This document shows, one piece after another, positions 1 through 57,491 of a stretch of 57,491 bases of DNA; position 1 is the first letter of the stretch; every line of letters begins with the position of its first letter. The notes beneath the pieces were generated by a model that made no database searches, had not been told where the DNA came from, and was given only the letters and a program-made list of their open reading frames with translations. Source of the stretch: Klebsormidium nitens (Eukaryota > Plantae > Klebsormidiophyceae); contig DF237515.1 in the NCBI GenBank assembly GCA_000708835.1, positions 1 through 57,491 on the forward strand, in the 5' to 3' direction. The position numbers were made by a program, and so were the translations under genes.

Positions 1-492
1 TAGACAGGCAGCGTGTGACCCTGTCCAAACCGTCACAGCATCTCCTCGTTCATTGACTTTCGCCATACTTCACTCCCTTCTCCCCCTACGGCTTCCTGAT
101 AGGTCTGCGGTTCTCGGTGCTCCCCCGTTTCTTTGAGGTGGTCCCCCGCTCTCGGTTTTGCCGCTAGATTAGCGCGGTTTACTCCCCCAGTGCGCGTCTC
201 TCATGCGCGGGGTACCTCTGGGCAGCCGGCGTTTGCATCCTGATATCTCCCTCAATCTTTTCCGGCTCTGCGTGGGTCTCGCGCACAGATTCAAAGTTGC
301 TCTCATTTTGGCCGTTGTGAAAGCGCGCGCGGCGGCCGCAAGTCGTCGAGCAGAGATTCAACTTTGGCACCCCCCGGGCCGCCGTGTGAACATGCTCCTC
401 CGCCGTCTGGGAACCGTCCGTGGGGTCGGAGCTAAGCTCGACAACCCCATTTCCCCCGATCCCCTCGTCAAAGATGACGTCTCGAGAGTTGA

Positions 493-1512
493 TTAACTTC
501 CCGTCACGGTCCTGAACGCCTTCGAGTCCGGCTCGTGCCCCACGAATACACATCGCTCGCTCACCGGATCTAGCGTACGCCTCCGCTGCTTGGGGACGTG
601 GTGGAACGCTCGGGCCCCAAAAACCCTCATATGCCCGACATTCGGCTTTTCACAGAAGAAAAACTTCCCAGGAGTCTTCCCATTGGCGTTCACGGGTGTC
701 CGGTTCCGGGTGTAGTTGGCCGTCATCACGGCTTCCGCCACAACTCTTTTGGCAACCCCGAGTCCTCAAGCATTGCCCGGGTCTTTTCCTCCGAAAACTC
801 GGATAGGCCGTTCCGCCGACCCATTCTGCTTGGCGCTATTGGGGGCGGTATTCTCGTCAACCATCCCCTTGCCCCCGAAAACGTCTTTAAAGGCCTTGTT
901 GACGTACTCCTTGCCCCGGTCCGTACGCACCAACTTGAGCTGCTTCCTCGGCTGCAACTCCAACGGGTTGATCACGTGCTCGGTGACCTTGGCCACCTCG
1001 CTCTTCTGCTTCATGAGGACTACAACCGAGAGTTTGCTGTAGTCGTCCAAGAATGTGGCAAAGTACCGGCTTCCCTCTACCGAGGCTACCGGTATTGGCC
1101 CACAGACGTCCATGTAGACTAGCTCAAGAGGCTCCGTGCTCACCGAATCGGCTCCCGGAAAAGGGAGCCTACTTTGCTTCCCCATTATGCAGGGCTCACA
1201 CACCGAGGTTTCAAGCGCCCTAAATGCACTCGGTTCCACCTCAAGCCCTTCCACGACGTCGCCCTGCACCATTTTCTGAAAGTTTTCGTACCCGACGTGT
1301 CCCAACCGTCGGTGCCACAACTCTGCCGTTTCCGGCTTCTTCACGAAGAAGCACGTGTCCTTCGCCGCCCGGTTGACCACATAGACCCCCTTCACTTTCC
1401 GAGCGACAAGGACTACGTCCCCGTCAACCTCAAGCTCATACCTGCCGTTCTCCTTGAACATCACTGACGCAACCTCGGTGGCCTTGCTCACCGAGATCAA
1501 ATTCGCCGCCAC
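493..1512 (-). pseudogene. Copia integrase, broken into two ORFs
   Basis: ORF 766..1512 has the HHCC and DDE core. ORF 493..741 has the C-terminal domain. They are separated by a stop and a frame change. Confidence 0.88.
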
Positions 1513-2515
1513 CCCTGGAACATATCACCTTCTGCAGAGTGACCAGACTTTCTCCGGGTGGTGTCGCACATTGCAGCTCGACAGAGCCGCTCCCCTCTAC
1601 CCATAGGGTTCCCTTGTCCCCGAAGGTAAATTCTCGGCCACTCTTCTTGAACAGTTCGAGGATCTCAAATAGGCTCTTGTCCCCGGTTATATGTTGGGAG
1701 CTACACGAATCGACGAGCCACTCATTGGTCGACACCCCCCTCAATGACGCAAAAGGCCACACCATTGGGAGGTTTTTCCCCCTTCTTTTGCTCCGGTTGT
1801 GCTCCCGCCTATCCGGCTTACTGCACTTTCGGGCAATGTGACCGCACCATGCGCAATTATAGCACTTGGGCCCTTTGCCCGGGCTTTCATCCTTGCCGTG
1901 GACTTTCTCCTTTCCTTTCCGTCCGGCCACATAGGTCACTGCGGGGTCCGACCCACCGCCGCTCTTTTCTTTGGGCGACTTGTAAAACTCTTGCTCATGC
2001 ACCAAAAGCTTCGGCAGAATCGCATCCACCAAGCTAATGGCGCTCTCCGAAGCCTCCAGGATTCTTCTCAGGATACTAAACGTTTTGGGCAATCCTGCAA
2101 GCACGCTCCATGTTAACTCATTTGGCTTCATCTCAAAATTGGTGGCGACCAAGTCCCTGTACAAATCCTTCGCCCGACCAACATATATGGTCGCGGACTC
2201 ACCCGGCTTCACCTTGAGAGAATGCAACTCTTGCCTGAGGTTGCATCTTCTTTGCATTAGTTGTGCTCTTGTAGGTCTTCTCAAGGAAACCCCAAGCCTC
2301 CTTTGCGGTTTTGCACTCCTCAATCGACCCCAAATGGTCTTCAACGTTTAGCCCAAAGATGGACAACGCTTTCTTTGATTGAGTGGGTGCGCTACGGGAT
2401 CCTCAACCCCGTTCCATAGATCCTTGGAAGTCAAAAGAAACTTGATCTTCAAACTCCACGTTCTATAGTTTTCCGCATCCAACTTATCGATGTGGACCTT
2501 GTATCCGTCGGCCAT
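1436..2515 (-). pseudogene. Copia gag/protease region, frameshifted near 2345-2390 and near 1500
   Basis: ORF 1436..2344 carries the CCHC knuckle and protease motif. The gag N-terminus (2515 to ~2390) lies in a different frame. Confidence 0.85.
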
Positions 2516-2666
2516 TTCTGGGATTGGGTTCCCTTTCTCTCTTTCTGACGACCAAAGGTGGATAATTTCCGTTTAGGCTTTCCCTGCCACTTGATTCCCC
2601 TTACGGGCTTTCACAAGTCGTTTAGCTCAAAGAGCATTCATGTGACGGTTGGACGGGTTTCAACGC

Positions 2667-2686
2667 NNNNNNNNNNNNNNNNNNNN
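2667..2686. other. Assembly gap (20 N)
   Basis: Run of 20 N. Confidence 1.
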
Positions 2687-2871
2687 AAAACCCTAAAACC
2701 CTAAAACCCTAAAACCCTAAAACCCTAAAACCCTAAAACCCTAAAACCCTAAAACCCTAAAACCCTAAAACCCTAAAACCCTAAAACCCTAAAACCCTAA
2801 AACCCTAAAACCCTAAAACCCTTAAACCCAAAAACCCTAAAACCCTAAAACCCTAAAAACCTTAAAACCCT
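2687..2871 (+). repeat. Telomeric repeat tract (CCCTAAAA)n = (TTTTAGGG)n, ~23 units
   Basis: Perfect 8-mer array from the gap to ~2821, then variant units (CCCTTAAA, CCCAAAAA, CCTTAAAA) at the inner boundary. The C-rich strand is on plus, as at a left chromosome end. Confidence 0.97.
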
Positions 2872-3967
2872 AATTTTCAAATTTCGTAATTTTTGCAGAT
2901 TTTGAAAGCGAGTGAGAATTGTGACCCAAATCCAGTAACAACATTGGCCCAATGCAACAAAACCTTCTTTTGTTCACCCAAATACGCAAAAATGACGTCA
3001 TGGCCAGAAATGACGGAAAATCGAAACTCTCCAATCCGAAAGCGCGCCTACGATACCGCCTTTTTCGGTGTGACCACCGCTTTTGCACCTTACGACCGTC
3101 CGATTGGGCCAGGACTGGCCCCTGATCTTTCGAATGGACCGCAATCGCGAGATTCCAAGCACGTGAGAATATAAAAGCGGTCCGTCTACTGGTATATGAC
3201 GCCAGTTTCCACCGGGGTCATCTTTGAGATGCTGAGCCTGACAACCGTTTTGTCCCGGCAGACTTTAGTGTAGTCTGTGTTCCGTCAGGATTCACTGACG
3301 CCGTTTTAAAACCGGCTGACGGCCCAAAGCTTTCAGGCCGAGGGGACCCCGGGCGGGGATGCCTGCCGGGCGCGAGACCAGCCAGTCGTCGACTCGCCGC
3401 ATTCAATCTCCTCCAGCCAGTCGAAAAATGGCCCCAGCTGACGACCGAGCAGTGTGTCACCAAATTCAATGCCAATTATGGCAATGGCAACAATGGCGGT
3501 CTCTCTCTCGCTGAGGCCCAGGGTCTCTCGTTGTCGTAGAGTGCAGCACCACTTTGCCAGGTGCGGCGCACACCGTAATTCTTTCGGACTGCAGCTCAGC
3601 TCTCCCATAATATTAGCTACGCTAGGTTTGGCCCTGCTTCCAGCTTGTTCAGTCCTTGCAACCTTTGAACAACAGAGGTTGCTTCAGGGCGACGCGGACT
3701 GGTTGGAGGTGCTGACGCAGTGAAGCCTCAGCTCCTCTGGCATTGCACGTTCAGGACGAAGCTGTTGCAGCCAGCTGATGTAGACGCACCAGTGTGCCGC
3801 TCAATGACACTATCATGCAGAGTGCTTTGGAATAAAATGTTTGCGGTGTCTCTCTAAAAGCATAGTGCAATGGACGTTGGAATGTCGACTTCCCAAAGCA
3901 CCTGCAAGAAGAACCTTATGCTTTCCTGAAACCTCTGGGTTACATTGGGCGGCATGTGGAGCCAGCG

Positions 3968-6900
3968 ATGCAGTTAGACCTTAGCTTGCCTCCCCACAGC
4001 GACCTGTCCATGGAGGCTCCAGGTCCAGTCCCTCAGGAGCGGTGGCCGGGCGTTATTGACTTGAACCAGGCAGCCCCTCAAGACGACCTTCCGTCAGTCA
4101 GTGGAACGGCACACGAGAATGAGCTGCGCGGCAGGAGCTCCCCTTCTGCCAACGGCGCAAGTGGGCAGAGTGACGGGGCGGTGGGGCGCAGCCGGCGGCA
4201 GTCGGGCAGCCCACTGGAGATCGATGCCATCTCGCGCATGCTCTACTTTGCGAGCCAGGGCAGCGTGGAGGACATCCAGGCCATGCTGGACGACGGGGCA
4301 GGTGAGCTGGCAGGCGCTGCTGCAGAACGAAGCAGCGGGATCCCCCTTGCGGCAAACTGGTACTCAGGATTCTTGAGCTCTGTGCAAGCACAAGTCAGAC
4401 ATTATGCCCGCACAAGAATTTGGCTTACAGGTGGCAGTGCAGCCAGGTGGGCTTCTGGCTCTGGTGATGGCACATGAATGGCCTCCTTCTGGTTGGCTGG
4501 TGGACAGGAGGTTTGGAAGCCGTGCTGCTGCAATTGTCCTTCTTGCAGGTGTTTTGCTAAAGGGCAAATACAAATTTCCATTTCAAAATGCCCACACTTC
4601 AGTTTCAGCTCTCATAGAAGGGCACGTTTTGTCTTCTTGATATCTCTGCGCATCCCCTTATTTTCCCCCTCATTGAATTTTGTTTGCGGGACTTTGTCAA
4701 TCTGCTGAAGGTTTTCGAAATTGGTGCTCTTCTTGAATGGGCACTGCTTGAAGCTCTCTTTCATGTCAAGTCAATGCCAAGTACCTTCAACCTGCAGTCT
4801 TGCAATTGCAACTAGTCACAGACCCCCCTATGGCCCACTTCCTGGCATTTTCTTCTATTTGAGAGCACCCCTCCCCTGCCGACTTCAGATGTGAACAGCC
4901 ACGACTACGACGGGCGCAGCGCGCTCCACCTGGCGGCCAGCGAGGGCAAGCTGGGCGCGGTGCAGCTGCTGCTGGAGCGTGGCGCCAGGGTCAACCCGCT
5001 GGACCGCTGGGGGGGGACGGTGAGGCCCGCGCGCGCACCCCCTCACAATCTTTGAAGTGCAACCTGCCTTGTGAAAGGGGCTCCAGGCATTGGTTTGTCC
5101 TCAAGAATCTGGGCTGGTCACAATTGCAGGGCTCGAGGCTACAGGTTCATCAAACGGCACCCGGCTGGCCCAAGAACATTTGTCCGAGCAAGAGCCCCTG
5201 GTCTGGAGGCAGACTTGCCAGTGTGGTTCGTGCAGGGTGTGTGCTGATGGGGCGCTGTCTTGTTCCTTGTGCAGCCGCTGTCGGACGCTCTCCACTTTGG
5301 GTTTCAGCCGGTGGCGGACCTGCTGCGCAGCCGGGGGGGGCACGTCATTGTGAGTGCAGCGGGCAGCCCCCGTTCTTGTTCTTGGGAACACGGTGCCCAC
5401 TGAGGACGGTGATGCTCTGCAGATCGTTGTATTCAGCCTCATTCTCGTTCATGTCCGAAGACACTGCCTGAGCGGTGTGCTTGTACACTTTTGTATCCTT
5501 TGATCAGGTCTCACTGGCCCCCTCTCTTGTGTCTGTGTGCTCCTCAGAACGAGCGGTTGTCGGATGGCAAGCGGTTCTTGACGAACCCCCCCCAGCGCGC
5601 CTACTCGTCCGACATTGGCCCCGAGTGGGAGTTGGACCCTGCGGAGGTCGACTGGCGCAAGTCGTTCCTCATTGGCAAGGTATGCACCGCACCGCCACCA
5701 TGACACCTTGCCGTGGTTGAAATGCGGAGGGCCTTGCTGAGGCTTGGGATGGGCCTAAGTAGCATTTCAAAGGGTCAGTCCATGATTCCACCCCTTGGAG
5801 TGCAGATTCGTCAAATCCACTTGTCATTACTTCCTTGGCAATTTTGCCTCCTGTCAAATGCTGAAAATTCTGTCAGTTGCAGGGTCGGCCATGTATGGAA
5901 GGCGTTTGCAAAATTGATATTTATATTCTCGATGGGCATCTTCTCTCCCCCCCTCCCTTGCCAGGGTGCGTTTGGCGAGATCCGGCTGGCGTCCTGGCGG
6001 GGCACGCGCGTGGCCGTCAAGTCGCTGCTGCCGTCCCTCTCCCACGACGAGCAGGTCGAGTGAGTGCCCATAGCCAGGACAGGCAGGCCCTTGGCAACAA
6101 GGGGATGCGCCAGGGCTGCTCTTGCATCTCACAAGTGTCAAAACTCTGAAGAGGAACAACAAATGTCCTGGCCAGGCGTAGATATCCATTTCATGTGTCC
6201 GCAATAGAACGTTCTAGCACCCAAGCGGATGGCGCTTGAGCTGGGGCACCAGGTTCCCTTCTGGAGGGTATCTGAGGGCGTGTGTTGGTGCAGGCTGGAG
6301 TTCTTTGACGAGCTGCGCATGCTGTGCAAGCTGCGGCACCCCAACATTGTGCAGTCGCTCGGCGTGGTCACCCACCAGCGGCCCCTCATGCTGCTCTTCG
6401 AGTACCTGCCCAAGGTCAGCACCCACCGTGCGCCCGCGGGCGACCGTTTTGCATCTGGCATCTCGTACCTGATCTTTGTAAGAGTCAGCTAACATGATGG
6501 CCAGATAGGAAAAGTCACTTTACGTTGGAGAACTGAAGTCGTTCTGCGAGGCAGGAACGTAGGCCAGCTTTCACCGAAAAGCATGCCCTACTGAAGTGCT
6601 TCCACACTGGAGCGCACAGTGCCAGGTAGTCCAGCGCCCCGTCAGTCCTGTTCTGCGGAGCAGGGTGCTGCGTGCACGGCTGACCCGCGTGCCCCATTCT
6701 GGTGCGCAGGGTGACTTGGCAGACCTGCTGAGTCGGAAGGGCGCCCTGCCCGCCGCCACCGCCATCCGCTACGCGCTCGACATTGCCAGGTGTGCGCTGA
6801 TGGGACGCCCCACCACGGCCGCTCTAGGCTGGCCCCCCGGGGCTGGCTGTGCCGGTCTATCTTGCACAATCAGGGGCAGCATAAGACAACTCTGGTCCGT

Positions 6901-8764
6901 TTGTAGCCCTGCTTTGAGTTCTTTTAGGAACTTCCGCACATTCTGCGTGCATTTTCTCGATGGTTCTCTCTCGTCTTTCCCCGGGTTAAGTGTTGTCGGA
7001 CTTTCAACATTGGAGCATTCAGAGTCGTTATATTTTGGGCCATCGCGGGTGTGCAGGGGCATGAACTACCTGCACCTGCAACGGCCCAACCCCGTCTTGC
7101 ACCGTGACCTCAAGCCGCGGTGAGCCACGCGACCACCTGCTGCACCTCTCTCACGCTGCCCCCTCCGGTCCCATGGGGCCCGTTGCCTCCGCGGACGTGC
7201 CCGGTGCACCTCCGATTCGACTGCCGCACCTTCAATCTGTTCCCGACCCACAGCTTGAGATGCTTGCCCGGACAATCCTTTGGTCGTGTTTTAGATTCTG
7301 TCATATTTCATCAAGGAGAATTTCAAACGGCTGAAAGGATATCATCCGTCAGACTTTTTGGCAATCTGCACCCACTTTCAACATTCCAGCTGCCCTTTCC
7401 AAGGTCTGCCGCACTTGCTGTGTCCCTGGTAGCTTTGTCCATCAGTCGAGAGGTCTATCGTGGCTGACAGACCGCACGGTGCCGCGCTGCAGGAACCTGT
7501 TGCTGGACGAGTCGGGGCACCTGAAGGTGGCCGACTTCGGGCTGAGCAAGCTGCTGACCACGGACGCCATGCACGAGCAGTACAAGATGACGGGCGAGAC
7601 CGGCACCTGTGAGCCGCCGCCCCACGTCTGTGCTGCACTGCTGCCCCGCCTCCTTGCCCCCTGGCATCAACGCTGACACAAGACGCACCAACCTCGTTGA
7701 CCAGGTTTACAGAGACATGCGCAGCTTGCGGACATGCGAAGGGCCGAGGTGCTCACGGGGAGGTGCCCATCCGGGCCTCCGTGTCCCTTCTTCCTGACTG
7801 ACTCGTGCTCTTTTGCAGATCGGTACATGGCCCCCGAGGTGTTCCGCCACGAGACGTACGACAAGAGCGTCGACGTCTTCTCCTTCGCCGTCATCCTGCA
7901 GGAGGTGCGCGCACCCACGCCCCGCAGGCCAGGAACATGCCCCTCACAGCAGAGCAGTCCGTCCTTCGTTCAAGCAAGGTCGAGAGCAATCTCTGAGTTG
8001 TCACTGACAACTCGTCGTGCTCTGCCTGTCGCTTGTGCGGGTGCCGTCCGTGACCGCTGCTCCTGTTGCTGTGGTGCGCAGATGTTCGAGGGCGGCCCTG
8101 CGTGGCGCTTCACCGCCCCCGAGGAGGTGGCCCGCCAGGTCGCGCTGCGCCACCTGCGGCCGCCCTTCAAGGCCAGCACCTACCCGCTCGGGGTCAAGGA
8201 GTGAGCGCACTTGCTCAGCCCACTGGAGGTCTCGCAGATTACATGGCCGCTGCTCTCTCTGCCACATGAGAAGTCTACCTTCATAATCGTGAAAAGAATA
8301 AATGTAGTAGAGGGGGGGCCCTGCTGGTGGGACACCTGGAGCAGCCTTGGTTGACCTGCCTCGATGGTGCGCCGCATCCGCTGGGCCAGCCATGCGTGGT
8401 CCAAGCAGACGATTGAGGCTGCACCCTCTATCGCGCTCAGGGCAGTCATCTGCACACTCAAGTACCTCGAGCGTTCCCAGAGAACGGCCACTCGCATCTC
8501 ACGATCCTTTGCCTTACCTGTATCTGTGCCTCCACGCGCAGGCTGATCCAGGCGTGTTGGGCAAGCGATGCGCGCTTGCGGCCAACATTCTCTGTGATCA
8601 TCGAGCGGCTGGAGGAGATTGAGGAGTACATGGCTGCCGCGGAGAAGGCGCTGCGCGACGGGTACCCGCTGAGCCAGCTGTGGGGGCTGCCCGGCATGCT
8701 GCACCACCAGCAGCAACCGCACCAGCCGCCACCGCAGCCACAGCCGGGCGTGGGCCACGTGTGA
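3968..8764 (+). CDS. Ankyrin-repeat Raf-like protein kinase (plant integrin-linked kinase / VIK-like, Raf C1 group), 12 exons, ~524 aa
   Basis: Exons 3968-4301, 4889-5019, 5275-5349, 5548-5679, 5965-6059, 6294-6414, 6710-6789, 7057-7119, 7493-7608, 7819-7904, 8082-8200, 8542-8764. All introns are GT-AG and phase-consistent. Ankyrin: DVNSHDYDGRSALHLAASEG..DRWGGTPLSDA. Kinase: GKGAFG, VAVK, HRDLKPRN, DFG, TGETGTYRYMAPE. The start ATG is inferred. Confidence 0.93.
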
Positions 8765-10265
8765 CCCACCGGGACGGGGGTTTTGCGGACAATTCACATA
8801 GGGGGCGCAAGGGGGGTTTGTAAAGCTAAATACATAGGACTAATATAGATACAAGTGTGATCGAGAGACCGGGAATTTGAAATGATCATGACGAGTGTGC
8901 TGCGGCACGGCTGTCCATTTTGACCCTATCATGCACAAGAAGCACTCAGCTATGAAAGACACATCTCTGATTAACGCGGACCTGAGCATCTTGTGATATG
9001 GTCAAGTCAGCCCTGCATTGATGCCACGATGAACCACGTGGTGCACGCGCTGTGGCGGTACTTGGTGGGAGCTTCGGATCCATGATAAAATTGTTCCGTT
9101 CATGCAAATGCTTTTGAACGGCCGGCGCGCAATACTTATTGACGGTACATACTTGGAAAAAGGGCTCCTGCACTATAGCAACAGATATATATCCGGCCGT
9201 CGAATAGATATTATACATATGCAGTCAAGTTTGCAAAGTACGTGCCAGTGGTGAGTCATATGCATAATTTTGAGTGTGATGTCACGGCCTCGGGTTCGGT
9301 TTCGTCGATTAAGCAAACACGAATTAGACTCGCTGATTGCGCAACCCCACATGATTGATCGCGGCACACCATGCTAGTACGTCACATTGATTGTTAAGAG
9401 TCCATGATGTAGATTTGGGCCTTTGCATATTTATAGCTCTTGCTCCGGACGTACATGACTCATAGCTGTGGCAGGCCGCCGGCCTGCGGAGTCAAGGACA
9501 AAGTCCCGAGCGGCCGCGCAAACCGTGCTCCACAGCCATGGTGGCTAAGGGCGTTAATTATTTGGAAGTTACCATCGCAGCGGAAAGCAGACGAACGCCG
9601 CTCAGTGCATGGCCGGCGCCCCGACTTAACTTAGTAAATCAAAATATGCCGGCCGGCCTATAAATTCTATAAAATCTGCTTGCAGAAAATCGATTTTGTA
9701 TGAAAATCGATCGTGACGTTGTTGCCCTAACGCTCCCTATAAGGTTTTCGAAAGTCATCCGCGCTCGAATGCAGAACAACTCGTGCCTTGGAAGTTACCA
9801 GGCGCCATCGGCCGGGCCACGCAGCGGTGGGCTACAGCCTACATATGCATGTGGCAAGTACACGTACGTATATACTGGCAATTTCTAGATCGATGTCACG
9901 CGGCATGGTCCTCCGACCTATAACATGAAAGATCGATCCATGTTGAGCAACTAGTGTTTTCCGTCGGAATGATCCTGTCCGATCCGACGTGACCGTGCAC
10001 ATATGGAGCGTTAACAAATATGGGTCGCGAATGATCGTGAACTCAGGGAATTTTAAAGGTCAAAGTCCCTCGATCAGATGCAATTGACTATTTTAGTCAG
10101 CCCGGGCCTGGGCTCGATGGCTACTAATTCCAACGTCATGCGTGGCGATCATCCCCGTGGTACCTGCGTTGAGCTCTTCAACCAATCTGACAAATATTCG
10201 GTGAAGCAACAAGCTGCTGCTTCAATCCCTCTCGGTCCGTTGCAAACGTAGAAGCTCTCGCGCCG

Positions 10266-13200
10266 CTATCGTTGGGCGGGTATGTCCAGCTTCACGTTTT
10301 TGACGCTCGCGCTCTTACTCGTGCTGCTCCGCGCGGACCCGAGCGACGTGTTGCTGTTCCTGCTGGCCAGGCTGCTCCGGCTGCTGGCCAGGCTGCCCGC
10401 GAGCGACCCCGCGCGGCTGCTCCCGCGGCTGCCCGCCGGCGTGGCCCCGGTCGGGAGCCTCAACCGGGCCTCGCCCAGGGTGGCCTCCACGAAGGCGGCC
10501 ACGCTTGGGTTCTCGCCACACAGCTGCTTCAGCTCTTGCAGCACCTCCCGGTTGCTCTCGCGCACTTCCTGCAGCTTGATCTCGCGCTCCGCCTGGCTCA
10601 GGCCCTGCCCGGCGGCCACCCCCGCCTTCTCGCGGTGCTCCCGCCGCAGCTTCTCGCCCCGCTTCTGCGCGCGCTTGCTCCGCTCCGCCTGCTCCGCCAG
10701 CTCCTTCTGGGCGACCGCGGCGCGCCGCCGCATCTCCTCCAGGCCCGCGGCCGCGTGCGCCTGCGCAGAAAGGGATGCCAGTTAGTTGGAGGGCATCTTT
10801 GGGTTTGTTTCAGCTGAGTGAGTCTGATCCAAAACCCCTCAGCCGCATCACAACCTTGATCGAAGAAGGTACGAACACCGTTTCCTGTCCAAGACATGGT
10901 TGTAGTCCCCAATCTACAGGGAGAAAAGCAAAGTTGCGTTTTGCTCCGCCTCTCTTGGCGGGGCTGACCTGTTCCGCCGCCAGGTTGGCGTGCCTCTGCT
11001 CGTGCTGCTCAACCTCCGCCGCCAGCAGCTGCTCCTGGCTGCGCTTCAGCTTCAGCTTGTCGTACGCGCGGTCCAGCGCGGCGCGCGCGGCGTCCTTCTC
11101 GGCGGCCATGGCCTCGCTCTCCGCGCTGCGGAAGCTCGCGCGGAACTGCCCGTTCTTCTCCGCCAGCTTGCCCAGCGTCGCCTCCAGCGCATGGACCTCC
11201 TTCTCAGCCTGGCCACAGCCAGCCACAAACGATGCGTAAGCATTTGCCGTCCGAGCTATGCACCCACCTGGCACCCGATGTTTTCCCTTCCAGCGACTCT
11301 GTAAATGTTTCCTGGTTGACCTTCGAAGTCTTTGGCTTCACGAACATGCAAATGCATGTCCCTGTGCACGGAAATCGTCCAAAGAGACCTGGACAGAATG
11401 TGAAAATAGCAGCCGTTCTTTCATGTATAGTTGTGAAGTGACCTGAAGCTTGTCCTACGACCCATCCTATTCCTCACGTGAATCTGTGGCGACAGACAGT
11501 TTTGGCTGGCACGCAACATCGGAAGAGAGAGCGCAACTCAATCAGAAGTCCACGGGCATATACTTCCACGGCCTGCCTGCCTCTCTGTCATGCTGAAGAG
11601 CCTCAATTCGGCATCTGATGAGTTGATGCGCCCGCACACTGGCTGGCATGGCCTTGGCGATCTGCTGTCTGTATCATTGAGCGGACAACGGTTTGGTTTT
11701 GACTCCAATGTAGCGTCTGCGTAACGAAGGCCCCGAAGACCGCCGCGCGCCGTCCCCGTCCCACGCCCCTCACCTGTCGTATTTGCGCGTCCAGCTGGTC
11801 CCCCTCCCGCTGCAGCTGCTCCCGCTCCTGCGCGGCCTTGATCACGTAGTACGCCTGGCTGCGCTCCTCGCCCTCCTCCTTCTTCACGCGCCCCACCAGC
11901 ACCTCGTACCGGGCCGCCAGCTGCGCGCGCACAGGGGAAGAACGCTTAGTCGTGACGAGCACCACTGCCGAAAGGCAGGCCGATCAGAGCTGAGGTGCTC
12001 CGCAAACGGCAAAGATTGCAGAGTAGGGGTCGCATGACAACCTATGATTTGTTACCGTTCAGGTTGAACAGTCCAACCAATGCCTGTACCAATTTACGTC
12101 GCTGACGCGAGTCACGTCCAACGTCCCAGAGTCTGGCATCACTTCCGCATCCTGACGCTCTCAATAACTCTGCCAAATTCAACATGGGACCTTTCTTCCC
12201 GGCTGCACGTCTTCTCTACCACCCATCAGTGAAGAAAACAAGCTTCTCCACAGAAAGACCCCCTGACCTGCCTGCCCCTTGGCGCGGCTCACCTTGGCGA
12301 CCTTGATGCTTTTCTCCTTTTTCTCCAGCACGGTCTTGTGCGTGTCCTCTGTGACGGCCTTGAGCTCCGCGCGCAGCAGGTCGCGCTGCGCCTCCACCTC
12401 CAGCCGCCGCTCCTCCATGGCCAGCTGCAGCTGCACGCGCCGGTTCTCCAGGCTCAACACCTCGTCTGCACGGGCCAACGAGGTGCGGGGTTAGCGCCGA
12501 GCAGGGGATGTTGATGAAAATAATGGACTTCTGAGCAAGGCGATCCATTAAGAGTAAACAATGAGGAATAACTGAAACAAAATTGTGGCCAGACATGCAA
12601 GGACAGAAAGTGACGGGGGCTTCGTCTGCCAAAAGCCAAAGGGGGCTTCTTCTCACAAAAAGTGAGCGTTATTGTCGAGCATCAGAAAACTACTCGTGTC
12701 GGATTGCGGGTGAAGAGGGTTCCACGCAGGATTATCAGTGGACAAGTTCCTTGAGGAATGAGGCACTGAAAGCAGGGGGGAAAGCTCGACTGGACTTCAA
12801 AATTGCACCAGAAATGAATTAGTCATCGACCGATCAAGTGACAACTTGAGGAGAATACGTAACATGGTAGCGAAGGCATGGCTAATGAGTTCAAGGAGAA
12901 TTGAGTCCGGTAAGATGGATAACCACCGATTTCCAGTCGCAAATAAGACGGAGACACAAGCGGCAGTCCGCAGGCTTTGTGCTGCGGGCGGGCTGCGCGT
13001 GCTGGTCCTCACCCGCGCGCAGGCTGAGGATGTCCTGCAGCCGCTTCAGCTGCAGCCGCAGAACGTCGTGCGCCACCAGCCTCTCCTCCTTCTCGCGACA
13101 CACTTTCTGCACACACACCGCGCAAGACCCGTCAACACCCGCCCAGCCGCAGCCGGTGCGAGTCCCGAGAGGTCAAACATTCATCAGACTGAGATCAACG

Positions 13201-16200
13201 GCTTTCTAACAAAGCGGGTGGCCTTATAGTATATCGATCAGATAAGTGCAAAATGTTATTTGGTGAAAAATTGGCTGAGATGGGATTTCCGTTGCCCGCT
13301 TCTTTCGCAGGCACACAATATCGACCACACTCCAACGGTTCTGAATGGGGGCGGCATACGACGTCCAGACTGGCGAAGGGTTGGTCTTTGAGCTGCGGCC
13401 GGCTGTCCCCTTTCTGCGCGGTGCGCCTCACCTTGACCTCGCGTGCCGCGGTGTCGGACTCGAGCACGAGCTCCGCAATCTTGGTCTGCAGCGCGGCCGC
13501 CTCCTTGCTCGCCTCGCCGTGCCGCCGCCGCGCCGCCGTCAGGTCCTCCTCCGCGCGCTTCACCTGAAGCACACCGAAAGGGTGAGCGCCGGGCATGATG
13601 AATCATTCTGTGCGAACGTTAGCATCCCTCTGAGAATCCTTGAAGCTGACGAGCAGTGAGCATCTGAGGGGAGGATGACATATGTCACCCGGCTATGCGA
13701 TTCAGAACGCTGCCTGCTTTTATCGACGTTCTTCGTGTTGCAGCCAACCGATGCTCCCCGCTTTTCGGCGACCAGATACGGGAATCCTGTTAGCTCACGC
13801 GACCCGCACTATCAGCATCTTCAGCAGGCAGGAACTGCACACTTGCTGTACAAACCTTGAGGCAAGTGTTACATATCCTTCCTCCAAGGGAGGGTCGCCG
13901 CGCGCTGACCTGGGCGAGGAGCATGGAGTGCTCGCTGTTCTTGCCGTCCAGCGTGGCCTGCAGCTCCTCAATCTTGCGCGTCAATTCGCGCTTCTCGCTG
14001 TCTGACCGCTCGCCGCTCGCGCGCGCAACCTTGCGCTCCATCGCCTGTAGCCAACCGAGCGACAACTGTGAGACAGAGATCTGCTTCTCCAATAGCAAAG
14101 CTTGGCAGAGTCACCAGGAGAGGAACAGTGGCGCTCCGCTGAAGTTGATACGTTGGCATACTATTACCGGCTCGTTCTCTCGCTCGCGTCATCGCCGTTA
14201 GCTTTCATCGTTCCCACTTTCAATCCATCCCTTTCCCACCCAAAAGCCACGGCGAGCACCTCGTTCGATGGCAGTCACCCTGGCGATCCCGCCCGCCCGG
14301 CCACTCCTCCCCGCGCGCTCACCTGAATGTTGAAGTCTGCGGTGTAGAGCGTCTCCTGCAGCTTGGCCAGCTCGCCGTCCAGCTGCCGCACTTTGGCGCC
14401 CATGTTGCGTGCCTGCACGCGCGCGCCCCCGATCTCGCCGCCCAGCTCCTTCTCCGCCGTGCGCGCGCCGTGCAGCTCCTTGCTCGCGCGCAGCTGCTGC
14501 TCCTTGAGCTCCTCCACCTCTTTCGTCACCGCCTTGAGCCGGCCCTCCTCCGCGGCCGCGAGCGCGGCGAGCTCGGCCATGCGCTTCTCTAGCGTGTCCA
14601 GGTGCCCGAACTCCTCGTCCACCTTGCGCTTCACGCCCGACAGCTTGCGCCCCACGCCCTCCAGCCGCCCGCGCTTCGACCCCAGCTCCTGCACACGCGC
14701 AACCAGCCAGTCAGCCACCACGGCGGAACAAGCGCCGGCGGGGGCAGAGGCAGCGGTCCGCTGAAATGACTCGTTGCGCTTTTGAAACATACCTGGACAT
14801 GCAAAATCCATCCTCACCAGCAACCAGTCACTCTCATCACTTCTGTGCCTCACCCAACGCGAAATCCTCCAAGCCAATGAATCCATTCGCCGAACTCTGC
14901 TTTCAAGCACGTCTTCTTCTCGGACGGCAGTGCTCAACGTATAGGAGACCGACAGACCGGCCTCGCAGCGGTCGCGCGGCTTTACCTCCTGCGTGGCGGT
15001 GTTGGCGTTCCTCTGCTTGGCGAGGTCCTCCTGCACGCGCTCCAGGCCCGCGCGCGCGAGGTCCGCCTGCTCCTCCACCGCCGCGCACCGCCGCCCGTCC
15101 TCGTCCAGGCCCGACCGCAGCCGCGCCGCGCCGCGCTCCACTGCGGACAGCCGCCCGTCTAGCTCTTTCTGCAGGCTCCAAGAGGAGTTTCGTGAGCTCT
15201 ACGTCTCGTGGTCAGCCGTCGTTATAGTCGCCGTCGCTTGCTAAAGTCGAATAATTTCCTCTTGCATGACGGACCAACGGTCATTGTTCCGCTGCGAAGT
15301 CGGGTCTCGTATTCCAGATACCCCTTCAACCGAACCACCTTATTGCTGTCACGGGATTAGCCAGCCTGTAACTTCGTCCCTGACGCAGGAAGGAGAGTCT
15401 GAGTGCCCTTAGAAAGGGGCCCCTTTCCGTATCGTGTGCCATCTGGTGACGGATCCGTCGAATCAAGTACTGGTTGTTCACTTCATTGCTGCGCCTGCAA
15501 GTCAGCGCCAGTTGTCCGAAGCATGGCGCGATAGCAAACGGCGTAGCCAGAGGCGTGGGTGGCTCACGTTTTTCCCCTTTTCGCCCTCCAGCCGCTTGGC
15601 CTGCTCGTCGAGCGTCTGCTTCTTGTCGCGCACCCGCGCTCGGTTTTCTGCAAACACTGTGCTCGCTGCCTGAATCGACTCATCACGCCGCTTCATTGTC
15701 TCAGTTGCCTCCTCCCATTGCCGCACCTGCAGCGGGAGAAGTGGTTTACAAGTTTGACCAGATGCTGGAGTGGAGGAGCTGGGTAGGGGCAAACATCTCT
15801 GAAGCAGAACCAGCGCCAGGAACACCTCGCCAGTCCGTGCAACGGGGACTCAGTGACATTCTGCTCCATTTCGCATTGTTTTGTTCTGTGAAAGCCCCAC
15901 TCCGGCAGTTCTTAGCTCCAAGCTAGACAGTCTTCCCTCCTTCGTCTACCATTCTCGTTGAAACATTTTTGGAAAAGTGCTGAAACACGTTGATGCTCAG
16001 CCCTGACTACCCAGTGGAGAGCATGCGGCTCACCAGGTCCTGCCTCTCAGTGTGCAGCATCTTGAAATCCTCGGCCGTTTTGTCCAGCTGGATCTGGGCC
16101 GCCTGCGTCTCCGTCACCTCGGTATCCAGCTCCACCCTCCTGCACGGGGACACTGTGCGAGTTGCAGCTCGTACTTCCATGGGCCATGTGAGACAGGCAC

Positions 16201-18306
16201 ACCAGTCCCCACCATCGTAATCCCTTTGTTGAGGCAGTGGGTCTCTTCAATTGTACGTTCGAAATAGTACAGGCAGATTGATTCAGCAAGTAATCGTGTT
16301 GTTGGCTTACTTACAATCCACCTTTTCCTTATGCCAATGCAAGCAGATCCAACGGCTCAAAACAGGTTGCAAACCCCCCGATCAACCCACTGCAACTTCT
16401 ACATGAGACACGTGCTCCAATTTGGCGCACGCGGGGCCGACTCTTACTTGGCGTGCACGTCCTTGGCCATCTTCTCCGCTTTGAGGCTGAGGTCGCGTAT
16501 CCGCGCATTGTCCTGCTTTGCATACTTGGCCAGCACCGTATTGTCCTCCTCCTTCTGTTTGGACGCAATAGCCCACTGCTCCAGCTCCTCCTGCAACAAG
16601 GCGCAAGCAAGCGTCGAGAAACGAATTTAGCCAGAGGCGGTCGCCTTGCAGCATCGGTGTCCGCTGAAGCTGTCTTTCGGTTTGAAAGTGTTCTACTGGG
16701 GCTTTCTCACACCTTCCGCTCTGAAGAAACCGCCATTGGGAACAATGGCAGCAGGGAAGTGACCAAGTTCGATCTGTTGAAGAAGTCTGCCGAGCAGCAT
16801 ATGTTTGCAGAAACTGCTTTGTACGGGCAAGAGCGTTGATTCCCGCATGGGCGCATCTTCCAGCTGATCAAGGCAAAGCAGTGTTATTTCGATGCGGCTA
16901 CCACCACCCCCAATTTGTGATTGGAGCGGGCCGCACCTGGTTCCAGTTCATGAGCTGGCGGAAGTGGTCCAGCTTCTCGTTGCCGCGGAAGATGGTGTTC
17001 TGCAGCGCCGCCAGCTTGTCCTGCAGCTCCGCAGCTTCCTTCTCCAGCGTCGCAATGTCCGACTGCACACACAAAGGGACCCAATTCTAGCTCAAGCGCT
17101 GCCCAGGATATGCACTCGGCATGCATGGTCTTAATCTATTGATGCAGCAGTCCAAAGGTGCTCCCTTGTGCTACAAAATGTTGTCAAGGCCAACTGGTGC
17201 CCAGCTTTGCCTACTTGTCTGGGATACCAGTGGTCCAATCAATTCTGCTTTCTCTAGATTGTGGCATCTGCTAGTACGTCATGAGGATCATTCTTACGTT
17301 ACTTTCTTGTAGAATCAGTGCCCAGGATCTTCTGGCTTAGACAAAACTATCCAGCAACCGCACTGCAATCGCACGCCCTATTTTGCCCCCCTGGGCGGCC
17401 ACCCTTGCTGTGGCCCTCACCATGAGCCTGCCAGTCTCCCGCTTGTTGAGCTGCTTGAGGTGCTTCTCCGTCTCGGCCTCCTTCTTCTTGGCCTCCACCC
17501 GCTGCTGCGTGAACACCAGCTCCTCCTGCACCACCACCACGCTCAGCAATGCGCAACACAACAACTCCGCGGCCCGCCAGCATTGCCCCTTATGCCGTAT
17601 CACAATGTTACCTCTGCTTGACTGGCGTGCTCTTTGAGGCTCGCCCACTCCCGCAGTGTCTGCACTCAGTCCTGATAGATTGACGCATCATGCCTCGCAC
17701 CTAGTTCCCTGATGTCACGTAGTAGGGGACAGGAGAAAAGACAGCAACTAGGAAAGGACTGAATCAGTCCATCAAGAAGTTCTTTTTATGACTAAACCGC
17801 TGGAGTTGCTCAGCGGGTGGCCCTGACCTGCACGTTGCGCAGGTGCTCCTGCATGACCTTGATCCTGTCACGGTGCTCCTCCAGCGCCGCCTCGCACACG
17901 TGCAGCTCGCGCTCCTTTTGCCGCACATACCTGCAACCACAGCGAGGCGCGCTCAGCGCTCTTCAAGGATGGGGTGGCTTTAAAAACACGGTAGGTTCTT
18001 CGAAATGAAGGGATAAATCCATTCCATATGCAATGCCAGCTCCTCAACCAACACCCTTGGCAGAAGGCAGCACGCTTGGCCTCAATACAAGGCAGTTTTG
18101 CGTAGTGCAGCAGGTTGAACCGCCAACTTAAAGGAGTTTGTTGTGATTTTCATTGTGAAGTTGAGAGCTGGAACAAGGGCTTGCCTGTCCAGCGCCCTGT
18201 TCTCCTCATTTGCAAATGCGGGCAGGAAGGAGGGAGGCAGCCCGTCATCTTCCTCCCCCCTGCCCGCGGTGGAGGCCGCCATGTCCCGCCCATCGCTCGC
18301 CTCCAT
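10266..18306 (-). CDS. CCDC39: Coiled-coil domain-containing protein 39 (FAP59 orthologue, axonemal 96-nm ruler), 16 exons, ~942 aa
   Basis: Exons 18306-18185, 17930-17828, 17525-17421, 17062-16937, 16590-16448, 16139-16034, 15726-15568, 15168-14986, 14688-14323, 14044-13910, 13563-13432, 13106-13013, 12465-12293, 11920-11774, 11208-10969, 10760-10266, all phase-consistent. Recognised blocks: [76 protein letters not shown]. Intron 1 needs a GC donor. An alternative ATG lies at 18282. Confidence 0.92.
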
Positions 18307-19356
18307 TAACCCTTTCAGCTGCCCCCAGGCTGGACGTTCCACCTGGTGCAGGCCCTAAAGGGTGGGATTGGGCTTGTGGTGGTCGACTGGGATCCGCGTG
18401 TCTGTTCTCAAGCTTATGGCATGCTCTTTGTGAGATGATATTGACGTTTTCCTTCCCTCCTCTCAAAGCTTACACGATCGCCCAGCTTATTCCTGGTATG
18501 CAGCCCTAAAAGAGCTGCGAGCTCTCGAGGAGGGCAGCCCAGCTGAAAAGCTTCCGGAATGCGATTTCAATACGCCTACTGCCTCCTCTTACAGCTTGTG
18601 GGATTCTGCCTGGGCGCTCTGCCCTATGATTTAACTACCGTACCCATGCAAGCTGCAAATACGGTAGCTTTCACTCTGTGTATTCAAGTTGTGCTGTTGT
18701 TGGGACTCATAGAACTTGAAGTGGCCCAGTGTAAACTTGACGTGCCTATCCGACGACTTAGGTCGCTACATCTGGTGCGCTTTGATTCGTTGACCGTCGA
18801 TGTTTCTCAACCGCGCTGATATTACATGCCCGTCGACGCTAGTATTGCTTCCTGAGAATCTGCATGATGTTGACGGCACTCCTATACAGGCTATAGTATG
18901 TACTCTCCTGAAAGCAGTACTTACCGGTATGTACGTGCATTCTGCCTCTACGATAGAGACTAGGTTCATGCCATTGTGGCTGAGCCTCAGCTCATTTTGA
19001 ACCTTTCAGAAATGCAAGAAGGCGGGTCTACGCAAGTCCCAACGCCGCAGCACAGGTTGTCTTTGGGCCTTGGCCGAGGTACATGGTTGAGGAAGCTGCC
19101 CGGCTTTTCCCCAGCCCTCAAGGTCAGATTGAGCAATGCATAAACATTGTGGGAGAGCTGACGAGCTGACAACTCTGAAAGGAGACTGCTGATCGGCGTA
19201 CTAGGTGGCGGGATTGTGCCCTAATTCCAATGCCCACCTGTCTCTTCTGAGCGCGCTAGCTGCATTCTGTTCTCAGACTCAGAGCTCCCACAAGAGGCAG
19301 GCGTGTTAAGAAGCTCACAGTCCAGCTCGCTCCCCTTCACAAACCTGCGGAGCGGC

Positions 19357-22300
19357 ATGGCAATCCACCTGCCGCGGTTGTCCCCGGGGTGGGCGACCCT
19401 GCTGCTGAACGTGGTGGCGCTGACGTACAGCACCAATGGCGTCTTTGTCAAGAGCATAGAGACCGCGGAGCCCAAGCCCCTTCCTAGCTTGGCCTGTGCT
19501 GTTCGCTTCTTCATTGCTACAGCGGCCCTTGCAATCCTCAGTCAAGTCTTCACTAGCAAACCTTGTACGAGAAACCCTGCTCTAAAAACCACAGCAGACG
19601 GCGATAAAGAATTCATTGACGTGCCGCTGCGTGAAGTGCCACTCCCCTACATACCGAGCAAACAAGTGGAGCTGAACACCCCGCGCAATCGGCGGGGCGG
19701 CAGGACCCCGCTAGCCAAGCGGGGGGAGGAGGCAGACGCTCTTTTCGAAATCTCTTTGGACAGCGCCAAGGGGAGCGTGCGGGCCACCGCTCGGCTGAGC
19801 CCCTTTGGCTGCGGCCCAGGGGGGTGGCATCACGACTCTGCCACACCGCTTGGGGTTGCCCCCCACAGTGAAACAAAAGGGTTCAAAGAGAAGTGGTTGT
19901 ACCCAGAAAACCCTCAGAAAGACCCGAATGACCCAGCGGAGAAGCTGTTGGGGAATGAGGTTGCGAGAGCTGAACCTGTTGGCCGGCGCTTGTCCCCTGT
20001 AGTGGCCAGCCTGGAGCTGGGCGTGCTGATGTTCCTGGGGTTTGCGGCTCAGGCGATAGCGCTGGAAACGGCAATGGCGGGGCATGTGGCACTGCTCTTC
20101 ACCATCTCGGTAAGTGCAGCAAGGGAGCAAGAAGAGTGGTAGGCAAGGTGGGGCTTCTCTCTTCGATTTGAAAAGTTCAGCCACTCGCCGTTGCTGGCGC
20201 TCCTGCTCGCTTGACCCCTCTGTTTCACCTCTCAGATTTTGAGAGCTCTCAGTTTTTGGAGTACAAGGTCACAGTTCCTAGGGGACATCTCCAGACAGAG
20301 CTCAGACAGAGCTCTTGGCGGTTGTCCAGGAACAAACACAGACAAATCTGATAAGACAGCATGATGCAACAAAACAATCTCGTTACTTGATTTGAAGTTC
20401 ACATCGGATACAGTGAATCCTAAAGACGAGTTCTTGGTGGAAGCCCTTTGTGAGTAACATCAAGTCCGTCCAGGACCAAGGCCTTGGGTTTCGGGACAAG
20501 CAGCCACACAAATTGACAAGGTCTCTTCGTCTGGGCCACGCGAATCATGCCAGGCCAGTGTGAGTCCCATTGTCAACGCTGACCTCGCATTTGCTGCCCA
20601 CAGGTGATTCTGGTGCCTCTTCTGGAGTCGATCGGTGGCAAGCCGTTGACACCGGCCACCATGATCGCCACCAGTCTTTCTGTGATTGGTAAGTGGACTG
20701 CATCTTACAGTCCCTCTCGTGATACTCGTAAGTGACATCTGGTATCACTTTACAAACGCAATGAGTTCTTTTTCGACTTTATTCGAAACGCTCCACTTCT
20801 AATCAAGCACCACAATTCCTTACTGCCACCGCCCTGCTACGTGCCTCCTCCGTGCTTAAAAGCATGCTACCAACGGGGTCTCCTTGCTGCCAATCTTGTT
20901 GCCCATCCAGGCACCGGCCTCCTCGAGTACCGCGGCAAGGGCCTGGGCCTGGCACTGCCGTCGTTCGGCGACACGTGGGGCATCCTCTCCGCCACCGCTT
21001 TCGCCTTGCACGTGGTGCGATCCGAGGTGTACGCCAAGAGCTGGCGAGCGACGGGCGGCGGGAGCGAGACGCCCGCGCGCTGGCAACAAGGCCACAGCAG
21101 CGAGACTGTGCCACTTACCGCGGACCACCATAAGGTTGATGTCAGCACTGATCAGGGAGCCGGCAGTATGCAGACGACTCAGAATCTAGATACAAGCAAG
21201 ACGTCGCGCTTCAGCAGGCTGGCACTCGACACTACGGAAATGGGCGACCAGCACCCGCGGGATCCCTCTGTAAAACAGCCGCCGGCAGCCGAGCCGTGGT
21301 CCCCGATCGCATTAGTGCTGATGCAAACGCTGGTGGTCAGCGTCCTGTCAGTCGTCTGGTGGGTGGTCGAACTGTCGAGGGGCCTCTGCCACGTGGCACC
21401 GACCCAGGAGATGAGCCAACTAGACACTGCCACGTGGATGGAAACGCTCGTGTACGAGCCCACCTGGCGCCAGCTGGCGCACCTACCGTGGCCGGCCATG
21501 GTCTACACCGGGGTGGTCTCGACAGGTGAGAGTCCCGTTTCTGCAAACCCCTTCCGCTCAGGCCGTGCTTTGGTTTTGTGTTCTTCGCCGCTTTGCTCTT
21601 ACGATTGCATGAAATGCGCTGCATTGAAATGTGCTGGGCCGACAAGGAGCGGCAGCGTCTGCGCACCACGGCGTGTGCTTTTCGAAACCACGTGATGTTT
21701 CCTCTGAGATCCGGCCCAGACGGAACGTCGTATTGGTCTAAGGAGCGACTGCGGCACGCTATGAATCTGGCCGGAACTTTGAATAAGCGCCTGAATCAGT
21801 ACCGTTCGGTGGATGGCAAAGAGCAGTCGGATTCTAGAGGAAAAGAGATGCTGACAGAGATGCAGCAAGAAGGTTCACCCCGTCTAGAATTTCCGACGCT
21901 CGATAGCTCCACGGCATGCCGTGAGCCTCGAGATGTCTGAGGAATGAAGGGCTGACACGGAACTGGTGGTAGCTGGCCGCTCTTGGCTCCGCCCTTCTGT
22001 CACCTTGCGACTTGCAACGGATTCTGAATGGTTTGAAGCTCTTCACAGGCCTTATTTACATGCTCTCAAGGTGACCGCTGATCCATTGTAGACTCTTTAG
22101 TGAGTTTTTTTTCACATACTTCCTCCTTCAGAAGCGGACGCAGCTTTTTGGAGGAATTGTTTAAGTGGATCCCCTTGCAGTAAACCTGCGTATTTCGAAC
22201 CCTGCTGCCTCTCGATAAGAACCATCGAGCTTTCCTTTTTGGGTTTTTTAAGAGCATCCCCACCTGAGTTATCAGTCTCAACTCCGCTTCTTCAACCATA

Positions 22301-22560
22301 CTGCAGGCATGTGCGAGTGGCTCGAGTTCCACTGCCTCCAGTCCGTGTGCGCGTCGACGTGCGTGCTGATCTACACGTCCATCTCCATCTACGGCGCCTT
22401 CTTCGCGTGGCTGCTGAGAGGCGAGACGCTCGGAGTGTCGGGGGTCGTCGGGGCGGCCGTCGTCATATGCGCGAGCGTGTGGGTGCAGCTCGCGGAGCTG
22501 CGGACGTCGAACTGCCAACGGGAAGGGGACACGTGTCCGCAGCAGCAAGGCAAAGGGTAA
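19357..22560 (+). CDS. EamA/drug-metabolite transporter (DMT) family membrane protein, 4 exons, ~568 aa
   Basis: Exons 19357-20109, 20604-20688, 20911-21525, 22307-22560 (GT-AG, in phase). Two repeats of hydrophobic helices with DMT-like motifs: SLELGVLMFLGFAAQAIALET, FTISVILVPLLE, FGDTWGILSATAFALHVVRSE, MVYTGVVSTGMC, IYGAFFAWLLRGETLG. Confidence 0.85.
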
Positions 22561-24929
22561 AACTAGTGTGCTTGACGGCTAACGTTGTAAGCTAGTAGGG
22601 GACTTCAGCATAGACAATTGGAGGCATTCGTTTGTACTCATATTGGAGAGCAGGTAGCAGTTTATAGGCCGGGACAAGCTCGCGCATCATAGCAACAACG
22701 CAGGTAGATGAGGCTTCGTAGACACAAGTAGGAACACTTCTGTAACTTCCATGTAACATGGCGTCGGAACTAGGGTGAAGCAGATTTTAAGAGACTCTCA
22801 TCATTAGCCTGCTTCAGTGCCAGCTTGGTAAGCCGACAGCCCGGGACTTCAACAGACACCTCCGTTGATTGTTGGACGTTTTCTAGTTTGAGTTCCAGAT
22901 AGGGCCGCCTTCCCTCCTCTGGCATCAAAACGACACAAACGAAGCGTAAAGAACCTCTTCTCTGTTGGCCGCCGAGAATTTTGTTCCTCACATGTGGGCT
23001 CCCTCAGCGATCTGACTAGTCCGCAATACTACTGGTAGGGGTGACAACAAACGGGTTCTTCGATGAATGAATACAGCGATTCAATCGAGATTTCCCCCGA
23101 TTGCAAGCAGTCCAAATAGCATCAACGACTTCAGGTCGATACTTATACTATAATCACTCTGTTATATAACTCTGCGCCCCACCAAGAACCGTGAAGAACC
23201 AACCAAGACACACGAAAATTCTGGCATTGCCCACCCGCTTGTCCATGCATGGTCGCCGCCGTTCGTATTCCAGGAGATGGCAATCTGACCTCTGCGGCCC
23301 CTCTGGGCTGACCTGATAGTGACCATAGCAGCGGAGCCGCAAGCCCATTGGGTTTGAGTCATGCCCGACGCTAGGAGCAGTACGCTCAATTTGCCCAATC
23401 GACAAAATTAAGTTCTTCGCACATGCTCAGACGTTCACAGTGGGGCGGCCGTAATTTCGGATGATCATGCACCAGTGCGACTGTTTGGATACGATTGGGT
23501 ACGCTATCAGGTGGAGGTGTACCATTGAGGATTATCACATGCATATGCATGAACTAGAGCACACTCCTAGCTTAAATGTTTGTCCTTATAAAAGTTGTGA
23601 AAGTCAAAGTTTGATACTTGCCATACTTGCCGTTTTGGTGGGAGCTCTCGAAGGGAGCTCTTAATTAGCATCTCAGAAATTACTTGGCCTTCAAAATAGG
23701 TACATAAATTGATGAAAGCCCATTCGACCTATTTAGCTGTTTCTTCATTTTCTGAAACGGTCGCCACATCTTTAACTCATTTCAACGTCGTCGGTTTACT
23801 CAATCGACTGAGGAAGGTAAAACGTGTTGCTACACTCAAAGCGACTGCCACCCGCGAGAGCCACGCTCGGCCTGATCGGCCCACCCCCTTCATGCTGCAC
23901 CTTCAATGGCAACTTCATGATCGAGCTAGGCTTGAATTGCACTGATGTATTTCTGCCGGTGGGACGAACGCGGCCGCACTGCGGCTCGGGGGGAACCAAA
24001 GAAGGTTTGGGGTTTCCGCCACGTCCGGCGCGCGTTTTCTTGCGAACAGTTCGGCTAGGTTCATGTTCCACCAGGCGGATCAAGAAGCCAGGGGGCTCAG
24101 CTAAGTGCCCGGAGCTGGGCAGATTTGCTGCCTAATAAGCACCCGGGGCATTGGTACCATGCCGTCACTAGCCGTCGGACAGCCCCGAGAGAGGTTTGTC
24201 CCGGGAAAACAACAGCTGTCGTCACCCACAATCATTAGGCGTTGGGGACAATAATGCAGCTAGGGAGATCAAAGATTTTGCTCTGGACAAGTGGCCAACC
24301 TGTCACAGCTCAAGGCGGCAGGCCCGCAGCATGCAGCCTGAGCAGGGAGCATCAGTGCAGTGTGCACATCCTGCTCGCCCAGCATCTGCCGCAGCCTCAG
24401 GAGAAGGATTTCCAGCTTCCTCACAGATGCAGACATCGAGGGGCGACGTATCCGAGGCTGCTTGCGGTGGTACACCGTACAGGCCCGTTGGCGTCGCGAC
24501 AATCGACAATCTCGAGGCTCTCTCAGCTCCTTGCTGCAGCAACCTCCTCGCCAAGTTGTGAAACATATCTTGCTGCACTCTTGTACAACACCTGTACAAC
24601 ATCTAGGGAGCTAGAGAGAGCCACGAAAGTGACAAATGCAATTGGGTGGGTATTTCCAATAAATACACCTTGCCTTCTCTGCGGCTTTTTGCTGAGAAGG
24701 GGTAAAATCAGATTATGGGTGCAGGCTATTACTCCTGGAACTTTTTACCAGAGTCCTGTGCCGGCACGGAAGAGCGAGGCCAGGGAAGATTGGTGTACTC
24801 AGACACCGTCGTGAATGTAGGACGACAGAGGTGACCAGGTGTCCTGTCCAAGCGGCACCTGTGTAGAGCACAGAGTGGCGCTGACGCAACCACATTGCGC
24901 TGGCTAGTCCTCGGTGGCCTGTTCACATC

Positions 24930-27900
24930 ATGTCAAGTGTGGAGATCCTGCAGGCACCGCGGCCAGATGTGAACAGCACCTCTGCAGAGGACGGCGCTGC
25001 GACGAGCTGGGAGGAGTCGTACAAACCTTTACCCGTCATCTTCCTGGTCTTGTTTGGAATATGGGCAGCACTTCTGGCCCTGTGGTGCGTGAACACCTGG
25101 ACAAAGCGGCGCTATCAGGTGAGGCGGGTGCATGCAGCCAGATCCTGATGCAGTGTAGGCACTCTTGACACCACATTGCGCTGTCCAGTTCTTCAAGTCT
25201 CTCAACTGCTGGTCACACGTGTGACGTAGTCGCATCACGTCACATTGCTGTCTGAGGATACACTCTGGGGAGGTGTTTGCTGCTCTTTCTGAGAAGGGGC
25301 TTTGAGATAATGCATGACCAAAATGCTGCCACGAAATGCTGCCTCGAAATGCTGTCCCAAGATCTATTGCTTCCTAGCTTCAAATCTGGAGATGTCTCTG
25401 TATCACACCGTCCATTCCGCGTTCAGACTTGCTCAGTAGTAATACAGCAGTGCTTTTCAGTCACCTTATGTTTTCAGGAGAGTCAATGCCTTTCTCATGT
25501 TCTGCTCGGGACTTCTTCGGGGTGCCTGAAATTGGAATGTGTGCACACTGTTTGCAGTGTCTACAGCCTGAGTGAGTAAGCAGATAAGCGGGCAGTAAAG
25601 AGAAAATGTGCAAGACAAGCTTCAGCGTGTCACTGCGGGTGCTAGCGCAGGTCACAAAATTTCCTCCACTCTGAGACGCGCTCCTGGCGGTTTTGCAGTT
25701 GAGCAACCTGCAGTGGGCTCTCACATCGGTGCCGCTTCTCAAGACGCTGGTGCTTGGCATGTCCCTCGTCTTCTGGTGAGCATTGTCTCGTCGCCGCTCA
25801 TGGAAATGCTGGTGTCATTGATGATGGCTTGCGGCGTGAGAACGACACGCTCGTGACACTAGTGATCATGCAGCAGACAATCCGACAGTGCGTCAAGGGG
25901 CCTTTTTTATTTGTTTTTTTGGAGAGACAGTGTCATTGTGTGGCGGGACAACGTACAAGCCGCCTCGGAACTTTGACCAGCAACCTGGTCAGCTGCTCAC
26001 AGCACATTGTTTGTATCATCTTTTGAAAGCTGACGATTCCACCCCGTCTGATTGTGTGTTAGCCAATTCTGAACTCATGTGGATTTAGGGTTAGGTAACA
26101 GCCTCCTTCAAAACCAAGGACGCGGTCACAGCAAGCACACTTGACATCTTACCCGGTGACCAGTTTCCAGTCTGAGCAAAGCTCTTGAGTAGCGCACCAG
26201 TGATCGACCTTGCTCACAAACCTTTCACTCCTGCAGTCTAGTTTCCCATTAAAACTTTGTTTGCAACCTCTCACATAGATAACCAGCTTCAAAGAGTTTC
26301 TGTCTGTACCTTCTATACCCAAACTTGCAAAACTTCTGCCCTAACCGGTCGCTGCGTCCCCCTCGCTGATCTGTCCTTGGCTGTCTGCCCGCAGGTACTC
26401 GTGCCTCTCGCTGGACACGTGCTCCTTCTGGGTGGCGTTTGGCGTGTTTGTGTCGCGCATCTTCTTTGAGACGTCCTGCTTCGTGGCGTTCCTGCTGCTG
26501 GCCCATGGTTACTGCATAACCCATGAGCAGCTGACCCTGACCGAGCGCCGCAAGATTGCGGTGCTGGCGGGCCTGCTCTACCTCACCCTCACCGGCTACA
26601 AGGCCGCGCTGCCCCAGTTCTCGGTGAGGCGTTCGCGACAACTTGACTTCCAGAAAGGGGGAGATATGTTTTCTCTGATGGCATTGGATGGCTCTTTTGT
26701 TCGCCTGACTTATCACGGCTTGGAGGCATGCAGAGTAATGGAAAGAAGCGATTGCTTCATAGCAGGAAGTGTAAGCTGCTGAGATGCATCATGTCATTAT
26801 TTTGAGGAATGTCAGGTATCTTGCTTCCGAGCATGACTGTCATCGGACCCTTCATGTCCCTGCTTCAGGCCAAATCCTCAGTACATCTTTTTAGGAGGTC
26901 CGCAGTTTCGTGGTTCCATGAAAGTCATGTTGTAAATCCAAGCAAGCATGATCCATTTGGAGGGTTCCTTACTCTGAACGTGTGCTCACTTGCGTTGCTG
27001 CCCTGGCCTGGTGTTATCCCCAGGTGCTGGTGGCGGTGATCTACCTGCTGCTGCTGTTCGTCATCTTCCACCAGACGGGCGTGAACCTTGCGCACCTGCG
27101 CGCGCAGCAGCAGGGCATCCTGGAGGACGGCCTGCAGGGAATGTACTGCGCAGTGCACAGCAAGTACCGCATGTTCAGGTGACGACACGAGACGAGACCG
27201 GCTTGTTTGCCCTGCCGAGCGCTCTGTTGGGTGGCTGCAAAGTACCTAAACGAGTGCAGTGCAGGCTGAAATCCATTTGCTTCGTAGGAAGTTATGTAGT
27301 GCAATCATGTATTCTGGCGCCTTCTTTGAACTTCCGGGTTTTGTGCCCATGTCGAGCACCAGCCCTGCGTACTTCGTTGGAGGGCGGGAGTTGTGAGGAG
27401 GCTTGGGGTTTTAGTTGCACGATATTCGAGTCTGGCAGCCTGCCTGTTGGATTTGCTATGGGATCGCCAATTGCCCAAGACCTCAGCCAGGGTGTTGAAA
27501 TCGACTCGTGTGGGAGGAGTACGCGTGGCAGGCAATTTCTGCTCCCATCTGAGATCGTTGCCGCTGCCCGTGCAGGCGCTTCCAGGGTGCGATGGCCTTC
27601 ACTCTGGTGGTCGAAGTGCTGGTGAGCACTGCTGGTCACAGTTGCGTGTCTCGTGTCAACGCGGAGCGGGTGTGGTCTTACAGGACATAGAGCAAGTGTC
27701 CTGATCTCAGTCATGTCGCTTCAAGCGTTTCGTCGAGGCGCAAGTCGTTCCGCTGAGGCGCAAACAATTGCGCTCTGAGGTACCTGCGACAGAGCAGTCT
27801 TTCCCCCCGTTGCTATTCAAAGTGGCTGCCTTCGGGTCTACCGTTACAAGCAGGACGCTCTTGTCTGACCGCAAGCGGATTTATTTGCGGCTTTAAGCTC

Positions 27901-30273
27901 CCTTCCAGCCCACAACTTATGGTGTTTGTCGCGTCCGTTTTTTGGGAGAAGTTCTCCCCATCTTTAACTCCTCGCCCTCAAAAAGAGTCGCAGAGCTAAC
28001 CTCTTTGCATCCGTTCTCCCGATCACAGTATTGGCAACACAAGTTGCCCTACTTCTTTCCTTCTCTCGTTCCGGCGGACAACTCCTCGTTGTCCTTGCCG
28101 GCGCTGACCCTTTGTTTGGCCGCTTGCCTGCGCTCCTGTGGTTCAGATGCATGCCGGGGGGGAGGGTATGGCCGATGAGTACTGGATCCGGTTGCTCGTG
28201 CGGGAAGTCCTCGAGCTGGGCATCTTTGCGTTCATCGGGTAAGGGGGCCCGCGCTGCCCGACAGAAGGTTCTGTGCTAGGAAGAGAGCCATTGGCTTTTC
28301 TTATATGAATTGGATGTTTAATCATGAAGGTGAAGCTGCCAGTTGTTAGGGAAGCGGAAGCGCGACTGCATGCAATTGGTGACGTGTGCATATAAGCAGC
28401 CTGGAGAAAGGGCTGAAGCTTGCTACCCGTGTTCGTTGCGTCTGCTGTCAGGATTTGTGGTCAAGGAAGCCGTCCGAGTCCGTGGGTGTCGTGAAACTGC
28501 GCCACCTTTTCCTTTGCTACTGCCTGTGGTTTCTTTACACCGGGTTCCAAAAAGATTGAGGTAACTCAAGTCGACGTCAATCCAGAGCCGGGATCGAAGT
28601 CGTCTTTCCGTTCTGGTGCAGGTGGACGTTCCGGTCGCGGCAGCAGAGCCCCTTCTTCGCAGTGATTCCGACCGTCCAAGAAGAGGAGGGCCCGCGGAAA
28701 CTGCCGCCCATCCACAGCGTGGTCAGTGACAGCCCTTTCGTTTCCCGGCATCGTTTGATTGCGCCCCATGGTTGCTCCTTTAGCCATTCCCTTTACTTTC
28801 TCTTTTGTGAGGAATTTGCTGCTTTCGTCCGACAATCTCCTTGACCAGCAAGATGCGCCCCACTCGCCAGCCCAAAAAGAGGTTTGTATTGGTTTCCCAA
28901 TTGAAGCAGCTGTGGCCCACTTAAAGAAGCGGCACATTCTGCTTGGCTTTTAGATTCGTTCAAGTTTTCCTGCGGCACCATCTTCAGGCGGAGATGAAGA
29001 TCCACAGGCGGCGGTTCAAAGCGATGTCTGAATTCTTGGCGACTTCTGGCTGCTCGACGAGGGGTGCAGGATGCTCGATGATGATCAACTATACGCTATT
29101 CTGAGCCCGAAGGGCAGTGCGGATAGCAAGATTCACTGAGAGTTCCTTGGCCTCCTTTGGTGCGTAGCACCTAATGTCGATGCTGGCGGCCTTCTTTTTT
29201 TGCAATCTTTCCTTCCTTCGTGTTGGTAAGGTTCCTGAGTGGTGTCTGTTTGGTTCCAAGTACCGCTCCACAGTGCGTCATGCGCGCTGTAAACGGTATT
29301 TCTTCGGCTAGTGACGGTGACAGCGATTTATACTGGCCAGAACACCTCGTGGGTTGGGCCCACAGGGACTTCGCAACTGGTTGAATGCGGTTTATTCCTC
29401 GCCGGTTGATTCTAGAACCCAAGTCCGTGGGCCCGTTCGGCCCCCAGGGTGCTCGCTTCCTTGTTTGAACCTCTCATTTGGCTGCAGGAAATGGACGAGA
29501 ACGAGTTCCGAAGCGCCGACTTCCGAGATTGGCACATCGGGGTGGTGAGTGAACTGGGCACACGAATGGACGACAGCTTATCAATCAGCGAGCCCTAGAT
29601 TTACCGGATGAAGGCCCTTTGCTCTGTCCCAAAGCACCTCCAGTTCCCTCTTCTCGTGATAGACCACGTCGTCTGCCACATACAAAAGACGTGTTTCTTT
29701 TCAGCTTCTCTGCCGTTCAGAAGAACATTCTGACGAGTTTGCTTCCGTGTGCAGCCCGCGAGTGCAGCCTACGGCGCCCCGTACGGTCCCGCCATGATCG
29801 TCATCGTCCAGAATCCGTGCGAGCTCATGATGGCCGACCAGCCAATCCCGAGCCGCCACCTCAGCACACCGCCTCCGGCGCCCCAAGCCTCTAAAGCGCC
29901 CGATCCTATGCACCAGCGGCGAGTACCTACTGGTTTCGGAAAGGCTATAGAGGAGCGGCTTAGAGCGACATTCAGGTGTGGGGCGTTGAATCCTTCAGTT
30001 TCCCAAAGGGTGGGGACTTCCAGACAAGCTTTTGGTTCTGCCTTTGAGAAGGCGGAGCCAAAGCTTGTTACAGGGGCAGCGGGAAACGGTAAAGAACTGG
30101 GTCTGTCACAGGACTGTTCGCATTGTGGGAAGCCGGTGGATCGGCCCTTGGTCGAAAAGAAACTGGTCGTGGGGTCGAAGATTGGGGGTTTCGGGGAAGA
30201 TGTGCAAACGGCCGCGATGGGTGGGCTAGAGTGCCCCGACAAAAGGCGGCATGCCTGGGGCTCTCACACATGA
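24930..30273 (+). CDS. Uncharacterised plant-type seven-transmembrane protein (GOST/lung-7TM-like), 9 exons, ~487 aa
   Basis: Exons 24930-25118, 25699-25775, 26395-26623, 27024-27178, 27576-27621, 28147-28238, 28622-28721, 29488-29544, 29755-30273 (GT-AG, in phase). Seven hydrophobic segments. WEESYKPLP, NLQWALTSVPLLK, AHGYCITHEQL, YWIRLLVRE, GWTFRS and WHIGV match, from memory, a conserved unnamed land-plant family. Confidence 0.85.
25321..25359 (+). repeat. 13-bp minisatellite x3 in intron 1 of the 7TM gene
   Basis: aaatgctgccacg / aaatgctgcctcg / aaatgctgtccca. Confidence 0.8.
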
Positions 30274-32674
30274 GCGAGAGGGACGTCCCCGTGTGTTGAT
30301 GTAGATTAGTCGTCAGTCAAGTCAGAGCATACAAGCTCAAAATTGAACGGAAGAGTCTCTCAAAGCGTCGAGTGCGCTTTTGAAAGTGGCAAACAACCAT
30401 CTCTTGACAGTTAGCAAGCCTGTCAAGTCCCGAACAGATTGTACCAAATGCCCCAGCCACAATCGAACATATAGCTGGCCTTCTTTGTTGAATCCAGCTT
30501 GATTACATTCACCTTTGGTGCTTCATAGAGAGTGATACTGCAGGCTAGGCTAGGCTAGGATTTGAGATGACTCGGAGCTGGCGTTAAACTTACCATCTTA
30601 AGAGTCACTGCCACGTGAAGGCTCAGAATGTAAGTAATGATATAAAAGAACTGCCGATTTCAAAAAGATATCCTGAAGTTGACGTGAGTCCGACTTGAAG
30701 TCCGCAATTCAGACAACTAAGCCAGGCTGATCGGCCCTTTTGCATGCACCTCACTTGCCAATAATTGGTCGTATATCAGACCCGGTAGAATTCGGATGCA
30801 CTCCCTGCTCATGAATTGTATAGCAAGCTAGCTGGTCATTTCAATCCGGCCTAAGTAGGCGGCTGTGCACGGTTGATGATGAGGCTCAGTGGCCGCATGC
30901 GCGCGCCTTAATAAGGTCCGCCTTCGGTCATGCATGCCAGGGTTCAACGGTTGCTAGCGCGCTGCCTGGCATGTGTTTGTTGATTGACTGCCTGCAGATG
31001 ACACGATCCGATCGGTCACGGTCTGCGCCCAGCTAGCGGCGGCAGGAAATTGCGATCACACGGAAAATAACTAGCTATAGCTTGCTGCTAGTAAAAGTAA
31101 TAATATAGTAATAAATGACTCAGTGAGCTCATTCAATATTTTTCAAACACGATCAGTGACTGAACATGGCGTATAGCAGCGAGCAAAATCGACGTGTAGA
31201 GCTTCTAGTACGAGCAGCGCGCATGGATTCTTACCCGACGCATCAAGACTCAGAAATATGGCAGGCCGCGCCGTGCGCGTGAGCTCTGTACGCGCTCTGC
31301 AACATATATTATATTTCATCATGTGCATGCGCAAATTACCATATCATTCGAATCACAAGGCGTATACATGGCATTGGGTACCCGCGCGATCGATCATTGG
31401 CAATCGAATCATTCTATATGATCCGAAATGTATCATAATGTCTTAAATTGCATGAGACTCATGCAGACAATGAGGGATTTGATGACACTAATAGCATAGT
31501 ATACGCCGCGCGCGCTATAAACTAGCCGCCCTGCTCGCGTGCACAGTTCAGACCCATAACATGATAAGTAAACCTGGTATGTTTACACCAGTGAGCCCAT
31601 GCCGCCTAGTTAGCTCTGAATTAGCGGGCCTTCTCCACAGTGGCACATGACACAATGATGCACATGATCAGATCTGAAAGAGCAAATGGAGACACCGATC
31701 GAACTTTTTTAAGGCCCTCATCCAGTCAATCAATCATCATCTTGAATGCCTTACAATCGAGATTGGAGCCAGCCTGCTAGAGAGCAAACGAAAAGCGATT
31801 GAGCCTGGCAGCAGTTTCCCGCAAAGCAAAGAGTTCTCAGGCCTAACAGTCCCAGCTAGGTGGCCGTCCGACAAACACATCGGATTGATCAAGTCACGCA
31901 TTTTCAATAAGCAAAAGCCAACTGTTGTCCTCCGCCTCAAATCAGCCATTGCAATTGCAATTGCTCTATCTCAATTACGGTAAAGCTCGCTATGGTCCGC
32001 GGGGGCGGCCTGTGCGCTTACAGCGCTTGAAGCAGACCTTTCAACACAAGCTTCGACGGGTACCTGCAAACACGACAGAAAGCAGTGAGCTATGAGGATG
32101 GCAATCGTGACGATCGGTTCGGGCCTATGAAAAACAATGTCTACTTCGGCATGATGCGTTTCTCCAGAAATTTAGAGCACAGGCAGGCCCGCAGCCTCCA
32201 ACAGCATACAAAAACTCAAGCAGCTTGCAAACTCTTCTAAAAAGGCAAAGTCTCAAGGCAGACAGCGGACATCACGCATGCTGCTCATCTACATGCGAGT
32301 GCCGCAGCAGGATTGGCAAGCTCAAAAAGGAAACAGCGCACACCCAGATGAACCTGTACTACAGTTCGCAACTCCTTGACAACGCAACAGCTGTATGGAG
32401 AAACCTCAGCAGTTGCGTTCCTCACCCACAGCTGCCGCAGCCTCTTCCCCCCGCCACTGCAGATCAAACACCATGCACCGACCCCTGCTCGCGTGAACTA
32501 GTCCTCACCAGTCTTTTCAAAGGTTGCGTAGCGTCTCCAAAAGCACCTCGATCATTGCTTAAAGCAACTACGTTGGCCGCCCGGGTTAATTAACAGCCTC
32601 GCCCCTTAAAATCAAGCTGCGCACCAACCTTGGTCGCACCTGCCCTCTCCAAAGCCGCGCCCCCTAAACGCGCT

Positions 32675-35335
32675 CTATTCAGAGGGCGGCCCTTTCAGCT
32701 CCCCAATCGCTTTTCCCAGCAGCCGGTGGAACAGGCCGGGGTGTTCGCGCTCCAACTTGGGGCACTTTCGGAGAATTCTCAGCGCTACCCCCGGTTGCCC
32801 GACGTCAATCAGATTGTAGACGAGCCGGATCACGTTGGACAGCCGCACCGTGACTCTGTCTTCTAGACTCGCCTCAAACACCGCCACCGCGGCATCCAAC
32901 AACCTCTTCCCGACAAGAAACTGGAACAGGCACTTGTGGAGCCGCGTGGGCGGCCCCTCGTGCGCCACCTGTCCCACCACGAAGCGCCGGTGCTCCTCGA
33001 ACGCGGCCATCAGCGGGATGACGTCACCCTCCCCTTTGCGCAGCTCCGCCTCGAAGAGCGGCGTCGGCGTGTCGATGGCGTAACAGCGGCCCCGCGCGTC
33101 GAGCCAGCGGATGACCTGCCACGCTTCGGCCGTGTCCCCCGCCCGCGCTTGCGCCACCAGCAGAGACTCCAGAGCCACGTCGACTCCAGGTACAGTCCGG
33201 TACGGCAGCCCCGCAGCAGTGACACGTGGCAGCATCGCCACGACCTGCGCCAACGCCTCCCCGGCCTTACTGACGTCACCCGCCTCGAGATGCGCTCGGC
33301 CTTGCTCGAGCAGCTTCCCCCCGACCTTCAGCCGCGCTGCGTCAATTTTTTCAACAAAGGCCGGGCGTCCCGCGCGGTGGTATGCCCGGGCGAGGACTTC
33401 GAAGGTGCGCCCGTGCGGCATGGCCCCGCCGTTGCGAAGGACGGCCAGAAACTCGAGCCCCGTCTGCTCGTACCCGTGCTCCGCGTACTGGGCGACCAGC
33501 GAGTCAAGCATTCTTTCGTTGGGCTTCGCCACGGCTTTCAGGTACACGTCAAGAAGGTATAGCGCCTCGAGAAACTTGCGCTCCTGCGAGAGCGTCTGGA
33601 TCGTCGTTACAAACGGCGCGTAGTTACCTGTCTCGCCCACTAGCAGGGTCGCCCCCACGGCCAGCTCCAACTGCCGCGCATGGATCAGGCTCCTCACGAG
33701 GTCCCTTCCCGCCGACTGCACCTCGTCCAGCGGCAAACCTTTGCCCAGACTCCCCTTGAACGCCGCCACCGCCTCGTCGAACGCCCCCGCTTTCATCAGC
33801 TCTGCCGTCAGCACCTGTTCCGTCCGCATGCGGCTCGCGGGCTCCTCGGGGGGCCAGCAGTCCTGCACCGCGCGCGCCAGCGCAAAGTGGCGCCCCCGAG
33901 CCAAGTACCGGGTCACTGTGGTAATGAGGGCCGACTTCCGGGACACCCGCGACCGCTCCATCTCCATTCCACATGCGACGCTGAGACCCGCTACTAACAC
34001 CTCCCGGTCCAGGGGATCCCCCTGGAACCCCTTTGCGAGCATCCGGCAGGCCCGATCCAGGTGCGCCCACTCACAAAGGCCCCGTTCGACCCGCGCCGCC
34101 AGCTCCGCCCTAACGTCTGCAGTGGCCGGCAGGGACCGCAGAACGTCCAACAGGGCCTCTGCTCCAGCCTGAACATGATCGTCGGAACTGGGGTCCTTCT
34201 CCGAATCGCCAGCCGACTTCGTTGGCGGTGTGATGCTTTCGCGCTCGGCATGCAGAATCCGGACCTGAGTCTCTGCACGGACCTCCCGCTCTCGGAACGG
34301 TTCTGCTGCTACCCGCCTTCCCTGTTGCTTGAGCATTTCTACATCCACCCTCTGTCCTGCGGGCACCACCCCGCTCCTCTCTTCACTCACCAATCTTCCT
34401 TGCTGCGAACGCCTGTCTGCTGTCTCAGCCCCCTTTGAAAACGCGTCTCTGCCCTCCACCTTCCGTTCTTTCCCCCTGATATCCCCTTCAGCCCTGCCCC
34501 TCCCCTCCAATTGCCCAACCGCTGGCCCTCTCCTTTTCGCCTCCGCCCCTCCTTTGTCCTCCACGAGCAAAATTGCCTCCCCTTTCCTTCGCCTGTCTAG
34601 TTGCCAGCTTGCCCCATCCTGTTTCCGTGACCAGCCGCCCAAGACAAACTGCCCCGTCAGCTTAAACGCCCGAATCCTCTCCTTTTCCACCTCATCCTGA
34701 AACACCCACCTTGACGTGGGGCCGTCTTCAAACCACTCCACCTCGTTCTTCATTGCTAGGTAGTCTCGCACACCCAGCCCACGGGGACGAACCCCTCGAA
34801 AGCCTACGCCAGCCATTGGCTCCCAGTCAAAGACTTTCTCCGTTTGCAGTCCTGCTCCCCGCTTCTGTGGTTCCCGGCTTGCTGGCACTTCAACTGACTG
34901 GGGGGATGCAGATGAAGCCCTGGCTCCTCTCCCGCTGGTCGCCGGACGCTCGTGTTTGGCCCCAGACCAAACTCGCTCTGCCGTCTGCATTTCCGAAGTG
35001 TCTCCTTGAGCTCTTTTCCAGCCACCCTCCGCCAATCTTTCTCCGTTTTTGGCACGCCATCCTCTGCCGTTCATGTCGATCTCGGCCTCCGAAGCGCCCC
35101 CAAAATCGTGCTCCACAGCTTCGGCATACTCCAAGGCCTGGCCAGAGAAGCACCTGGCCTGGGGCCTGCAATGTCCACTACAAATCAGCATCAGTGCAGC
35201 TGTAAGCCTGTTCTTTCCGACAAAGTGGCGGGCCCCCTCTTGCGTTCCTCCGGATGAAGCCCTGCCCGGCCTAGCCCCAGATTGCAATCCTAGACAACTA
35301 AAGCTCCAAACGAATTGTTCGAAATCCTGGTACAT
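32675..35335 (-). CDS. Intronless PPR-like helical-repeat protein (886-aa ORF), probably organelle-targeted
   Basis: Single long ORF. A charged, disordered N-terminal part is followed by degenerate ~35-aa helical repeats (PNERMLDSLVAQYAEHGYEQTGLEFLAVLRNGGAMPHGRTFEVLARAYHRAG; LESLLVAQARAGDTAEAWQVIRWLDARG). The exact start and any extra exons are uncertain. Confidence 0.7.
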   Translation of the reverse strand: MYQDFEQFVWSFSCLGLQSGARPGRASSGGTQEGARHFVGKNRLTAALMLICSGHCRPQARCFSGQALEYAEAVEHDFGGASEAEIDMNGRGWRAKNGERLAEGGWKRAQGDTSEMQTAERVWSGAKHERPATSGRGARASSASPQSVEVPASREPQKRGAGLQTEKVFDWEPMAGVGFRGVRPRGLGVRDYLAMKNEVEWFEDGPTSRWVFQDEVEKERIRAFKLTGQFVLGGWSRKQDGASWQLDRRRKGEAILLVEDKGGAEAKRRGPAVGQLEGRGRAEGDIRGKERKVEGRDAFSKGAETADRRSQQGRLVSEERSGVVPAGQRVDVEMLKQQGRRVAAEPFREREVRAETQVRILHAERESITPPTKSAGDSEKDPSSDDHVQAGAEALLDVLRSLPATADVRAELAARVERGLCEWAHLDRACRMLAKGFQGDPLDREVLVAGLSVACGMEMERSRVSRKSALITTVTRYLARGRHFALARAVQDCWPPEEPASRMRTEQVLTAELMKAGAFDEAVAAFKGSLGKGLPLDEVQSAGRDLVRSLIHARQLELAVGATLLVGETGNYAPFVTTIQTLSQERKFLEALYLLDVYLKAVAKPNERMLDSLVAQYAEHGYEQTGLEFLAVLRNGGAMPHGRTFEVLARAYHRAGRPAFVEKIDAARLKVGGKLLEQGRAHLEAGDVSKAGEALAQVVAMLPRVTAAGLPYRTVPGVDVALESLLVAQARAGDTAEAWQVIRWLDARGRCYAIDTPTPLFEAELRKGEGDVIPLMAAFEEHRRFVVGQVAHEGPPTRLHKCLFQFLVGKRLLDAAVAVFEASLEDRVTVRLSNVIRLVYNLIDVGQPGVALRILRKCPKLEREHPGLFHRLLGKAIGELKGPPSE

Positions 35336-36466
35336 GGCAGGGCTTCATGAACACCTGGCCTTGACTGTTTTGGAACCGTAGTACTGGCGTGTAGGCAGGA
35401 TGGAGGGAGTTGGTCGCACTTCACTAGCTCAGTGTGCGGCGTTGGCAAGCGGGCATCTAACATCAACAGCAGAGGAGAAGGAAGGAGCTGAGATATTGGT
35501 TCACCAGCGGTGGTATAAATAGTTGGTGCAATGCTGTCAGACCCAGAAGAAAAACCACGCACGCAGCCACACAGGAAAGGCACCCGGCTCTCACCTCCAT
35601 CTTGGGTTGTTGCTGGAGAGTACACACCACTGCAGCTGACGCCGCAGCGCCGCCATCCTGAATCCTGATCGGACTGCCTCATCTGCAGCCTGAAGAAAAA
35701 GTAAGAGCGTTAGCACCTTGTAGCAGTCTGTTGATGATGTTTGCAACCTTCCCTCAGATTGGGGGTATGAGCAGAGTGTAGAATGTTGCAGTCAGAGACG
35801 CTCGGTGCACGTTTTTGTCTCATTTCAAAAGACAATGTTAACTGGCAACAGAGGACTGCTGCACCGTGGAAACCTTTTCTGGTTGGCTGGATACAAGGGT
35901 GTAATGCCAGGGGCTACCACCACTGCAATTTTGAAGATAGGCCGTGATGCTTGGTGGTGTGCGCAATGTTCGACTTACCTTGCGCTTGAAGAAATCCTGC
36001 AGCAGAAAGCCGCTCCACAGACAGCATGCCGATGTGGAAATGAGTGTTAACACAAATTGGGAGAGTGCCAAAAGTCATTGGTCTCTTGCCAGTGGACTTC
36101 CAAAGTTGAAGATCTTTGGGTGGGAGTTGCTCCCAATGTGGCTGCTGGGGGCAATGGCAAGACAGATTTGCAAACGCCTTATTGCATCACAGCCGTCAAA
36201 GCTTCCATTTGCCTCATTCAGAAGCCCCACGCTGTGGCTTATCAGCATGGATTGTGCTCAGCATCTCCCCCGGCCCAAACAACAGGACCTTGACCATTGT
36301 CGTTAAATTTGAATGCTACAACCACCACAAACCTGCGCAATGCACGAGGGCGTCACGGTCTGGACAGCTCTTCCACATGCCATTGCCAATGCAAGCATTG
36401 AAGCAGCCCTGAGGCTGTATTGGAATCTGCACGAATCCACTTGAGCTTCGATGTCAGCCCCCCGTC

Positions 36467-36552
36467 AACCCTAAAGTTCCTAAAATGTACAGCCCAAAAC
36501 CCCAGGAGTTCTTAGGGGCTAGATTCAAGCAGCTGAAAGGTTCTAGGGTTTT
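36467..36552. promoter_or_regulatory. Telo-box-like motif cluster upstream of RPN6
   Basis: AACCCTAAA at 36467-36475 and TAGGGTTTT at 36544-36552, with CCTAAAA and CCCAAAACCC between them, ~110-200 bp before the RPN6 ATG. Confidence 0.55.
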
Positions 36553-36665
36553 GCGCTGCAATACTTCAGGCTCTGTTGCAATCGACTTGATCAAAGAAAC
36601 CATCAACTCTTCCAAGCTGGAAAGCAGGCGATAGACGCATCGACCCTTCTATCGGTGCAGCAGCC

Positions 36666-39600
36666 ATGGCTACCAATGGAGATACAGAGATTGCTGAGGT
36701 TGATGCGATGGCCACCGATGAGGCGGCACCCGCCGACGATGCACCACCGGCTGAGACCGCCGCAGAGTTGAAGGCGGACACAAAGACTCTGGAGAAGGGC
36801 GTCGAGAAGCAGGCTACTGATCCAGAATCAGCGCTCGAGATATTTGGTCGGATCATGGCGGACGACTCTGCGGGTGCGGAGGCTCTGAGGGTGAAAGAGC
36901 AGGCCATTCAGGCGACGGGGGATATACTGGCGAGTCAGGGCAAGGCCCAGGAGCTGCGCGAGCTGCTGAAAAGCCTGCGGCCTTTCTTTGGTCTGATCCC
37001 TAAGGCAAAGACGGCCAAAATTGTGCGCACAATCATTGACCAGGTGGCGAAAGTGCCAAACTCCACACACGTGCAGGTGGAGCTGTGCAAAGAACAGGTG
37101 AGGTGAAAGAGTTGGCCAGGGCTTGGTGCGCAAGTCAGAAGCAATATATGTGCAATTTGCTGGCCGACTTTTCTAGCCAATCTTATGATTATGTGTGCTA
37201 TTCAGCAAAAATTTGTTGGACGCAAAATGGATGGCAGGAAAGCTTGCAAAGGCTGATTAACATTCTTCAATCTCCTGATCAACGCTGACAAGGTTTACAG
37301 CATGCACGTTTTGAATCATAGGACTGTGCCTCAATCAGCTGACGGCCTAGCCGTATGCAAAATCAATGGTCTCTGTTCTCAGTGGCGAGCTCAAGACCTG
37401 AAACAAGACTCTTCTCCCACGGCGCTGTGAAGTGCAATCTGCTCCAAGCTTGAGTTGCAAACTAAATTGCATCATTTTGTTCCCGCTGGATTATAGGTGG
37501 AGTGGACAAAGCAGGAGAAGAGGAGCTTCTTGCGGCAGAGGGTGGAGTCTCGATTAGCGGCGCTATACATGGAGATCGGGGAGTTCCAGGGAGCGCTGCA
37601 ATTGATAGGTGAGGCGCTGCATGTATATACTTTCCATACTGTTATGACCGTCTTTAGCATGCTATGGCGTAAAGAGGTTGTTTGCCACCATCTGGTGCTT
37701 CAAGTACTATTGAACCACCTTTCGATTGAAAGGTGGTTGTCCTGCTTGCAATCAAGATATATTGCAGCTGTGGTAATATCCTGGCAAGTCAGCAACTTGT
37801 GGTACGTTGCTGCCTTGGAAGCAAATTGATCTCATAGTAGGTTCTTATGAGATATGTCTATGCCTCATCAGGACTCTATGCTTAGATTCTCCAGTGGATC
37901 CACTTCCCCATGGATCGGAATCTCAGACTTTAGACTCGGAATATGACTAGCTTGTCAGGGTGCCGCAGTCACGGCGGCTGCTGTTCGTTGTGGATCCATC
38001 TGGTTTTCGTTGCCTGGACACAGTGACAGTGGTGTGTTGGTAGTGTTCTGGCTGATTCAATTTCAGATAGGCAGGGGTTCTCAAAGGTTGAAACGTGTTC
38101 CTAGTTTCGTGCGCGCTCTACAACAGCACAGTCCTTATCAAGTAGCCCTCTCAAGTAGTGGATGTTTTCGTGCTGTCCAGGCTCGTTGCTGCGGGAGGTG
38201 AAGCGGTTGGACGACAAGCTGCTGCTGGTGGAGATCCACTTGCTGGAGAGCAAGCTGCACCACGGCCTGCGGAACCTGCCAAAGGCCAAGGCAGCGCTCA
38301 CAGCAGCCAGGTCGGTCAGCCATACCGTGGAGCTTGAGGCTTCTAAATCAATATCCACATGTACAAAGCAGTCGATCTGCTGTCTTCTCGCGTACGAAGT
38401 TCCTTACTTCTCAAGAGGCTGGGATAAGACTTTTTGTGGTGTTTTCCTTGGTCGGAAGGTGGTAGAGAAGGAGAAGGCCGTTTACATCTTGCAGCCTTAA
38501 ATTGTCCCGCTTTATTGATTCTCGGAGGAAAGAAAGGCAAGTTTTACGGTATTAGGAAGATGCGAAATTATTCCGTCACTTGTTACAGATGAATTTTGTT
38601 CGCAGCCCTCTGAGATCGGGCTAGCCTGGACAAACAACCGTTGGTATGATGGGGCTGACAGTGGTGCAATGACTCAGAGTTCTTTGGAACACCGAGTCAA
38701 AATCGGACACAACCACCACTTTGCTGAATGAAAATGCACAAGTTGTTCCTTTTCCCAGACTAAGTGGTTCACGACTGACTCAGTTCACTGAAGTTTTCTC
38801 AAAGCATTGTCGTTGTCTCCTTTTTGCTGGACAATATGTCAGGGCCCTGTTTTTGAGTCGCCGCTGCTGCTTTGCAGGACCGCTGCCAACTCGATCTACG
38901 TCCCGCCAGCACAGCAGGGCCTGATTGACATGCAGTCCGGGACGCTGCACGCGGAGGAGAAGGACTACAAGACGGGGTACTCCTACTTCTACGAGGCCTT
39001 TGAGGCCTTCTCCGCGCTGGACGACCCCAAGGCCGTGCTCTGCCTCAAGTACATGCTGCTCTGCAAGGTGCGTACTATATGGTTCCGCGGGACTTTCCGC
39101 CAAATGTTTCTCACCCTGACGAGGATAGCCAGGTGTGGTGTTCCTGTTTTCGCAAGGTCTCTGGAGCCGCAGTTGGAGGGGCGGCTCGAGCCATTGAAGT
39201 TGGCCAGAGTCGGTTGAGGAAGCGATCAGCGGTGTTTCGAGGTTTGATGTCTTTTGAAGCATGCGAGTATGGTGAAGCCGTTTCCGCTTCTTCGTAGATT
39301 GCGTCTGTCTCTTGACTGCCGCTGGCCCATGCCCCATTCATCCGTTGGAAACGAGTGCAAGAGAATCAGGGCCGATGTCGGTCATCAAGTTCGACGTACT
39401 GCCTTTGACGTGGGCGATTGTTTCGGGCCTTCTAAAGACTGATTTAGAATTGAGCGTTGAGGCCCCCCCTAGTAGCAAGGCTTTGTTTTGAACTTTGCCT
39501 TGATTGCAGGATAAATGGTAACCAGGCCGGAACTGAAGGTTGAGTCCGATGATTGATGGTAGTACCGTTCCTCATTTTCAGTGACTCAAGGGCAGAGTCT

Positions 39601-40553
39601 CAGCTCATATAAAGGCACTATCGCCGGGTGTTGATCCATCAACATTGCCAAACTCCAACGCCTGCTTACTAATGCGCTCACAGTATCTTTGCAGTGCATT
39701 CTGAAGGTTTGTAAACCTTGGGATTAGCCTTGAGACCAGCACAAGTCCGCAAGAGACGAAAGAAACGTTCGCCACTCCCTTGTAGATGGTCACAGGCGTT
39801 CCTCAGGATTGGTCTCCGCCACTGTCTTCTTAGCCTCCGTATATGGGTCCAATTGCAATCCTTATCGGCGGACCTTGTTCTGATCGGCTCCAGTGGAACG
39901 TCTGTGGACCTGGTTGTCATATTCCTTCCGGAGGTTCGACCCCGGCCTCGACTAGTCATGCCGCTTCTGAAACTCGTTGCACTACCCAATTTTCACTGGT
40001 CTTGCGACTCCGGTATCCGTGTCCTGATGTGTTCTGTTCCACCCTCTTTCTTCAGGTGATGACGAACCAGGCGGAGGACGTGAACAGCATCATCTCCTCC
40101 AAGGGCGGCCTCAAGTACACGGGCCCCGAGGTGGACGCGCTGAAAGCTGTCGCGACCGCGCACAGCAAGCGCTCCCTCGCAGACTTTGAGCGCGCGCTGC
40201 AGGACCATGGGGAGCAGCTCAAGGGTGACGCCATCATCGAGCACCACCTGGCGGCACTTTACGACACGCTGCTGCAGCAGAACTTGATCCGCATCATCGA
40301 GCCGTACTCGCGAGTCGAGCTCACGCACGTGGCGAAACTGATCAACTTGCCGCAGCCGAAAGTAGAAGCGAAGCTGTCGCAGATGATTCTCGACCACCGG
40401 TTCGCAGGCACGCTCGATCAGGGAGCGGGGGTGCTCATCATCTTCGATGACCTACCGCCAGATACGATTTACCCAACGGCACTAGAAACGATCGAGAATA
40501 TGGGCAAGGTGGTAGATAGTCTATACAGAAAGTCTGCCAAGATTGCAGCATGA
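36666..40553 (+). CDS. RPN6: 26S proteasome non-ATPase regulatory subunit 11 (lid subunit), 5 exons, ~453 aa
   Basis: Exons 36666-37097, 37497-37608, 38181-38310, 38878-39067, 40056-40553. Motifs: [66 protein letters not shown], and PCI domain [28 protein letters not shown]. Confidence 0.97.
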
Positions 40554-41535
40554 GACTCTGTCAGCAATCTGCATGGTCGAGGTTTGAGCTACTTTGAGCT
40601 TCAAAAAGGCATCTCAATTCGAATCGCCATGCAGGTGTCATCGTGCTCTATATGCAAACCATAACGTGACACACTGCTTTGCGCGCGAGTCTGGGGCCTG
40701 ACCGGCAGCCGCGCCTGATTGTATTGTTTGTCGGACGGGGACGGTGCCTGCCAGTGCGAGTCGACCCGCGGTACCATACCATGATAATCGTACTAGGTAT
40801 GGCGTGCCGTGGCGCCACGCTGGCATGCAAGCTCGGCCGGGCCGCCCACCTTTGTTGGCAGACGTCACTTATGTCCAGATGTGCGTTCGATTGTTGATGA
40901 CTCAACGGACCAGCGCGATCGTGTCGTGATATGCAGCTATTGCATATAGTATTAATATAGGATCATGGGCGATATCGAAATCATGCATTGCAGGTATATA
41001 TAGTGGCATTCATGAGCACTGAGCGTGTTAATGCGTAAATTCCGTCGCTACATGTATATGTCCGTCATAATTGATCCAATCGGAGTACCCAATCAAAATT
41101 AATCGTTGTTAGTTTTTTGTTAGCTGGATGTACCGACCTAAACTTGGCCGTCCGGCTAGCTCTGGTCGGATCACGAAGCGACAATGCATATGGCCGCCGG
41201 CCGCCGGCCGCCGCCGCCGCCGACTTGCATGTATTGGAGCCTGCTCATGCAGTGCCGCGCCCGCCGCCAATGCGGCCTTAGTTCAGGGACGTGAGTCAGG
41301 ACTCAGGTACGTTTCAGTTTTTTGCTAGCACATGGGTCATGCACACATGCAAGCATGATGGCGGTCAGCGTCGTTAAGCAGGCGGACTGTTGTACATAAA
41401 ACCTGATTCAAAACTTGACACAACACTTCGTGGTTATAAGGTTCACGACTAGTTTGGTAGCTATCTGCTACCAAATGACCCTCAAAGTGCAACTGGGTTG
41501 AAGCCTATGCCGTCCTTTCAAGGACATCAACGCCT

Positions 41536-44280
41536 TCAAGGCTTGATCTTGATCGTGAAAGAGCCTGCGACAGAAAACATCAGCTCTTAAGAGACTCCGA
41601 AACTGCCACCGTCAAAGATGCTTCAGCTCACCACATGCTTCTTCCCAAATAAAAAAACCGTGCCAGAGTCATATTCGAGGACAGTTTCGCAAGCAGAAAA
41701 ATGGGAGTCTGTTGACCACTTGCAACCCTAGCAAACGACTCTTCTCGACCCATGACCATTTAGATCCGGGTCAGCCGCCGTTTCTAAAGAATGAAAGCGG
41801 CCTTCCACGATGACCCAACACAGAGCGAAGACATGCAACAACGGACAGGTCGGACGCATGTCGATGCCAATCTGCAGCTTGCACAAATCAACCACTCCAC
41901 AATTGAAGCTGACAAAACTAAAGCATTCGGCCCTCACATGCCGGCAGCTGGTTCACTTCCGCGGAGACGGTGCATGGAATCCCCAGGTTCGTGAGTGCTC
42001 CCCGGATGAGGCCGCACGGGAAGTACAGGTACGCGCCTGCTTCGGCAGATGCGCGGGCGGCGGGGGTGTCGGACGGAGAAACGGGGGTCCCCGGGGGGGG
42101 TACGTCACTGGAGAGGCGAGTGAGCCATCGGAAGCGCGTGTCCTGGAGGACAAACGTGCCCTGCAGCGAGAGGAAGAACAAACTGAGTAAGCGGACTGTT
42201 GGGGCTTTCAGGAACGCAGGCATGTGCGGCCGGACGTGTGGTCACAGAGGAAGGAGCAAAGAAACAAAGATCCAGCTATTAAGGCTTGCATGTAACATGG
42301 ACGGGGGAATAACCGGTCATAAGATACAATCGTCAATGGTTAGTACACGTTGAGCATAACATAGAAACCGATTTCATGCCATGTAGAGTGTTCGTGTGAG
42401 ACGGGCGAGTCGACGAGTCAAAGCAGTCTTGGCAAAGACAGTGGAAAGAGGCTTGGGCATACTGAGGGCACAAACTGAAGACCCCTTTTGCAAAGACTGG
42501 TTTCAACAAGAACGGGCGGACATTGGAACCGTTGCTTCTGTGGTAAAAGTATCAGCAAAAGAATCGAAGCCCTTGCTTATCGAGTCACTTTAGTCTATTC
42601 TATTGTGCTCGACAGATCGCTCTGCACCGAAGATACCATGTGAAGCGCATGGAAGACCTCACTAAGAGAACGGATTCCAAGCTGGAGAACAAGGATATAA
42701 TAGTCAAGTTTCCCACTTCCTTCTTCCCTTCTTCTCTGGAAAACCCGCAAACCGCGACCTCTTGTCTCTTGTACCACTTGGAAACAGTGCAAGTTGCCAG
42801 CACAGAAGCGATCCAACCGTAATTCAATATTGCCGAACAACGCCCTGCACTAGCAAGTGGCGGACCACCTCCCTTCCATCACAGTAGGCTCAAAAGGTGT
42901 GCGAGCAGCCTCCAGATCCGAGTTGTCATATCACGTCATCATGTGCTGAATTGATAGATCCAAGCTCTGTAGCTTTTTCGGAAGTACTTGGCTTGCGAGG
43001 GCAACACTCACTCTGTGGTTGGTCTTGAGGTTATCGACCTGTTTCTTGAACACGTCGCTCCACAGGTCCTTGCAGATGAACTTGATCACCTCCAGGTGGT
43101 CCGCAAAGCGCGGCCGCTCCTTGGTGGCCCTGCCAAGGCGCAACAAGGAAAGAGACTCTTCACACCAGCATCCAAGTCCAGGACAAACAAACCCAGAACA
43201 CAAATTGAGAAGCTTCTTCCTCCGCTGGGGCAGAATAAGTGTAAATCGTAACAGCAAACCATTTCGCGCAAGCAGGGTCTGTTTTATCCCAAAATGCAGA
43301 ACCCAGAACCCCAGAAGAGTGCGCTCATAGAGTGTCCCTATGCACTTGTTGCGGTGTCCTCTCTCCTGGGGACACAACGTGCTTACAAGCAGTTGGCTTA
43401 AGCTCGTCCCAAAAATCCTTGGATACTCAAAAGTGTCGTCGAAAGCCCCAATCAGTGTTTGTGATTAAAGCTTGACTCGCAGCAACAACATCTAGCACTA
43501 AGCCCAATGCCTTGTTTCTTGATCATTGGCCTCCTCTGGAAGCAACGTTTGTAAATTCAGTTCAATCAAGCAAAGCCTGCCAGGGAGGGAATCTTTAGTG
43601 AAAACTAAGAAGCGAGCGCCCTGGTTGCGAACAGTCTGCCCCAAGAACGCTGTCGCAATTAGCCAATACATCATCAGGGGCACTACGTTGTTCTCAGCAG
43701 TCTCTAGAGCACGTGCAAAGCCAGAAGCAAAGAATTTGTTTATTGCTCGGAAGCACAAAGTCTGAAGCAGCATCTTTGCAAATGTTATGGTGGTGCAGGG
43801 CCTTCTGGCCCCCAGGCCCACACGCCGTGGCAATTGCTATTAAAACCAGATACAAACTTTCATCGACAAGCTGATCAAATGTCAGTGCATCCTCTTGCCA
43901 TCCCATGTAGCAGACGGCCTTCCAAAAGGGGCAGTCTACAATGCAACCTTAACCCAACTTTCTGCGCTATCACAAAACCCTAAGCAACTCAACCTCAGAA
44001 GCAATACTCGCCAGCGTCTCTTGACCGATAAGTTGGCATTGAAGGCAAAGCGGCAAACACTGCAAAAACTGAGGACTGTTTGATTGATAAAGGGTGCGTG
44101 CGCACACATGCAGTGTCCCCACCTCTCAACCAATTGCTGTCCTACTTGGAAGCCTATTGCCTCCACCCGCCGTCCTGCCAGCTCTGGCCGCCCTTTCAGC
44201 TGCTCCGAGTATGATCGCACGAGCTCGATGTTCAGCAGGTCCAGGCAGCTTTCTGCAATCTCCCGCGAACCAGGCGGCAT
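41536..44280 (-). CDS. TRAPPC6: TRAPP complex subunit 6 (TRS33, Bet3 family), 4 exons, ~175 aa
   Basis: Exons 44280-44123, 43129-43012, 42160-41938, 41564-41536. Motifs: [68 protein letters not shown]. Confidence 0.95.
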
Positions 44281-45452
44281 GGCGCCAGCCTTGAGCTACA
44301 TCATCTGAGTCGACCGCTGTCTGCAGCAATCACCACCTTTCCTGCAAGAGAGACTGCGCTACAGCGATCAGAAGGGCCTTGAAAAGGGCCAATATGTGTT
44401 TACAAGCGCCAATCAAACCGAGAGCCCTGCTCATATCATATGTACTAATGTAGTGCTTGCTAGTCCAGAATCAGTGCCAATTGAATCCAGCTCTAGCCAT
44501 GTTGAGCTAGGCGCTTTCGATCAGTGGCAACCAATCAAGGTTACGCTGTTTTTTAGCTACTAACCCAACTCTTCAGAGCCGTCGAACAGAAGGCCCCTGA
44601 CTCATCTCGACCGTTCCGTCGAGATCTGCGCGAGCAACACAAGCAGTGGGTCCGACGGCATAATATTACCGTATGTACAGTCTACACTAGAGCCTAGGTA
44701 TGCGCATAAGACGATACACCGGCATGACGAATGCTTAGTAACTGTTGACATCATGTCAGAGTGCAGGACTACGTACTCCGTTTCTCAAGGCTCTTTCTCT
44801 GACTCTCTATTTTGGCGCCAAGGCATTAATATTGCCTGGTTTGCAAGGATTTCTCCTGAACTCGAAGAAGACTACATCCCTACTACATCGACTGTGAAGT
44901 GCAAAAGCCTTCTTGCCATCCGAGTCTTGCTTCACCAGTCGACAGCAGGTGCATAGAAATTTGACCATCCTGATCACCTGATCATCACTACGAATCATGC
45001 AGTCTAGAGGAATGGAGGTGCTTACTGTAGTACACGTGTATCTCTACTTTTGATTAGAGTACAATGCGGGATGGCTTGCATTGCATGAGACAACGTCCAA
45101 TGTCAGAGCGCTCACTTGCGAATAAGGAAGGACCTGCATCCTTCCACCTCTGATAAGGGCTTTCTCATCAGCAACCTGCGACTCTGGAGTTTGGCGCCGT
45201 GCATGGCCGAGACTGAGGTGGCTTTTTAGATTTCTTACCCACTTTGACACAGATTACCAGATAAAGTCACTGCAATTTCATAACAACCACTAGACGAAGT
45301 CAGCACAGGCCCTGCTTGCATGGCTTCTGTGATGGTGTTGTAGCGTCGGGTTACCGCGTCTTTACCGCCCAAGGTGCCGGGTAATCTTGCACAGCATTGC
45401 TCTCAATGCTGTTTCCAGCACAGTTTCAGCTTAGGGCAGGGCTCGGCTAGAC

Positions 45453-48400
45453 ATGACGCGAGCAAAGGACGGCCCGAACCAGGGGACCATCTCGTGGCAT
45501 TCTTCTCGGGCGGTCCTTGGGCTCAATTTTGACCCCGCTTCAGGGGGGCGACCCAACGGCACTGCTCACAAGGCGCCATGGTCGCCCCCCTGCACGGTCC
45601 GCGAGCGAGAAAAGCATGGCATGCACAAGAACAGTATGTATAATGGGGGAGGGAGTGGGGTAAGAGATGAGCTGGGGGTAAGAGTGGGAGCTGGGGGGGC
45701 GGTTACAAAAGAGGGCAAAGAGGGGGGGAAGCAGGAAATGCGGTTTACCAGGTTGGACCATCAAATTGGAAGGAAGATTGGGGGGAGGTTGTACTTGCGA
45801 GCATCTGACAGCTTGGTGGGTTCCCAAATTCAAGACTTTGACCGGACTTTATTGTTGTGGGGGTAAAAGCCTTGGTTGTAGCAATCATGCGTCAGAGGCC
45901 GACAATGCTGTCATATTCAAAGCTTCACTGAACTTTCAGTGCTGAAAACGGGGTCGATTGTAATGCTGTCGAATGCTAGTCCTGGTCCTCAACTCCTAGA
46001 ACGCCTCATGCGTGCTCCTTTTCCAGCCAAACTGAAGGGGTGCAAATTAGGCAAGGAGCCTAGAGCAGCCTCCTCCAGTAACTGGAGCACGACTTTCCCC
46101 AAAACTCTGCAGCAACAAACGGTGAAGCTGGGGGTAGAATTTTCTTATACGATCCCCTAGGTCAGGCTAGTTAAGATGGAAGACCATTTTTGAGAGGCTC
46201 TTAACCCCGGAATGCAGAATCTGAGCGGGTAAAAGCTGCTTACCTTACACGAAGCAACCCCAAATATCCGCAAGCGACTCTTTCCCACACTTTACCCCTC
46301 AGCTATCAGACCTTCTATGGTTCCTTCAGGTGCACCTGCGGAACACATTTGGGAGCATGGACCCTGCCGGGGAGGGGCGCCTCGACTGGCAGAAGATTCA
46401 GGAGGGTCTGCGACAGTACCGGGTAGAGCTCACAGCAGAAGAGGGGCGGCGCGTGCTGGACAGACTGGATGCTGATGCTACGTAAGTGCACCTTTCTGTT
46501 GTTTGGGGGAATCGTGGAAGGTGTGTTACTGACTAAGCATGACCTTTGAAAAGCCCTCAGCAATTGGATGCGTGGGTAATTTCAAAGGTGTCCTTACGGT
46601 AGGCATAAAGGCGGGTCCTGAGGCTCGAAGTGTGCAAACCTGAAAAGACATTGCCATGTATGTAGAGCCTTTTTTTATGGACGCCCTTGGAGCAAACCAG
46701 GCTTTTAAAAGACGTTTGATAAGAAATCGTGGCAACTCTTTTCGGGTCAGACGTACTGCAAACTTCACCAGGATGGTTACGAACAGCTTCTTAGATTGTT
46801 TGAGCGTCCCGTGCAGCGGTCGGGTGGATTACAACCGGCTGCTGACGATCTTCGCGGAGGGCACGCCGGGCAGCCGCCCGCGCACGGCCAGCAACGTCAT
46901 GCTGACGACAGCGCCGTGGGACCCGCTGCCCAGGAACGTCAAGGTGGGTGCGCCGATGCACTGGGGTGATCTTTTCAGAGCGTGAATGACGTAAGACTTC
47001 TGAGAGTTTCTGAGGCTTCTACGCGTGCTGTGAACAAGCCCAGAAGCAACGCCGTCCAAAGTCCTCCAAAGACAAAGATGCGGGCCTCTGCTGGCAATCG
47101 ACGATAACAAAAAGACGTTGAGATCACGTGCTTGATTCGCCTCACATTGTTTCCGTCATTCACTTTGACTTATTCGCTTTTTTTGGTCTGCCTCATCAAG
47201 CCGGTTTGACATGCCCCGTCACTGTCGCAGGCTCTCAGCCTCTAAGTACTTGCATTTCTTTCTTCCCGTTTCGCAGCCCGCCACCCGGTCAGGCTACAAT
47301 CTGCCGCTGCGAGACCGGCAATTGTACCATGTAAGTTTCCGGATATTCCAACCGCACAAAGATTGACCCGCAACTCACATAGAGGACCGATAATTCACTT
47401 CAACCGAAAGGTTCTAGTCCGTAGAATGGCAACGAACAGCTCAGGTCCTCTTAGATGATAGCTCCGCACAATTTGTAGTTCCGCACATATCATCTGCCAT
47501 CAAGTCGCTCGTAGGCAAACCTAGGCCTTCTCGCCCCTTCGAGACTCCACTCCTTTTCGGTAACCCAAATCCACGCCCGTCGCCTTTTTTCAAGGGATTA
47601 CCCGGTATCACGGGTTCTGGCGGGCAATTTGATGCAATTCGGCGCCTCAGGCTACAGCGGCGTTCTCTAAAGTCAGCGCCGCTGACGTTTACCTCGAAAC
47701 TCCAAGAAGGGTGCCCACCCCGTAGTTTGAGAGCCGGCTTGACAACCCAAGACGAGGACATGTGGGGGCCGTAGGAGCGGTAGAAGCTTTATGATCCTTC
47801 ATTCTTGTATACAGGCAACGGCGGCTGTGATTGAGCGCCGCGCAAACCGGTTACGTATCCTGCTGCGGCGGCACGACCCGGGGCGGACTGGGCGCGTCAG
47901 TGTGAATGGGCTCCAGCAGGGGCTGGCAGCGCTGCGGTACAAGCTTTCGGAAGAGCAGGTTCGGAGTTTTCTCACCATGGCCAAGCAGAGGGATCTCGAG
48001 CGCGGGATCGACTACGAGCGGGTGAGTGAGAATGCGCCTCTGGCTGCGCATTGCCGTTGCATGCGTGGTTGTTTCTACTCCGCAGAAAAGAGTCAAACCT
48101 CTTGAAGGACGTCCTTTTAGAACATCTTTTTCCTATTTGTTTGCGAGTCCATGATAATCAGCAATTGGAGCACTTGGAGTGCCGCCTACCCTTACTCTTT
48201 CTCTCAACGTTCACCAACAAAGACAACCTTAAAGGCGTCAAGTGCTTTGCGATCTTTGCTCCTGAAGGTGTGGTGCGTTCATTCGTTTAGCATATCATTG
48301 TCTGCAGCTGGTGAGCTTGTTTGACAACTTCGAGGCGGGCCCGTCTTCGAGCGCGACGGGCGCCGCGCCCACAGATCGTTCACCGGAAGAAAACGCGCGC

Positions 48401-51340
48401 GCTGAGAGCTCGCGAGCGCGCGCGCTCGCAGCGGACCTGGCCCAGGGGAAAGTCGGCCAGATACTGCGGGAGAAAGTGGCGGAGGGGAGGAAAGAGAAGA
48501 TCATGCAGGTAAGCGGCAACGCTTTCTCCCAAATTGCGGGTTTGCTACACGAAGAGACTGAGGCCCGGAGAAGTCGGAGAGGTTCTCTAGCAGACGGAAT
48601 GATATGTCGGCGTCTTTGCTCAGTAAATCGAACTCTCAATCTAAGCTGTTTGGAAAGAAACCTCCACGAGTCGACAATTGCTTCGGGAAGTTCTTGCTCT
48701 TGCTTCTCGAAGTTCAAGTTCCAAAATTAGACTCAATTACGCAGAAGGAATCAGGACCCGATCCGCGGTACCTGTATGCAGATCTTCCGCCGCCACGACA
48801 TGGACGACGACGGCGCGTTATCGCTGCGCGAGCTGCGCCAGTCGATGGGGGCCCTGCTGCCGGAGGGGCAAGAACAAACAGCGCGAGATCTCGCCGGGAG
48901 CGAGGACGACCGCGTGGATTACAAGGCCCTGGTGGCTGTCGTCATTCGCGAGGAAGACGGGGGCGCGCGAACGGGGCGGCAAACGGGGATGGGTCAGGCG
49001 ATGGGCTTGCAGGCACGTGGCACGAGAATCGACTTTCACACCCTAAATGTAACAGGCGTTTGAAAACCAGAACCGGCATATACAAGCCAGACTTTGATAA
49101 ACGGTGGCTCATTTCGGGAGGCAACTGCAGCGCATACATCCTTGATTGCTTTGCCTGCGATTAGATCATGTATCTGCTACACGAGCCTCCAAAAAGCAAA
49201 TCTGGTGTACCAGTTGTTCAATTTCTGCATTCTGACGGTTTCGAATCGTGGATGCAGAGCGCGCTTGTGGATCCGATTGAGACTTCGTGGACGCGGGCGG
49301 CGATGCGCGCGCGCACAACGGAACCAATGCAGAGACCGCGTGAGGGCGGCGGGTAAGACCGCGCACAGAAAGCGTCTGTTGTCATTGCGCGAAATGTTCG
49401 AGTCCGCTTCTCCGCGGAAACCAACTTTTTAGACATTTTGTGGTGACCTGCGAAAGCCGGCTCCTTTACATAAGCTAGCGAAGGAAAATAATAGGACAAC
49501 TAAAATTCAACTCAAGCGACCCGATCCAGCTCATTGGAGCAGGCAGGAGGTCATCTTGGTCAGCTTACTTCATTCCTTTCCTGTCCAAAAGTCAAATTAA
49601 GCGAGTCGTTCCTTTCAATCGCTGCTGCCTTCATCGAAACCTTTGCTCGCTCGTGCTTCGCAGGCTCTTTTCCGGGGAAGCTCCGTCCAGTCCTACTGCA
49701 TCAGTCCCTCAAACAAGCCGTCGTTCCGTCGGCGTCCGGCCGGCCACAGCGCTCTCGGCTTCTTCCGTCCGGCGTACGGATTCCGGTGCCTCGAACGCGA
49801 ACGAAACGGAGAATGGCGCTCCTTCTCCCGGGAGCCTTCACCGGCCGTCGTCAGTGTCTGCGTTTGCCGCGCCGAGGAGTCGGTTTGCGTGGCATCCGCC
49901 CCCCCGAGACACGTCAGCAGTCATACGCCCGACGCCGGTAAGCGCCTGAACGCCGAGGAGGAGACACGTGGCACATCCAATTCGTTTGCACGCCGTCACG
50001 CCCACGTCATCCGATCGAACTAGACGGACGCGTTGGAGTTGTCCTCAGAATGTCAAATGGTTTTCGCTGCAAACAAGCTTCTATGATTAGTCTTTGCTCT
50101 GAAGTGGAGCGACATCAATCGCAGCAAGCCAGCATTTTCAAGACAGACTGGTACTGTTGCGAGTCATCAAAGAGGTGCAACAATCAGAACGTCCGTCACA
50201 CGAAGCGTGCCGCTTCTGTGCACCTTGTTTCGCTTTTGACGAGGGGCTTTCAACTCTCCTTCTACAACGCGATTGCTCGAACAGGCCGTTTCTTTGATCA
50301 ACCAGTTTCAAACCCTGAATTCTCACCGATCTTCTCGTCAGGGCTCCCCGGGGTACTGCTCCGACCTGGACCGCCTCCAAAGTGTAAATACGGTCCGGGC
50401 GCAGAGCGCCACGCCCGGCTCGCACTCCACCTTCTCTCAGGTAGGGCGGCCAGTCACACCACTTGATCCTGCAACAACGTGAACGGATGAAAGTCATACC
50501 TTGCGAAAATGAACCAATGAGACAAAGCGAGGACCGTACATCTATAATGATATGCCACAGTTTGATCCTATGCGATTGAAGATATATCGCATGAGGCATT
50601 TCTCAAGTCCTTCCCACCGCGCAGGCTTTGAGTGGCAGCGGGCGGTCGCCCTCCCGCAAGCGCGCCATCAGCGCGGGCGTGCTGCAGGAGCTGGCGACCA
50701 CCAATGACACCATCGCAGCCGCCAAGCAGGCGGCGCGCATCACGCGGCTCACCGGCCAGAAGCAGAGGTGAGCCCCAGTATGACGTCACGTTTGCACGCC
50801 CGGGAGAACGTCACAGATGACGGATGCGGAAGTTTGTCGGTTGCCGTGCGTTTTGTTAGCAGTTCTTAGCAGTCGTGACGAAGAGGCGCATTCACCCGTA
50901 CTCGTCGTTTGGATCAGGGGGTCGTGAATAGAAGTTGATGATCGACCTTAAACCTCGGCTGCGACAAAAAACTTGAAATTATGTCCGTTGCGCCGCTTTA
51001 CCTCCGGTCTCAGCTCTTAACTTTTCGTCTACAACGAATGGTCTAAAATTTGAGACGGTATTTCACGTCGATCCCACAACGCCTGTGAGCCGGAGCTAAA
51101 CCGGTGTGAAGAGCTATAAGCCCCTTCTCTACGTCGGCTCCCAAATTTCCTTTGGCTTCCGGAAAATGTAGTCCCGCAGCAACTGGTCAGGCTAGCCAAT
51201 GTATCCGTGACACGTGGCGTTACTGTGGCAGGTACATGGAGATGAGTCGGGCGACCGAGAACGAGCGCGCGGCGGCGGCCACGACCGGTTCTCAGACGCT
51301 CTTTGGAGTCGACGGCGGGCCATCATACGTGGCCGCGTGA
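45453..51340 (+). CDS. Uncharacterised multi-EF-hand protein with S/R/P-rich disordered C-terminus, up to 14 exons
   Basis: Supported exons: 46330-46481, 46817-46943, 47277-47330, 47815-48021, 48308-48508, 48782-49012 (GC donor), 49258-49352, 49664-49937, 50342-50440, 50625-50767, 51232-51340. Tentative 5' exons 45453-45633 and 46027-46121 keep phase. EF-hand-like loops: DPAGEGRLDWQK, DADATGRVDYNR, DPGRTGRVSVNG, DMDDDGALSLRE. Confidence 0.75.
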
Positions 51341-52830
51341 GGGCAGTTGGGACACAAACTGGCAGATACGAAGTCTCTTCGGTCGACCAATAACTGACGA
51401 CCTCTTGACCAGCTGAGAATATAAGGCACTGGGATTGGATGGCGGTGGATGACAGTTCTCTTTGAGGAGTCTTGTTACAGCTGCGAAAGCCAGGTCTTCT
51501 GCCAATGGGCGAGATGTGGCCCGGCTCGGGTCCGGCAAGGCGATTGCAGCTCAAAGCCAAGAGTGCGCGCGCGCTCGCGCAAATGATGATGGCCGGTGTA
51601 CGAGCTTGCACATCTGGTGGGCCCCACCCGGTGACCACCGCATGTCCTCCCTCCTTCGTGGTCCACTTTCTGCAGATGTTACTACGTACGGTCAACCGTA
51701 CACATGAATTTTCCAACAAAAAGCTGTATACAGAGCCTGGTATGTACGAAGCTAGCGGCCCGCAAGCTAAGCGGCCGTGTGGTGATACGAGTCAGTTGTT
51801 GAATTGGCGGCACGAGCCACTGCTGCACTGCTGACCGTCAGTGCGAGGCTGTTCAAGTTGCCCGGCCACAGCTGCACGACTGCTAATGCAGAATCCAACA
51901 GAAACCAACATCAAGCCCAGCGGTGACAGCCCGCCATCGGCCGTCTCTCCTGCGGCATGCTTCAGTGGCCGCCACGCCCGGCAGTACGGCGCCACAGGCT
52001 TTCTGCTTTTATTTGACATCGATCAATACGTATCAGACGTGGATTGTTTGCCGCAAAGAGTTAGAGGTGCTACTAGTGATAAGCTTTTTCAATGATGCGC
52101 GCGCGGCGCGCTTGCTCAGACCGCTCAAGCAGCTTGACTCGATCAAGCATGGCTTTAAAATTTAGTATATAACGTGGGCAGACTCAGACGCGCAGCCATA
52201 AGTTTAGGCGACTAGAACCATACGCGAGCACTTCTTCAACTCATGCATGTATCTTAAGTACTCAGTACCACTTGCAAGCTCATTACTTGTGTTTCTTTCA
52301 GTCAATTCTACAAGAACAAATTGGGGCGGCGAGGTTGGCAGCTGGTTACAACTCCATCAATTGCGTCGCAGCAGAACCTGGCTACGTACACATGATGTCA
52401 CTGGGCATTGGTTTGCAGTCAACAATCAAGTCGTATGCAACCAGATTCTCAACGGCGTTTGTCGTAAGAGCCGCAACACTTGACATTGAATAGTGATCAT
52501 GACGGTCGGCGGATTTGGGATCGTGGAGTCTATCATCACTTTAGGCTCGATCCTGCAACATACAGACGATGCTCGAATACGAAGTCCGACGTGACTTTGA
52601 TCGGACTGGCCGAAAGACTAAACCGTTCTTTGTCACCACACTGAAGACGCTGCTAGCTTCATTGGTTGTCAACTATTTGGCATGTCTAACCCACACCGAT
52701 ACCTCTTCACTTCGATGCACCTACCAAAGTTAACACTTTGTCCTGGTGCATGGCCTTCGAAAAATCGTCACGCCAAGCCCGTGAACCCTGGCCGCAATCC
52801 ATACTCTTGTCGCACAAAACGCAGCGCCGT

Positions 52831-54322
52831 TCACTGGACGTACGGACCGGGCGTGTGCGCTTTGATTGCGGCAGCAATGGTGCCGTCCAGCCCATTCTTG
52901 TTGGCTTCGATGGTCTTGGCCTCAGCGGAGGCGATGTCCATCAGCGTGAATGCCAGCGAGTCAATGATCCCCTCATACGAGCGGAGCGCGACGGCGACGG
53001 GCTCAATGATGATGGAGGTAGTTGAGAAGAGGCCCGCCTTGCCGGTCAGGATGTTGAGCAGAATCTGGTGCATGCGCACCAGCTCGCGGAACGCGTCCGC
53101 GACGGGCTTTGCGTCGGAGTCCGAGAACGACTTGGTTCCTTGTGCCCCCTGCAATGGTGCGCCGACAATATCGGGCTTAGTAAACCCTGGTTAAGCGTGA
53201 ATAAAGATCCGAGTGTCTAAACCCTAGAGCTGATCCGCACTTGACTTGACCGCATATTCATTCGGTTGCTATTGGTCTGAAAGTTGGAGAAGGTCGGACT
53301 TTGGGGTTTTCTACCAGGTTAGTAAATGACCGGATGGCTTTTCGAAGTGTTCGCATCAGCAGAATCTGTGTCCCTTCTGTGGCCTCCAGCCTCTGCCGAG
53401 CAATCATTGTCTCAACAGTCGCTTCAAAGAAAGCATGCCAGTCAAGCAGGGATAAGGAGTCTGGTAGTCTAAATGAAACGCAAGGACGGGGCAACTCAAT
53501 CTGAATCAAACCAAAACTCAGATTGATCTGGCACGTTAGCAATGGACACTGTGGGGCAGTACTCACTATTGATGATTCTTTTGAAAAAGAATCAACAAGT
53601 TGTGCTTGAGATACTGTTTCCGTGTTCAAGTCGGTCACTTCTTTCCCTTTCCACATTCAAGCTTCTATCTGGAGTAATATTAATGACTGTCTAGGCTGAA
53701 TCAAATGATGTCCACCAAGAGGTGAGTAATTTGGGTAGTGCTTGTGTGATTCACTCGACAAGCAAGGTAGAGAAGAACCTTCAAAAAAGACGTTCCCTTG
53801 AGAGCACAGAACTTCAAGAACGTAAGAGAACCTTCCAGCAAAGCCTCGAAGAAGAAAGCATCCGACTTGCAGGAAGCTGATGAGGTGATTTACACCCACG
53901 AGCGGACCTCCTGAGTTGACGATCTTTAGGCCACTGCACCAACTCATTCTCTGAACCCACCTTCAACATCCCATGACAAGAGGGGAAACATTGGAAGACG
54001 CTTTCAAACACCTGGCTGAACCCTTCTGGAAGCCCAGACGTCTAGACAGAGAAGCACATACCGCGAGGATATGGGTCAAGGTTGCAACAATATCGTTGAA
54101 GCCGTTGATGATGATGGGGTACGGGCCCAGGCCAACGACGATCAGCGGGCCGTTGATGAGGCTGATCGATTGAGCGGGGTTCTGTAGAGCTTGGCCCTTG
54201 ACGGTGATTGATTGAATGTTAGCAACCAGCTGTTGGGGCGTCACGGAAGCAAATGTGGTAGGAGCGCACAGCAGGAGCAGTGCGGAGAGGGCCATCAGCC
54301 GGAGGGCAGCGGGGGAAGCCAT
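52831..54322 (-). CDS. Secreted ~192-aa protein resembling fungal UVI-1-family proteins, 2 coding exons
   Basis: Exon 1 54322-54062 (261 nt), a 913-nt GT-AG intron, exon 2 53148-52831 (318 nt), joined in phase 0. The signal peptide MASPAALRLMALSALLLLCAPTTFA is followed by SVTPQQLVANIQSITVKGQALQNPAQSISLINGPLIVVGLGPYPIIINGFNDIV..DAFRELVRMHQILLNILTGKAGLF..IEPVAVALRSYEGIIDSLAF. The family assignment is from recall only. Confidence 0.8.
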
Positions 54323-54730
54323 TGCACCTGGGGGAAGGGAGGAAGGGATGCACTTGTTAAGGACAGGTTGTAAAAGACAAAGCATTTCTTGGAGAAAGGA
54401 TAGGGAAACAGAGTGACTAAGAGCACATTGTTGAGAATCAAGCTCCTCAACGCTTTTGTGACCATAAGCCAAGGATTGTCAACAAGGAGACAAGAACAAG
54501 ACTAATAGCTACACGCTTTTCGTGTTTCTTTTGACCAGGGTTGCTCTGAAAGCTGCCATGGAGACTTGTATAAAAAACAAGAGCACAGATAGTAAGCAAG
54601 AACAGGATTGGTAGAATCATCTATCAGCACAAGATTGTGAGGGGTTCTTGAGTTTTTGCAGGCCTAGCTTCATCTGACCCGCTCTCAGCATTCACTTAGA
54701 ACCTTCTCTGTTCTAGGCTTGCTGCTCTGG

Positions 54731-54810
54731 ACTAAGTGAACATGTCAACAGAGGTTATGCAAGTGACCTCACTAAGTGAACATGTCAACAGAGGTTATGC
54801 AAGTGACTTC
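54731..54810 (+). repeat. 40-bp tandem duplication (1 mismatch)
   Basis: actaagtgaacatgtcaacagaggttatgcaagtgacctc followed directly by the same unit ending gacttc. Confidence 0.95.
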
Positions 54811-55081
54811 AGCAAAGACTCAAAAGCCTATGGCAAGCATTCCATTGAGGCAAACACTCTCTCTCCTCAGATTGCCATTGTTCTATGTTTGGCATCCAAA
54901 GTCGAAATCAGATAATGTGGCATTGCTTGAGTACTGTGATTTCAACGCACTACGGCGATACTTTACATATGCTAGGTGGTCTTGGCTATCGTACTGCAGA
55001 CCTGCTGCGCTTAGGCGAGTGGGATGTTCCATCGATGATTTTGGATCTGCAGAGACGTTATTTGACGGGCTCGCACAGATT

Positions 55082-55101
55082 NNNNNNNNNNNNNNNNNNN
55101 N
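55082..55101. other. Assembly gap (20 N)
   Basis: Run of 20 N. Confidence 1.
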
Positions 55102-55129
55102 AAAATAAATTGAATTGAATTGAATTGAA
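55102..55129 (+). repeat. AATAAA + (TTGAA)4, probable 3' tail of a non-LTR retroelement hidden in the gap
   Basis: aaaataaa-ttgaa-ttgaa-ttgaa-ttgaa starts exactly at the gap edge. Confidence 0.5.
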
Positions 55130-55834
55130 GGTGGTTTTTGATTATGCTGAGCTTCTGAATGATGCTGATTCAAACAAGCGGTTGCAGAAAGAGCAGTGCG
55201 ACAGGTTCAACAGAAGAATCTCAACAATCAACCGTGGCAGGGCTTGCTGTGATCCACCATGCTTATTATGATCATTTCAAATTCCGAACAGCACCATTCA
55301 TGAACAAGGACGAACAAAGCAAGATGGAAAATCAGCAGCCAATTTGAACAGACTTACAAAGACTTTTCCAGATGGTGCGGAGCAGGCTGTTGCGACACAT
55401 TCTTTACAATGTCCATTCGGCACCATTTGCATCGCCGCTTTTGACAAATTACAAGAAACAAAGACCTTGCATGCTACTAACATCCACAAAGTGATGCAGC
55501 ATTTGAGCATCCGACAAACCCGCGACTGAGCTTACCTGGAACGAAGACTGGCTTGCAGAGGTTCTTGCACTGCAGAGGCTGCTGGTGGTACGCGCGGTTG
55601 GTCAGCTGCTGACAGGGCTGCCGGGGGACTGTGGGTGACAGTGGCGCCCATGCTCTTGAACTTTGAACTAGGTACCCAGGTAAAGCAAGTGTAAGTTATA
55701 ATGCAAGCACTGAGCAGGTGTTCGGGCACCGATCAGCAAGAGTCGCAAGATTGCTGGCTTGCACTGGTGAGGAATCAGGTGGCAAAGAAGCGCCGGTACC
55801 CAAGGAATCCGACCTTGATTAGGTACCGTAGCCT

Positions 55835-56129
55835 TTAAAGAGGGCGTCCTGGGACCCGGAACGCCTGACGTCAGCTACGTACTGTGAAATTTAATCGCGC
55901 GGCGATTCTGCCCGCGTGACGCTGATTTTGAAAACCGGTGTGAGTACGGTCTGCGCGGCGTGCGGAAAAAGGAGAAATTTTGCCCTCGAGTCTCGACCGA
56001 GTTTCGATCCCTCGGTTTCTCGGAGAGAGACGAGCGCACTTCCCATTTGCGCTGGAGATTTTCGTGCGGCCGAATTGGATCGGGAACTCACGAGTCGGGA
56101 CAGTACATATAGACTGACGCCCTCTTTAA
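55835..56129. mobile_element. Non-autonomous TIR element flanked by TTAA (Kolobok/T2-MITE-like), 287 bp between the TTAA sites
   Basis: TTAA-AGAGGGCGTC at 55835-55848 and GACGCCCTCT-TTAA at 56116-56129 form a perfect inverted match. Subterminal similarity (cgtcag..gtactgt) is present at both ends. No coding capacity. Confidence 0.7.
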
Positions 56130-56887
56130 TAGGTACAGGCACTTGGGCTTTGAGATTGTGATCGGCTGGAATCATGTCCAGATTCCAATACGGTGCCGGT
56201 ACCTGAGCACTGCAGCTAAAATTAAGGTACCGTATCCAGTTACTTGATTACATTTTCTTGTCATTTTCCTGTCAAGACTCACAGCTAGCTACCTAGGGAG
56301 GTACTGTAGTCTGTACCTGGGTGTACCAAGGTACCTAGTAGGTAGGTACCTAGTTCTAGAGCGTGCGCACACAACCCGAGCAGCTTGCACCGTGCACGTC
56401 TTGAGACTTGAAGTTTGAACCCGTTCAGTGGCATTGGGCACTGCTCCGACTCAGGAGTCAGCGTGCCTTGGTCCGACCGTACTTGGGTGATGTGCAGGGC
56501 AATCATTGCTCAATCAGTACTAAAGCTGACTCTCGTCGTATGTCCCATGGACTAGCCGCTTATGTTCCTTGAAGTTCATATTCACGGTCCAATTTTTGCA
56601 CTGGAGTGCCAGTATTGCATACACGAGACCAGAAATAACTTGACCGCGTATGAGGTCGTCTGTTACCTACCGGAAGGAGGCTCCGGCCCTGCGGACATGT
56701 ACGGATAGTGACCGAGTCATGACGTGATCAACGACCGTTAGGTAAAAGATGGATAATAAAAAAGAATGAAGAATGAAGAACTGATCGGACGGTGTGCAAA
56801 GCCCGTAAAAGGCATACAAGGGTCCACTTCGGTCCACGTCAACGACCCAATCCATTCCCCCAATGATATTACGATGTGTATGATATA

Positions 56888-57093
56888 CCGTACCACTTGT
56901 CCGGTTGGGCAGATTTTTGCCCAATAATTAATTTCGTATCTCATGGATTTTGGGCAGCTTCATTTATCCATTTATTTTGTTTTTTTACGGGGCAAAATGA
57001 TCTGCAAATCTATAATTCGAATCTATTTTCAATTCAGATTTTTGGGCAAGTCCAAGAATATTGATTTGTTGCCCAACCGGACAATTGGTACGG
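56888..57093. mobile_element. 206-bp MITE with 24-bp TIRs (Tc1/mariner-like termini)
   Basis: CCGTACCACTTGTCCGGTTGGGCA (56888-56911) versus TGCCCAACCGGACAATTGGTACGG (57070-57093) is a 23/24 inverted match. The interior is AT-rich with repeated TTGCCC/GGGCA words. The left flank is TA and the right flank is CA. Confidence 0.8.
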
Positions 57094-57491
57094 CACATGA
57101 AACAAGCCACAAGCGTCTCGGTCGCGCCTGGTCGCGCCGGCCGTGCACCATTGATATTGTATATTCTGCCGCCACGACATCTATAGGAATGACGTGGCGA
57201 TTCTGCACCGTTCGATGCGTACCTGTCGCCATGGCCTAACGGCTATCTACCTGCATTTGACCGTTAGGACTGCTGCTTTCGCCTTGCGAGCATTTGCTTA
57301 TGTTGTCTTGCATCTTGTGACTGGAGCTACGGCTCACCTATAAAGGTGGACTTCTCCACCGTGTAAGTCCTCATTCCTGGTTTCCAAGTTTGAGGCATCC
57401 AATCTCTAGCAAGTTTCTCAACTCTCGAGCTCCGCTCTTCCCGCTAAGCTCCCTACTAGTGTATAAGTCTCCAATTTCCTTGTGAAATTAG

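Follow-up and report, generated by a model that had tools for sequence, protein, structure and literature searches.

The window analysed here is the whole of scaffold DF237515.1 of the streptophyte alga Klebsormidium nitens, 57,491 nt in length. The gene under study, KFL_005660100, lies on its minus strand. It has two coding exons separated by one long intron, and it encodes a 192-aa protein that begins with a signal-peptide-like segment (Table 1). An earlier note made from the sequence had proposed this two-exon model, which is confirmed. The coding intron has a GC content of 46% vs 60% for the CDS. Exon 1 starts 5 nt 5' of the ATG, at 54327, after a pyrimidine-tract acceptor (...cccttcccccag, followed by gtgcaATG) that had been read as the end of a 5'UTR intron. 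This acceptor is real; L007, a spliced transcript of a related Klebsormidium, is spliced there. L007 aligns with the window in three blocks, 55609-55534, 54330-54077 and 53139-52556 (the last being its nt 348-910), and both the 5'UTR intron and the 913-nt intron are spliced out in the relative's mRNA. A transcript of the same family is also present in K. subtile. The 5'UTR intron contains a tandem duplication of 40 nt, in two copies, at 54731-54811.

Table 1. Features of the KFL_005660100 locus, in window positions.
Feature	Position	Strand	Details
Telomere-type array (CCCTAAAA)n	2687..2870		on the gene's uninterrupted stretch, ~50 kb away
Convergent neighbour, 696 aa	45453..51340	+	faint EF-hand matches; linkage to the UVI-1-like gene conserved
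Segment collinear with scaffold DF237798.1	46189..56861		~10.7 kb
Probable 3'UTR	52556..52830	-	extent inferred from orthologous transcript L007
Coding exon 2	52831..53148	-	105 aa + TGA at 52833-52831; PF17615 profile positions 107-168, 47.7 bits
Coding intron	53149..54061	-	913 nt, phase 0, GT-AG (GTATGT...TTGCAG), after codon 87
Coding exon 1	54062..54322	-	87 aa, ATG at 54322; PF17615 profile positions 10-90
Signal-peptide-like segment	54322-54248	-	codons 1-25, in exon 1
5'UTR intron	54328..55535	-	annotated model and L007 alignment; contains 20-N gap 55082-55101
Upstream exon	55536..55628	-	annotated coding, most likely 5'UTR; L007 nt 1-74 on 55609-55534
First micro-exon, 10 nt, doubtful	57223..57232	-	from annotation, with annotated ATG

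The publicly annotated product of KFL_005660100 is 228 aa long, through the addition of the two upstream exons at the end of Table 1. The micro-exon found no support among the orthologous transcripts. Since the ORFs of these transcripts begin at MASPA, the 192-aa protein is the likelier product, and the publicly annotated start codon is corrected here.

The coding exons lie on an N-free stretch, 2687 to 55081, that also holds the telomere-type array, a CCDC39 exon, an RPN6 exon, a TRAPP gene and the EF-hand gene. A TTTTAGGG-type telomere has been reported for Klebsormidium, including K. nitens (PMC3622300). The distance of about 50 kb from a telomere tract claimed in the earlier note stood, as did the contiguity of the coding exons with plant-type genes. 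The statement that there was no gap was inexact, as a run of 20 N interrupts the 5'UTR intron 760 nt 5' of the ATG; collinearity with the paralogous scaffold continues through this gap. The ~10.7-kb collinearity with DF237798.1 is a segmental duplication that carries both the UVI-1-like gene and its EF-hand neighbour. Between the duplicated segments the UVI-1-like exons are 70-76% identical and the EF-hand exons 88-92%. Linkage of the two genes is therefore repeated in the paralogous scaffold, and it is found again in an independent contig (L008, SRR23617307) that holds both. The TE relics noted next to the gene were not reproduced: no TE Pfam domains or dispersed repeats were found in 51.3-57.5 kb, and a copia gag/pol fragment at 1439-2344 was the sole trace of a TE seen.

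The intron at residue 87 is present in all four genomic Klebsormidium copies, among them the paralogue KFL_008490030 and those of two other Klebsormidium-like genomic contigs. The fungal UVI-1 genes instead have two introns of 55-76 nt, at positions that map to Klebsormidium residues 69 or 109 and 150. The residue-87 position is absent from the fungal set. The GC3 of the gene is 0.77, its neighbours range from 0.68 to 0.83 and that of Bipolaris is 0.72, and GC3 is uninformative as a sign of foreign origin. Together, the new intron, the 5'UTR intron and a GC3 within the range of the neighbours make the structure and composition of the gene host-type.

The two exons match Pfam PF17615 (C166 / UVI-1) collinearly, over profile positions 10-168 of 171. 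The score is 80.7 bits against a gathering threshold of 36.7, and the K. nitens paralogue scores 117.8 bits. The match to PF12296 (HsbA), at 28.3 bits, is below the gathering threshold of 33.5, with 31.5 bits for the paralogue and 37.6 for the K. subtile orthologue. On these scores the protein appears to be a relative of HsbA and not HsbA proper. About 100 named UVI-1 proteins of Pezizomycotina share 45-57% identity with the window protein. One of them is Q9P338, the UVI-1 of Cochliobolus miyabeanus (Bipolaris oryzae), and the family named in the earlier note was thus the right one. The two sequence blocks quoted there as typical are those best conserved in the family alignment; in the form QALQxPAQSI..INGPLIV.G.GP(F/Y)P and AFRE.VR.HQ.LLN.L.GKAGLF they are shared by the fungal and algal proteins. 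The window protein keeps 30 of 34 near-invariant family positions; F110L, P132S, G135I and Y185H are the changes.

The top 120 matches include only two kinds of non-fungal name, Klebsormidium and one mislabelled 'Zoysia' record. A phmmer search of 1.84 billion representatives returned only 410 matches. Among the best 150 of these, 149 had a usable best match, and the nearest labelled relative was fungal in 141; the remainder were the mislabelled 'Zoysia' (1), Klebsormidium-like (3) and bryophyte-type (4). Only about 30 of the matches beyond those listed were given a name. Other algal names are absent from the 120 and 150 matches listed, which come from databases searched without a taxon filter and in which most metagenome and Logan matches carry no taxon. 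The 'Zoysia japonica' and 'Quercus suber' records are fungal sequences filed under plant names. A metatranscriptome protein, P0231, is 40% identical and is nearest to Klebsormidium.

The AlphaFold2 model of the protein is a single helical bundle predicted with high confidence (pLDDT 91.3, pTM 0.83); only the N-terminus ahead of the bundle has low pLDDT. A search of PDB sequences with exon 2 gave no match, and the structural relatives emerged by fold search only. The best Foldseek matches are Afmp4p of Aspergillus fumigatus with bound palmitate or arachidonate (TM 0.88) and the ligand-binding domains LBD1 and LBD2 of Mp1p from Talaromyces marneffei (TM up to 0.89). For 5j5k, 5ecf and 5fb7 the Foldseek probability is 1.00, at TM 0.85-0.89 for the predicted model. 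The matched structures (5ecf, 5e7x, 5csd, 5fb7, 5j5k and 5j5l) are helical bundles whose central cavity is occupied by palmitic or arachidonic acid. Residues 7-21 of the protein are strongly hydrophobic, with a mean Kyte-Doolittle value of 1.97, and are followed by a cleavage-like TFA-S; the signal segment was judged from this hydropathy and site. The C-terminus, ...KAHTPGPYVQ, extends 8 residues past the last helix, and no S/T-rich linker, GPI-anchor signal or hydrophobic C-terminal tail is present in the protein sequence.

The main tree has 74 rows and was built under LG+C20 from an alignment of only 188-190 columns. The Klebsormidium sequences, seven distinct members on a long stem of 0.38-0.49, form a clade with support of 100/100, nested behind four starred branches within a Pezizomycotina clade. 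They belong to a 42-row UVI-1 clade (98/82*) and group with the UVI-1 proteins of Sordario-, Dothideo-, Leotio- and Orbiliomycetes. In the AU test, a placement of Klebsormidium outside all 42 Pezizomycotina rows, a group defined only after inspection of the tree, was rejected with p = 0.021. The sister pairing with Triangularia/Podospora is weak (85/64), and neither it nor the sister-group test given below singles out a donor class. With the host linkage and host introns, the nested position bears out the fungus-to-alga transfer that had been proposed for this chromosome. KFL_005660100 is probably a Pezizomycotina UVI-1 gene that moved to a Klebsormidium ancestor and was then domesticated, and its product is predicted to be secreted and lipid-binding.

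The transfer could be real and the copy in the window nevertheless be drifting, as a weakly constrained or decaying duplicate with no function of its own. The dN/dS among three Klebsormidium copies is 0.67-0.78, so the constraint is weak; the value of 0.74 to the closest orthologue is not separated from 1 in what is a rough comparison from proportions, not a computed test. The four changed near-invariant positions, the PF17615 score below that of the paralogue and the lower identity of the UVI-1-like exons than of the EF-hand exons between the duplicated segments point the same way. This copy however retains its ORF, its two splice sites and its signal peptide intact, its model is confident and its own orthologue is transcribed and spliced, as seen in L007. 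All seven Klebsormidium sequences, spread over a protein tree about 1 change per site deep, are intact. Secreted surface proteins, moreover, often evolve fast. Decay of this copy is thus unlikely, although it is the alternative that fares best.

The opposite direction would be a transfer from a Klebsormidium-like alga to an early Pezizomycotina fungus. A topology that unites all the fungal UVI-1 rows and makes Klebsormidium their sister group was not rejected (p = 0.33), and the tree has no independent root. The combined UVI-1 and Klebsormidium clade is nested, however, among Lecanoromycetes, a Eurotio/Sordariomycete 'galactomannoprotein' group and Basidiomycota, and placing Klebsormidium outside those further fungal lineages was rejected (p = 0.021). 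HsbA-type proteins are reported to form a fungal family that is conserved and extends to Mucorales (PMC13537970), and among the named matches listed no other alga has the gene. A transfer from alga to fungus is accordingly very improbable.

The same domain family occurs in the bryophytes Marchantia (Mp4g06545/06550 and Mp5g00760), Sphagnum, Physcomitrium (A0A7I4AQQ5 and Pp3c14_22870) and Ceratodon. The claim that the family is unknown from plants was therefore too broad, although this related tandem-domain clade is phylogenetically separate. The bryophyte proteins share the Pfam domains and an early land-dwelling streptophyte host with the Klebsormidium protein, and they too look fungal in origin. 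They differ in having mostly 2-5 tandem domains and about 28% identity to the window protein. One moss HsbA-like protein is documented at the proteome level (bioRxiv 10.1101/2022.10.21.513210). The UVI-1/HsbA family is unmentioned in the Marchantia HGT papers and in a 2025 HGT review.

The presence of the domain in these plants could be taken to mean an early streptophyte gene, inherited vertically or acquired once and lost elsewhere. A first tree, with Marchantia repeats only and thin fungal sampling, disfavoured a joint Klebsormidium and bryophyte clade just marginally (p = 0.073). In the better-sampled set that took its place the bryophyte domains group with Pezizomycetes (Morchella, Sphaerosporella), beside Basidiomycota, whereas Klebsormidium stays with UVI-1, and the joint clade was rejected with p = 1.2e-7 and a log-likelihood 131.7 lower. 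Pairwise scores agree: a Marchantia repeat matches fungal UVI-1 at 70-80 bits and the Klebsormidium protein at only 52 bits, and the Klebsormidium protein itself matches fungal UVI-1 at 150-175 bits. As the bryophyte clade is separate, it does not rescue vertical descent, and common ancestry of the two plant groups of genes is slightly less probable still than a transfer out of the alga.

Least probable of all is fungal contamination, with the gene on fungal DNA or on a chimeric scaffold of the K. nitens assembly, for which the identity to fungal proteins, the misfiled 'Zoysia' and 'Quercus' records and the 20-N gap might speak: the coding exons are N-free contiguous with the telomere array and algal genes, the 913-nt and 1.2-kb introns differ from the fungal ones in length and position, structure and neighbour recur on another scaffold of K. 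nitens as well as in independent assemblies, several Klebsormidium lineages carry the gene, and a contaminant should fall at shallow depth within one fungal genus, like the Zoysia record, rather than on a long stem with seven members, so that the early judgement that contamination was unlikely holds.

Comparison with characterized proteins bears on what the algal product may do. The closest in type are the UVI-1 proteins of Bipolaris oryzae and its Pezizomycotina orthologues, which are likewise single-domain proteins of about 185-205 aa with a signal peptide, and within or beside which the Klebsormidium clade branches. Their identity to the window protein is 46-49%. They differ in host and in intron structure. 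Near-UV induction, as described by Kihara and co-workers, is reportedly the property behind the UVI-1 name. A UV or desiccation role for the Klebsormidium protein, which had been proposed, would be pure conjecture; the predicted fold points instead to the binding of lipids or of a hydrophobic ligand.

The predicted fold superposes on Mp1p and Afmp4p with target-normalised TM of 0.85-0.89 and rmsd of 2.1-2.8 Å. Sequence identity to these proteins is however just 10-16%. Mp1p and the Afmp proteins are mannoproteins of the cell wall whose tails are rich in Ser/Thr and GPI-anchored; the Klebsormidium protein has no such tail. HsbA of Aspergillus oryzae (PF12296) belongs to the same superfamily and is the same type of secreted helical protein, to which the weak Pfam match is collinear. 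It adsorbs to hydrophobic polyester and recruits the cutinase CutL1 (PMC13537970). A partner enzyme of this sort is neither known nor linked in the Klebsormidium locus. The fungal fruit-body lectins of bryophytes and ferns, which are fungus-to-plant transfers (PMC11906373), are a further parallel, as secreted or defence-type fungal proteins fixed in an early land plant lineage. They represent another protein family, and the recipient here is a streptophyte alga and not an embryophyte.

The preferred reading, a fungal gene domesticated in the alga, can be put as a sequence of events. A UVI-1 gene (PF17615, HsbA/Mp1p superfamily) would have passed from a Pezizomycotina ascomycete into the nuclear genome of an alga ancestral to the Klebsormidium lineages sampled. 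It would then have shed its short introns of fungal ancestry, gained the long host-type intron after codon 87 and the 5'UTR intron, and acquired a host-like GC3. The gene would have been copied with its EF-hand neighbour in the ~10.7-kb segmental duplication and would have diverged into at least two paralogue groups. Its product, of 192 aa, would carry a cleavable signal peptide and lack an anchor, and its mature part is predicted to be a single Mp1p/Afmp4p-type helical bundle. Bundles of this type enclose a long-chain fatty acid or a like hydrophobic ligand, and in HsbA adsorb to hydrophobic surfaces. The protein may reach the filament's wall or surface by secretion and there bind lipids or hydrophobic material.

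A wider reading, tentative and on balance doubtful, is that the HsbA/UVI-1 domain was captured twice independently: by the Klebsormidium lineage from a Pezizomycotina fungus with UVI-1, and by bryophytes from a fungus that was Pezizomycetes-like or related, with tandem multiplication of the domain in the bryophytes.

The literature search found no paper on KFL_005660100 or on the UVI-1 family in Klebsormidium; large HGT catalogues beyond that search may list it. Fungus-to-plant transfers are known, but well-supported cases in streptophyte algae are few, and these bear on how the relatives of land plants became equipped for life out of water. The present case is unusually clean, as the fungal family is identified, the gene structure is host-type, the linkage is conserved and several recipient species carry the gene. 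Klebsormidium and the bryophytes are both streptophytes exposed to air, and they form a natural pair for asking if a fungal surface or lipid-binding protein is useful on land. If the two captures are true, and if both genes were kept for managing a hydrophobic or lipid surface layer, they would exemplify convergent adaptive gene transfer linked to a terrestrial way of life.

Klebsormidium nitens is a filamentous streptophyte (charophyte) alga of aero-terrestrial habit. In its NIES-2285 assembly (GCA_000708835.1), the UVI-1-like gene lies on the 57,491-bp scaffold DF237515.1, which the window covers in full. The gene consists of two coding exons and specifies a 192-aa product, exactly as the earlier note had described. 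The whole protein scores 80.7 bits with PF17615 ("C166", unknown function; cut-off 36.7; profile positions 10-168 of 171) and a weak 28.3 bits with PF12296 (HsbA), under the cut-off of 33.5. A profile run against 5.8 billion proteins gave 383 matches. The names among the 120 matches listed are Pezizomycotina (Sordario-, Dothideo-, Leotio- and Orbiliomycetes), Klebsormidium (two K. nitens genes and K. subtile EP00243) and one "Zoysia japonica" record; many of the Pezizomycotina matches are named UVI-1, including Q9P338 of Cochliobolus miyabeanus (Bipolaris oryzae). Identity to the fungal proteins is 45-57% local and 42-52% global, and the two motif blocks that the note gives as typical of UVI-1 are the best-conserved blocks of the family. 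The note's UVI-1 assignment was correct. Sequence and phylogeny place the gene in UVI-1/PF17615; by predicted fold the protein is kin of HsbA and of the Mp1p lipid-binding domains. Classification as HsbA proper was rejected, the protein being under the Pfam threshold, as was classification as an Mp1p-type mannoprotein.

Two family members carry flowering-plant names, P0041 (QDQ70830.1, "UVI-1 [Zoysia japonica]") and P0187 (POE62934.1, "Quercus suber"). The Zoysia record falls on a short branch beside Paramyrothecium, among Sordariomycetes. Both are probably fungal sequences labelled with the host plant's name.

Features of scaffold DF237515.1 (window positions)
Feature	Position	Strand	Basis
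UVI-1-like gene, start codon (ATG)	54322	minus	sequence reading
Coding exon 1, 87 aa	54062-54322	minus	sequence reading
913-nt phase-0 intron, GTATGT...TTGCAG	53149-54061	minus	sequence reading
Coding exon 2, 105 aa + TGA	52831-53148	minus	sequence reading
Public model KFL_005660100 (P0001), 228 aa: extra 10-nt micro-exon	57232-57223	minus	annotation
Public model KFL_005660100 (P0001): extra exon before MASPA start	55628-55536	minus	annotation
CCDC39 exon-sized ORF (axonemal ruler protein), PF24161, 81.9 bits	14278-15141	minus	Pfam match
Copia-type gag/pol fragment, on 2666-bp piece	1439-2344	minus	
886-aa uninterrupted ORF, the window's longest	32675-35335	minus	ORF

The spliced transcript L007 (ERR4329572) of a related Klebsormidium, with 73% protein identity to the window protein, aligns in three blocks (55609-55534, 54330-54077 and 53139-52556). 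All five orthologous ORFs on transcript-sized contigs start with MASPA. Because of these starts and the three-block alignment, the extra exon before MASPA in the public model is real, but most likely 5'UTR rather than coding. The alignment also confirmed the proposed 5'UTR intron (54328-55535), which holds a tandem duplication of 40 nt x 2 (97% match, 54731-54811), and would extend the 3'UTR to about 52556. Both K. nitens paralogue models (window; L002, scaffold DF237798.1, 10001-10426) open at far-upstream ATGs, adding 36 and 24 5'UTR-like residues. Both annotated N-termini are thus probably wrong and mask the signal peptide.

Residues 1-25 are signal-peptide-like, with Arg at position 8 and TFA|S after a hydrophobic core (residues 7-21, mean Kyte-Doolittle 1.97). 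The mature part has no cysteine, N-glycosylation sequon or C-terminal tail. The signal-peptide segment MASPAALRL.ALSALLLLCAPTT (window 54248-54322; orthologues P0002-P0009) is near-identical across all Klebsormidium copies, among which identity of the mature protein is only 55-73%. Signal peptides usually vary more than the mature protein; the Klebsormidium pattern is the opposite. Nucleotide identity between the window and L007 is 86% in exon 1 and 77% in exon 2.

The gene is not a contaminant. First, the stretch 2687-55081, which includes the coding exons, has no N; it opens with about 23 units of CCCTAAAA and also holds an exon of CCDC39, an RPN6 exon, and TRAPP and EF-hand genes. Pezizomycotina generally have TTAGGG telomeres. 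The array of the window is of the TTTTAGGG telomere type, which is reported for Klebsormidium including K. nitens (Fulneckova et al., PMC3622300). The claim of gap-free contiguity with plant-type genes stands for the coding exons and fails for the 5'UTR intron, which has a 20-N gap at 55082-55101. This sole gap near the gene is spanned by the orthologous L007 transcript and by the collinear paralogous scaffold. Second, window 46189-56861 is collinear with DF237798.1 9520-18264, a segmental duplication of ~10.7 kb that includes the UVI-1-like gene (paralogue KFL_008490030) and its EF-hand neighbour. Third, L008, a 5.1-kb genomic contig from a separate sample (SRR23617307), carries a UVI-1-like gene beside the 3' end of the EF-hand gene, so that the linkage, whose confirmation the note had called for, is seen independently. 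The gene structure agrees; GC3 (0.77 against 0.68-0.83 in neighbouring exons) is not discriminating by itself. No TE relics, which the gene had been said to adjoin, were found around it.

Other features of the scaffold were noted. CCDC39 is not known from non-flagellate Dikarya; its presence is consistent with the flagellate zoospores of Klebsormidium and marks the scaffold as non-ascomycete. The (CCCTAAAA)n array (2687-2870) has the orientation of a left chromosome end, and the scaffold runs 2666 bp past it across a 20-N gap (2667-2686). In window 1-2870, either scaffolding has wrongly joined a piece onto a telomere or the telomere array is interstitial. No Pfam family matches the 886-aa ORF at E <= 0.001.

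Run exhaustively against 1.84 billion cluster representatives, phmmer gave just 410 matches, the second-best being a Marchantia polymorpha protein of 899 aa with 5 tandem domain copies. In a tree of 74 rows and 188 columns (LG+C20+F+G4), the seven Klebsormidium sequences are monophyletic (100/100) and sit deep within the Pezizomycotina UVI-1 clade. The domains from bryophytes join Pezizomycetes (Morchella, Sphaerosporella; 97/88), adjoining Basidiomycota, and between the two groups lie four branches with strong support (100/97, 100/97, 98/82 and 98/84). Vertical descent through green plants, which the note named as a refutation of the transfer, was rejected: bryophyte members exist, yet a single clade of Klebsormidium and bryophytes has a log-likelihood 131.7 lower (AU test, p = 1.2e-7; p = 0.073 with an earlier, thinly sampled set). 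The 42 Pezizomycotina rows comprise UVI-1, a Lecanoromycete pair and a "galactomannoprotein" group; with Klebsormidium forced outside this whole set, which was picked after the tree was seen, the AU test gave p = 0.021. A position sister to all sampled fungal UVI-1 was not rejected (p = 0.33). Given the tree placement and these tests, the source of transfer is the stem or crown of UVI-1-bearing Pezizomycotina, no finer than that, and the donor class is left unnamed.

For 149 of the top-150 representatives there was a usable best match, and the nearest labelled relative was fungal in 141; the remaining eight were one mislabelled "Zoysia", three Klebsormidium-like and four bryophyte-type. No further algal lineage appeared among these 149, most metagenome entries being without an organism name. 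Among labelled sequences, Klebsormidium comes closest to the 192-aa metatranscriptome protein P0231 (L009, JGI 3300030743), with an identity of only 40%; P0231 could be another non-fungal holder of the family or come from a divergent fungus.

Fungal UVI-1 genes (Bipolaris oryzae, Colletotrichum truncatum, Orbilia oligospora) have two introns each, of 55-76 nt, at Klebsormidium residues 69 or 109, and 150. These are missing from all four genomic Klebsormidium copies (window, paralogue, L006 of JGI 3300060284, and L008), which have in common a single long intron of about 720-1030 nt after residue 87. The long intron was therefore gained after the transfer and before the Klebsormidium copies diverged. 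The reading of the gene as a domesticated fungal gene is thus supported by the clade within Pezizomycotina UVI-1, the host linkage and the host-type introns.

The family is evolving fast, since pairwise dN/dS is 0.67-0.78 (window gene, paralogue and ERR4329572 orthologue) and the window copy has changed at 4 of 34 near-invariant positions (F110L, P132S, G135I, Y185H). Between the duplicated segments the UVI-1-like exons are 70-76% identical and the EF-hand exons 88-92%; the transferred gene therefore evolves far faster than its co-duplicated neighbour. The window copy may be relaxed or shifting in function. Against relaxation, however, none of the seven known Klebsormidium sequences is disrupted, their signal peptide is nearly invariant, and the L007 orthologue is transcribed and spliced.

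A confident AlphaFold2 model from a 91-sequence alignment (mean pLDDT 91.3, pTM 0.83) is all-helical after the signal peptide. It has long helices at 29-45, 67-89, 97-128, 132-159 and 161-184, with short helices (47-51 and 55-62) between the first two. The top Foldseek matches in the PDB are to structures with bound palmitic or arachidonic acid: Afmp4p of Aspergillus fumigatus (5j5k, 5j5l; target TM 0.88 and 0.86, rmsd 2.4-2.6 Å) and the two ligand-binding domains of Mp1p from Talaromyces marneffei (TM up to 0.89). In these domains, which the window protein resembles by predicted fold, the fatty acid is held in a central hydrophobic channel. The same five-helix cavity is described for Mucor HsbA proteins, and Aspergillus oryzae HsbA adsorbs to hydrophobic polyester and recruits cutinase (PMC13537970). 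The window protein would be secreted and, because it has no GPI-type tail, soluble; at the filament wall it would bind a long-chain lipid or a hydrophobic surface. We infer secretion, ligand binding and any role, with function read from the fold. The protein may have a part in UV or desiccation responses, the sole pointer being the name given to the founding gene of the family in fungi.

Fungus-to-plant transfer is a known type of event, one example being the fruit-body lectins that bryophytes acquired from fungi (PMC11906373). No literature was found on the window gene, on the UVI-1 family in Klebsormidium or on the family as bryophyte HGT, though large HGT catalogues may list it; a moss member appears solely as a proteome match annotated HsbA. 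The bryophyte members (P0127, P0280-P0299, P0318, P0321) form a separate HsbA/C166 subfamily, mostly with 2-5 tandem domains (five in Marchantia Mp4g06545), found in M. polymorpha (several loci), M. paleacea, Sphagnum compactum, Physcomitrium patens and Ceratodon purpureus. Its nearest fungal kin are Pezizomycetes, and Morchella importuna P0310 groups with Ceratodon proteins inside the bryophyte clade (91/73). The subfamily looks like a second, independent inter-kingdom transfer, in one direction or the other. Two air-exposed streptophyte lineages may have separately acquired one fungal surface-protein family.
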